A stretch of 64,000 bases of DNA from Octopus bimaculoides (GCF_001194135.2 NC_068986.1:30703131-30767130), one strand, 5' to 3'; counted from the stretch's first letter, positions 1 through 64,000 are shown. Program-made: numbers and translations. The notes: generated by a model not told the origin, from the sequence alone.

Positions 1-6
1 GGGAAA

Positions 7-46
<40 letters not shown>

Positions 47-1482
47 GAAGACAACTACCATAGCATGTTCAGTTAACATCAATAGAGGGAAGCACCCACA
101 GCCCCAAAGCTTTTTACCTTGATTAACTTTCATTGTAAATGGTGCCAACAATTGTTCTGTTGCCAATTTTAACCTTTTATCTCCTAATGCAGAATAAATG
201 ATGACATTGTGCGTGTGGTTTTATTTTAACAACCTTTTTTTTTATTTTTATTTTTTTCTCATTCTCTCACTTTCTTCTCAAATGTAAAATTTTAAACAGT
301 TTCAGAATATATAATTAAAGTCAGTACAACTAAAGTGCTTAATACATTAATAAACTAATGTGACATAGTATTAGTTGTTTTGGTAATTTACATGCATGTG
401 TATTTGTCTGTGTATGAATGTGTATTTGCATGTAAATATATGGGTTTTGTACATGTATTCATGTGTATGTATTTGCGTCTACATGTGTATATTTTGTTTG
501 ATGTAAGTTGTTAAAGAAATTTGTTTTAAACTTGTTTCTAATTATATAATTGAAATAGGAATTTGCTGTTATCATGGTGATATAATAATGAGAAAAAATA
601 TCCGAGGGAAGAGAAACTGCTGTGAGATGGCAGCAGATGGTAGTTAAAATAGTGTTAAATTAATAAATAACCTTAGGAATAATCCATATCGATTCTCAAA
701 TAACTGATATTAAAAGAAAAAAAAGATGGCCAAGGTTAGGATAATCTTTGAATGAAAGCAATTTTGTAGATCTGTTCAAATTGTGTGGCTAGTGAAGAAA
801 AAAAAAAAAAAACTTGAGCTCATTGCCAAAATTAACTTGGTTCGAAACAAACATTTATTGTATAGCTAATGTAACAATGCTACAACAAATAAAATATTAA
901 GGAAAGTGTTTCGTTATTTATTTCTTAAGTAATAAGCTGCATCTGTCTACTAATAGATTTTAGATGACAAATATAGTATTGAATTAAATTCACAATATGA
1001 AATATGTTTTTTCTATAAACACTGTGTAATGTCTAAACTTTTGATTGCACTCCAGATTGGTAAGGTTAGTTTTATTTTGTTTGCAGATATTCATCTTGCA
1101 AGATTCATTTTAATGAGCTTCACATATGGCAAAATGTTAGTAGATAGTAAAGATATGAGTCAATGAATCTTTAGAAGCAGTTGGCCACTGTGGGTTTTTT
1201 GTTTGTTTTTTTTTATTAATATCTGAATTTGATCTTAAAACATTGTGCTTTCGGCAGTTTAGCAGAATTAAGTTTCTCCTGAAAGCGAACCTACTCCCTT
1301 CTACAGATAAAAATCACACTGATAATTCTTTTTGCAATAACATATCATTTTGCATATAAATAAATCTAATATTTCATAAAAGGAAATTCTGTATAGATAA
1401 AATTATGCATAGATGTTAGAATCCAAGGGAAACGAAGGACAATAGATTATTAATCTTTTGTTTTCTGTTATTGAAGATATAC

Positions 1483-1516
<34 letters not shown>

Positions 1517-2808
1517 AGGAAAATGTCGGTAAATGATTTGTTGTTGTTGTAGAATAGACTGATATAAGCTGTTAATGTATTGATACCATATTACTGCCAT
1601 GATAAGCACTTTGAATGATTAATCCTCTTTATGGTTCTTAGCCTAGTGAATTATTAACTAGTGAGTCATATAAGAAGCCAATTGTTATATTTTATTCCTG
1701 AATTCTTACAACTCTAGGTAGACTTCATAACTTATCTCGAAGTTTGTATCATTGAACTTAACCAAGGCCGAGCAACCCCATGGGGTTATTGTGAGTAATA
1801 GGTGTTTAGAAAGGTGGGGGTCAGGATTTGTCTACAAATGCAATATTCAAAGCAGATACATTATTCATATCTTAAATATATTTTCAAAATAAGTTGTGTT
1901 GGGGTTAGAATATGAGTAGGGCCAGAGGCTCAACATTGTCTTAGAGGATGCAGAGGGGCTGGCACAGGGGGGCACTGATGAACCTGGCCAGTTCTACACA
2001 CTATGATACCTCTGGGACCACTAATCTGAGATGACCCCCAGCCCCATCAAACAAGAGCATCAAGCAAGCATTTATTTTTAATGTTTGTAACTCTGAGCCT
2101 CTTATTTGACTGGAACAGTTTACAAAAAAACTGCTCATTACTCATACATCCATATTCATATATATTTCAGGGATGTACTTGTTGAGCAAAATTCTTAAGT
2201 CAAACATTAAGTACAATAAATCTTAGTCATTCATTATACCACTTGTTAAGTGCAGTGTACTGGGCTTGATGGAAATTATAGTTTGGTCAGTTTCTCTAGC
2301 AATGTTTAACCCATTTATAATGAACATATATTTCTAGGAGTTAAAATATATATGCTGAGGACCTAACACTACAGAGATACATGTGGGATTACCAGAACAT
2401 TTGGTAGATAATGTGCTAATCAACTGAGTATCTTGACTTGGAATACTTTTTCATTACCTATGCATTTTTTTTTTTTTTTCAGATAGTGCAGTATTTGTTT
2501 ACCTCTTACAATTTTCAAGTAGTATTGAGGGAGGAAAAAAATTACAAGAAAGTTATTATATCAATGTAAAACAGATTTCAAAAGCACTTCTAACTCTTAT
2601 AGAAAACCTTTATAAATTCTTGGAAAACAGCTGTGCCAACAAGTCTAACTCTTACTTAATCTCTTTCTTCTAAGATTACCTGATTACAAAACATTCTTTC
2701 TAATGATGATGGAATGGACGGGGTGGTTGTAATAGGAGCAGGTGATAAATAACTAAAAAAATTCAAAATCAAATTTAACTAATTTTGAAATTTTCTTCCA
2801 TCCATCCA

Positions 2809-2855
<47 letters not shown>

Positions 2856-3091
2856 NNNNNNNNNNNNNNNNNNNNNNNNNNNNNNNNNNNNNNNNNNNNN
2901 NNNNNNNNNNNNNNNNNNNNNNNNNNNNNNNNNNNNNNNNNNNNNNNNNNNNNNNNNNNNNNNNNNNNNNNNNNNNNNNNNNNNNNNNNNNNNNNNNNNN
3001 NNNNNNNNNNNNNNNNNNNNNNNNNNNNNNNNNNNNNNNNNNNNNNNNNNNNNNNNNNNNNNNNNNNNNNNNNNNNNNNNNNNNNNNNNNN

Positions 3092-3128
<37 letters not shown>

Positions 3129-4024
3129 TTATTTATTTATTTTATTCTGAAAGAGTATCTTCAAGCTTTCAGCAGTAAGGGGCAGGAGCATGACAGTAGT
3201 AAACTAGGTTGAAAGGATCACAAAATAACACAAATGGTATCTATACTCTGTGAGAGAGAGAGAGAGCGCTCATGCTTACATGGAATCACATCTGTAAATA
3301 TGTTAAAATTATGTTGCTCTGGTATTTGTAATCTTTTGTTACTCTCATTTAGAGATCCCTTGTTGATCTCTAAAATTTGTCTATCTGGAGAAATCAAATT
3401 AAGATGATGGAACTGTAAGGCATCGTTATAAATGAATATTATTATTAATGCAGTAATTACTTCTGTGTGACAGTCTTTTGAAACCAGTTTACAATCATTC
3501 TATTTTTATATCCTGTTCTTTGAATTTTTCTCCTTGCAACAAGTTCCCTTGCCCACCTCCTAAACTATTCTTTTAAAGGCTCAAGTCTTTAGACTATAGT
3601 CATGCTGGGACAATGTCTTCAAGGTTTTTAGTCAATCATGTTAATGCTAGTACTTTCATTTATGAAATTGTTATTATCTTTTGGCATAAAGAGACACTAT
3701 TCGATGCACCAATTTTACACTTGTGTGTGTGTGTGTGTGTGGCAAGCTTTTGTGCAGTTTCTAACAAATTTCACTCACTGAGCTACTACTGCTATGAAGT
3801 GGGATTGAACTGAGAACAATGTGCCTTTGAAGTGAGCTTTTTATTCATAGGTGTATATAGGTGCATTCCTGCACCTATATACTCTTATATATAGATTATA
3901 TATTTCACAATGTCAACGTTGATGTTTCTAGACCAATGCTGTGACTCTTGTTAGGTCAGTTTGTATATCCATAGGTATTTGTTGTTGGCAATTAATTCCA
4001 GGTTAGCCAAGATCAAGAAGACTA

Positions 4025-4069
<45 letters not shown>

Positions 4070-6557
4070 ATGATCAAAGGTATTTTAGGTGTGACCATAA
4101 CATTTTTTTTCCCAGTAGTCACAATATTTCCGATTAAATTATCTAATGTCTTTTTATTTATTTTATTTTGAAAACAATTTGGGTGTGTCATTTGACCTAA
4201 TTATCTTTCATGTTGTAAGTTCTATGGCTATAAATGCAGGGCATCTTGACCAAGTATCTTCAACTATGGCCCTAGACCAACTAGCGCCTTGCAAGTGAAT
4301 TTAGCTAACTGAAATTATGCAGATGTCCTTCATATATATTTTTGGCTCTTCTGGTCAGTTATTACTGGTTTGTTTACATCCCCATAACCTAGTGACTTTA
4401 CAAAGAGACCTATAAAATAAGAGAGACTTAAAACTGGGTTATGGAGTCAGTTCGATCAAGTAACCCCTTCAAGGCTATGCTTCAACATGACTGCAGTTAC
4501 CAATAAAAGAATAAAAGAATAGTTATTACATCATCATCATAAACATCAATTATATGGGGGTGGAAAGGTACAAAAAGATGCAATTCATATTCCACTGCCA
4601 GCATTGATCTGCTTTTAGGCCGATAGTACAACTCTTGTTCACTCTTGTTAGATCAGTTTGCATATCTGTAAATAGATAGTTACTGTTGGTGTCAATTAAC
4701 TCCAAGTTAACCAAGATTAAGTAGACCAATGTATAATCAGGCATTCTAGCTGTGACTGTCACATTTTTTCCCAGCAGTCAGTATTTTTAGGACTAAATAA
4801 TATGCCATGTTCTTCACTTTATATGTGATGTTTCTTTTCTATTTGAAGATGATAGGGTATGTCAAGTTATACACACATGCACACACCAAAATTAAATTAA
4901 TTGTTAATCATGAATTCAATTACCTATTGAAATAAGTAATTAATACATATAAAGGATAAAGATAAAAGCTCTTCCCACATCACATAGACTCATAGGGTTG
5001 GTTTCTTGGTTTCTGTGACTTGGGCCAGACACCAGTCTGTTGCAGGATTACTCATTTTTGCTAGCTGAGTGGACTGGAGCAACATGAATTGAAGTGTTTT
5101 GCTCAACAACACTATGTCGCCCAGTCCAGGAATTGAAACCATAATCTTACAATCATGAGTCCAACACCCTAATTACTAAGCCACATGCCTCTCCAATTAA
5201 TACATATATTTATATGATGATATAAAGCTCACAATAGACTTCTTGTCCTTTTTTAAGTTTTTTAAACTTTCTCTCTATAAAAATTCATTTCTTATAAATA
5301 AAATTGAAAAGGTTCAATTTTCATCCAACCACTCATTTTAGCCCTAATTTATGAAGCAAATTATTAGGCTACTTGTTAAAAAGTTAAATATTGACACCTA
5401 CTCTTCCCATTTGCTAATTATTGACTTATTATGGATGGTATATTTATCTTTCTGATTCAATTTCTATTATTGCTTTGAGACTAGATATAATGAAGTCCCA
5501 TCTTATCTTATAAGTATTTCACATTTTCTTGTTAGGAAAACCTTCATGTATAAAAATCTATTCACATCAAGGATTTAAATACTCCTACCCTATATTTAAC
5601 TAATTCTTGGTTGCATCACCCCTCCAAAATGATTAAAGGCAAAATTGAACTCAGTCTGTAAGGAACCATGATAAAATACCTCTAGGTATATTATCTGACT
5701 ATCTAATAACACTGCCAATCCATCACCTTCCAAAGTTTTTATCCTTTGTACTACCTATTAAAGTTAAATTTGCATAATACTTTCATTAGTATGTGTTGGG
5801 GTACCTTCATTTAAAAATTTAGTATTTTTACTAAGTTGAACGTAAAAATGTGACATTATTTTAAATATCTCTAAATACAAGTATTTAACGTACCCTACCT
5901 TTCAAAAATATTATTGGCTTGTGTGTGCCAAGGGGCTTTTATTAACTGATAAACTCTTAGCAGCAACTCTGGCTATCAAGTTGCATTGCATCCTAGAATT
6001 TGGGCTCAGTTTCCAATAATAGAACGTTCAAGAAAGGAATAGTTTGCTCATATAAGCTCTGTTATTGCTGTTGTTCATATTATTTGCACTTCAAAAGCGA
6101 ATACTTTTAAGTGTAGGGTTTGAAATGTCAAATTGCCATTTATTCCTATTTCAGTTAATATAGTTCTTGGTGGAACTAAACAGCAAATAGATGCTTAGCA
6201 GAAAGGCATGCTACCAAGGGGCTGTTACTACTTTCCCAGCAAGGCTCTCTCTCTCTCTCTACTTTTGAAGCTGTCCCTATAGAATTTGTTGTTTTCCCTT
6301 CTACTTAAGGAGGTAGAGCAAAGATAAAAAGCAGCTTATCATAATAGTTGTTTAGTTGGAAATAATTTATTGGATTCACTCCTAGGCATATATTTGTTGA
6401 ACTGTGTGAGAAAGAAACACAGATCTGGACTCATGTTACGTTTCCAGCTTCAGCCTGGCACTCCTGTCTGTTGCCAAAAAACTAAAGAATCAACACTATA
6501 TAATTCGTCCTCTTCATTACCAAAAAAAACTCCTCTCTATACTTCCACTTGTTTCAG

Positions 6558-6691
6558 ATATATCGGCCAAAAAGATTCTGTTACCATAAGTATTTGGAAC
6601 CATAAAAAGATCCACAAGAAACAAGGTGCTGGCTTCTTAGGATGTGTACGAATCACTTCACATACTATCCAACAGTTGAAAGACACTGGCT
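6558..6691 (+). CDS. SMURF2: SMURF E3 ubiquitin ligase, C2-domain exon (first exon visible in the window; upstream exons not found)
   Basis: ttcag/…/gtaagt boundaries; YIGQKDSVTISIWNHKKIHKKQGAGFLGCVRITSHTIQQLKDTG matches SMURF C2 (human YIGKSDSVTISVWNHKKIHKKQGAGFLGCVR). Confidence 0.96.
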
Positions 6692-9006
6692 GTAAGTTAT
6701 GTTTTTGTTGTTTGTCTTTCTTTCAGGATTTTCTACAAATATTTAATTCTAGTTGACAATTTTTTTTCCTACCAAAAGTTGAACACTTATAATTTGTTCT
6801 TGTCCCATCTTTAATTCATATTTTTCACAGATGTTGCTGCAATCTTTCTCATTTAGTGAGAAATACCAAGTCCAAAGTATTACTTTATTATAGATATTTT
6901 ATTGCCTGTATAAAGTAAATATATACCAGATGTTTTTATCTCTTTTTTTTTTCAATATATGTATGTGTATTTTAGTTAGTTATGTTTTATCCTTCTCTTA
7001 TAAATTGTCAAGTACCTCCAATGTCACTTAAATCTCCACCCACTCTTTGTTTAACTCAATTGTCACCTAAAGGTGTAAACTAAGCTCATTAAACACCACC
7101 TTACTAGTTGGAAGTAACAAGCAGCTTTACTAGTGTGTGGTTGTTTCATTACTTTGAAATTTAAATCTCACTAGTATTAGTCTCTGCCTGTCTGTCTGTT
7201 CAGTACTACTAATAAATTCCCTATCAGTTTAGCTGCCATTAAAGAAATAATATCTGTAGCCTGGATCTATAATTACATGACCCATTAAAAAAATGAAAAT
7301 TACCTGTCAGTTTTTTTTTTTTTTTTTTTTTTAAACAGGTAAGCTTGAGAACTTGTTATTCCAGTTATAGATTTTTGTTTTCTTTCTCACATTATCTTAC
7401 AGGGTGGCTGATGTATTTTCTTAGATGTTGCTTGCTTCATCTTACTCCTAGTGATGCATGTGTGTGCATGTATTACTACTTGCTTTCAACCTTTCTTAAA
7501 TACTCTTTTACTCTTTTACTTGTTTCAGTCATTTGACTGTGGCCATGCTGGAGCAATGCCTTTAGTCGAGCAAATCGACCCCAGGACTTATTCTTTGTAA
7601 GCCTAGTACTTATTCTATCAGTCTCTTTTGCCAAACCGCTATTCAATTTTCTTAGGTTTACCTAGAATATCATCATCATCCAGTGTTTTAAATCTGGGTT
7701 TTGTCCCCATTAACAGGGGTGGACAGATCTACCTCAATGCCATAGCAACCAAGGCAAGCAGGTGCAACCCACCCCAACCTTTGAGCTGGCTGGTGCCCAT
7801 TCTCCTTTGCTTTCATGAGGCTTTTTTGGAGCTGGATTTTCTATGGGGAGCATGCCCTTGCTTACCCCCAACTTCAGTTTCTAGACATGAGTGGTCTGAG
7901 ACCAAGGCCTCTACCATGATTTTTAAGAAATATGGTGGAAAAAATATCTCAGGAAGGCAGACATTTCTCCCTGAGACTCCTTTCAGAGCTCCTCTACCAT
8001 CACGATTATTTACAGTTAACAATATTTGTTGTGAGAGAAATCATAAAGTTACAAAGCTCTGAAATTTTGTAACGAATTCTTTCCTTAAAATTACTTTTTA
8101 CGTATCCACACAAGTTTTGTGTTGCTCTTAGATGGGCACAGGTGTGACTGTGTGCATATGTTCATTTTGACAACCACAGGGTTCTGGGTTTGATCCTATT
8201 GTGAAGCACTTTGAACTAGTCTCTTCTACCTTATCGCCTCAGGCTGACCAAGACTTTGGGTGTGGAATTTCATAAATTAGAAACTGTGCTGAAGCCCATT
8301 GTATGTATTGTGGGTGAGGGATAAGAAGTTTGCCTTCCAACCACATGGTTCCTGGTTCAGCCCTATTGTGTGGCATCTTGGGCAAGTGTTTTCTGCTATA
8401 GCCTTGGACTGATCAAAGCCTTGTGAATTGATTTAGAGACAGAAACTGAAAGAAGACTATCATATGTGTGTGTGTGTGTATTGGTGCTTTATGTTCCCAT
8501 AACTTAGCAGTTTGGCAAAAGAGATTAATAAAATTAGTACCAGACAAGCACTGGTGTCAATGTGTTTGACCAATATTCTTCAAGCTTTAAGGTGGCAAGC
8601 TGGCAGAAACGTTAGCACGCCGGGTGAAATGCTTAGTGGTATTTCATCTGTCTTTACATTCTGAGTTCAAATTTCACCAAGGTCAACTTTGCCTTTCATC
8701 CTTTTGGAGTCGATAAATTAAGTACCAGTTGCGTACTGGGGTCAACCTAATTTTAGCAACATGTAAAGAACATTGATAATTAAAATTATCAAAAAAAAAA
8801 TAATAGAATTTGATGGGAGGAAATTATTTAACTGACTTAAAGTGAACAGAACTAACTACTACATTTTGGACATTGTCCATGAGATATAATGTCCTTGTCA
8901 TCTTTGTTCAGATGTCCATTATAAAAATATTTGCTCAAAAAAAGAAAGAAAAGATTCAGTCTTTGTTTTATAACCCTGTCAACCCAAACCCAGCCGGACT
9001 ATGAGC

Positions 9007-9060
<54 letters not shown>

Positions 9061-9211
9061 AATATGTATCTGGGACTGCATTATACAATCTAACAGTTGT
9101 TAAATTTTTAGTTGCATTGCACACTGAAATTTGTTGTTAGAAAATGCCAGAATGTTGTGGATAGGTTATTCAAGTGTGTATTGTAAATGTTGTTTTGTGT
9201 CTTCCTCATAG

Positions 9212-9380
9212 TTCAACGGTTGGAATTACAGAAAAGAAATGCAGATGACCCTGATCAAATGAAAGGCCAGATTATCATAAGCCTAATATCCAGAGACAAA
9301 GGTAGTTCAGCCCCTGCTATCACTGACACACCTTCTATTCAGCCAGTTATACTAAATGACCCCAATGAACTTCCTGATGG
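9212..9380 (+). CDS. SMURF2: SMURF exon (end of C2, linker, start of WW1)
   Basis: catag/…/gtaagt; FQRLELQKRNADDPDQMKGQIIISLISRD…NELPDG; splice phases consistent. Confidence 0.95.
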
Positions 9381-11689
9381 GTAAGTCTGTTGTAATATAC
9401 AAGTATATATAATAATTATTATTGCTGGTAACCAATGACCTGCTCCCAGATTTTTTTTACTCATTTCCCTAGTGAAGTTTGATGTTTATTTTTTTATCAG
9501 TATGTTTCATTGTTCTTTTCTTTGACAACAAAATATACTTGTAACAATTTCAAATGTTCTCATACTTTTTCATTAAAAATCTTTGCACTTTAAATATTCT
9601 ATTTTACTTTAATTGAATTAAATTTCTAAAAAGCTAGGTTTTCATCAATAAACAATCACAAAAATAGACGAAGATATAATTTGGTTATTGGTTTTGAAAG
9701 AGACTTGATGGCTGTACAGCAATGCTCTAATTATGGATGATTGTCACTTTTCTTCCCAACTATTGTTGTTTAATTATTGTTTCCTAACATCATCATCATC
9801 ATCATTCTCATTAAAGTCATTTTTCAAACACTCAATCATCTATATATCTGCTGAAAGCTATTGCTTAATTTACTTGATGCCCTTTTTAGCACCAGTCATG
9901 AATTAGTTCTGTCTATGAAAGAAATATTTTCACACATTGGTTTGTATTTATAATCCAATCCATGTCAGTATGGAAAACTGTGTGTATGTATGACTATTGT
10001 TGAGTTGATGATAGTTAAATACCTCGAAGCAAAAAGCATTGTTTACACATGTTATTGTTAATGCTTTCAATGGCAATCTTCCTAATATCATCCCTGGTTC
10101 CATACAAAGCTTCTCATTTCAAACTATTCATATTTAAATTAAAACTTGTAATTTTAAGAGTCTTTTATGTTCAAATCCCAGTTAATTGTGCACGAAAATC
10201 TTACTTTTACTAAGCCATTCGAAATTCTAGATTATTTTTAAAATTAAAGGAAATATCTAGGTAGATGAAATTTTTAGACATCACTTATCTTGCTAAATCC
10301 TTTGAGAAAATTTTACCATCACAGTTTTGCTTTTTTTTTTTTTCTACCTTCAACCAAGCAAGAAACCATTAAATGTGGAATTGTTTTTATATTTACTTCA
10401 ATTATCTCCCTTAACTAATTTTGAGGCAGTGTTGTGTGAATAGAAAATTCCCACTGCTATGCTTGTCATAAAGGAATTATTTTATTATGTGACTTGTTGT
10501 GAAGGGTATTTGATTTGAGTAAAGGATAGGAAAGAAAATCTTTTCCTCATCGAGAACATCTGACTCACTTCAAATCAGTTGACTAATTTCCTACCAAGCA
10601 CTTATTAACTGAATAAATGCTTTTGGGACAGATCCCGTTTTCTCTCTCCGCCCCCCCCCCACTCGTTAATCTTGTGGGTTAAGTAATATTAGAATATCTA
10701 TTTCCATGGGCTTCAGTTTACCTCAGTTGTTTAGGCTTGGTTTAAGCTTCCAGAAAATAGAATATAGCGTCCTTTGCAACATGGTCGGTACTGTGAATTT
10801 TCTATCCACTCAACTACACTTCACCACAGTACATAATTTTGCAGTGAGTGATACTAGTCTATAAAGTTTCTTCCTTTTCCTGCCACTGAGGTTGAATGAT
10901 TTAGTGGAAAGGACCCTTTCATTAACTCAAAAGCTCATCAATTCAAACCCTATTGTAATTATTACATTGTACCATTGTTGAAGGCATGTGGCCTAGTGGT
11001 TAAGGATGTTTGACTCATGACCATAAGGCTATGGGTTTCATTCCTGGACCAGGCAGTGCACTTTATTTCATGTTGCTCCAGTTTACTCAGCTGTAATGGG
11101 TACCAGTCAGGTGCTGATGCAAGCAGCCCCTTCTCTCCTTCCAGCTATCACATTCTGGATAATTTTCTGGATTAAGGCTGCTTGAGATTACATACACACC
11201 TAAAACAACTAGCAGAAACATGGTACATGTTACCAAACCATACTTATTTGCAGCTGGCTGTGCTACACATTGTGACATTGCTTCAGATTCAATATTCCAG
11301 TTTCTTCAGAGACAGGTATATCATTCTCATTTGAGTAAAAACTAATTCTAACAACTTATGTGTGTCCAAAATTTCAGCTTTCTTTTCCTCATTTTTACCT
11401 ACCACGTTAGTCAGAAGGTGTTGTAATGTGACTTAATCAACTTAATATCTCTTCCATTCTCCCCATATAGAGCATCACATGGTTCACCCATGGGAAAGCA
11501 CTACAAGCCAATGAAACATTTGTCAGTTACATAGCCGTCTCCTGTCCCTCACTGCTGCTTACAGTACTTAGCTGTACCCCCTTGTAGTAATTACTTAACA
11601 GCTAACTAACTAGAGCTATTGAGAATAAAATGCCTTTACCACAAAAACGGACCAGCACTTGTAAAATTCAGAGGTTGACTATCATGGTG

Positions 11690-11770
11690 CTGTTGTTGTT
11701 GTGGTGGTGGTGGTGGTGGTGGTGGTGGTGGTGGTGGGGTGGTAGTGATAGTAGTAGCAGTGGTGGTGTT
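11690..11770 (+). repeat. (GTT)n/(GGT)n trinucleotide tract upstream of the WW1 exon
   Basis: Direct reading. Confidence 0.9.
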
Positions 11771-11818
11771 AATTGTTATTATTACTGATATTATTATCAA
11801 CTTGTTTACCTGTTCCAG

Positions 11819-11902
11819 CTGGGAAGAAAGGACAACTGCCGATGGTAGAGTTGAGTTTGTCAACCATGTTACAAGAACAATTCACTGTGAGCGACCTACA
11901 AG
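11819..11902 (+). CDS. SMURF2: SMURF WW1 exon (84 nt, symmetric phase 2-2)
   Basis: ttccag/…/gtaata; WEERTTADGRVEFVNHVTRTIHCERPTR, homologous to SMURF2 WW1. Confidence 0.92.
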
Positions 11903-12323
11903 GTAATAAACTTACCTGATGGGCATTTTCCTAATCTCTCTCTTTTCTCTCTCCTTCTCTCTCTCTCCTTCCCTCTATATAGATTAGATTTAAAAGTGCG
12001 CTCAACACAGATACTAGGAAAATCTCTTTAAAGATAATCCTGGTTAATCTTAACTGGTTTAAAATCTTAAACAATTATTATTAATAGATGTTCTACCCTT
12101 CATTTGCTGTTGTTGCTTTGAGCATCCAACATTAGGTTATATTTCTGAAATAGTCACCGATTTATTTATGATATATATCAGGATTAATTATCATTAGTAC
12201 TAATAAGTGATACTCTGTTCATTTTAAAAAAGGCATCTTTAATGTTGGTAAATAGTGATAAATGTTGTTATTCATCTGACCTTTAATTTTGTCTGTGTGA
12301 AACAGGGAAATTTTTTTTTTTTT

Positions 12324-12361
<38 letters not shown>

Positions 12362-13956
12362 AAAAAGACTTTCACTTCAGTCTAAGATCTCTGAAGATTT
12401 GCCCTACAATCTAAGTAATCAGCATTTAGTATTTGCAAGAAAGCAAAACAATCATTATATACATCACCATCCTTGTCATCATCTTTCATGCTTTACTTCT
12501 AATTTCTTTACAATATGCATTTGAGTATGTGTATATATGAATGAGTGTTCATAAGTGTATATTTAACTCTTTAGCATTTAAACCAGCTAGATCTGGCCTT
12601 GCACACCTACCCTACAAAGTCATTCAAAAAATAAAACTCTCATCATTGAAATCTCAAATCTACAAGATAACTCGTGGTTAATTCAAAACAGTGTGAATAA
12701 ATAAGTATTACATTTGACAATAATTTGAATGTTAAAGGGTTGAATCTATTTCTTTGTAATTAATGCAGGGTGTGGCATGTACAAATATGGATATTAGTAA
12801 GAATTATTGGAATGTTTTACTTCCATTACTAACCAAATCATTAATTCCTTCTTCCATTCATTCATTCATTCGTTCATATCTGTTTTCATCCAGAATAATT
12901 TAAGATGTGTAATATTTTTGTTTTTGTGTGCACTGGATTCTTGTCAATTTCGATAGATAAGTGTTCCAGTTGTTTAATCATCTTCATTTTAATGTCCACT
13001 TTTCCATGCTTGCATGGGTCATGTGGAATTTGTTGAGGCTGGATGTCCTTGCTGTCATCAACCCTCGTCAGTTTCCAAGTAAGGTAATATTTACCTATGA
13101 CCAGATACGTTTTCGTGGAAGATTGGGAATGAAGGTGACACTTGCTTGCAACTATCACATGATCTCAAGGCAACGCAACAGTAAAACCACACACACATGC
13201 GACAGGTTTCCTTCTGCTTTTGTCTACTGATTCCACTCAGAAAGCTTTGGTTGATCTGGAGCTATATTAGAAGATACTTGCCCATTACACCCCTCAACCA
13301 CACCTATGCCTGTGGAACTAATTAATCATTGTATTACAAATGTGGCTGGGCATTCTACTGACACTCCTACTGATAATGTAGGCCCACAGGCAGAATCTAC
13401 ATGACACTGTAAATGACATGGCTATCTCTCTGATTTAATGATGGGCTTCATCACAGTTTCTCTGTACCCAATTTCACTCACAACACTTGGGTTGGGCCAG
13501 TCTATGGTGGAAGATACTTTCCCAAGGTTCCATGCATTAGTGAGCCTTGTGATAGCAAAGCAAACTTAATCACATGGTATGGACACATTTATGTATACAT
13601 ACAATGTACCTCAATGACTTTAGATCAAGATTACATTTGATTTGTAGATCTTCAGTCAAAATAGAGACTAACACAGAGAAAGAATTCAAAAACTATTAAA
13701 AATATGGGGGAAAATAAAAGCAGAATGAAGAGAAGACTCAACAATAGAATTGAGTGTGTGTTAGGAAGGATTTTTGTGTTTGTGGCCCTTCACAAGGCCT
13801 CTGAGATTTATGGGAGGAAAGGGGTTATCTTCAAACTACAAGGTCTGGTACAAATACTCGGAACAGAATGGACTTTGCTAAAGGAACCCAAGGTAATGGT
13901 GCTAAGCTAGGTGAAAGATTGAGTCTATCACTTATATAAGTGGGGTATTTTTTCAC

Positions 13957-13997
<41 letters not shown>

Positions 13998-13999
<2 letters not shown>

Positions 14000-14365
14000 T
14001 ATGGCTTTGTGGGTAAAAAGCTTGCTTCCCAACTGCATGGTTTCAAGTTCAGTCCCACTGTGGCACTTTGGGCAAGAGTCTTCTACTATAGCCTCAGACC
14101 AATCAAAGCCTTGGATTTGGTAGAAGGAAACTGAAAGAAGCCCGTTGTAATATGTACATCTGTGTCTGTGTTCATCCCCCACCGTTGCTTGGCAACCAGT
14201 ATTGGTGTGTTTATGTCCCTGTGACTTAGTGGTTCAGCAAAAAGAAACCAATAGAATAAGTACCAGGCTTTAAAAAAAAAAAATTAACGCTGGGGTCAGT
14301 TCATTCAACTGAAACTCTTTAGCTTGGTGCCCCCAGCATGGTCACAATCTAATGACTGAAATAAG
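13998..14365 (+). mobile_element. SINE family A (ccacatggttc…ggaaactgaaagaagccc); other copies near 8310, 22075, 30930, 36590, 50000 (+) and 39580, 40690, 42170, 44360, 56630 (-)
   Basis: Repeated ~350-nt tRNA-like element in both orientations. Confidence 0.8.
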
Positions 14366-14544
14366 TAAATGGTAAACATGCATGTATGCACATGTGCGCA
14401 CACATGCACACACAGAGTATTTTTTGGAAAAAGATGTCTTAGAATGCCAGGTCAACATATCAACATTTTTCCTAATTCTGAATAACACTTTGCAAATTGA
14501 ACCGTTTCACATAGATTTCCTTTCTATATTTTTTGTTTTTTTAG

Positions 14545-14933
14545 GCCCGCCTCGGAAACCCCATCCAAACGTTTATCAACTGCCGTGATCGCAGATCCAG
14601 CTGTGGTCATGTCTCCCGATAAAGAGAACACTGGCAACGTCAGAAGTAGTAATAGCCAAAATACCAGTAATACTGGTGGCAGTAATAGCAGCAGCAGTAA
14701 CTGTACAAGTGTAAACCACAGCTCGTCAACAAACAACAACAACAGTAGCAGCAGTAACAACAACACTCCTTCTATAGCAACAAACAATAACAACAGAATG
14801 AGCAGTAGCAACAACTCTGGTGGTGATGGCAATAATAGTTCGGGTATGTTCTCCAGAAGGCGGTCTACGCGGCACCGAAATTACTTGAATAGATCCCAGC
14901 TCCATAATACTCTCGAACTGCCTGGAGGATATG
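14545..14933 (+). CDS. SMURF2: SMURF exon with Asn/Ser-rich linker and start of WW2
   Basis: tttag/…/gttagt; PASETPS…RRRSTRHRNYLNRSQLHNTLELPGGY, compare human RPASE…RHRNYMSRTHLHTPPDLPEGY. Confidence 0.93.
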
Positions 14934-16746
14934 GTTAGTACACCACTTGTACTATAATCAACGCTTTAGCTTTATATATAATGAAATCAAATAAATATAA
15001 AAGAAGTATATATTTTCTTGGCCATAGTTTAATTCAAAGGAAAACAAAAAAAAAAAAATCATTTTATCAATGTCATTGTATTTGAAAGCATGTCTAACTT
15101 TTTTGGCGGGAGTTCAGATCTTTAGTTTTTGTTTTTTTTTTTTGTTTTTTTTTCACAGTTCTTTCTTTTTAATTAAATGAACATTCTAGCCAAGAGAAAC
15201 TGTCATTATAATTGAGTCTAGACTACAACGTTCTTTGATGGAGATACCATTTCCTAACAAGTTATGCACTAACAGCCAACAGGCAATTCAAGCTCATTTC
15301 ATTGCTTTTTTTTTTTTTTTGTGGGTTTTCTTTTGCATATTCATTTTCATATTCATTTCCTTTTGATTTACATATCCTGAAACTTAGTCTATCACAAATT
15401 ACATTAAATGATATAATTATTTTAAAGTCTGTCTGAGCAGGATTTAAATGCTAACATACTTTTTTCTTAAAAAAAGTTGTGTTGCAACGGAGCATATTTA
15501 GAATAAGATGGCAAAACAGAAAATAGGTGCATATTTCGTTCCATAAAATTTATTCAGATTTTTTATATTTTCTCACATATGTGTTATCCATTGTTAAGTG
15601 CTAGCAACTTCTTGTAGATTATCTAATCCTCATGTCATTGCAATCATTTCTTGCATGCGTCTGCTGTATAACTTGTCTCCATTCATTTTTGTATTAGTGT
15701 CATCTCATCTGTGAGGGCCGATGTCCTGACTTGAAATATTTCTTGCTGTGAAATCTCATTAGACTTTCTACTTCTGCTAAAATTACCTTACAAAATTTGT
15801 TCCATACAAGCAGGTGTCACAACTAAAGATCTTCCCCACCTTTTTTTTTTTCATCTTATAATAGTTTTTATTCAGAGTTCCTGCTATCCTAGATGAGTTT
15901 CTGACACTTTGGTTTGTGGGTCCTGTGTGTGTCTCTCTCTCTCTCTTTTTTTTAATAATGCCAGCCAAATGTCTTGTCACCAATGACTTTACAGTTCTCT
16001 TTATTTTGTTAGAACCTCATATTGTTTTCTCTGGGTTTTGTAATTAGACTAATATCCAGAAATATATAAATCTAAGCCTATTATTTGTTATCTATTTGGT
16101 TTTTGCTCGTGTTCATAAAAATATTACACCAATGACTTTAAGATCCATAGTGATTGCATATAAAGGTCATAGAATGTATTTTATCCATTCTATCCATCCA
16201 CCCTTTTTTTATCACCCACTATTCCTGAAAGAGTTGTATGATAGGATCCTCAGACAATATAGCTTGATTTTTAGCCTGTACCTTTATAGCTTTTGTCTAT
16301 TTGTTTCCACAGCAATTCTGTTCATAGAGAGAAAGGGTTTCATAGCTAAACAACCAATCTTTGTTGCTTTTGGGGCTACAAAAGAGTTTAAAGTTCTAGT
16401 GACCTACTAACCTTTATATTTTATTTAATAAAATTATTCCTATACTGCCTGGAATTTGACCAGGCACTTGTCTTTACGGTTTAACTTTTGCTGATTTGTT
16501 GCTGCTGTTGTACCTTTCACACAACTTTAACTATCACTAAATAACAGTTACTGTTCCTTGGTGTGTTTGCATTCTCTTACACACACACCAATCACACTTC
16601 AGTGCTTTACCAAATTACAGAAATATATATTAACTGCTTCCTAACATCAATTATAAATTTGGTTCAACTTATGCAGTAATGCAATTCTGACATTGTTTTA
16701 GTGTTTGACTTTTAACCAAATAAATATTGTGACTTTCTCTTTACAG

Positions 16747-16831
16747 AGCAACGAACAACACAACAGGGTCAAGTTTATTTTCTACATACACGAACTGGAA
16801 TTAGTACATGGCATGATCCCAGGGTTCCAAG
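16747..16831 (+). CDS. SMURF2: SMURF WW2 exon
   Basis: tacag/…/gtaaac; EQRTTQQGQVYFLHTRTGISTWHDPRVPR. Confidence 0.96.
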
Positions 16832-17899
16832 GTAAACACCAAAATAATTTATACTTGGTATATTTCTATTTACATTCTGTTATCAATTGTGCATCAATTT
16901 TATTTCACTAATTATGATTCTAGAAGCTTCTACATTTCATTACTGACATTGTAGGTGCAAGCAGAGCTGAGTTGTTAAAAGGTTTGCTTTGTTCAGGGTT
17001 TGATCCTGCTGTGTAGCACCTCATGTATATGGCTTCTGTTAAACCCTCAGATTCATTAATATTTTGTGGGCAAAATTTCATTGGTGAAAACTGTGAGGAA
17101 GTCTGTCATGTGTATTTAGGCACCTGTGTTTTCCTAAACTGGTGTTAATCAGTTTGTTGAGTTGTGTCCCTTTACATGAAAACTAGCCAGTCCGATCGAT
17201 GGAGATCAATGAAATAAGTACTGGGATCAATATGGTTGAGTAAAACCCTGAAGGCAGTGTCCTAGCATGGCCACAGTCCAATGATTGAAACCATCAAAAG
17301 AGTATGATTTGTGCTGAACTTTTATGAATATTTAGGTCACATCAATACATATATCAATATGATATATAGGAGAGAGAGAGAGAAAACAGCTTACTACTCA
17401 TGTTGCTACTTATGAATTGTATCATCTATTTCATCACTGCACTGATGGGTTCAAACCTGGCTATTGGTACATGTTGCGAAGGACAACAAATATTTTGAAG
17501 TGGTGGTGGCAGCAACAGTGGTAGTGTTCTGTTTTTAAGGTTTTGTTTCATCATTTCATTTCTGTTCTGCTATTAACTCTCATGAGGAAAACATGCTGAT
17601 TTATTTAATGAAATAATTTAGAAATTTCAGTCTGACATATTTTATAAAATTTTACCAAATAAGGATTCATTATTTTACTAAATATACAAATGTTTCTATT
17701 ATTTAATTTATTTTCATGCTGATCTAAATGTATGCATGGTATAATTCTCATGAGATCTATCAGCACTTCACAATAAAATAAATTCCCATGGCAATCTTTA
17801 TTAGAAAAACTATGATTTCTAAAAATTCATCATTTTATATCCTTCTGTGGGTTGTTCAGTCCAAGAGGATCTGACAAGTTAGAAGATTGTGTCAGGCTC

Positions 17900-17945
<46 letters not shown>

Positions 17946-18009
17946 TTTTTTTTTTTATAAAGAATAAAAAGTTTAGAATGGTACAACAATGCACTATAAA
18001 ACAAAAAAT

Positions 18010-18290
18010 GGACTATATACCTGTTGTAATTTGGTTATCTATAGTCCGATGATATTTCGGAATTACAATTCCTTCTTCAGATCTTCTTAGATGGAGTCTC
18101 TGCTATAAACTGTTTTCCAATGATTTTCTGTTTTTTCGGAAGCGTCTCAGTAGTGTTCTCACAAAGCTTCTTCCAGAATTCCTCATGAGAAGTACGTGAG
18201 GTTGGCTTTTTAATGTTATTTCTGCTTTTGTTTAAAATTAATTTGTACTTGTAGAAGTTTTTTTAAATGGATAAATCTTGGTGTGGTAAC
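18010..18290 (-). mobile_element. Probable Penelope-like retroelement 3' remnant
   Basis: Carries the hammerhead; the upstream minus-strand frame gives KIYPFKK, weakly like the GIY-YIG C-terminus of PLEs. Confidence 0.4.
18037..18092 (-). ncRNA. Minimal type I hammerhead ribozyme motif (Penelope-like)
   Basis: Minus strand: atcta-agaa-gat-CTGAAGA-a-ggaat-tgta-attcc-GAAA-tatc-atc-ggacta-tagat. Confidence 0.55.
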
Positions 18291-18337
18291 ATTCATTAAA
18301 ATTTTTCTTTGTTTCTTTTTATTAATTTTTAATTCAG

Positions 18338-18502
18338 AGATCTTACAAATGTGTCTGAAGAAGAACTAGGTCCGTTGCCACAAGGCTGGGAGATTAGATA
18401 CACAGGAGCAGGACGCATGTATTTTGTGAACCATATCAATAGAACGACACAGTTCACTGATCCTCGCCTCTCAGCCAATATTGGATTGATACAACAGAAA
18501 AT
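18338..18502 (+). CDS. SMURF2: SMURF WW3 exon
   Basis: ttcag/…/gtaagt; [47 protein letters not shown]. Confidence 0.96.
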
Positions 18503-18721
18503 GTAAGTTAATTTTTAGAAAACCATCAAATATTGCCAAATATCAATTTTTGTAGTCCAATAGCTTAGATTTGGGGGCAAGAAAAGACACTTGATGAGGA
18601 TTCATATGAAAATTTTTATGGATTAGTTTGTTAGGGCGAACGTCATTAACCATATAATTACATCACATCCTTGTTTATTCATATATATTTCTCCACTAAT
18701 ATTTATTTATTTTTTTATTAG

Positions 18722-18878
18722 GCAAATTGCTGATAAAGAGAACAGTGCGCCTGGGCCTTTACCAAAATATAAGCGAGACCTTGTCCAAAAGCTGAAAGAG
18801 TTACGACGTCAACTTAATGATCTTCAACCTCAGGCTGGTCATTGTCGATTGGAAGTATCAAGAGAAGAAATATTTGAA
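18722..18878 (+). CDS. SMURF2: SMURF exon (pre-HECT)
   Basis: attag/…/gtaaag; LPKYKRDLVQKLKELRRQLNDLQPQAGHCRLEVSREEIFE. Confidence 0.95.
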
Positions 18879-20040
18879 GTAAAGGATCCTTATAATTTTT
18901 TATGATGAATATTTTAAATTTTATAAAACTTGGACGCTGTTTGTTATTGATAGATCTTGCATGAAAAAAGATCAGCTAGAGGTAGTTGATAAAAAGATGA
19001 AAGATAGAAAAGTAAGGAGATATGTCAAGAACTAAGTTTTTGTAGAAAGTTGTTCAACTTGACTCACTTTGAAAAACAGATATAAACTTAAAGACTGAAG
19101 TGTTATGATGTGATACAAGATCATCATTTAATGTCCATGTTCCATCTTGGCAGGGGTTGCTCAGACTGAGCAAACCTATAATCAGTGCCATTCAAGCGGT
19201 ATCTATTTTGTCTTATTTTCAGACAGTCCTGGGAGTGACGAGAAAGAATTGTTATTATTATTATTAACTGGTCAAGTATGGTGGCAAGCTGCCAGAATCA
19301 TTAGCATATTGAACGAAATACTGAGCAGAATTTCTTTTGATTCTTCATATTCAGAGTTCAAATCCCAATGAGTTAAATTTTGCTTTTTATCCTTCCAAAG
19401 TATATACAATAAATATCAATTGGGCACTGGGGTTGATGTAATCAACTAAACCTTTCACCTCAAAATTGCTGATCTTGTGATAAAATTCAAAACCTCTATT
19501 AGCTGGTCAAATGACTAGCAAAGTACTCCTTTGTTAGGTTACATAATCATATTATATCTAATGTGTAGCACATTTTTAACACAAGCATATTAATGTCATA
19601 TGTTAAGGTGTTTAAACCAGCCATATCTGGCCCAGATATTCTACATGTTTTATATTCAAACTGGTGATATCTAACCTCTCATGCCTAACCTACATTGACA
19701 TTCTAAAAATAAACAATCACATCATTGAAACCTCAAAGCTATAAGATAATGCATGATTAATTCAAAACAATTTGAGTGGAAAAGTATTACATTTAACAGA
19801 GTAATCTGAACACTAAAGGGTTAAGATGAAATAAATATCTTAACTGAAAGCTATGTATTGTGGTACTGTCATGGTGGACTATTGGTTGCGTGATCATAAG
19901 TTCAAGTTTTTCTTGTACTATTGTGTTATGCTCTTGAATGAGCAAGGCACTTTCAATGTGCTTGACTGGGCAAAAAACAGGTTAACCCTGTTGAAATTTT
20001 GAAGATAGTTATATAAATAGGGATAACTAACATATGGAAG

Positions 20041-20156
20041 CATCCAGTTAACCTTTATTGCAGTGAATAAACCAAATACAATGGTCAAATAAATACAAGC
20101 ACAGTTTTGCATCCAGTTAACACTTATTGCAGTAAACAAACCAAATACAACTGTCC
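20041..20156 (+). repeat. Two diverged copies of a ~46-nt motif, period 70
   Basis: catccagttaacctttattgcagtgaataaaccaaataca vs catccagttaacacttattgcagtaaacaaaccaaataca. Confidence 0.8.
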
Positions 20157-20593
20157 TCAAATGAGGGCAGTGGGTAAAAACGGGTTATTATTTCATGATT
20201 AGTGCATTCAACCATGCTTACCCTTATAAATATAGAAAAAACAGTAATACACACACACACACACACACATACATATAATGGATTATTATAGCCATTGTAA
20301 TCACTATGCAGTCTTGTCCAAGTGGAGAGATTATTTGTCGGGTTGACAATGTTTAGCATGGGCTTTGTATCAGGAATAGCAAATTTTCATCCTACATAAT
20401 ATTAATCTATCATTGTCTTCATTTTCATGCTGGCATTTTTGGGATGGGACTTTTTTTGAAGAAGTGTCTGATAGTGAGATACTCTTCCTGACACCAACTC
20501 TTTTTAGTCACTGCCTATAATACAGGAAGATGTAGCTGTTCTAAAAAACACAATTAACATGATATTTTTTGTCTTATATCCTTTTCTTTTTAG

Positions 20594-20698
<105 letters not shown>

Positions 20699-20717
20699 TA
20701 AGTGTTTTGATTGGATC

Positions 20718-20725
20718 TCTCTCTT

Positions 20726-20784
<59 letters not shown>

Positions 20785-20835
20785 NNNNNNNNNNNNNNNN
20801 NNNNNNNNNNNNNNNNNNNNNNNNNNNNNNNNNNN

Positions 20836-20918
<83 letters not shown>
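20718..20918. repeat. (CT)n microsatellite spanning gap 20785-20835
   Basis: Direct reading. Confidence 0.95.
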
Positions 20919-21147
20919 AACTATAAGGTTATATTGTCATTTAACTGTACTGCATAAAGTGCAATTTGTAAAGGAGAAATACTACACTTCACTTAGAATA
21001 TTACAATTATGAAGTTGATACTAATGGCTTCATATAATTAATATATAGTAGCCATAATATCAGATCTGTTTGTGATATAAAAACATAGGTTTCACTTTAT
21101 AAGATAATTAGATAAATAATTTGCACTTTGCCAATGTGACATTGTGT

Positions 21148-21365
21148 AGGCGCATGGCTTAGTGGTTAGGGTGTTGGACTCATGATTGCAAGATTGTGGT
21201 TTCAGTTCCTGGACTGGGTGATATGTTGTGTTCTTGAGCAAAACACTTCATTTTATGTTGCTCCAATCCACTCAGATGGGGAAATTGTGATCCCACAATA
21301 GATTGGTGTCCCATCCAGTGGGGAGTATATGTGCTAGAGAAATCAGGAACCTGGCCCTAAGCTCC
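21148..21365 (+). mobile_element. tRNA-derived SINE family C; others near 10981 (+), 5020, 46160, 48960 (-)
   Basis: ggcgcatggcttagtggttagggtgttggactc…gtttcagttcctgg head. Confidence 0.75.
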
Positions 21366-21540
21366 TTATGGAGTATTGTTGACTAACCAGTGTTGCATTG
21401 AGTACTCTTTCAGTTTGTCATCTTGTGTGTGTATATACATGCATGTACGTCTGTGTGTGTGTGTGTGTGTATTTTTCTTGTGATTTACCTTGCATTTACT
21501 TCGCATTGTTTTGGCCTTACCCACGATCCTTTATACAATG

Positions 21541-21690
21541 TGTGGTTGGCGTTAGGAAGGGCATCCAGCTGTAGAAACTCTGCCAAATCAGATTGGAGCC
21601 TGGTGTAGCCATCTGGTTTCACCAGTCCTCAGTCAAATCGTCCAACCCATGCTAACATGGAAAGTGGACGTTAAACAACGATGATATATA
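21541..21690 (+). mobile_element. Young repeat family D with (GAT)n tail; copies at ~24400, 34305, 35249-35663, 52640 (+) and 27832, 29161 (-)
   Basis: gtggttggcgttaggaagggcatccagctgtagaaactctgcc…ggacgttaaacgatgatg; the copies at 21541, 29161, 34305 and 35520 are near-identical, the others more diverged. Confidence 0.8.
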
Positions 21691-21728
21691 TAATGTGATT
21701 ATAAAACTTTTTCAAAATAAAATTTTAA

Positions 21729-22112
<384 letters not shown>

Positions 22113-23117
22113 TGAGTTCAGTCCTCACTAAATAGCACCTTCAGGAAGTATCTTCAAAGCCCTGAACTAACTAAATCCTTGTGAGTAGATTTGGTTGACA
22201 GAAATTGAAAGAAGCATATCATGTGGGTGTTAGTGTATCTTTGTCTTGGCATTGCATGATGGTTGTAAACAGGTGTTGTTGTCATACACTCATTGTTCCC
22301 AATCTTCTATGAAAATATGTCTAGCCATGGGGAAATATTACATTACTCGGAAATAGGTGAAGGTTGGTAACAAGAAGAGTATCAGGCCATTGAAAATCTG
22401 CGTAGTCAAATCCAGTGCAACGGACAGTTAAAAATTCCTTTGGCAATAAGGAAACACTGAGAAATAGTAATCATCTACACATACACGTTGCCATGCTGCA
22501 CTGCAGACAGATTTCTTCTACTATAGCCTCAAGCTGACAAATGCCTTTAAGTGATATTGGTAGATGGAAACTGTAAAACCCCCATTGCGTGTATGTTCTC
22601 ATTATCTTGGTATTATTTTTGTGCTATGTGAACAATGTCATTATCATGTAGGCAGTATCTGCCATAAAAAACATGTTGAATTATTTGTTATTCGTAAGGC
22701 CAGAAGAAGACCTAGTACCTTACTTGGAAAGAAGTGTTGGTGACAGGAAATGCATCTGACCATAGAAAAACTGCCTCAATAAATCTTGTTTCATGCTGCC
22801 ATGGAAAAGTGGACATGAAAATGCTAACAATGGATCAATGGTTGGATGGATGTGGAAATCTTTTTCTCTGTCTTTCTCACTCCGTCTGTCTCTCCACCCC
22901 CCACACCGTCTCTCTCTTGTTCTCTTTATCATATGTCTCTTTTTCAAATTCAAATTGAAAGACTAATAACCTCATAATTATTTTATTTAATTAAAACCTG
23001 ACTAAGACAAAACAAAACAATTTGCTTGCTACTAATGTATTACTCAATATGATATTTTACTCTGCTTTTGGTCTTATTTCTTTAATTTTGAATGAAACAA
23101 TATATTTCAATTTTCAG

Positions 23118-23296
23118 GAACATTTATCCTACTTCCATTTTGTTGGAAGAATCATTGGTATGGCAATATTTCATGGTCACTACATCGATGGAGGATTCAC
23201 CATGCCGTTTTATAAACAGCTTCTGGGAAAACCTGTCACATTAGATGATTTAGAAAGTGTTGACCCAGAACTACACAGAAGCCTTGTTTGGATCCT
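23118..23296 (+). CDS. SMURF2: SMURF HECT exon
   Basis: ttcag/…/gtaagt; EHLSYFHFVGRIIGMAIFHGHYIDGGFTMPFYKQLLGKPVTLDDLESVDPELHRSLVWIL. Confidence 0.97.
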
Positions 23297-23818
23297 GTAA
23301 GTTCCTTTTTTTCTTTTTTTTTTTTTTTTACCCCCATCCCCTGTAATAACAGACAAAATGCTGCTAAACATTTTACCTGACATGCAAACGATTCTGCCAG
23401 CTCTCCACCTTTATTATAATAATAATAATAATTAACCCGTGGCCTTTGCCAGGGGTGTAGCCAGCCCACTTATGTGTACCTTTCCTTCTTTGGACACAAA
23501 ACCCTGCTTGCAAAGACCTGTTGAGGCAAGTGAAATCAAAATCGAAGACTGGCACCCATGCCAACCTTCCTTCATTGGACACTAAACTCTGCTAAAAGAT
23601 AGGTGATAATGACAAAGTGAATTTATTCAGTACCTGGAGAGGACACTTATCCTTTGTGGGCTAAGTGATCCTGAGTTCATTGGATTCCTTGGTTAGTTTC
23701 TATGTTATGAGGAATGTATATTTATCTCATTGAATTTCCATGTAAATCACACACACTTCATGTCACCTATCTTTGTAATCTCCTGCTTGTTTGATGATTT
23801 TATAGCAAATAAGAGGTC

Positions 23819-23861
<43 letters not shown>

Positions 23862-23959
23862 GATAATAAAGAATATTTGTTCTAGTTAAAGAAAGTGGAA
23901 ATGTAGAAGTTGAATTATATGATTTTTTAATATTTTTTTTCTTTTGTCATTCTTTTCAG

Positions 23960-24097
23960 AGAGAATAATATCGACAGTGTTCTGAACCAGCCTTTTTGTG
24001 TGCAGCATAATTCCTTTGGGCAAGTACAAGAATATGAACTGAAACCTGGAGGAAGAGACATAGAAGTTACAGAAGAAAATAAAAGAGAATATGTTAG
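23960..24097 (+). CDS. SMURF2: SMURF HECT exon
   Basis: ttcag/…/gttagt; ENNIDSVLNQPFCVQHNSFGQVQEYELKPGGRDIEVTEENKREYVR. Confidence 0.95.
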
Positions 24098-26319
24098 GTT
24101 AGTTAACAGTTTCTCATGTTTTCTGTTACAGAGTTATGTTTAAAAAATAAACTACCAGACTATTTAAATTTCATTGTAGATCTGTAGATATTTTTGATAT
24201 ATTAGTTTTGTGAGAAACAATGGTATTTCCTTTTTTTTCTTTTTTATATTTTATTCTTGTTGTTACAGAAAACATTAAGAAATATGCTGCTTTGTTGTCC
24301 ACTATATTTTGTACAATTTAGTTTTTTATCTTCTAACATAAGTTTGTGCCTTAGGAAAAATAAATAAAAGCAATACATTCTTGTATTTATGTCTGGGGTG
24401 TGTCCTCTGCTAGTGCCACATAAAAAGCTCCCAGGCCAGTGTCACATAAAAAGCACCCAGTACACTCTGTAAAGTGGTTGGCATTAGGAAGGGCATCCTG
24501 GCATAGAGACCATACCAAAACTGACAGTTGGAGCCTAGGCAGCTCTCCAACTGACCAGCTTCTATCAAACCATCCAATCCATGTCAGCATGGAAAATGGA
24601 TGTTAAATGATGATGATGGTCTGTGTTCAGGCCACTGGGGAGCTGCCATAAATGTGATCTGCTGAATATTGTTGTGGATATCATACAATAGTGAATCACT
24701 ACTTGTGCTACAGCTGTCAGCAAATGGAAAATTGCAAAACAAAATGACAATTGCTGTGAAATAGCAAGACTTTTTGTTGTATAATTTGTGAGTGTGTTCT
24801 ACTTGGTTTTTAACCCTTTTGTTACCATATGTCTTTTGAAATACACTCAATATCTTTCCTCTCTGTTCTAATTTGGTAGGATATGATTCAAGGGAATTTG
24901 GCTTCCATTTCTGGCAGACGGAGTGACCGCTTGTTAGCTCCATCCTTAACGATAGTTAATTGTTATAACTACAATGAATATATTACAGATACCTTTTTAA
25001 CCACCTCTGTTAAGGTGAAAATCAGATGGTCTTCTCTAGCTTTGTATTATCTATACTGATTCCACTCTTTTTTTGTTTCATATGTTTCTATTTAAGCTAC
25101 ATAAACAATGTTTATCATTGGTGTTTATTTTAAATCTAAATAAAAATATATTGTCTAAAAATTTTATAAAATAGTTATCAGATGTTCAGAAAATCTGTTG
25201 TACACATTAGTCTGGGCTTTTATTTATGCTTAGTTTTTATTATATTTTATTTATTTATTCTTTTGTATGATATATTGTAGAGAAATTGCAAAGGGAATTA
25301 ACTTTTTAAAAATGCTTGAGATAAGTTTGGATAAATGTTATCAAATCTACTTCTAATAAATCTGGAAATGTAATTAAATCTTTTATTATTTGCTGTAGAA
25401 AAACTCATTGGTGTGTATTATTGTATGTTAACTGTTGTAAGAAAATAATTTAGAAAGCTAAATTCCAACATGACTTTGAAGTTTCTGATAATGCCATTGC
25501 ATTAGCGTATGAGAAAAATAAAAATTTTAATTTACAATACGTAAAAGGTTTATGTGTAGTAGACTTAATCTGTTGCCTAATTTAACACCACCACCACCTG
25601 GCTCTTGGTTGACTTTAGAGGAGTCTCCACTCTCTTGCATGTACTTATGGTGAGATCTCCAGTCTGAATATAAGTACTTGCCTTCCTCTTGCTAGTTTCA
25701 CAGACCTTGAAAAGTCTTGAGAGATCTGCCATTCCTCTTGATTAAACTATTAAAAAAAATACAATGCTACTATTGTTCATCATTTTATGCCCACTTTCCA
25801 TGCTGTCATTGGTTTTGGCAGGTTGCCACACTCGGAGCAAGCATGTATTTGATAGTACTGTTCACATAGATGGATTAGAGGACTACATTTCACTTATCTA
25901 ATTCATTTTTGACTTGGTTTCTATGACTGGATGGTTATTTGTGCCACCAAGACTAGAGAGGTTGTCAGATCTTTGACATGACTAAAAGGAGCTTCTTACT
26001 TCATTCCCACTTCTCTACTTGCTTGTAAACCATTTTACAAAGTGAGAGGCACAAATAATAGTGATAAGTAGGTTGTATGTTAGGGATACTCGGTATTCTA
26101 AGACATACATTTAGTGCAACATGACTAAGGAGATGGAATGACAACAAAAGTCAGTATGACCCAGAGTGTGTTGGTGAAACAGGAAGAAATATATAATGAC
26201 AGACTGTAAGGCAGGATAATGATTGAGAGTTCAAGAGGGAAGGGTGAAGGCAGTTTACAATAAATACTAATTAAACTAGCTAATGATATGAATGTAAACA
26301 TCACTAAAAAATAAATTAA

Positions 26320-26538
26320 CCCATTAGTGTTTAAACTAGCCATACCCAGCCAAAATAGTCTTCCTGATTTATCTTCAAATTGGTCAGATATGGTCTTTCA
26401 TTGCTACCTTATAGTGTCATTTTAAAAATGAACACTTGCATCATTGAAATCTCAAAGCCATGAAATAATGCCTGGTTTATTTAAAATGGTGTGAATACAT
26501 AGGCCTTACATTTTGACAATAATCTGAATGCTAAAGGG
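26320..26538. mobile_element. piggyBac-like (TTAA) MITE; relatives at ~12567-12739, ~19603-19820, ~43755-43950, ~46750-46945
   Basis: TTAA|ccc…ggg|TTAA ends; shared internal motif catcattgaaatctcaaagc…ttacatttgaca. Confidence 0.7.
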
Positions 26539-26615
26539 TTAAACACTTTGTTCAGAAGCATACATATATTGAGTTATACACCAGGTTGTTAGTATTGCAA
26601 TGCCTAAGTGAGATA

Positions 26616-26657
<42 letters not shown>

Positions 26658-26885
26658 ATAATATTAGGGACAAAATCCAAAATTACAGGTAAAAATTCAA
26701 TTAAAATCAATTTATAAAAAATTAAAATTAAATTGAGCTTTATAGATAAAATATTTATATATATTATATACACACACACATATGCTCTTCTTGTTTGACA
26801 TTATTGTGTAGGTAACACCAAGTTTAACGTTTTTCTTTTAAATTGTCAATAAATATTGTTTTTTGTTTTGTTTTGTTTTTTACAG

Positions 26886-27006
26886 GCTCTATGTAAATTG
26901 GAGATTTATGCAAGGAATTGAGGCACAGTTCTTAGCTTTACAAAAGGGCTTTCACGAATTAATCCCACAGTCAACTTTGCAGCTATTTGATGAACGAGAA
27001 CTAGAA
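26886..27006 (+). CDS. SMURF2: SMURF HECT exon
   Basis: tacag/…/gtaagt; LYVNWRFMQGIEAQFLALQKGFHELIPQSTLQLFDERELE. Confidence 0.97.
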
Positions 27007-28283
27007 GTAAGTTTTACATTCATTTCATTTCATCCATTCTTGTTTGTTTTTGACTTTTTACTGGTTTTGGTCATTGGTCTGCTGCTGCTGCCTGAGGGCA
27101 CCACCTTCAAGAGTTTTAATCAATCCTAACATTTATTTTAGTCTGTTACATATTTTATCAATTTCTATTTACCAAGTAGCTAAGTTACCTTTTGATGCAA
27201 AGAGACCTCAATACACAATCCTAAATCAGAATTCACAAATACATACACAACAGGCTCCTACAGTTTTCTGTCTTCCTAATTCTACTCACAAGGCATTGGT
27301 CAACTTGACTCAAAGACATTTGTCCAGTGCACTGTATTCTGGAATCAATCCTAGAACTGCTTAGTTGTAAAGCAAACTTCTGCACCTATGCTTTATATTT
27401 TGTTTTAATTTTATTTCTCCATGTAGCTTCTTTTTCTTGTCATAATTTTGACTGAATTGGTCCTTTTTAGTATCACCTTTGAAGGAAATGGAGTTTATAA
27501 TATGGAATTTAGTGAGGTTGTTGTGTTATAGTATAGTGTCGGGGGTGGTTAATCATCAGCATCACCATTTGACATCTGTTTACTATGCTTGCATGGGTTG
27601 GATGATTCAACAGGAACTGACAAACCAAAGACTATGCCAAGCTTCAGTGTCTGCTTTAGCATAGTTTCTATGGCTCGATACCCTTTCTAATGCCATAATG
27701 AATTTTTTAAATGTCTGTTTTAGATTTAGTAATACCCCATTTCAAAATACAGGACAAAAGAAAGAAAAAAGTCAAGAGCACCTTTCTTTCATACTGAGTA
27801 ATCCTACATACAAATAGTAACCAGACATCATCATCATTTAACATCCACTCTCTGTGCTGGCATAGGTTAGATGATTTGGCTGGAGCTGATAAACCAAAGA
27901 GCTACACCAGGTTCCTGTCTGATTTGGCAAGGTTTCTACAGCTGGATGCCTTTCCTAACACCAACCATGCCAGGAGTGTAATGGGTACTTTTACATGCCA
28001 GCGGCACGGGTGCCAAATTCAAAAATGACACGTTTTTGTCCTGCAAACGTTGTGCACCAAATATTTTACAACAATAGTTTGTAGGTTCAATCTCAATGAG
28101 AAAAATTTGTAATATAAGCAAAATTAGATTTCAAGTAAGCAGGTGAAAACTGTTATTCTGACATTACATTTCTTTTGTTTGAGTCTCTTCAAGTCTAATA
28201 AATTAACCAATTATTATAGAAACTATGATTAAATTTTTGGGGGAAAAACTTCTGATGACTTTGTTGTTGGTTTTGTTTTTTAG

Positions 28284-28485
28284 CTTGTGATAGGTGGACT
28301 TGGTAAGATAGATGTGGAAGACTGGAAGATGCACACCAGGTTGAAACATTGTACTTCAGATTCCAATATTGTCAAATGGTTCTGGAGAGCTGTAGAAGGC
28401 TTTGATGATGAAACTAGGGCTCGATGTCTCCAGTTTGTTACTGGAAGTTCACGAGTTCCTCTACAGGGTTTCAAAGCTTTACAAG
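28284..28485 (+). CDS. SMURF2: SMURF HECT exon
   Basis: tttag/…/gtaagt; LVIGGLGKIDVEDWKMHTRLKHCTSDSNIVKWFWRAVEGFDDETRARCLQFVTGSSRVPLQGFKALQG. Confidence 0.97.
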
Positions 28486-28857
28486 GTAAGTAGCTTTCTG
28501 TTTTTCTTTATCTTCTGTCTTTTACTTGTTTCAGTCATAGTTAGAGTAATGGAAATTGGTTAAATATTTAGGGGTGTTCACTACACTGTTAGTCTACACT
28601 TTATGAACATGATAGATTGAAAGAAGTTAAGTGCACCCAAAACAATCTGAAAAACAGTATGTAGAGCAGGGTTTAAGCAGTTGAGATACTCAAGATAATC
28701 CAGGATCAAGCAAAAATTCCATGAGCTGCAGTGACAAGTAGGCATTAGACTAACAGTGATGCTAATGATATAAAATATAACCCTTTGTTTAAGCAGCTCC
28801 TCTAATATATATTTACATGTGTCTAATTATTTCTTACATTGTTATCTTGTTCTACAG

Positions 28858-28942
28858 GATCAACTGGTGCTGCTGGTCCGAGGCTGTTCACAATACATCA
28901 AGTTGACACCAGTACAGATAATTTACCAAAAGCACACACATG
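28858..28942 (+). CDS. SMURF2: SMURF HECT exon ending in the first two nt of the catalytic Cys codon
   Basis: tacag/…/gtattg; STGAAGPRLFTIHQVDTSTDNLPKAHT(C); the STG insert is SMURF1-like. Confidence 0.96.
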
Positions 28943-29160
28943 GTATTGATTCTCTTTAAATTATCTTGTTTCTATAACCCAAATAAATAAACTGTGTGTA
29001 TGCATGCATGTATCTCTATCTGTGTATGTGTGTATGTGCAATCATTTTAATGTCCATGTTCTATGTTGGCATGGAACATTAACATATAAATATAGGTTAA
29101 TGAGTGGAAATACTTGTTATATATAATCGTGGGTAATGGGTATAGACTTTAACTACATTG

Positions 29161-29390
29161 TTCATCATCATCATCATCGTTTAACGTCCACTTTCCATGC
29201 TAGCATGGGTTGGACGATTTGACTAAGGACTGGTGAACCAGATGGCTACACCAGGCTCCAATCTGATTTGGCAGAGTTTCTACAGCTAGATGCCCTTCCT
29301 AACGCCAACCACTCCGAGAGTGTTGTGGGTGCTTTTACGTGCCACCGGCACGAGATCCAGTCAGGCTGTACTGGCAATATGCTAGTAATA
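29161..29390 (-). mobile_element. Family D copy, antisense to SMURF
   Basis: Reverse complement of 21541-21690 at ~95% identity. Confidence 0.8.
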
Positions 29391-31865
29391 AAATAATTTT
29401 AGGTATCTAAAATTTTAGCTTGATGTAGGAATCCAAGTGATAATGTTGTGCCATAGCTTAACTTCAGAGAGGATATGCATTCATCTCTACTAACTGAAAT
29501 CTAAGGGTATCTCTCTCTCTCTCTCTCCAGAATAAAAAAAACATTACTATTACCTACAATTATCTCTTCACATATGTGGTCATAAACAACTCTGCTGTCT
29601 CTCCATCTTCTGCAATGAACCCACTCCATGTCAGTTTGCCAGTTCCTATCCTTCTTCAAACAAGACTCAAAGGTGGATTTGAACATTGATACTAGGAGAC
29701 TTTGTCCAACCCATACCAGCATGGAACACGGACGTTAAACGACGATGATGATTGGGCTACCACTTTTTACATCGATGTATTGTATTACTTGATGTTGTCT
29801 ATTTACAGCTCTATTGATGAACTGAGACCTTGAGCATTACATGTCTTAGTAGGGGAGACAACTCGTCAACCTTTCAATTAATATCCACAAAATCTGTCAT
29901 TTAGAAGCTGCAATATTTAAAATGTTATTTACATTATTAAACAAAATAATATTCGTTCATTTTTATGTCTTTTTCCATGTCAGCATGAGTTAAACGAATA
30001 AATTGAGTGCTTTACAGCCAGATGCCTCTTCTGCCACTTACCCTTCACTTTTCTTTTTAACCTGTTTAATTAGTAAACACATCTTCGAAGCCATAAAGGC
30101 AGCAGACAATCCATTGACAGGGGAAATGACTGCAATGACATCATATATAGCTGAGTGATTTGCAGAGAAGCTCAAATGTAAACCAATACATGCGCACACG
30201 TGTGTTTGTGTCTCTTTGACATGACATTGTGTTACAGTTGTAAAGGAGTATCCCCGTCATACAAGTGGTGTCCTTCGTTTCCCATCTTCTTTGGAAAATC
30301 TATCCAACCAAGGCAGAAAATATTACCTTTCCTGGAACCAGGTGATGGGAAGAGCATCCTGCTGTACAAAAATCTGCATCGACAAATTCTGTCTGACCCA
30401 TATCAGCATAGAAAAGTAAACATTAAAGCGATGATGATTGTTACATACATGGAAAGGTTGATGACAGGAAATGCATCCGATTATAAAATACAGCCTCAAA
30501 TAAGTCTCTGTCCAACCAATTCTAGCATGGTAAAAAATGGTCATAAGACAAATGAATTAACAATGTATAAATATAATGCACTTTGCTACTTATTATTTCT
30601 GTGAAATCATTGCTTTTCATCGGGGGTGGGCTGTGAGGATTGTGAAAGAGGACAAGCAAATTAACATCAAACTATGTGACTATGATTCTGTGGACAGCTA
30701 TGTGAATACAAATTCTATTTTGTTTTCTCATTAATAAAATAGGAAGGCAAATAAATTCATTAATATTTTGTTGGAATGGGTTTGATGTTTGTCAAATTGA
30801 GAACCACTCAACTAAGTAACCTGCTTCCATGAAATTCAGATATAGTGAAAGTACTAGGACAGTTAATTACTTTTGGTCTACTTTACAGGAACAGAGAGAG
30901 ATGGAGACACATTGCTAATTAGATATGTGCAGGCATGTCTGTGTGATTAAGAAGTTTGTTTCCTTACCACATGGTTTTGGGTTCAATCCCACTGCATGGT
31001 GTCTTCTACTATAGCCCACCCAAGCTGACCAAAGCTTGTTTGATGGATTTGGAAGACTGAAACTGATAAGAAGCTTATCGTGTGTATGTAAACAAGTGTC
31101 ACTGTTATATAAGTGGGGTCTCTTGTTTCCAATCTTCTCTGAAACATGTCTTGGAAACAAGTAAAGGTCGGTGACAAGAAGGGCATCAGGACAGAAAATC
31201 TGTCTCAGGGAATTCTGTCTGACTCATGTAAGCATGAGAAATTGAACAATAAAACAATGATGGTAATAATGAATTAGTTCAAATTTAAGTCAACTCGACC
31301 TCCTAAAAATAGCAACTAGACCTCCTTCAAGTTGCAACATACTGTTTTAAATGAGAAGGATACATTGGATGATTTAGTCTAAAGACTAAAAGAAATTGAC
31401 CAGATGGTCACAACTGGAATACTTTTTATTATAGGTTTTACCATCAGTTCTAAAGCATGATACTCTATCATTCAATAAACCAGTGCAAACTAAAACCAAG
31501 CACTGATATTAACAATTAGGGTTGTTTCAGTACAGCAAGCGTTGCTGCTTGACAGGTGGGCCAAGGGAGCGATCGCGTTCATTGCGTGCCCTCCTCCTGG
31601 TTTGAAGGCTTGTACCACCAGACAGCTAGTCAGCTCTGGTTGCTGGAACTGAAACTAACACGATGCTGTTGGAAGGTAGGTTTAGAGAGGGCACGGGCCA
31701 AAGCTGTTGAGGTAGCAAACCATGAAACATGGTTGGAATTTCTCTTTTAAACAAATCTCTATAGTATTTGTTTAAATTACAAACAATTTGATTTAATTAA
31801 AATAGTTTTTTTGTTTTTAATGAATGAAGCTTGATTAATTTTATTTTATTTTTTTCTTATTTCAG

Positions 31866-31965
31866 TTTCAATCGTATAGATATTCCACCTTATGAAGATT
31901 ATGAAAAATTCTTAAGTAAATTGACTTGCGCAGTTGAAGAAACATGTGGTTTTGCAGTGGAATAA
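31866..31965 (+). CDS. SMURF2: SMURF terminal coding exon
   Basis: ttcag acceptor; (C)FNRIDIPPYEDYEKFLSKLTCAVEETCGFAVE* with TAA at 31963-31965; visible exons sum to an intact frame. Confidence 0.97.
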
Positions 31966-34075
31966 AACAAAACATTAAAAAAAAATTAATTCATAGAACA
32001 GTGTTGGGGTTTTGGCCAGCTTTTCTGCTCTTTGTGTGCCAAAGGGGAAAATAGTTTTCGACAGAAAAGCAATACTTGTTTTTTTTTTTTCTTTTATACA
32101 AAAGGCTGTTATTTTTTTGCAAGTTAACCTCAGTATATTATGTCCGTTTGGAAGGTCACTAATTTGAGGGCTCTAAACATTTGGGTTAAACAACACCCTT
32201 GCAAATTGCATCACCTTTTGTCCTTGCTAAACAATGGCCAGTTGAGTTTTTGTTTCCTCATCTTCAAAGAACCATCTTTGGTCAAGATGACTGACTGTAC
32301 ATAGTTTATCATTGTGAAATGTGGTTTCATGGTTTCTTACTCAAATGTAAGTGTCTATGAGTTAACATTACCTCCACATTCAGAAGTGAAAATTACACTA
32401 CATCTATACATGAAAGTGATATTGTATGTTCACAGGGCATGTGTGTGTATGTGCATGCACGTATGTAGGTTTTTGTATGTGTGTAATGTATGTTCACAGG
32501 GTATATGTGTATGTATGTGCATGCACATATGTAGGTTTATGAACAAGAGTGCATGTGTGTGTGTGTGTGCATATGTTGTGTGTTACGTATGCTAAATAGG
32601 CATTTTCACTGTAAGCAAGCTGTTTGATTGTATTCTCAATCATGATGACTTGACCTAAAGCAACCGTAAGAGTGGTATTTCAAAAATAAAAAAAGTGTGA
32701 TACCCACGATGTTTTTTTTTTTTAATCATTCTCTTTTCAGTCCCAAATATCATAAAAGATTGCATAAAAAATTTCTCCTCAGCTAGTTACTTAACTTATT
32801 GAGTCGAAAGTGTAGACTAAGAAAAATGGAAAACAAGAAATATAATGAAAGAAACCTGGAACTAATGACGGACAAAGTTTTGGATTTGGTGAATGGCTAC
32901 GAAAACTCTTCCTAAAACACTTCCTAAATCCCTCTCTCTCTTTCTCTAAAATAACCAAAAAAAAAAGCAATCAAATTTTAAAAAAAACAATTATTCACGC
33001 AATTACTTTGATCATTGCATATTTTATGTTAGGTATAATTTTAAATTTTATTTCTTCACCTGAAACAAAATTTACCAATCACCACCACCACCACCACCGC
33101 TTGGAAATATGCAGAAGTTTCTGAACCATTTCCAATTACTTTTCCTGTTGTAAAAACCTATTTATGTAAAACAAAACACCAAAAAAAAAAAAAGTACTTT
33201 AGGATTTTCTTTATTGTTTTAAGTTGTTTACCCACTTCTGCCATTTCTCTTCTACGTTTACCTGTCAGTGGTTTTATACTGACTCCTCTTTTACCTCATC
33301 TTCTGATTTATTAAACCTTCAGAAATTATTATTTGTTAAAGTGTATGTGTAAATGTTGGTTAAATACCAATTGTATGAAAAATGTAATTTTATGAACATG
33401 CAAAGAAAACAATCTGCCAAAAACAAAAAGTTATATTAGGTTTGTTTTTTTTTTAATGTCTTTGCATTTATCAAAAATTATTCTCGTTTTTATCAGCCTA
33501 TGGAATAAATCATTAATGTGATCTTTTATTTTTAACGACGGCCTGATCCTCTGTTTACTGATATTACTAGATTTTTTTTTTTTTTTTTTTATATACATCA
33601 TATACATATATGCACAACAATTTAAATGGTGCCACATAAATGTCATTGCTGGTAAGACTTTTATACTCTCTCACTCTGTCACATCCGAACTCACTCCTAA
33701 TAATGAATCACTGCAGCCCGTATCAGAAATACAGGCATGGAGTTCTCTATATAATAGAGTAAAAAAAAAATAATTAAATAAAGGAAATGCTCACCAGTAA
33801 AATATACTATTTTGAATAATTAAGATGTGGTGTAAATCATTACAGTAATCAAAATAATTGAATCTGCTGGAATTTCAGATTCAGTCCACCGTTTGTCTAG
33901 CAATGGAGTGTGCCTGCATGTACGTACGTATGTATGTGAGTGTGTGCATGTGCGTGTTCATACATCTGAGAGAATGTACTCCAACCGACTGACACACTGT
34001 ATCAGTTTTTATAAATAAATTTGTACAAAATGTCTTGTGATGATTTCTAATATAAAAAGAAAAAAATAAATAAAA
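31966..34075 (+). other. Probable SMURF 3' UTR (~2.1 kb) with AATAAA signals near 34012 and 34065
   Basis: TE-poor AT-rich stretch after the stop codon, ending in clustered AATAAA hexamers before TE-rich sequence resumes; the 3' end is inferred. Confidence 0.55.
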
Positions 34076-34160
34076 GCATTTTAAGGTTAATCACATTGTT
34101 CGCTTTCATTTAAGGAATATTTTTTCTTGTGTTCTGTCTCTTTCTCTGTAAAAGCTTATA

Positions 34161-34280
34161 CAGGGTGTTCAAAAAGTGAATTTTTTTTCATCCTGCCCAT
34201 CACCATGGCGCGACTTCAAGAGTTTTTCGGTGAATGGATTATTTCAAAGGGATTTTGGCCACTAAGATCACCAGTTTCTA
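34161..34280 (+). mobile_element. Tc1/mariner-type fragment
   Basis: ta|cagggtgttcaaaaag TIR end; IISKGFWPLRSP resembles the WPPRSPDL motif. Confidence 0.6.
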
Positions 34281-37241
34281 TTCCCAAGATATATATATAT
34301 ATATGAGTGGTTGGCGTTAGGAAGGGCATCCAGCTGTAGAAACTCTGCCAAATTAGATTGGAGCCTGGTGTTGCCATCCGGTTTCACCAGTCCTCAGTCA
34401 AATTGTCCAACCTACACTAGCATGGAAAGCGGACGTTAAACGACGATGATGATGATGATGATGATGATATAATATAAATGCACAAAAATATATATATATA
34501 CAATAGTCGAGTACCTTGTTGCTGGGTAATTTTCACAATAGAATGCCTTGGTGGACTTTTGGAATAGCATACCCATATAAGTGGGATTTTCTGTTTTGAT
34601 GGAGGGGTTTCAAATTTTTCTCTCTATACCCCTGCAGATGATGGGTGGGGGAAGCTTTTTATGAAAAAATTTTGGAAAATTTGATTCTTCTCCCACTGGA
34701 CTTTTTTACGTATATTTTTCAAACCTCCTCCCTAACTCGGTACCAATTTTGGCTTTTTTTTTTTTCTTTTGCACTGTACACAAGAAAAACTGTATTGGTT
34801 TAAAAAAAAAAGGAATTTTGGGAAATCAACGATCACCATTACAACCACCACCACTTTTATTTTCAAATAGAAAATTAAACACAATTCAAAAACAATAGAT
34901 CATAGTTTTAAAATACAGATAGTCCAAATCTATAATTTGTTTCCTTTTATAATTGTAAAATAATTTTCAGACAGAAAGGTGTATGATTTGAGGAAGATAT
35001 AGCTGTTGTTTGCAGCACATTGTACAGCCACCTAGCACCTTACTCGCTTCTTTGTCACTCTGACGTATTGATATTTTTCTCCCCATAAACACATCTTATG
35101 GAATGATAATGCAGAAGTAACTGCTTAGATTTTTTTTAAATCACTCTGTTGCCCTAATGAAATTCCTTACACATGTTCATACACTGTAAGCAATGTACAT
35201 ATACAGAGTGAGAGAGAAAGTGAAAAATGAAAGAGATATACAAATAAAGAGATTCGAGTGAGATCGTTGCCAGTGCCACTGGACTGGCTGCTATGCAGGA
35301 CACGAAACTTGGCTTGTGAAGACCTGTTGGGGCAAGCAAAATCGTGACGGCACCTGTGCCCAGCGTCGCCTTCCTGGCACGTGCAAAGACATTTGAGCGA
35401 GATCGTTGCCAGTGCCGCTGGACTGGCTCCTGTGCAGGTGGCACGTAAAATACACCATTTTGAGCATTGCCAGTACCGTCTGACTGGCCTTCATGCTGGT
35501 GGCACGTAAAAGCACCCACTACACTCTCGGAGTGGTTGGCGTTAGGAAGGGCATCCAGCTGTAGAAACTCTGCCAAATCAGATTGGAGCCTGGTGTAGCC
35601 ATCTGGTTCACCAGTCCTCAGTCAAATCGTCCAACCCATGCTAGCATGGAAAGCAGACGTTAANNNNNNNNNNNNNNNNNNNNNNNNNNNNNNNNNNNNN
35701 NNNNNNNNNNNNNNNNNNNNNNNNNNNNNNNNNNNNNNNNNNNNNNNNNNNNNNNNNNNNNNNNNNNNNNNNNNNNNNNNNNNNNNNNNNNNNNNNNNNN
35801 NNNNNNNNNNNNNNNNNNNNNNNNNNNNNNNNNNNNNNNNNNNNNNNNNNNNNNNNNNNNNNNNNNNNNNNNNNNNNNNNNNNNNNNNNNNNNNNNNNNN
35901 NNNNNNNNNNNNNNNNNNNNNNNNNNNNNNNNNNNNNNNNNNNNNNNNNNNNNNNNNNNNNNNNNNNNNNNNNNNNNNNNNNNNNNNNNNNNNNNNNNNN
36001 NNNNNNNNNNNNNNNNNNNNNNNNNNNNNNNNNNNNNNNNNNNNNNNNNNNNNNNNNNNNNNNNNNNNNNNNNNNNNNNNNNNNNNNNNNNNNNNNTTTA
36101 TGGACAACCTTCTCTTCAAGATGGATTTCAAAAATCAAATTTGCTTTTCTCAACAACACACTTACATAACCACGCGTGTAAGAGGCATAGTGACGGATAC
36201 CTTTGTATCTGACCAGGGGTTAGTTAACTTTTTATGTTACCACCTTAGTAGTAAGATCAGGCTGGAGAAGAGGTACCTGTCACGAGACAGATTCATGAGA
36301 AGATGGAAGCCAGTGGCGAGGAAGCTGGGAGTGTTTGGCACCAGGTAAGTGGAAGCCAAAAGCAAGGGGTCTACCCTGGTGGTCTGATGCCTATCTTTCA
36401 GGAAAGCCATTACAAATTGCATCTGTAATGAGCAATGCTTTAATCGAACATTGGGAATATAATCAAATTATTATTGTATATTTAAGATTGTAAATATTTA
36501 ATCAATACAGCTACTTCACCCCTTTTATGTTTGTTTGTCCCCTCTTTGTAATGCCTTTATGGCAAATATTTATGAAATAAAGTAGCTTGTTTCCAAACCA
36601 CATGGTTCCGGGTTCAGTCCCACTGTGTGGCAACTTGGGCAACTGTTTTCTACTATAGCCTCAGGCCAAACTAAGACTTGTAAGTGGATTTGGTAAGCGG
36701 AAACTGAAAGAAGCCCATCATATATGTATATATATATATAAGTACATATGTGTCTGTGTTTATTCCTCCCAACATTGCTTGACAACCATTGACGGTGGTG
36801 TGTTTACGTCCCTGTAACCTAGCAGTTCAGCAAAAAAGACTGCTATAATAAGAACTAGATTTACAAAGAANNNNNNNNNNGTCCAACCCATGCTAGCATG
36901 GAAAGCAGACGTTAAACGATGATGATGAAGTGAATATTTGTGAATTTGGTATATTGATATAGTTTGTCATGTTTAATCTGACTCTGATTCATTTATTCTA
37001 GAAAAATTTGAGAAAAATGTTACAGAGGTTTAAAGTTTGATCGTTTTTACCCAATCAAGACAATAGGATTTGTGCATGATAGCAGACATTAGAAGACAAA
37101 GTTTTAAACAAAAATGAAAGCAACTGCATGCCATATGAAGAGAGTGGGGGAGCAGCATGTGTGAGAGACAATACATATACAGAGAGAACGTGATCTATAA
37201 GTTGAGTTATTTCTCATGGCAAATTTTTTTTTTTTTTTTTT

Positions 37242-38101
37242 NNNNNNNNNNNNNNNNNNNNNNNNNNNNNNNNNNNNNNNNNNNNNNNNNNNNNNNNNNN
37301 NNNNNNNNNNNNNNNNNNNNNNNNNNNNNNNNNNNNNNNNNNNNNNNNNNNNNNNNNNNNNNNNNNNNNNNNNNNNNNNNNNNNNNNNNNNNNNNNNNNN
37401 NNNNNNNNNNNNNNNNNNNNNNNNNNNNNNNNNNNNNNNNNNNNNNNNNNNNNNNNNNNNNNNNNNNNNNNNNNNNNNNNNNNNNNNNNNNNNNNNNNNN
37501 NNNNNNNNNNNNNNNNNNNNNNNNNNNNNNNNNNNNNNNNNNNNNNNNNNNNNNNNNNNNNNNNNNNNNNNNNNNNNNNNNNNNNNNNNNNNNNNNNNNN
37601 NNNNNNNNNNNNNNNNNNNNNNNNNNNNNNNNNNNNNNNNNNNNNNNNNNNNNNNNNNNNNNNNNNNNNNNNNNNNNNNNNNNNNNNNNNNNNNNNNNNN
37701 NNNNNNNNNNNNNNNNNNNNNNNNNNNNNNNNNNNNNNNNNNNNNNNNNNNNNNNNNNNNNNNNNNNNNNNNNNNNNNNNNNNNNNNNNNNNNNNNNNNN
37801 NNNNNNNNNNNNNNNNNNNNNNNNNNNNNNNNNNNNNNNNNNNNNNNNNNNNNNNNNNNNNNNNNNNNNNNNNNNNNNNNNNNNNNNNNNNNNNNNNNNN
37901 NNNNNNNNNNNNNNNNNNNNNNNNNNNNNNNNNNNNNNNNNNNNNNNNNNNNNNNNNNNNNNNNNNNNNNNNNNNNNNNNNNNNNNNNNNNNNNNNNNNN
38001 NNNNNNNNNNNNNNNNNNNNNNNNNNNNNNNNNNNNNNNNNNNNNNNNNNNNNNNNNNNNNNNNNNNNNNNNNNNNNNNNNNNNNNNNNNNNNNNNNNNN
38101 N
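37242..38101. other. Assembly gap; others at 2856-3091, 20785-20835, 35664-36096, 36871-36880
   Basis: Runs of N. Confidence 1.
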
Positions 38102-38928
38102 TACATATGTGTCTGTGTTTATTCCTCCCAACATTGCTTGACAACCATTGACGGTGGTGTGTTTACGTCCCTGTAACCTAGCAGTTCAGCAAAAAAGACT
38201 GCTATAATAAGAACTAGATTTACAAAGAATAAGTCCTGGGGTCAATTTTTTAGACTAAAGGTGGTGCTCCAGCATGCCCGCAATCAAATGACTGAAACAA
38301 ATAAAAGCATAAAAGAGTTTGATCAATTTTATAATTTTACAACCATTTGAATGCATTGCGAAAGAATTCTTTATTATTAAACAAAAATAATTTTTTTAAA
38401 AGCAATATTATTTTCTTTAATTATATTTACCAATAATAATAATTGCATGATGATTTTTTTCTCTTTTCATTTTTTTCTTTTTTTTTGAAAGAATGTAGAT
38501 TTGTATAATTTCCACTAGATTTCAGTGGCTTGGTACAGTTGAGAAATAATTAAATAATTTCAGACCCAATAGAAGCCTTACACGTAAAATGGCCATTCCT
38601 TAGAATGCTTCCCATTTTGATGCTAGCAACATTTTAGATTAATATTGCCCAATACACAAAGGAGTCAGATCTGTTTTAGTATCATACCCAATTTCCATCA
38701 CTCAGTTTTTTTGTTTTTTTCAAATATTAAACAGATTTCATCCCACTTACACTTTCTTGAGAGGGATGAAATTAGTTCTGATGTTTTATATCCATTGGAG
38801 TCTTTTGCATCGTATAACATGAGCCAAATATGGTCCATTATATTTTTTTATATATATATTTATTTTATTTTATTTTTTTTTTATATATAAAATTAGATAT
38901 TTTGGTCTTCCTTTTTCGTTCATCAAGG

Positions 38929-39167
38929 TTATTTGTCGTTGTTGCAATATTCTGTAGTATTGTCAGCGAGTTTCAAAATGAATATGGCATCATCAATTAC
39001 ATAAAAGGATGTTGAAATATCACCTTCTGATATATAAGGAGCACGTGAAAATGTCATCAACTCATAGCCGAGGGGCTCTAGGACATTGTCAACAAAACTT
39101 ACAAGTTGTTCTTCAAAACCAGAACCTTTAATGTCTAATTTCTCAGCTGAAGTATGATCCACAGAAT
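38929..39167 (-). CDS. METTL9: METTL9 terminal exon
   Basis: tttag acceptor; LDIKGSGFEEQ…FSRAPYISEGDISTSFYVIDDAIFILKLADNTTEYCNNDK*. Confidence 0.94.
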
Positions 39168-41145
39168 CTAAAATAAGAAAGTAAATTCAGCATATTGAGA
39201 AATATGTAACCAAATTTTATTGTATAAATTAAAAGTTAATTTCTCATGAAAACGTCTAGCAAAAAAAACAATTGTAGATGTATTTAAATTATGTAATAGA
39301 AGCAGCTCTGTATTAAAACTCGTTCAATACAATGTACTTAATGCGTGTACTTGAAATGTTAGAAGCTGTTGTTTTTGTTTAGGAAAAATCCCCTTTTAGA
39401 TATATTGTGTTATAAAACACAATATACTTCAGGTCATTTCTGAGGTGATTTTGTTTTGCCTAGCTCTGAGGCATATTTTGTGTTTTTAACAATGCATCTA
39501 TAAAGGGATTTTCCCCAGATGAAAACTGCAGCTTCTGCCAACAGGGACACCCACATAAATATACATGTATGTGCACACACATGATGGGCTTCTTTCAGTT
39601 TAAATCAACCAAATCCTTTCACAAGGCTTTGGTTGGCCTGGGGCTATAGTAGAAGGCATTTGCTTAAGGTACCTTGCAGTAGGACTGAACCCCAAACCAA
39701 TTGATTGGGAAGCAAACTTCTTCACAACACAAGCATATATGCACCTTCTATAAAAACAAACCTGAATGAAAGACAGTTGAAATTTCTCCTGAAATTCATT
39801 TAAAATTTATTACTGTCTATAGTAAATGTTATCCCTGCAATACATGTTATTAGCATATTAAAGAAAGCTGAATATAAGGTTATTTGTGCTGGACAACTGA
39901 TCTCATAATCATATGTTAAAACCCTATAACAGTCACTCTGTTATAAAATACTTAACATTCCTTATTTCAGTCAGTCTGCCTGCCTAGTACCAGATGAGAG
40001 ATTAGTGGTACAGAGAACAAACACATTTACAAAACAATTGTTCCAGTAATATAATAAATACAATACATTCATTCATTTTCACTGCCCTCTATTCCTGAGA
40101 CGGCAATGGAGGTACAGTCTTCGGGCACCTCCTTTCATAGGGTCTGATCAGAAGCAACTGTCATACATACTTACTGACCAGATTCCCAAGAGTGACTGAC
40201 TGAGACTATGAATATTATCCAACCATCTTCTTCTTAGTCTACACCTAGGTCTCTTGCTAGCTGACTTCACTTGAAGAATCCATCTTTCAATTCTTTCCTT
40301 CAACATTCTTATCACAAAACTGCAGTACCAGAGCTATGACCTGTCAATGTGGAAAAGTAAGCAGCTCAACCTCAGGAGACTCCCTGATCTCAAAGTTATG
40401 CAAAACAAAAGCAATTTCTGAATTATTTTGTTTCTCCTTTTTACTTCAACAATGCAATATATAATGCAAGAGTTGCAGTTTTTTTTTATCCAGGTAGCCT
40501 GATGCAAGCAGAATATTGTCTTATATCTTTCACTGGTTCCAGTCATTGAACTGCAGCCATGCTGGAGCACTGTCTCGAGGGGTTTAGTCGCTCAAATCAA
40601 CCCCAGTACTTATTGGTCTTTTTTGCAGAACTGCTAAGTTATGGGGAGATCACATAAGTGGGAACATACATCCACATACGCATTTCTAAATATATATATA
40701 ATATATATGACGAACTTCTTTCAGTTTCCATCTACCAAATCCACTCACAGAGCTTTAGTCAGTCCAGGGCTCTAGAAGACATTAGCCCAAGGTATCACAC
40801 ACTAGGACTGAACCTGGAACTATGTGGTTGGGAAACAAATTTCTTACCACAAAGAGAAAAGACAACAAAGGATGCAGTGCATTAAATCTCAATCTGTACT
40901 TATTTTATCAACTGTTAGAAGTATGAAATACGAAGTCAACTTCAGCAAGATTTGAACTCAAAATCTAATGACATATCTAAATACTGCACAGCATTTTGTT
41001 TGACATTATGACATTACCAATTATACAAATCACTATTCTAATGTATTTTAATTATGACAGCCATAGATGATCTTGCAATATAGTGAAGAACCATTTTATA
41101 TTTAAATCACAGCGTAATATGTAGGGGGAAAAAATGAAAACTTAC

Positions 41146-41330
41146 TTTCTTCCACATAAGGACTAAAAGGGAAAACAAGGGCGATAATCAGTCTTCCTGA
41201 TCCTCGCCGAAGAACACCCTTTATTTGTTTCAAAATGGTGAGTGGCTCATTACAGCGATCAAGCAGGTTCAGACAGGTTACCACATCGTAAATTATGTCT
41301 CCATGTGCCCACCTATCCAACTCGAGGTTT
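41146..41330 (-). CDS. METTL9: METTL9 exon 5
   Basis: attag/…/gtaagt; YDVVTCLNLLDRCNEPLTILKQIKGVLRRGSGRLIIALVFPFSPYVE (CLNLLDRC motif). Confidence 0.95.
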
Positions 41331-41811
41331 CTAATAGGTATAAATAAATAAATATTTTCAACATGATACACAAAAATGTTAGCATTGCATCTTGTATTTC
41401 TCAAGCATATTTTCAAGGGAGATAACTTTGCAGCACACTGACAATTTCAAATACATTTTTTTTTTTTTTTTTTTTTCAGAAAATGGAAAAACTAAAAAGG
41501 AAATTATTTTCTGTTTAACTATATCTTATGTGGACCTTATTTTGTTTAATATATGGGAATTTTAACATATACTTTTATATCATCCTCATCATTTAACGTT
41601 TATTTTCCACGTTTGCATGGGTCAAACGGAATAACTTGAGGCAAATTTTCTACAGCCAGCAGCCCTTTTTGTTGTCAACCCTCTCACCTGTTTCCAAGTA
41701 GGATATTTTCCCATGGCCAGACATATTTTTCAGGAATGACTAGAAACGAACAACCATGCTTGTACGACGATGATGCTCATTTACAATCAACATATGATAT
41801 CTAGAGAAATG

Positions 41812-41843
<32 letters not shown>

Positions 41844-42036
41844 AACAAATAGTAAATGAGTATATGCATATATACGTACAGGTATGTGCATACCGACATC
41901 CACCTGTATGTATAGGTGCATATCTGGGTACAGGACATTGCAAACAAACGTAGACGAGAACACACGAGCCACATAGAGAACATTCTACTTCATCAGCTAC
42001 CCACGTTTTAACACCGGCGTTTCGACGAGCTTGGTC

Positions 42037-42170
<134 letters not shown>

Positions 42171-42709
42171 TGGACATCTTTCGGTTTCTATGTACCAAGT
42201 CCACTCACAAATTTTTGAATAACCCAGTTCTTTGGTAGAATATGCTTACCCAAGTTGCCATACAGTGGGACTGAACCCAAGATAATACAGCTGGGAAACA
42301 AGCTTCCTAACCACACAGCCATGCCTGCACTTATAACTGTCTTATCACTCAGGACTGAACTTCATCTATCAGAGATATAAGAAAATATGCTTTGAAGTTT
42401 TTACTTCAAAATCTGTTCATTGTTACGCTAAGAAAGTTACCACTAGTGAAATAATTTACAACCAAGAAATACAAAACCGTTGTATTTATTTTTGAAAAGG
42501 GAATTACAGCAAAGTATAATTTATACAGAAAGCATTAACATTTCACCCTGTTTAATATGAGACTAAAACAGAAACAGCATCTGAAAAATTCTATTTTGAT
42601 TACATCAAAGTTTAATGCTCTTACTGACATTGGTTCTATAATTAATTTTAATTATTGTTTATTAATGCTTCGAGAAACATAAAAGATGAAATAGACAAAA
42701 TAGGGAGAG

Positions 42710-42742
<33 letters not shown>

Positions 42743-43183
42743 CTAATGAGAGAAAAAGCAAGTTTTGAAAGACACAATTCTAGAGATAGCTGTTTAAGCC
42801 CTGATTGAGTAAATCTAGGATCAAACGTGTTCTAGCCATGATTATCCTGCCATTTTCAAGACCGCAAGTATAAACTACATTATTTAATAGCCTCCTTTTT
42901 CTAAGATGGTAAAGAGATATTTAAAAACAATTTGGCTGCTGTTTCTAGCAGGTTAAGTGTCCTATGCACTTACTGACAAGTGATAATGAAAAACGTTTTT
43001 CAAATTGGTTGATCTGAAGGAAAGAATGAAGTGTGTATGATTCATGAATAAATATGATATAGTAACAGACTAGTTTTACAATGTTAATCAGCTATATATT
43101 GTTTTATGAACCAACTGTGAGGCATTGATTCAGCCCAAATAATATTTACATAAAATAATAAAACCACAAAATCAAATACGAAC

Positions 43184-43292
43184 ATGAAACCTTTTTCTTT
43201 TAACCGTATTTTCATCTGATTTGAGACTTCTGTTACATAGACATTTTTAAAGTAGCTAGCCATTTTTTTGGTAACCATTCCATCACCGGCTC
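43184..43292 (-). CDS. METTL9: METTL9 exon 4
   Basis: tacag/…/gttcgt; GAGDGMVTKKMASYFKNVYVTEVSNQMKIRLKEKGF completes the DLGAGDG SAM-binding motif. Confidence 0.9.
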
Positions 43293-44901
43293 CTGTATAA
43301 CAGACAAATTACTATGTTCTTTCATTCAATTTACAAAGAGAGAAAAGCAGAAAGGGTTAGATAACACATGTTTATACAAATGTTTATACAAAACAGGGAA
43401 TTGTGTTTTTTATATACTTTTCTATACTAGTGTAGTTTAGACAAATTCATAATGCTGAGGTGTATTACAGATAGATAGACTTATTTCCTGTTGCTATTCC
43501 TTGTATTTCCAAGTAAGGAAATTTTCATTCCATTCACCTTCAAAAGAACAGAGTGAATGAACAATTTCTTGACAGGGAAATGACAATAGACAATATTAAC
43601 TGTAGTTCAGCAATTTTTTGTGCAATCACAGAATATAAACACACACACACACACAACAAAATTTACTCACAAGGAATTGGTTCAAGTAGAAAACATTTGC
43701 CCAAGGTGCCATGCAGTAGGACTGAACCCAAAACCACATGGTTGCAAAGTGAAATTCTCAACTGGCCATATCCGGCCCAAATATTCTACCAGATCCAGCT
43801 TTTCACACCTACCCTAATATGTCATTCTAAAAATAAATAGATATCACATCATTGATATCTCAAAACTACAAGATAATGCATGATTAATTCAAAACAATAT
43901 GAATAGATTAGCATTACATTTGACAGAAAAGTCTGAATGCTAAAAGATTAAACAAACAAGCCTGTCTTGACCTATATACATATTAGCATTTATTAGTAAT
44001 AATTTGATAAATATATTTGAGAAAAGCATATTGTTATATTTTGGGATGGTCATTTTTTTTTTTCTTGCCAAATTAACATATGCACTATATATTCATTCTT
44101 CATTCATTTATTATTGTTCTTATTTACTCTCACTTGTTTCAGTTATTTGACTGCAGCCATGCTGGAGCACCACCTTTAGTTGAGTAAATCAACCCCAGGA
44201 CTTATTCTTTGTAAGCCTAGTACTTATTCTATCGGTCTCTTTTGCCGAGCTGCTAAGTTACAGGGACATAAACACATCAGCATCGGTTGTCAAGTGATGT
44301 TGTGGGGACAAACACAGACACACAAACATATACACACACATACATATACATATATATACGACAGTCTTCTTTCAGTTTCCGTCTACCAAATCTACTCACA
44401 AGGCTTTGGTTGGCCCGAGGCTATAGTAGAAGACACTTGCCCAAGGTGTCACGTTGTGGGACTGAACCCAGAACCATGTGGTTGGTAAGCAGGCTACTTA
44501 CTACACAGCCACTCCTGCACCTATTTGATTATTTTTGCCTTTTGGCACACATCCTGTGACCTCTCAGCAACTCTCCATCCTATGTGTCTCCTCCTGTCCT
44601 GTTTAGTCCATAGAGAATGGACTAAACAGAACAGGATGGAGAGTTGCTGAAGGAGTCACAGGTGTGTGGCAAAATATTTCCAGACAATGGACATAAAATA
44701 AGAACAATAATAAATGAGTGAAGAATGAATATATAGTGCATATGTTTATTTGGCAAAAAAAAAAAAAAAAATGACCATCCCAAAATATATCTGTTTCAGC
44801 ACATGATTTCACATCAGGAATCTTGCAAAACAAATCCATTTGAGAAACATTTGGGGGAAAATTAAATATTAATGCTGCTATTTTAATAGCAATTAACTTA
44901 C

Positions 44902-45002
44902 CTAAATCGATTAAATTTTCAAAAACTGTTGTTTCCCTCAACCCTAACAATTTCATAAAATGTGCTTGAGAATAAACAAACATTGATCCACGATTTAAAT
45001 AC
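44902..45002 (-). CDS. METTL9: METTL9 exon 3
   Basis: ttcag/…/gtaagt; YLNRGSMFVYSQAHFMKLLGLRETTVFENLIDLG (RGSMF motif, start of SAM motif I). Confidence 0.93.
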
Positions 45003-46442
45003 CTGAAAAAAACCAACATACATTTGATTAACAGTATACTCACTATTGATTTAATAACAAGTCAGACAAAATATTGCTTAGCATTTCACCTGGCATGCTA
45101 ACGACTCTGTCACCTCACTGCCAGCCTGTACTTGCATGGAACGTGAACGTTGAACTATGATGATGATGAGGAGGAGGATGGGAAAAGGTTTGATAAAGGT
45201 TCTTTACCATTATTAAGCTGGTATTTGGATCAGTACTCAACAAAAAAATCATAAAATTGTGATGATGAGAAATATTAATTTAGATACAAACAATTCAAAA
45301 TGGGTGGGTTTTGTGTCATAGAACCCAAGCCAAGGTAAATTGGTATGAAAAGGTTTAAGATTAAATTCTGTCAAGACTGTCTCAGTGTTATCAACTAATA
45401 GAGGAGATGCATGCTATTTAGGTGACATATCATGAAAAATGCCTCCTAAAATTATGGTATGTAATAAGAATCTTTTGTCAAACATAAGCCTTAGACACAA
45501 AATAACAGGGAAATGGATTGTTTGAATGTACTTAAATCACAATACAAACAAATATAAGACCTTTTTGAAAAGAAAAATATGAAATTGGACTGGTGTCTGC
45601 ATCTTGACTGTTGATTTCATTCCAGCCTTCATCAGGTGTCTGGTGTTGAACTCTATTGTTGTATCAGAATTTCAAACCTAACCCTTTATTTGATCCCCAG
45701 GGATACACTGTTCTCATTCCGCTCTCTGCATTTCATAACATTTTTTGCTTTGGTTGATTTTTTTGTGAACTGCCTGAGTACTTTTTTTGAGATTGAACTC
45801 AGAATCTCTAAGTGACTGCATTAACCAATGTCTTTATCTACTATGTTACAAAATGTGGAATGAGAACAGTACACCCCCATGAATCAAATAAAGAGTACAA
45901 CAGCCGAAACATAGTGAAAGCAACAATCAAGATGAGGACACCAGTCTAATATTAACAGTAAAAGACCCACTTTGGTCATGAATAACCATGGGATTGCACC
46001 TAGAAAGTTCCCCTCCTAGGGGAACTTTCCTAGTTCTGGGCAAGATTGTTTATGGAAGACCAGCAGTTGCCCATGCACACCAGTCTTACCTCTCCACACC
46101 ACCAATGTTTTCCAAGAGAAGAAAGGGCAAAGGCTGATACAGCCTAGCACTAGTGATGTCGCAACTCATTTCTACAGCTGAATGAACTGGAGCAATGTGA
46201 AATAAAGTGTCTTGCTCAAGAACACAACACACAGCCTGGTCCAGGAATCGAACTTTTTATCTCATGATTGTGAGCCTGATGCTCTAACCACTGAGCCATG
46301 CGCCTTCACAATATAAACAGTATACATAATATAATTCCTCAGTTTACAAATATAGCATGAAAATATAACACTGATTTTTTTTTTTTTTTCTCTTTTTTTG
46401 TAAAGGAAAATACAGCTGGATAAATACAAAACTTTTACTTAC

Positions 46443-46633
46443 GCATTAATTGAAGTATTGGTCATAAACCAGCTTAAAATTGATCGAAATAGAGAGTAAA
46501 AAATCTGAGTAAAAATCCAGTCAGCTTTTTCATAACAACCTTCTAAGAATTCTTTGGTTTCCTCATCTTGGTGCAAACAGTAAAATTTCTTGTGCATGTG
46601 TTCAGGAATTCGTTTTAGGTTCACTTTATACCA
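46443..46633 (-). CDS. METTL9: METTL9 exon 2
   Basis: tacag/…/gtaagt; WYKVNLKRIP…QDEETKEFLEGCYEKADWIFTQIFYSLFRSILSWFMTNTSINA, compare human WYVCN…DQGTQIFL…FMSRTSING. Confidence 0.92.
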
Positions 46634-47264
46634 CTGTAAAATTAGTAAATAAATACAATCTTTTAAACATTTCAGAATTTTAAATCAATTAAAGCATGTT
46701 TCCTTCCCTATACAACCAAATAAAATAGTGTGGGATGTATGAGTGCTTGGACCACACAAATATTTTCCCGGTTTTATCTTCAAACTGGCCATATCCAGCC
46801 TCTCACAACTACCCTACAATGTCATTCCATAAATAAACAATCACATCATCAAAATCTTGAAGCTATGAGATAATACATGAATTTGAAACAATATGAATAA
46901 ATAAGTATTACATTTGACAGAGTAATCCAAATGCTACAGAGTTAAGGAAGAAGGTGATCAATATGGCTATCACACAAGGCAACCAAAAATCTATGCTATG
47001 CCACTGTACATAAAGCACATTAGCTCCATTTCTTCCAGACTAAAATTAACTATACACACATGGAAATGTTCAAATTTGGGGAAATTAACCTCAATGCCTG
47101 TACACAAAATTTATTAGGGTTTTTATTTTGTTTCTTTAAATGTTAAGAAAATAAAATCAACAAGAAATATAAGAGAAAAGTATAAATGAATACACAGTAT
47201 AATAGATTTGAGAGTGTTTATGACTGATGTATTTGTTGGTAATATTTGGTACATGAAAGGCAGC

Positions 47265-47930
47265 AAGCTGGCAGAAACATTAGCAAGCGGGATGAAATGC
47301 TTAACGGTACGTTCTGAGTTCAAATTCCACCGAGGTTGACTTTGCCTTTCATCCTTTCGGAGTCAATAAATTAAGTACCAGTTATGTACTGGGGTAAATG
47401 TAATCGACTTAATCCCTTTGTCTGTCCTTGTTTGTCCCCTCTGTGTTTAGCCCCTTGTGGGCAATAAAGAAATAAGAAACATTAGCAAGCTGGACAAAAT
47501 GCTTAGCGGTATTTCGTTTGTCTTCACGTCCTGAGTTCAAATTCCACCGAGGTCGACTTTGCCTTTCATCCTTTCGGGGTCAATAAATTAAGTATCAGTT
47601 GCATACTGGGGTCGATCTAATCAACTGGCCCCTCTCCATATATTTCGGGCCTTGTGCCTAGAGAAGAAAAGAATATTTGGTACATGAATATCTTGTACAC
47701 ACAGCCTAGTGGGCTGAGTAACAACAAAATATTTTAAGACGACGAGCTGGCAGAATTGTTAGCACACCAGGTAAAATATTAGTGGCATTTCTTCCGTCTT
47801 TACATACTGAGTTCACATTTCGCCAAAGTTGTCTTTGCCATTCATCCTTTCAGGGCACTGGGGTCGATATAATTGACTTACCCACCTCCCCTGAATTTAC
47901 ATGGCTTGTACCAAAATTTGAAACTAATAT
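47265..47930 (+). mobile_element. Three tandem copies of SINE family B (gctggcagaaac…gagttcaaattcc…tttgcctttcatcctttcgg); others near 8593, 19270, 49640
   Basis: Direct repeats starting near 47265, 47470 and 47745. Confidence 0.8.
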
Positions 47931-48734
47931 AAGGTACATGAATATAACCATCTTTTTCAGTTTTTAACAACTTAGTCAAATTTGTAAGAAATTTTAGTGA
48001 TGTTCAAAATTTAAGCTATTTGTCTCTTACAAAATTGAAAATAAATTCAGTTCAAATTACAAATATGTTTAACAGTTTTATTTCACTAATTTGTATTATT
48101 TTTACACCCTTTTGTTATGCCAGTATTATTTCAATGGTTTAGACTTTGGACATATGGATATTGTTGAAGTTGCTGTTTTTATAGCTGGCACACCTTGCTA
48201 AATACTGACCAATCAACTGTAAAGATGTGACCTTTAGTCCACATTACTCTGTAAGGAGCATAGGACCAGTTTCACGGTTCCTCTGGCATATATATAAGAC
48301 AGACTCTCCCATCGAAGATGTTGTATGAGCATTCAGCTTTAGTCAAGCGACCTGCACAAATGATTTGTTAATAGTGATCGAGTGTTCATGCCACACATCA
48401 GCTCACTCTCTCCATCAATCAACATTGTCTGAACAGGTGCACTGTGTACCACGTGTCAGGTCTTGAAGTGATCACAGAGCATAGTGAGATGAAGTGTTAT
48501 GCTCAAGAAAACAACACACCACCTGGTCTAGGATCAGCATCCTCATCTAATATCCACTGTCCATGGGTTGGACCAAGGATATACATATATATATATATAT
48601 ATATAATCATTAAAGATATAGGGTAAAAAATTATTAATTTATTAATAAATTAATAATTAATAATTTTACCAAGTAGTTCGGTATGGAAAAAAAACATTAT
48701 CGGTAAGGAATTTTTATTAAAAAAATTTTTTAAT

Positions 48735-48907
48735 TATAAGTATAATTAAGGGATCAGCAACAGTTGCTTCACCACATACCGAAAATTAGAAATAGCAGTT
48801 AAAGTGCTAATTCTACTACTAGAATAAGTAATTAGCACTTTAACTGCTATTTCTAATTTTTGGTATGTGGTGAAGCAACTGTTGCTGATCCCTTAATTAC
48901 ACTTATA
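48735..48907. repeat. 78-bp-arm inverted repeat (2 mismatches, 17-nt loop)
   Basis: 48735-48812 is the reverse complement of 48830-48907. Confidence 0.9.
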
Positions 48908-49229
48908 TATATATATAGACATATATATATATATTCCTCCCTGAACAGGATGCCAGTCCATTGCAGGGTTACTCAATGTGTGAAATGAAGTGTTTTGCTC
49001 AAGAACACAATGTATTACCAAGTCCAGGAATCAAAACCACAGTCTTACAATCATGTAGCCAAAACCCTAAACACTAAGCCAGGCGCTTCTGTTATAAAAA
49101 AACATGCAAACCATCATCTAAACTACAAAGAATCCTCCCTGCACCACACAGCTTTCAAATTCTCTCAAATCTTAAACTATAACCAATCCTTTTGATCCCT
49201 TGACAAAAAGATTTCTACCAGCTTCTCAA

Positions 49230-49625
49230 CCATGGTGCTTTTCTAGAACCCTTATGGATAAAGTATCCACAGTTGCTGTTTGCTTTGCATCCAGTTCTAC
49301 ACAGTACACTCTTGATAATTTTCCTTCAAGTCTATCCCCTTTCACTCCACCAGGCTCACCACCATGCACACATATATGCCAAGTGCGCATCAAGTACCAC
49401 TAATGTCTTCAAACCAACATGGCTACACACCCTAACAATTTTTTTCTTTTTTGGGGGTTTTAACTTTAAACAATACACCTCAGAGACAGACCCTCTTTTC
49501 ACCAAACTTTTCAATCATTCTTTTTCTCAAAGGATGTATCCCAGTTTGGAAACATGCAACAATAGGCTTCATTCCCAAGGAAGACAACCCCTACCAATTA
49601 TCATCCTATCACATTCCCTTTCAAT
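49230..49625 (+). pseudogene. CR1/L2-like LINE reverse transcriptase fragment
   Basis: Frameshifted LFTKLFNHSF…KGCIPVWKHATIGFIPKEDNPYQLSSY, like LFN.S…P..WK.A….IPK…..NYRPI. Confidence 0.6.
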
Positions 49626-49739
49626 ATAACAGAAGTGATAAGGTGGCGAGCTAGCAGAAACTTTACCACAGGGCGAAATGCTAAGCGGTATTTCACCTGT
49701 CTTTACATTCTGAGTTTAAATTCCACTCAATATTCTTTA

Positions 49740-49990
49740 AAAGCTGCTCAAGGTCGGCCACTTTGTTTCAAAAGATGAACTCGAAAGCTCAGTCAGTAAT
49801 TGGGGACACCACACTGATGAAGGAGAAACTGCAATAGAGGGGAAAGCGTCTGAAAACAGGTTTACAGTCTGCTGATGTAAAGCTGGATGGTTTAGGAGCC
49901 ACAGCTCGCATTTGGAACTGTTAACGCTAAAGCTCGTATGACTAAGTTCCTCAATCATCGTCTTCACAGTTGCAAGGACCTCGTCAGGGG
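49740..49990 (-). pseudogene. Non-LTR (CRE/NeSL-like) reverse transcriptase fragment
   Basis: DEVLATVKTMIEELSHTSFSVNSSKCELW resembles the post-YxDD segment with N.SKCEL. Confidence 0.5.
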
Positions 49991-50504
49991 GGGGGGGGTG
50001 CGTCCCAGCCACATGGTTCCAGGTTCAGTCCCACAGAGTGGAACCCGGGGAAAGTGCCTTCTACATAGCTTTGGGCTTACCAAAGCCTTGTGAGTGGATT
50101 TGGTAGACGGAAACTGAAAGAAGCCTGTCGTATGTGTGTATGTCTTTATGTCATTAAGTGCCACCGCCAGTTGACAACTGGTACTGGTGTGTTTACGTCC
50201 CCGTTACCTAGCGGTTCGGCAAAAGAGATCGATAGAATAAGTATCAGGCTTAAAAGAAAACTAAGTACTGAGGTCGATTCATTCAACTAAAAGATTCTCC
50301 AAAGCGGTGCCCCAGCATGGCTGCAGTCTAATGACTGAAACAAGTAAGAGATACTGATGCATAAACATTTAGATCTAGCCAAACCAACTACGTAAAAATC
50401 AACCTATATACACTGGTTAACTTCAATGATTAGTTTATTTACTTCGAACAAATGAATTATGTAGTAGTTTGACAAAAATAACATATATGCGAAATTGTGT
50501 ACTT

Positions 50505-51110
50505 ATATGCTTTAGATTATGTAGATTCTCATTATATCGGAATTTATTGTGAAAATATGTTTCTGAGAGTGGGGTGAAGAGTTTCGAGAAATTTGCACGA
50601 GACGGCTTTCTTTACACATAACTTTCAGAAAAATGGGTAATTTTTCATTAAATTTTCTATAAATACCTTTCAATGTGTGTAGATTACGATTATATCAGAA
50701 TTTAATGTGAAAAAACTAACTTGGTGGTCTCGTATATATATACATACTGACACACATCGCATATATCTAGAAAATGAAACTTGAAATTTCGAAAAAATTG
50801 CGATGCGTGTCAATATGTGCGTGTGTGTGTGTGTGTGTGCTCATTATTTTACTTTTCACATCAAATTCCGATATAATCGTAATTTACACACTCTGAAAAG
50901 TATTTGTAGAAAATTTCCTTAAAAATTACCTATTTTCCTTAAAGTTATGAATAAAGAAAACTGTGTCATGTGAATTTTCCGAAAGTCCTCACCCCCACCT
51001 CGGAAAAATATTTTTTACAAATACTCCGATATAATCAGAATCTACATCATCTGAAGCATATTTGTAGAAAATTTCATTTAAAAATATCCATTTTTCTGAA
51101 AGTTACGAGG
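50505..51110. mobile_element. Foldback-like element with subrepeated inverted arms and central (GT)n
   Basis: tatgctttagattatgtagattctcattatatcgg (50505) inverts to ccgatataatcagaatctacatcatctgaagcata (~51026-51060); each arm has ~160-190-nt subrepeats. Confidence 0.65.
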
Positions 51111-51831
51111 TAACAAAGTCGGTGGGGGTGGATACACATCTGTAGGCAATGCCAGAAAATCTATTTATTCACTAAAGTGTAGGAAATCAATATCCTGACG
51201 TAGTTACTGTTACACGACTTAAAAATACTGAACAAACGTGGGAGCCTCTACGTGGACAATCGTCCGCTAGAAAAAGAAATCAAGTCTCCTTCAAAGCACA
51301 CTGCTCATCTTAAGAGAAGAATACACGAGATACCATGGCAGGGTTACTTCTGATCATAGGTCTGTTTAGGACTACAAACAATATACATAACATTCATTCC
51401 AAGAAACTGAATAAACGCAAAAATTAACGACTACGATTTTAATACAAATTAGACATTACAAACATCATTATGAGACAATAATAGACATCAGTACGAGACA
51501 GGCACCCGAGTGAGGGTGGGTCACCCGATAAACAATTTCTAATTGTTTTGAGAACTGTCAATGGATTTGCTGTTTCTCTAAACTTCTTTCTTCTTTCTTC
51601 AGTTTAAAATTGACGCTTGTGATGTCTAATATCGAATTATAAATAAATGTAATATAATACAACCTAACACACACACACAACGTACGTACAATACACACAA
51701 ACACTCGCACCACATATATGAATTTATGTAGGGGTGTGTATTATGCAATTAGTGATATTAATAGTAGAAATGTTAAAGCAGAAGTACAAGGAATCTACCG
51801 AATAAAAAGGGGACTGATTTGTGTGACGTAC

Positions 51832-51930
51832 ATAGGAATGATTACTGTTACGGTGCATTTCATCATGTTTCATCCGTAGTAAAATTGCTCCAGCAAGTGA
51901 CGAACGGGTGCTATATCTCATTAAAGACAT
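51832..51930 (-). CDS. METTL9: METTL9 exon 1
   Basis: ATG at 51930; MSLMRYSTRSSLAGAILLRMKHDEMHRNSNHSY then donor gtacgt; phase 0 joins the WYKVN exon; the six exons total 924 nt (307 aa + stop). Confidence 0.75.
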
Positions 51931-52102
51931 CTTTGCGGTAAAGCAAATAGTAGAAAAAACTTCAGATTGGAACTTGTTTTGGTAAATGAATCGAAAAAAA
52001 GACCACGTTAATGTTTTTAAAAAACGTGCAAAAATCCGAAAAGTCAAAAGAAAATAAAATAATATTAACTATTGAAGAGTTACCACCCTTGAACCATCGA
52101 AG

Positions 52103-52138
52103 ACTTCCGGTTAACCACGTGAAATTCTCTTCCGGAAG
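52103..52138 (-). promoter_or_regulatory. Candidate METTL9 proximal promoter: ETS site, E-box, palindromic double ETS site
   Basis: ACTTCCGG 52103-52110, CACGTG 52116-52121, CTTCCGGAAG 52129-52138, about 170-200 nt upstream of the ATG. Confidence 0.5.
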
Positions 52139-52434
52139 ATTATGGTTTAAATCGCAGACAGGAAAGTTTGCTGATAATAATCCTTGAACTCAAACATACA
52201 CACATAAATATATTATCATCTTAGCATATTGTTGTTACTTAGATTTTAGAGTTACACTATTCGTGAACATCGATAACAACAATGTGATATTTCAAATTTT
52301 AATGAAATATACAAATTCTACTGCATAGTACCATTTTCTCTTACATGAGACGTTGGGACTCACAGAGGGGATGACGGGACCGAGACTCCTAGCGGTTTGC
52401 TGTGCTTGAAAAGACACTTCAACCGAAGTAAAAG

Positions 52435-52598
52435 CGGTAATTTTTCAGATTAACACCCGCACGATCTTCACTAGGGTTTTAGGGTTACAGTTACGGTTAG
52501 GGACGGAATTCCCTAACCCTAACCTTAAAACTAACCCTGACCCTAAAACCCTAACCTCCTAAGGAAGATCGTGCGGGTGTTAATCTGAAAAATTACCG
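52435..52598. mobile_element. Palindromic MITE with head-to-head telomere-like repeats
   Basis: Perfect 35-bp IR 52435-52469 / 52564-52598; direct repeat taaaag(cg) on both flanks. Confidence 0.75.
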
Positions 52599-54347
52599 TA
52601 AAAGCGTTGTTGTCCTTGTCCCCTGCATTCCTCGCCAGCTGAGCATTCATAATTTTGTGTGCTGGTGTCACGTAAAAAGCACCCATACCAGTGCCACGTA
52701 AAACCCGTGCCAGTGTTGCGTAAAAGGCAACCAGTACAATCTGTAAAGTGGTTAGCATTAGGAAGGGCGCCCAGCCGTAGAAACCATGCCAAAACAAAGA
52801 GCCTGGGCAGCTGTTCCACCGGCCATCTCCTGTCAAGTCATCCAACCCCATGCCAGCATGGAAAGCAGACGTTAAATGATGATGGCGTGTGTGTGTGTAT
52901 AAGCAGTTACTCCTACTGGAGTTAACTGTTCTATGCGAGAGGATGGAAGAGGCTCAAGCGAGAAAAAGAACCGAGTAGCAGAAGTTTGTGGAGGACTGCT
53001 GTAAGAATGAGTGACATTTGCAGGTTGTGTTCTGAGTGATGCCTATGGAACTCTGGGTATTTCAGAAGCTGCTGCTACAGAAAGTAACATGGAGGGGATC
53101 AAATCTAGAACACTGTAGCTCTGTAGCAAACTTCTTGACCACACAATCTTATTGGTTTGTGACTTGATTGATCACCTCTAGATTACCACTTATTTATATA
53201 GTTATCACAAAGGCTGTCTTCTGTCTTCCTCTAGTTTCAAAATATGTTACAGCAAATGAAATAAGTAACACTCAGAGCTAGTTAATTTCTTGCAATATAC
53301 TATGGTTTTAGCAGGATTTAATACTGACAAGTGACTTTAACAAGATAGCTTCATGATAGCTTTTTGTTAGGAAATATAGAGATAATTTTTGTAACATTGT
53401 ATCAAGAGATTGCTTGATGTTTAACTCTTAAATAGCAAGAAAGGGTTGCATGAATGTATCTACCAAATGGGCAGATGATATTTAACTCTCTTAGATTATA
53501 TAAAGACAAAAAGGCAATAAAATCATTTGAACATGAATTTATTTAAGACATTCACATTTTGTTGTCAAAAGAATGGAGAAATGGAGAAAAACTGGTGCAC
53601 TTTTTCATTCAAAGTTAATTGAAGCTTCACTTCCTCCTGTGCTCTTTGGAGCATCAGCATCATCATCTACTTCATCTGATTATAAAGGAAAACCAGAAAA
53701 AAACCTTCATCACTGTATTAATTTTCCGTTTGTGACTTGGCTTCCCCCATTGATAAGGCTCACTTATGTTTAGGTGCATTTGATGAAGGAGACACTTTGG
53801 CATCAATAGATGATGGCTCTATCCATGTAAATTTCTTGCAACATCAATTGATGACATCTGCTATAAAATATATTCAAGTTACAGTTTATGGGAATTCAGA
53901 GTAATACTGTCATTGCAGTATGAAAGGATCTTATGTACAAGAATGACTTAGTTTTACAACTGTATACACTTTCTCAATATCTGGTGACAAGAGTCAGGGT
54001 TTGAAGGGGAACATCCTGACTCCATTGTGAACATAACTGAAACCATCTTGTTAGATGAAATGTAGGCTTTCAACAGTTGTGTGTACAAACATCTCATCAC
54101 TCTCACACTCAACAATGCAACAATTGGCTTATTGGACATTCTTTGGACTTTTATATGTCCAGTTAGGCAATTGGCCATGAGTATATTACAATATTCATTT
54201 GTGTATAAGATGCACTTTTTTTCCTTGTAAAACATGATTATGTGATTTCCACAATACTGGCACTACATCAAATGTATTTATATGTATTACACTGATAAAG
54301 TTCAAAATTCACTTTTGAATTTGCTTTGTTGCATTAGTATGCAATTG

Positions 54348-55000
54348 GGATCTTGTTCAAAACGGGGGCACCAGTATTTTCTTAACGAAACACTTTGAAA
54401 CTTGGGACACTGGTAGAATGTGTCATATAAAACATCTTTTACTCTTAGTCTTCTTAACAAAAAAACGTACATCGCAACTTATTTCATGTTCAAGTTGTCA
54501 TATTTCTGTAATTTCAACCAATCACTGACGTCTATTCAGTTGAATAGAGTTACTGCTGGCCGGTCATAAAAATGTTATTCCCTGTGACATATTTCATCCG
54601 GTTTAATCGTAATTTATACGCATATATTGTTTATATAATAAATTACGCTGTGCATATCTATGTGTGTAACAATTTTAGAGTTCGGATTCTAGAGTTAGGG
54701 TTAGTTTTAGGGTTAGGGTTAGGGTTAACAGTCTAGTTAAGGTTAGGGTTAGAACTAACGGGGATTAATACGATATACACCGTTACAGCGCTAACTGTTT
54801 TCAACTGAATAGACGTCAGTGATTAGTAGAAATTATCGAAATAAGACAATTTTTTACATGAAATAAATTCGAATACAAAAATTTTTTTCTGTTCTATAAC
54901 ACAAAATAGATAAGTATACGAAGTTTGAAAGTCTTTCGGTACCAAAAACACTACATAAAACATAAATGAAAACTGGTGCCCCCCGTTTTGAATAAGATCC
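54348..55000. mobile_element. Non-autonomous TIR element with internal inverted repeats and TTAGGG-like array
   Basis: TIRs 54348-54375 / 54972-55000; inner IR 54520-54544 / 54800-54824; (TTAGGG)-like 54695-54752. Confidence 0.75.
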
Positions 55001-55192
55001 TGCAACTGCACATTATTTGAGAACCACAGATATAAGATTTCACTCTGGTACTCACCTCGGTGCATGCTTACTTATAGCAGGAACAGTTGTAAGCTAATGA
55101 AAGTGTTTATGTAACTCCTGTTCTTTTATCATTCTTTACTGATTGATGTTACAATCTGTACTTAGCTGATGCTTTACTGTAAAGTATAAGTA

Positions 55193-56019
55193 CAAGGTGG
55201 TATCAAAAAGTTCTCGGACTAGTTCTGGTGCCAAGTGACAACATTGTGTTTACTTTGCAAGTTGTGAGATTTGTGCTTTTGTGATCACATGTATGCTGTA
55301 GTCTGCAATTTTGTCATGGACAGGAACAAATAGCCAACATGACATTTTACGTTAAACTTGAGAAGTCTGCTACAAAGAGATTGAGCATGCTCTGGCAAGC
55401 TTACAGTGATGAGACAATGAGTCATATGCAATGTTTTGAGCTGCATGGACGCTTCAGATGAGGAATAACGTCCCTGGAAGACAATGAGCATTCTGGAAGG
55501 CCTGCCACGAGCGTCATCCCCAGAAATGTGGTATTGGGCACTGTGAATGTGTCTTCCAGGGCTGGACCATCAATTGGGAGTTCTTCTACTATGTTTTGAA
55601 GTGTTTGAGGGAGGAAATTCAGCAAAAGCAACTGAATCTGTGGTGCACAAAGAATTAGATTCTTCACAACAATGCACCCTATTACCAAGTTCTTCTCATT
55701 TGTGAGTTCCTTGCCAAAAGCAACATGGTATCTCTTCTGCACTTGCCTTATTCGCCAGATTTAGCACTTGCAGACTTCCATATTTTCCCCAAGGTGAAAA
55801 TGCAGCTCAAAGGTCAAATTTTAACACTGTTGTTGAGGTCAAGATTGGATCACAGAAGGTCCTTGACTCACTGGAAAATGACTTCCAGGCCGGATTCCAA
55901 AATTGGCTGGGATGCTGGGCAAGGTTACTCTTTTGAAGGAGATGATGTTAAATCTTAGGCAAATAAGTAATTTTTTTATTAAAACATAACTAGCCTGGGA
56001 ACTTTTTGAAACCACCTCA
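55193..56019 (+). mobile_element. Internally deleted, decayed mariner transposon
   Basis: TA-flanked TIRs (caaggtggtatcaaaaagttc / gaactttttgaaaccacctca); HTH remnant (LEDNEHSGRPATS) and PYSPDLALADFHIFPKVKMQLKG. Confidence 0.9.
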
Positions 56020-57176
56020 TATATTAGAAGTTATCACTACAACTACATGGAATCATAATATATATTACACACACACACTTTAAAGTCCATTTTCCATGCT
56101 GGCATTGGTAGGATGGTTCAATAAGAGCTGGCAAGCCAGAGGATTGCATCAGGCTCCAATAAAGAATTATATTTAATTGTTTCACTTTAGGAAACATAAA
56201 AACCTTCCCTTACCATCTTCATCTTCATTTTATTTTTCTATTTAACAAAGCTATATTTAAAAAATCTCCCACCCCTATCCATCCTTTGTGCAAATGATCT
56301 TCAATATATACATGGTCTATCAACCATTATTTTTAAACAAAACTCTTCAATCAACCATTGGCAGGAGAAACATGGAAGTTCTTTATTTCATTGATTCTTC
56401 GTTTACTCTTTAACTTGTTTCAAGTATTAGACTGCGGCTATGCTGGGGCACCGCCTTGAAGAATATTAGTCGAATAGATTGACCTCAGTACTTTTATTTT
56501 TTAAGTTTGGTACTTATTCCATTGATTTCTTTTGCCGAACTGCTATGTTACAGGAACATAAACACACCAGCAACAGTTTTCAAACAGGGGTGAAGGACAC
56601 AAACAGCCACACACACATACATATATATATATGAACAGCTTCTTTCTGTTTCCGTTTACCAAATCCAGTCAAGCCTATAGTAGAAAACACTAGTCCAACC
56701 TGCCACACAGTGGGACTGAACCTGGAACCATGTGGTTGGGAAGTAAACTTCTTACCAGACAACCACTCCTGCACCTCAACCAATAACAAATATACATTCC
56801 CATGTTTTGGAAACAAAAAAGAACTTCCTCTCTGCAAAAAAAATAAAACAAGAAAAAAAAGTAGATTATTTTAATCAAACAAATAAATTTTGTGCAGTGG
56901 TTTATTATCCTGCAAATGGGGTGCATCACAGCCTGCTTGTGATAAAATTATTTATGCATTTTATATTCATGTTGTCGAACTGTCATTAATAGCAGAAATA
57001 GTAGCTAAGTTCATACATGAAAAAAAAAAAGAAATAATATGGGGATACAACCCACCCCCCTACCTCAATGTATGAGAAACTTTTTGTTGTTCTCTATTAA
57101 CCATGCAAGGAAAACTTTATCCTTAAGTCTAGTCTCGTTTTGAAATTGAAGTAATGAGCATGCGCTAAGTGCTACA

Positions 57177-57200
57177 TCCTTTACGCGCAGCGGTAACGCC
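57177..57200 (+). promoter_or_regulatory. RPL14 TCT/5'TOP-like initiator and short 5' UTR
   Basis: tcctttacgcgcagcggtaacgcc directly before ATG|gtaagg; a pyrimidine start is typical of ribosomal protein mRNAs. Confidence 0.65.
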
Positions 57201-57203
57201 ATG
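57201..57203 (+). CDS. RPL14: RPL14 exon 1 coding part (ATG only)
   Basis: gccATG|gtaagg strong donor; the next exon begins in phase 0 with VFNRKF, the same layout as vertebrate RPL14. Confidence 0.8.
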
Positions 57204-58060
57204 GTAAGGAATGTAAAATTATTCTGTCGCTAAAATCTGCTGTAAAAAATGGTATTTCATTTCTAAATTAAATTTATTTCTCTTTTGGCTTTAACTGGGG
57301 GAACTTAGAACGTTATTCTGTTATATAAACTTTAGTTTTAATCTTGTGAAATCGTTTAAATTGTGAAATTTATTCCCATCGTTTTTCAACATGGCGTGAT
57401 AGAAATCTTTCCTAAATGTAATCATCCTAACCACGTTTCTCTTTTAATAATTATTATCTTTTTTGTCTCTCACACGATTTCTAATTAGTAAATATGATGG
57501 TTCTCCAAAGTCATGAATATTTGTTTAAAATCGATGTTTAAAAAAAGATATCCTTTATATGTGAAAATCCTATTTTAAAACCTTCAGCTCTATATCATCA
57601 TCCACGTGTTATCAACTTTTCACCCACCACACTCGCTTAACAATCAAGTGAAAGGCTTTTTTTTTTTAAAGTCATATAAAGTTGTTGCTTAATTGTATAT
57701 TCTAAATTTTTTAATGGCAAACCAAAAAAAATTATCTTTATGAATTTAAGCATCGCCTCTCGGTCTGCATTTGTAATTTATCGAGAGTATTTTGGAACAA
57801 ATGAAATGAGTTTTATTGATAATTTCTTGGGGATGGGGTGGGGCTATACGTGCATCTTTTTAGGTGGTTAAATTTTTATTTACAGCTGAAAATCCTGAAA
57901 ATGTGTAGATTCTTGAAAAATATATAAAAAAAAAAAACAGCCGATTATGTGGCATGCTTCGGTAAAAATATATTCAAACGACTCCCTTCTGAACCCTTTC
58001 CCTCATCTATGAGGATCCAAATCTGCCGACACTAATTAACTAGTTCTTAAGTTCGGATGC

Positions 58061-58404
58061 GTGGTTAGGGCAGCGGACTCGTGGTCATAGGATCGCGGTT
58101 TCGATTCCCAGACCGGACGTTGTGAGTGTTTATTGAGTGAAAACACCTAAAGCTCCGACGGAATGGCGGCGAACCCTGCTGTACTCTTTCATCACAACTT
58201 TCTCTCTTACTTCCTGTTTTCTGTTGTGCCTGTAATTCAAAGGATCAGCCTTGTCACACTGTGTCAGGCTGAATATCCCCAAGAACTACGTTAAGGGTAC
58301 ACGTGTCTGTGAAGTGCTCAGCCACTTGCACGTTAATTTCATGAGCAGGCTGTTCCGTTGATCGGATCAACTGGAACCCTCGATGTCGGAGTGTCAACAA
58401 CAAA
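58061..58404 (+). mobile_element. tRNA-derived SINE with 9-bp TSD in RPL14 intron 1
   Basis: A/B-box-like head (gtggttaggg…gtttcgattccc), (CAA)n tail, TSD ttcggatgc at 58052-58060 and 58405-58413. Confidence 0.85.
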
Positions 58405-58657
58405 TTCGGATGCATCCTAGAACGTAAATAATTCACGCATCCAGGATTAAAAAAACCAGTTACGATCTAAGATCAGAAGTGATGAAATTATAGTGTAAAA
58501 GGTTAATACGAAATGCTTTTATCCTGAAAGACCGAGCCCTCGTCAGAAAAATGTTATTAATTATGGATTCTAATTTTTAAGAATACTGCATTGCTTGCTA
58601 TATATATGTTTGAAAATATAAATCACACGTGCATCGTTTTTTTTTTTAATTCTATAG

Positions 58658-58762
58658 GTGTTCAATCGGAAATTCGTGGAGGTGGGTCGTGTGGCCTACA
58701 TCGTTAAAGGTGTAGATTCTGGGAAATTGTGCGTCATTATCGACGTTATTGACCAAAACAGA
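58658..58762 (+). CDS. RPL14: RPL14 (eL14) exon 2
   Basis: tatag/…/gtaagt; [35 protein letters not shown]. Confidence 0.96.
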
Positions 58763-58873
58763 GTAAGTTAAAACTTTTTCTGGAGGTACACTCAATGTTT
58801 TTAAAATACCAGGTTGTAATGTTCTTTTTGTAGTCTGAAAATTGGTTTTCCTGCAGTTTCAAAATTATTGAAC

Positions 58874-58930
58874 ATGATGTTAAAATACGGAAGTGGTCTG
58901 ATTGATAGAGATGACAATTTTCATTACTGA
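58874..58930 (+). ncRNA. Box C/D snoRNA candidate, subfamily A copy 1 (RPL14 intron 2)
   Basis: C ATGATGT 58874, D' CTGA 58898, D CTGA 58927; near-identical to the copies at 60491 and 62227. Confidence 0.65.
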
Positions 58931-59343
58931 TATCATTAGTTTTGAAACTGAAGGCTACAAAATATAGCAAATTATCTGATAGTTTAATATAGTTTATCGA
59001 TATATTAGCGCTAACACTCTATCAAAGATAATGTTTTGACAGTGTCGTGTTTTATACAGTAATTTATATATACTGGTTTGTTTCCTATTTTCATTTAAGA
59101 AACCATGACATTTTGTAAATATGAAATCGTGAACTGAGTTAAACATAGCTGAAAGGATGAATGTGCAAAATGCGTTTGATTTATTCTTTTCAATTAGTAA
59201 ACTGGAATACAGTTTATGCAAGATATTAATATCTAGTGAAAAACTTTCCTTATCAACTTATGAGAGTGGAGTGGTTTGTATATGGACACATACAGATATG
59301 TGCATAAACATATGTATACCCCAATAATTGCATAGTGTGGTCC

Positions 59344-59559
59344 AGATGGACTATATGTAATTTGAACCTTTCCCCCCATGTTTTATTTATTTTTTTACGG
59401 AATCCCACGTTTTAGGCTATGGAGATTCCGATTCTGAAAGAAATTTTTCAAAATTTTTTTTTTTCAGAATCGGAATCTCCATAGCCTAAAACGTGGGATT
59501 CCGTTAAAAAAATTAATAAATAAGGGGGGGGAAAGGTTCAGATTACATATAGTCCATCT
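59344..59559. mobile_element. Hairpin MITE in RPL14 intron 2
   Basis: Arms of ~95 nt, including a perfect ~43-bp core around a ~20-nt loop. Confidence 0.75.
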
Positions 59560-60036
59560 CTACCGCATAGTGTTATAAAGAAATAAAAATTTACATTGGT
59601 TGGGAGTGATGTTGAGATTTGAGAAACTAGGGGCTGGATTTCACAGAGACAACACAGACCTTTGAATATTTTGTGTATATCATCCTTAATATTTGTCAAG
59701 TTTAAGTACCATCCTAATATATGCTTGGCATCTTAGGTATCTGTCTTCCATTATATCCTTGAGTTAAATATATTGTGAATGAGATTTGATGGAGAAAGAA
59801 AATCTATCAGACTTGTATGTTCCTGTGTTTTTATATGTCCTTTGACTTAGTGGCTTATCAAAAAATGATTGATAAAATACCAGACTGCAATAAGTACTGG
59901 GGTTGATGTGATTGACTAGAACTCTTGAAGGTGGTGTCCCAGTATAACTGCAGTCTAAGAATTGAAGCTAGTAAAACATATAAAAAGAAAACTTTTTTTT
60001 AAAAATTTTCTATCTAACCATGTTTCATAATTATAG

Positions 60037-60231
60037 GCTTTGATTGATGGACCATGCAGTGGTGTCTTAAGAAAAGCTATCAATTTCAATAGTGTACATC
60101 TGACAAGATTTGTCATCAAGATCAGGCACTCTGCAAGAACCATTGAAGTGAAAAGAGCTTGGGATGCTGCTGACATAACTGGTAAATGGTCTCTGACGAA
60201 ATGGGCTCAAAAGATTATGGCAAGAGAAAAG
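60037..60231 (+). CDS. RPL14: RPL14 exon 3 (downstream exon lies outside the window)
   Basis: tatag/…/gtttgt; ALIDGPCSGVLRKAINFNSVHLTRFVIKIRHSARTIEVKRAWDAADITGKWSLTKWAQKIMAREK. Confidence 0.95.
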
Positions 60232-60490
60232 GTTTGTGTTTTCTTTTTTATATTGTGAATTCATTGCATTCAGAACAGATAAACAAGAATTGTTCTCTGG
60301 TGTTCCTTTCTTGGGAACCTTTAAATTTGAGTGGGTTAGCTATATAGAGCTAGAAGTGACCAAGAAATGAGTTGGTGTTAAAAAGATCAATCCACAGGAT
60401 TCAATCCTTCTGCATGTATGTTCAAAATGTTATTTGGCTGAAATGTAATTTCATGTAATCTAAGTCTTCAAAGTTTCAAAATTATTGAAC

Positions 60491-60548
60491 ATGATGTTAA
60501 AAATACGGAAGTGGTCTGATTGATAAGGAAGACAATTTTCTTTACTGA
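60491..60548 (+). ncRNA. Box C/D snoRNA candidate, subfamily A copy 2 (intron 3)
   Basis: C ATGATGT 60491, guide aatacggaagtggt, D' 60516, D 60545. Confidence 0.65.
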
Positions 60549-61098
60549 TATCATTAATTTTGACACTGAAGACTAGAAATATCTGATAAGTAATTTTAAT
60601 GGTATAATAATTGGCACAAGCAATGGGAGAAATGTCAAAAAGATTTTGCATCTTAGGTATTGATGATTATAAAAAATATTTTAAAGATAAATAGTGGGGA
60701 TATCTGTAAGGAAGAAATTTTTTCATGAAACATTTCTAGTCTAATAATCGCTATCAGAAACGTATAATTTGATGGGGTGTTTCATGTCATTTAGTGAATT
60801 AATATGTAACTTTTACATTTACTGACTAAATTTCACAGTAATTTAAACCAATTTTGGTTACAATTCTGCAAAGTGTTTATAAAGGTGGTTTTCATTAAAA
60901 TAATAGATTTTTACACAAGTAATCAGTAAATCTAGTGTCAGACATTGAAATTTCATTTTTGGCCTATAACTCCCACCCTTTGTTAGCTTCCAGATATTTA
61001 GAAAAGAATGGAATAAGAGACAAAGCTACATGGTTATGAAACGTATGTTGTTAGCTACACCTGCATCAATTATACACAAACACAAACCCAATTAGAAC

Positions 61099-61155
61099 GT
61101 GATGAGAAATGGAAGTGCCGTCTGAATTTATAAGAGGACAAACCTTCATCTCTGA
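61099..61155 (+). ncRNA. Box C/D snoRNA candidate, subfamily B copy 1
   Basis: C GTGATGA 61099, guide tggaagtgccgt, D' 61122, D 61152. Confidence 0.78.
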
Positions 61156-61651
61156 GTGTCCAATTTGGTGTATACAGAAGGAAATTTTCCTACCTATATA
61201 TGTCCAGTAGGGGGGGGGGGATTACGCGCTATTATATCTTAGAATTGTGTCAAGACCATTATCAGTTTTTCCTTTCTGGTAGGAAGCTAAATATAAGGGG
61301 GAAAGGTAAGATGGTAGTGATGGGGTTCCAGAGCAAAATCAACAAATAGATGATATAGATTGCAGGTTAATAAGGGTGAGAGGGGAGAGTACAAAAGTGA
61401 GGTGTGGCTTGAAGGAAAATATCTGGATGGCAAATATTATGAGCAAGGCTTACGAACAGTGTAGAGGATGAGGAATTATGTTAGGGATGAAGTTGAAATG
61501 AGATGCAATCACTATGCTGTAATTGGTGGTTAGCATTTACTTGCATGACTTCACAGTTGCTTGGAGGATATTTGGTCAGTTCTTAAAGGCTTATTTAATG
61601 TTAATTGTGCTCTCTGCATTTATGTGTGTAGCAGATAAATTTTGTTAGAAC

Positions 61652-61706
61652 ATGATGAGACCTGGAAGTGCCGTCTGAACTCTCAGGAAGACGCTTTCAA
61701 ATCTGA
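61652..61706 (+). ncRNA. Box C/D snoRNA candidate, subfamily C copy 1
   Basis: C ATGATGA 61652, D' 61675, D 61703; short terminal stem taga(a)c/gtcta. Confidence 0.8.
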
Positions 61707-62226
61707 GTCTATATGGCATCTTTGGTTAATAGCTTGAAGAGGATTAAATGAAAACTACTTTTAGTGTTTTGGTGGTTTAAAAAAAAAAATGTTAATTTTT
61801 ATAGCTATAACAACAAAAATATAACTAAATATTGCACAGATTTGTAGCTGTTTGAGATACTCATTATGAAGATGGTTTTATTAGTCCCCTCTTTGTTGTA
61901 GTTCTTGACTTTGGTTGGTACCAATCTGTTCAGCTTTGATATTGAAATGTTAGATTAGCTGAGACATGATGCTCCAGTAATATCTGCTGCACATTGTAAA
62001 GCCTGGGTAAAATTTCTGACAGTCCAGCACATGCAAGTTGCTGATGGTTAAACAATAATTAATGAAGGAAAAGGACAATAGCACTCATTGCTTATAATAT
62101 GTATGGATTAGCCATTAAATTATATTATGGTAAAAACCTACAAATAATTTTGTTTACATTGTTATATGGCTTGACTATGATTTCCTGTAATTTAAAAGTG
62201 TCTTCAATGTTTCAAAATTATTGAAC

Positions 62227-62284
62227 ATGATGTTAAAAATACGGAAGTGGTCTGATTGATAGAGAAGACAATTTTCTTTACTGA
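62227..62284 (+). ncRNA. Box C/D snoRNA candidate, subfamily A copy 3
   Basis: C ATGATGT 62227, D' 62252, D 62281. Confidence 0.65.
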
Positions 62285-62713
62285 TATCATTAATTTTGAC
62301 ACTGAAGACTAGAAATATCTGATAAGTAATTTTAGGGGTATAATAATTGGCACAAATCACCATCAGAAAGGTATAATTTGGTGGGTGTTTCATGTCATTT
62401 AGCGAATTAATATGTAATTTTTACATTTACTGATTAAATTTCACAGTAATTTAAACCAATTTTAAGAAATTAGTTATAATTTTGGAAAGTGTTAACAAAG
62501 ATCATTAAAATATATCTTTACTCAAGTAACTAGTGAGTCTAGAGTTTTCTCCCTTGTGCAGCGATTTAAATCTAGTGTCGGGCATGTATTTTTGGTTTAT
62601 CAACATATAATCTCAACCCTTCAAGATATTTAGAAAGGAAGCTACATGGTTACAAAACAATCTGTGGTCACTTAACCACGCCTACATCTGTTACACACAA
62701 ACCCAATTAGAGC

Positions 62714-62770
62714 GTGATGAGAAATGGAAGTGCCGTCTGAATTCATAAGAAGACAAACCTTCATCTCTGA
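62714..62770 (+). ncRNA. Box C/D snoRNA candidate, subfamily B copy 2
   Basis: C GTGATGA 62714, D' 62737, D 62767; core differs from copy 1 at only 2 positions. Confidence 0.78.
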
Positions 62771-63270
62771 GTATCTAATTTGGTGTATACAGAGAAAAAA
62801 TTGTCCTACCTATATATGTCGGGTGGGGTAGATGGTACCTAGCTATTTTAGAATAGTGTGTCAAGACCATTATCCAAGTTGTGTTTTTTTTTTCTTTCTG
62901 ATAGGTAGTTAACTATCAGGGGAAAGGTAAGGTGGTAGTGATGGGGATTCCAGAGCAAAATCAACAAATAGGTGATATGGATTGCAGATCAGGAGTAGGG
63001 TGTGGCTAATATGTGGGGAATGAAGGGTGAAGGAAAATATCTGGGTGGCAAAAATAATGAGCAAGGCATACGAACAATGTAGAGGATGAGAAATTACATT
63101 AGAGATGAAGTTGAAATGAGATGCAATTACTATGCTGTAATTGGTAGTTAGCATTTACTTGCATGACTTCACAGTTGCTTGAAAGATATTTGGTCAGTTC
63201 TTAAAGGCTATTTAATATTAATTGTGCTCCCTGCATTTATGTGTGTAGCATAAATAAATTTCGTTAGAAC

Positions 63271-63325
63271 ATGATGAGACATGGAAGTGCCGTCTGAACT
63301 CTCAGGAAGACGCTTTCAAATCTGA
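63271..63325 (+). ncRNA. Box C/D snoRNA candidate, subfamily C copy 2
   Basis: C ATGATGA 63271, D' 63294, D 63322; core differs from copy 1 at 1 position. Confidence 0.8.
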
Positions 63326-64000
63326 GTCTATACGGTATCTTTGGTTAATAGTTTGAAGAGGATAGAATGAAAGCAATACTCTTAGCAATTTGGTGTGTTT
63401 TGTTTTTATTTTTATAGCTATGACTTGATTACTGTTGTTGACAGCAAAAATGTAACTAAGTAATATTGCACAGATTTGTAAATGTTTGATGTACTCATTA
63501 TGAAGATAGTTTTGTCTCTTCCTTGTAGTTCTTGACTTTGGCTGGTACCAATCTGTTCAGCTTTGATATTGAAATATGTTAAATTGAGACATCAAATTCC
63601 AGTAATATCTGGTACACATTGTTGGGTAAAACTTTGCATTGGCAATGAAATTATGGATCCTGTTATTCTGCTAGAAACTAGATTACTTTTGTCTATATGG
63701 TATGTTTAACAAAAAAAGATTTAAAAAGCCAGTATGTACATTTACCTCATAAATGAAATAATGTTGCTGGTGTTTCTACAGTATCATTTTTACAATTTTC
63801 ACCACTTCCTAGTTAAATCTTCATAAACGTTCAAATTTTAATTTGGACATTTTCAGTGTTGGAAAGGACAATGTTCTTGGTTCTTCCCTTGTACCAGTTT
63901 GTATTTCCTTCATTTCTAATTAATACTTCAATACTCTTGCACCATAAGTATTACATTCCATCCTTTCTTGATCTCCATTGCTTCATAACTACTATCAAAG

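What the first reader, a model, noticed from the sequence alone, without database searches (positions are those of the whole stretch)
58874..63325. Seven-copy box C/D snoRNA array in RPL14, six copies in a single intron
Seen: seven 55-58-nt cores with the order C box (RTGATGA, or ATGATGT in subfamily A) - GGAAGTG-containing guide - CTGA (D') - short spacer - GA(A/G)GAC (GAGATGAC in A1)…TTC - CTGA (D). Order is A | exon 3 | A-B-C-A-B-C. Cores are nearly identical between duplicate units while spacers carry indels, which suggests selection on the RNA. Established: ribosomal protein genes are classic snoRNA hosts, and vertebrate intronic C/D snoRNAs are normally released one per intron by exonucleolytic trimming of the lariat. 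Inference: a three-subfamily polycistronic C/D cluster in one animal intron needs another release route (extra splicing, endonucleolytic cuts, or sno-lncRNA-like doubly capped RNAs). I do not recognise the family.
Basis: partly seen in the sequence, partly recalled or inferred. Interest (0 to 1): 0.85.

Follow-up and report, generated by a model that had tools for sequence, protein, structure and literature searches.

The report
U49-type snoRNA array in octopus RPL14
Two introns of the Octopus bimaculoides ribosomal protein L14 gene carry a tandemly amplified set of small nucleolar guide RNA genes of the old U49/SNORD49 type, which RPL14 also hosts in other molluscs, an annelid and arthropods; packing seven or more into one animal intron is unusual, and how they are cut out is untested.

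Summary
An eighth copy lies just past the window end.

The family can be named. Subfamilies B and C, and the eighth copy ("E"), carry the 12-nt D' guide GGAAGUGCCGUC of SNORD49/U49. They score below Rfam's threshold (25.8 bits against 37). Subfamily A is a derivative with a 2-nt deletion in that guide and has no recognisable target.

The host link is old. RPL14 introns of Pomacea, Babylonia, Crassostrea, Mytilus, Owenia, a mantis shrimp and a tick carry U49-like copies. Mytilus has seven in the homologous intron.

Octopus vulgaris and O. sinensis have eleven copies, including B/C recombinants, so the array grows by unequal crossing-over.

Cores are more conserved than spacers between the two O. 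bimaculoides units (171/176 against 1072/1204, no indels; p = 2e-4). The cross-species octopus comparison lacks power (p = 0.21).

All octopus copies lie more than 600 nt from the next 3' splice site. Most sit inside 15-22 bp external stems, which suggests splicing-independent assembly and endonucleolytic release. That step, expression and the rRNA target are inferred, not shown.

This is a new variant of a known kind.

The parts
58658..58762 (+). RPL14 exon 2 (codons 2-36); intron 2 follows (58763-60036)
   Evidence: tblastn of P0001 on L004; AG/GTAAGT boundaries read
58874..58930 (+). snoRNA core A1 (C box AUGAUGU, D' CUGA, C' AGAUGA, D CUGA), in intron 2, 1106 nt upstream of exon 3
58850..58867 (+). 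5' arm of the A1 external stem (CCU.CAGUUUCAAAAUUA)
   Evidence: fold of 58840-58965: -30.4 kcal/mol, z = -3.7
58937..58954 (+). 3' arm of the A1 external stem (UAGUUUUGAAACUG.AGG)
   Evidence: Homology between A1 and A2 is limited to a 111-nt block, 58855-58965 against 60472-60582, which is the core plus the stem arms
60037..60231 (+). RPL14 exon 3 (codons 37-101); intron 3 starts at 60232 and runs past the window end (exon 4 at L004 10599, which would be window position 64847)
60464..60484 (+). 5' arm of the A2 external stem
   Evidence: -31.9 kcal/mol, z = -3.8
60491..60548 (+). snoRNA core A2
60555..60573 (+). 3' arm of the A2 external stem
61099..61155 (+). snoRNA core B1 (D' guide UGGAAGUGCCGU, U49 type)
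   Evidence: SNORD49 RF00277 25.8 bits against a threshold of 37
61652..61706 (+). snoRNA core C1 (same D' guide, different D guide)
   Evidence: SNORD49 20.0 bits
62200..62220 (+). 5' arm of the A3 external stem
   Evidence: -29.5 kcal/mol, z = -3.0
62227..62284 (+). snoRNA core A3
62291..62309 (+). 3' arm of the A3 external stem
62688..62711 (+). 5' arm of the B2 external stem (18 pairs in three segments)
   Evidence: -23.7 kcal/mol, z = -2.0
62714..62770 (+). snoRNA core B2
   Evidence: SNORD49 25.9 bits
62774..62792 (+). 3' arm of the B2 external stem
63271..63325 (+). snoRNA core C2
60419..62015 (+). tandem unit 1 (A2-B1-C1 with spacers)
   Evidence: local alignment with unit 2; repeat families D1-D13
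62151..63634 (+). tandem unit 2 (A3-B2-C2 with spacers)

Best explanation
The region is a tandemly amplified cluster of box C/D snoRNA genes of the U49/SNORD49 lineage. They sit on the sense strand of introns 2 and 3 of the Octopus bimaculoides RPL14 gene.

Shown:
- Each unit has a C box, a D' box, a degenerate C' box and a D box at canonical spacing.
- B, C and E share an invariant 12-nt D' guide identical to the SNORD49 consensus. A is a derivative with a 2-nt deletion and a 1-nt insertion in that guide.
- U49-like snoRNAs occupy RPL14 introns in molluscs, an annelid and two arthropods, so the host association predates cephalopods.
- Copy number differs between Octopus species, and B/C recombinant copies exist, so the array changes by unequal crossing-over.

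Inferred:
- The units are co-transcribed with RPL14.
- All of them lie more than 600 nt from the next 3' splice site, and A, B and E sit inside 15-22 bp external stems. I infer that snoRNP proteins (SNU13, NOP56, NOP58, fibrillarin) assemble independently of splicing.
- Seven snoRNPs in one intron cannot all be freed by trimming the two ends of the debranched intron. I therefore infer endonucleolytic cuts in the spacers or stems, followed by exonucleolytic trimming down to the protected core of about 65 nt.
- B, C and E most likely guide 2'-O-methylation of the large-subunit rRNA C that corresponds to human 28S C4456, in the peptidyl-transferase region. A has lost that complementarity and is either an orphan or retargeted.
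For: Motif specificity and order.

Host and exons.

Guide identity with the SNORD49 and plasmodium_snoR28 consensus. U49 is an ancient family with Arabidopsis and Plasmodium members. SNORD49A/B guide 28S Cm4456, which is Cm4426 in the older numbering (PMC9941101).

The complement of the SNORD49 consensus guide finds one recurrent site in 122 eukaryotic LSU loci, GTCGGCTCTTCCTAT, with 2 mismatches.

Invariance across 30 copies in three Octopus species: the boxes in every copy, the 12-nt U49-type guide in all 17 B/BC/C/E copies, and a single form of the A guide in all 13 A copies. All differences between the two units fall in the D'-C' spacer, the C' box or the 5' edge of the guide.

Core against spacer conservation: p = 2.3e-4 with no indels in cores. 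Homology between A1 and A2, which sit in different introns, is confined to 111 nt, the core plus the stems.

U49-like copies in RPL14 introns: Pomacea 1+1, Babylonia 2+2, Crassostrea 3+1, Mytilus 7 in one intron, Owenia 1+1, Oratosquilla 2, Ornithodoros 2. One tick copy scores 35.2 bits to SNORD49.

Terminal stems have lineage-specific sequences: own-flank pairing averages 5.0 pairs against 2.7 for cross-lineage pairings.

External stems. Published rule: box C/D assembly is normally splicing-dependent at about 50 nt upstream of the branch point, and long external stems make it splicing-independent (PMC5519232).

B/C chimeras and unit lengths in O. vulgaris and O. sinensis.
Against: There is no expression data, so no copy is shown to give a stable small RNA.

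Every octopus copy is below Rfam's SNORD49 threshold (25.9 bits at best against 37).

In Octopus the guide pairs with the LSU site by only 4 + 5 bp around a U.U mismatch. The duplex energy is -15.7 kcal/mol, and 19-35 of 500 shuffled guides do as well. The human and tick guides give -21 kcal/mol.

An equally stable pairing exists with the SSU 530 loop, with G.U at the target position.

Between O. bimaculoides and O. vulgaris, cores are not significantly more conserved than spacers (216/226 against 2374/2548, p = 0.21).

No conserved rRNA target was found for the A guide or for any D guide.

No endonuclease site is demonstrated.
Confidence: 0.7

Rival explanations
1. Most copies are young, decaying duplicates. 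One or a few units are processed into functional snoRNA, and the rest are neutral passengers of a recent intronic tandem duplication. Their identity reflects recency or gene conversion, not selection on each copy.
For: Spacers are 89-93% identical between units, so the duplication is recent. The O. bimaculoides against O. vulgaris comparison shows no significant excess conservation of cores (p = 0.21). The octopus guide has weakened complementarity to the canonical target. The D guide of subfamily A varies between copies (CAUUA, CUUUA, UUUUA, with length changes).
Against: No copy out of 30 in three species has a disrupted C, D' or D box or an indel in the core. Spacers carry 47 indel events per unit pair. 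Substitutions are depleted in cores (p = 2.3e-4). Independent multi-copy arrays exist in Mytilus (7), Crassostrea (3+1) and Babylonia (2+2).
Confidence: 0.2
2. The array mainly yields sno-lncRNAs. After splicing, exonucleases stop at the outermost or neighbouring snoRNPs, so the 0.5-0.9 kb spacers survive as long RNAs capped by snoRNPs at both ends. These may accumulate alongside, or instead of, free snoRNAs.
For: Two snoRNA genes in one intron are the stated prerequisite for a sno-lncRNA, and a ribosomal-protein gene (mouse RPL13A) makes one (PMC4234469). Seven units here share one intron, 487-889 nt apart.
Against: No expression data. Spacers are poorly conserved and rich in indels, so no function is evident in the spacer sequence. 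Plants and Plasmodium release individual snoRNAs from clustered precursors.
Confidence: 0.15
3. Each copy lies in its own intron in some transcripts, because unannotated cryptic exons in the spacers are spliced (as in SNORD116-type or GAS5-type hosts). Canonical release by trimming from the intron ends would then suffice.
For: Only the general precedent of repeated exon-intron snoRNA hosts, and AG...GT-flanked segments that can be read in the spacers. Some spacer blocks are 93-96% identical between units (D2 and D5).
Against: The candidate AG...GT segment next to A2 lies in the 127-nt stretch that is missing from unit 2. Spacers are full of indels. The annotated protein isoforms use only the five coding exons. 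Such transcripts would carry premature stops in a highly expressed ribosomal-protein mRNA.
Confidence: 0.08
4. The cores are not snoRNAs but a repeated mobile element or a hairpin (miRNA-like) precursor that happens to contain box-like words.
For: The A, B and E units are embedded in long inverted repeats. An unrelated palindromic insertion sits in intron 2.
Against: The composite motif has a chance expectation of 0.03 per 128 kb. The guide is identical to a curated snoRNA family. Homologues with different flanks and covarying terminal stems sit in the same host gene in three phyla. No other copy exists in 64 kb.
Confidence: 0.02

Closest known systems
SNORD49A/B (U49; Rfam RF00277, clan CL00062), human; guides 28S Cm4456 (Cm4426 in the older numbering)
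   Same: Box C/D architecture and a length of about 65-71 nt. The D' guide GGAAGUGCCGUC is identical in octopus B, C and E. The C' box is of the GA(C/A)GA type.
   Different: The human genes are not in RPL14 (from my own knowledge they are in a non-coding host, SNHG29, one per intron). The octopus copies lack the 5' AUA extension of the guide and about 9 nt between the C box and the guide. Their D guides are unrelated to the consensus. Scores are 19-26 bits, below the 37-bit threshold.
RPL14-hosted U49-like snoRNAs of other protostomes
   Same: Same host gene. In the four mollusc species the copies start in the intron that follows the exon for residues about 37-101. Same box order. The guide core is GGAA(G/U)UGCCG. 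Copies are often multiple, with seven in one Mytilus intron.
   Different: Their guide is GAUAGGAAUUGCCGUC (U instead of G at guide position 7, and with the AUA extension). They have contiguous 6-11 bp terminal stems next to the boxes rather than distant external stems. The tick copies lie about 65-70 nt from the 3' splice site, the canonical position. The bivalve copies have C box AUGAAGA and D box CAGA.
snoR77Y (RF01178) and Tetrahymena TtnuCD7 type guides, which pair with the SSU 530 loop
   Same: The guide UGGAAUUACCGUCUGA differs from the octopus guide at two positions. The Owenia and Oratosquilla RPL14 copies score higher against snoR77Y (31-34 bits) than against SNORD49 (22-23 bits).
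   Different: Position 5 is A, a Watson-Crick partner for the SSU U. In the RPL14-hosted copies it is G. All scores are below the 52-bit threshold. The GAUAGG extension of the protostome copies pairs with LSU, not SSU.
Intronic snoRNA gene clusters of rice, H/ACA clusters of Drosophila, and the two-snoRNA intron of Plasmodium falciparum
   Same: Several snoRNA genes lie in one intron of a host gene, which implies processing that is not one-per-intron.
   Different: Those are in plants and a protist, or concern H/ACA snoRNAs in flies. Drosophila box C/D snoRNAs are reported to follow one per intron (PMC3089462). Here the cluster is made of paralogues of one box C/D family in an animal protein-coding gene.
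SNORD116 arrays and sno-lncRNAs, including the mouse RPL13A sno-lncRNA
   Same: Tandemly repeated box C/D units. Two or more snoRNAs in one intron.
   Different: SNORD116 units each normally have their own intron in a non-coding host. Nothing here shows that spacer RNA accumulates.
Bombyx mori box C/D loci Bm-42 to Bm-45
   Same: A cluster of box C/D snoRNAs next to RPL14, with a tandem pair (PMC3089462).
   Different: They are described as intergenic, downstream of RPL14. Their sequences and targets were not available here, so homology is untested.

Membership tests
Box C/D snoRNA | C box (RUGAUGA) near the 5' end and D box (CUGA) near the 3' end | tested here: met
   All 7 window copies, and all 30 copies in three Octopus species. 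Subfamily A has AUGAUGU together with an A (not U) before the D box, which keeps the pair between C-box position 7 and the nucleotide before CUGA.
Box C/D snoRNA | Internal D' and C' boxes with guide-length spacing | tested here: met
   D' CUGA is invariant. C' is degenerate (NGANGA, with both GA dinucleotides invariant). There are 16-19 nt between C and D', 7-8 nt between D' and C', and 10-13 nt between C' and D.
Box C/D snoRNA | Terminal stem that brings the C and D boxes together | tested here: met
   The immediate stems are short or bulged (2-4 pairs; 5-6 in C). A, B and E also have 15-22 bp external stems (z = -2 to -3.8). Relatives in other phyla have 6-11 bp stems with lineage-specific sequences.
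Box C/D snoRNA | Guide of at least about 10 nt complementary to rRNA or snRNA, with the target opposite the 5th nucleotide upstream of D or D' | tested here: inconclusive
   B, C and E pair with LSU GUCGGCUCUUCC by 4 + 5 bp around a U.U mismatch, or with the SSU 530 loop at 11 of 12 positions with G.U at the target. No target was found for the A guide or the D guides in 122 eukaryotic rDNA loci and a partial Lottia LSU. No octopus rRNA was available.
Box C/D snoRNA | Stable RNA of about 60-90 nt bound by fibrillarin, NOP56, NOP58 and SNU13 | not testable with these tools
   No transcriptome or RIP data were accessible.
SNORD49/U49 (Rfam RF00277) | Score at or above the curated gathering threshold (37 bits) | tested here: not met
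   B 25.8 and 25.9 bits, C 20.0 and 18.9, A 12.3. There were no hits in the gathering-threshold run. The tick RPL14 copy scores 35.2.
SNORD49/U49 (Rfam RF00277) | D' guide GGAAGUGCCGUC upstream of the D' box | tested here: met
   Identical in B, C and E and in the Rfam consensus and plasmodium_snoR28. Not met by A (GGAAGUG--GUC).
SNORD49/U49 (Rfam RF00277) | Guides methylation of the LSU C equivalent to human 28S C4456 | tested here: inconclusive
   The register of the pairing puts guide position 5 opposite the C of GGC*UCUUCC. That this C is C4456 rests on my own count from the A-loop positions, not on a tool. Methylation in octopus is untested.
SNORD49/U49 (Rfam RF00277) | Second (D) guide of the family (U49 is listed with two LSU targets, Cm2409 and Cm4426) | tested here: not met
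   The octopus D guides (CAAACCUUCAUCU, CGCUUUCAAAU, CAAUCUUCAAAC, CAAUUUUCUUUA) do not resemble the consensus uaacuauuccUGu. This is a sequence comparison only.
Intronic snoRNA gene cluster | Two or more snoRNA genes in one intron, on the sense strand of the host | tested here: met
   Six copies in the window part of intron 3 and seven in the whole intron. O. vulgaris and O. sinensis have ten.
Intronic snoRNA gene cluster | Individual snoRNAs released from a polycistronic intronic precursor | not testable with these tools
   Needs RNA data.
sno-lncRNA | Accumulation of the sequence between two snoRNAs, with snoRNP-protected ends | not testable with these tools
   The positional prerequisite is met (for the rule). 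Accumulation is unknown.

The most novel reading that the evidence does not exclude
The octopus array is more than extra dosage of one guide. Subfamily A, whose guide is invariant in 13 copies, three species and two introns but pairs with neither rRNA site, would be a retargeted guide with a new, possibly non-rRNA, substrate. The U49-type guide of B, C and E would be a two-site guide, pairing with both the LSU peptidyl-transferase-region motif and the SSU 530 loop, and so bridging the SNORD49 and snoR77Y-type families. The seven-to-ten-unit intron would be processed by a stem-directed endonuclease and/or would yield a series of sno-lncRNAs.
Probability: 0.2. Interest if true: 0.65.

Novelty: new variant of a known kind. 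Interest (0 to 1): 0.45.

Why it matters
Animal box C/D snoRNAs are taken to follow a one-per-intron rule tied to splicing-dependent assembly. An intron holding seven to ten intact units, and similar arrays in mussel and oyster, gives a natural system to ask how animals release clustered intronic C/D snoRNAs, and whether such introns make sno-lncRNAs.

The finding also documents a host-gene association (RPL14 with U49-like snoRNAs) that is stable across at least three protostome phyla. That bears on the debate over how mobile snoRNAs are relative to their hosts.

Finally, it shows a guide family sitting between two curated families with two similar rRNA sites. Public octopus RNA-seq and RiboMeth-seq would settle most of these points.

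Tried and rejected
- Rfam at gathering thresholds found nothing in the window, or in O. vulgaris, Pomacea, Crassostrea and Mytilus loci. Only the E-value runs were informative.
- I searched for rRNA targets of the A guide and the D guides. A scan of 120 metagenomic eukaryotic rDNA loci (32 also carry the SSU 530-loop motif), plus a partial Lottia LSU, gave only singleton matches of the size expected by chance in 660 kb.
- One lead remains. The C-type D guide has 10 Watson-Crick pairs with the Lottia LSU, about 22 nt 3' of the sarcin-ricin loop. That region is variable. By co-linear alignment the site is 4 nt from the site I recall for SNORD78, so I did not assign it.
- I tried to get octopus rDNA through spurious ORFs on rDNA. 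This gave only a partial Lottia LSU.
- I considered U6 snRNA, 5.8S and 18S as targets for A from memory. None fits.
- No squid, cuttlefish or Nautilus RPL14 locus could be reached.
- Priapulus and the sea cucumber Apostichopus showed no U49-like copy in RPL14.
- The supplements of the Bombyx paper and the Drosophila RpL14 snoRNA identities were not retrievable. The Huang 2005 and Liang 2002 papers are not held.
- No covariance model was built, because regex and Rfam scans already recovered all copies.

Full report
**What is there.** The window is Octopus bimaculoides chromosome sequence. On the full locus L004 (window coordinate = L004 + 54248) the gene has:
- an ATG-only first exon;
- exon 2 at window 58658-58762;
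- exon 3 at 60037-60231;
- exons 4 and 5 beyond the window end (boundaries read).

A composite box C/D motif matches seven times, at 58874, 60491, 61099, 61652, 62227, 62714 and 63271. All are on the sense strand and there are no other matches in 64 kb. A Markov null gives 0.03 matches per 128 kb.

A blastn comparison of L004 with the O. vulgaris locus revealed an eighth copy, which I call E. It lies in the same intron at L004 9912-9967, about 160 nt past the window end. The gene therefore carries one copy in intron 2 and seven in intron 3, in four subfamilies: A | A-B-C-A-B-C-E.

**Is it more than a young repeat?** Intron 3 holds a tandem duplication of a 1.6-1.7 kb unit. In a gapped alignment of the two units:
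- the three cores are 171/176 identical with no gap;
- the rest is 1072/1204 identical, with 321 gap columns in 47 events (Fisher p = 2.3e-4).

The five core differences all fall in the D'-C' spacer, the C' box or the 5' edge of the guide region.

Homology between A1 (intron 2) and A2 (intron 3) is confined to a 111-nt block, which is the core plus its flanking stem arms.

O. vulgaris and O. sinensis have eleven copies (1 + 10): A | A-BC-A-BC-A-BC-A-B-C-E. 'BC' has a B-type 5' flank and 5' half, and a C-type 3' half and 3' flank. It is a recombinant with the crossover inside the shared guide. Copy number therefore changes by unequal crossing-over after speciation.

All 30 copies in the three species have intact C, D' and D boxes and no indel in the core.

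Between O. bimaculoides and O. vulgaris the orthologous cores are 216/226 identical and the spacers 2374/2548. That difference is not significant (p = 0.21).

**Which family.** Rfam gives nothing at its curated thresholds. With E-value reporting, B and C match SNORD49 (RF00277) at 25.8, 25.9, 20.0 and 18.9 bits, against a threshold of 37.

The alignments show why. The D' guide GGAAGUGCCGUC is letter-for-letter that of the SNORD49 consensus and of Plasmodium snoR28. UGGAAGUGCCGU is invariant in all 17 B, BC, C and E copies, while the positions 5' of it vary.

U49 is an old family with Arabidopsis and Plasmodium members. SNORD49A/B are assigned to human 28S Cm4456, which is Cm4426 in the older numbering (PMC9941101).

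Subfamily A reads AAUACGGAAGUG--GUCUGA. This is the same guide with a 2-nt deletion next to D' and a 1-nt insertion. It scores 12 bits.

**The host association is old.** I fetched RPL14 loci of other animals through their proteins and searched for the guide core. U49-like box C/D units lie in RPL14 introns on the sense strand in:
- Pomacea (1+1);
- Babylonia (2+2);
- Crassostrea (3+1);
- Mytilus (seven in the intron homologous to octopus intron 3);
- the annelid Owenia (1+1);
- the mantis shrimp Oratosquilla (2);
- the tick Ornithodoros (2).

All carry GAUAGGAAUUGCCG(U/G)C. None was found in Priapulus or in the sea cucumber Apostichopus.

One tick copy scores 35.2 bits to SNORD49. The Owenia and Oratosquilla copies score slightly better to snoR77Y, at 31-34 bits against a threshold of 52.

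The terminal stems next to the boxes have different sequences in each lineage but remain complementary. Own-flank pairing averages 5.0 pairs, against 2.7 for cross-lineage pairings.

The bivalve copies have C box AUGAAGA together with D box CAGA. The two U's that face each other in the K-turn are replaced together.

Two literature points fit. Drosophila RpL14 is listed among snoRNA hosts. A Bombyx box C/D cluster lies next to RPL14. I could not check their sequences.

**Target.** I pulled 120 eukaryotic LSU rDNA loci from metagenomes with the conserved motif GATGTCGGCTCTTCCTATCAT.

The complement of the SNORD49 consensus guide has exactly one recurrent match in them and in Lottia. It is GTCGGCTCTTCCTAT, with two mismatches, both U opposite U. 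Guide position 5 then faces the C of GGC*UC. By my own count from the A-loop positions this is C4456.

Duplex energies with this site:
- human consensus guide: -21.1 kcal/mol;
- tick guide: -20.8 kcal/mol;
- octopus B, C and E: -15.7 kcal/mol (4 + 5 bp; 19-35 of 500 shuffled guides do as well);
- octopus A: -10.1 kcal/mol (no better than shuffles).

The same guides also pair with the SSU 530 loop, GCGGUAAUUCCA. For octopus B, C and E this gives 11 of 12 positions, with G.U at the target position and energies of -15 to -17 kcal/mol.

The LSU site is the best-supported target by homology. In Octopus the assignment remains open.

For the A guide and all four D guides I found no conserved-core rRNA target. 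The 10-bp match of the C-type D guide to the Lottia LSU, 3' of the sarcin-ricin loop, is a lead only.

**How release could work.** The published rule is that vertebrate box C/D snoRNAs sit about 50 nt upstream of the branch point and assemble in a splicing-dependent way. Long external stems make assembly splicing-independent (PMC5519232).

The two tick copies lie about 65-70 nt from the next exon. The octopus copies lie 631 to more than 4000 nt from the next 3' splice site.

A, B and E are embedded in external stems of 15-22 bp, with z-scores from -2 to -3.8. A-to-G changes in the 5' arm of the A stem in O. vulgaris and O. sinensis keep pairing as G.U.

Seven snoRNPs in one debranched intron would block exonucleases. 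Individual release therefore needs cuts in the spacers or stems. Precedents exist in yeast RNase III processing of co-hosted snoRNAs (PMC12508059, listed) and in plant and Plasmodium clusters. Otherwise sno-lncRNAs would form (PMC4234469).

None of this is shown here. It is inference from anatomy.

**Verdict.**
- The thing is a lineage-specific tandem amplification of an ancient RPL14-hosted U49-type box C/D snoRNA, with a shortened guide and one diverged subfamily.
- Clustered intronic snoRNAs are known in plants, in Plasmodium, and for H/ACA snoRNAs in flies. A seven-to-ten-copy box C/D array in one intron of an animal protein-coding gene, with parallels in bivalves, is a new variant of that kind.
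- Interest is moderate.

Noticed in passing
window 59336-59567 (RPL14 intron 2): A near-perfect palindrome of about 230 nt: arms 59372-59443 and 59458-59529 are 88% complementary, with inner 39-nt arms that match exactly. It gives sub-threshold hits to plant and animal miRNA hairpin models (67 bits against 113). It is absent from the orthologous introns of O. vulgaris and O. sinensis, so it looks like a species-specific MITE-like insertion.
   Followed up: partly
L006, L007, L008, L131, L132, L133 (upstream of RPL14): A gene with FAD_binding_4 and FAD-oxidase_C domains lies head-to-head with RPL14 in Pomacea, Crassostrea, Mytilus, Babylonia, Owenia and Priapulus. This is deeply conserved microsynteny. 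It is not seen within 3 kb upstream in Octopus (L004) and I did not look further in the window.
   Followed up: no
L007 4559-7226 and L008 3849-9663: The oyster and mussel U49-like copies have C box (G/A)AUGAAGA and D box CAGA. The U.U position of the K-turn is changed on both sides together.
   Followed up: partly
window 57201-57203 and 57249-57251: Two alternative ATG-only first exons of RPL14 (ATG followed by GT), 48 nt apart. They correspond to the two gene calls in L004 and L005.
   Followed up: no
window 2856-3091, 20785-20835, 35664-36096, 36871-36880, 37242-38101: Runs of N (assembly gaps). The long 'ORFs' listed there are artefacts of the N runs.
   Followed up: yes
L007 8244-8365: A long hairpin downstream of oyster RPL14 gives a sub-threshold MIR447 hit (52 bits against 200). 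It is probably another inverted-repeat element.
   Followed up: no
window 58479-58560 (RPL14 intron 1): A GTGATGA ... CTGA stretch that looks faintly like a C/D unit. It has no terminal stem or clear D box and no Rfam hit. I treated it as chance.
   Followed up: partly
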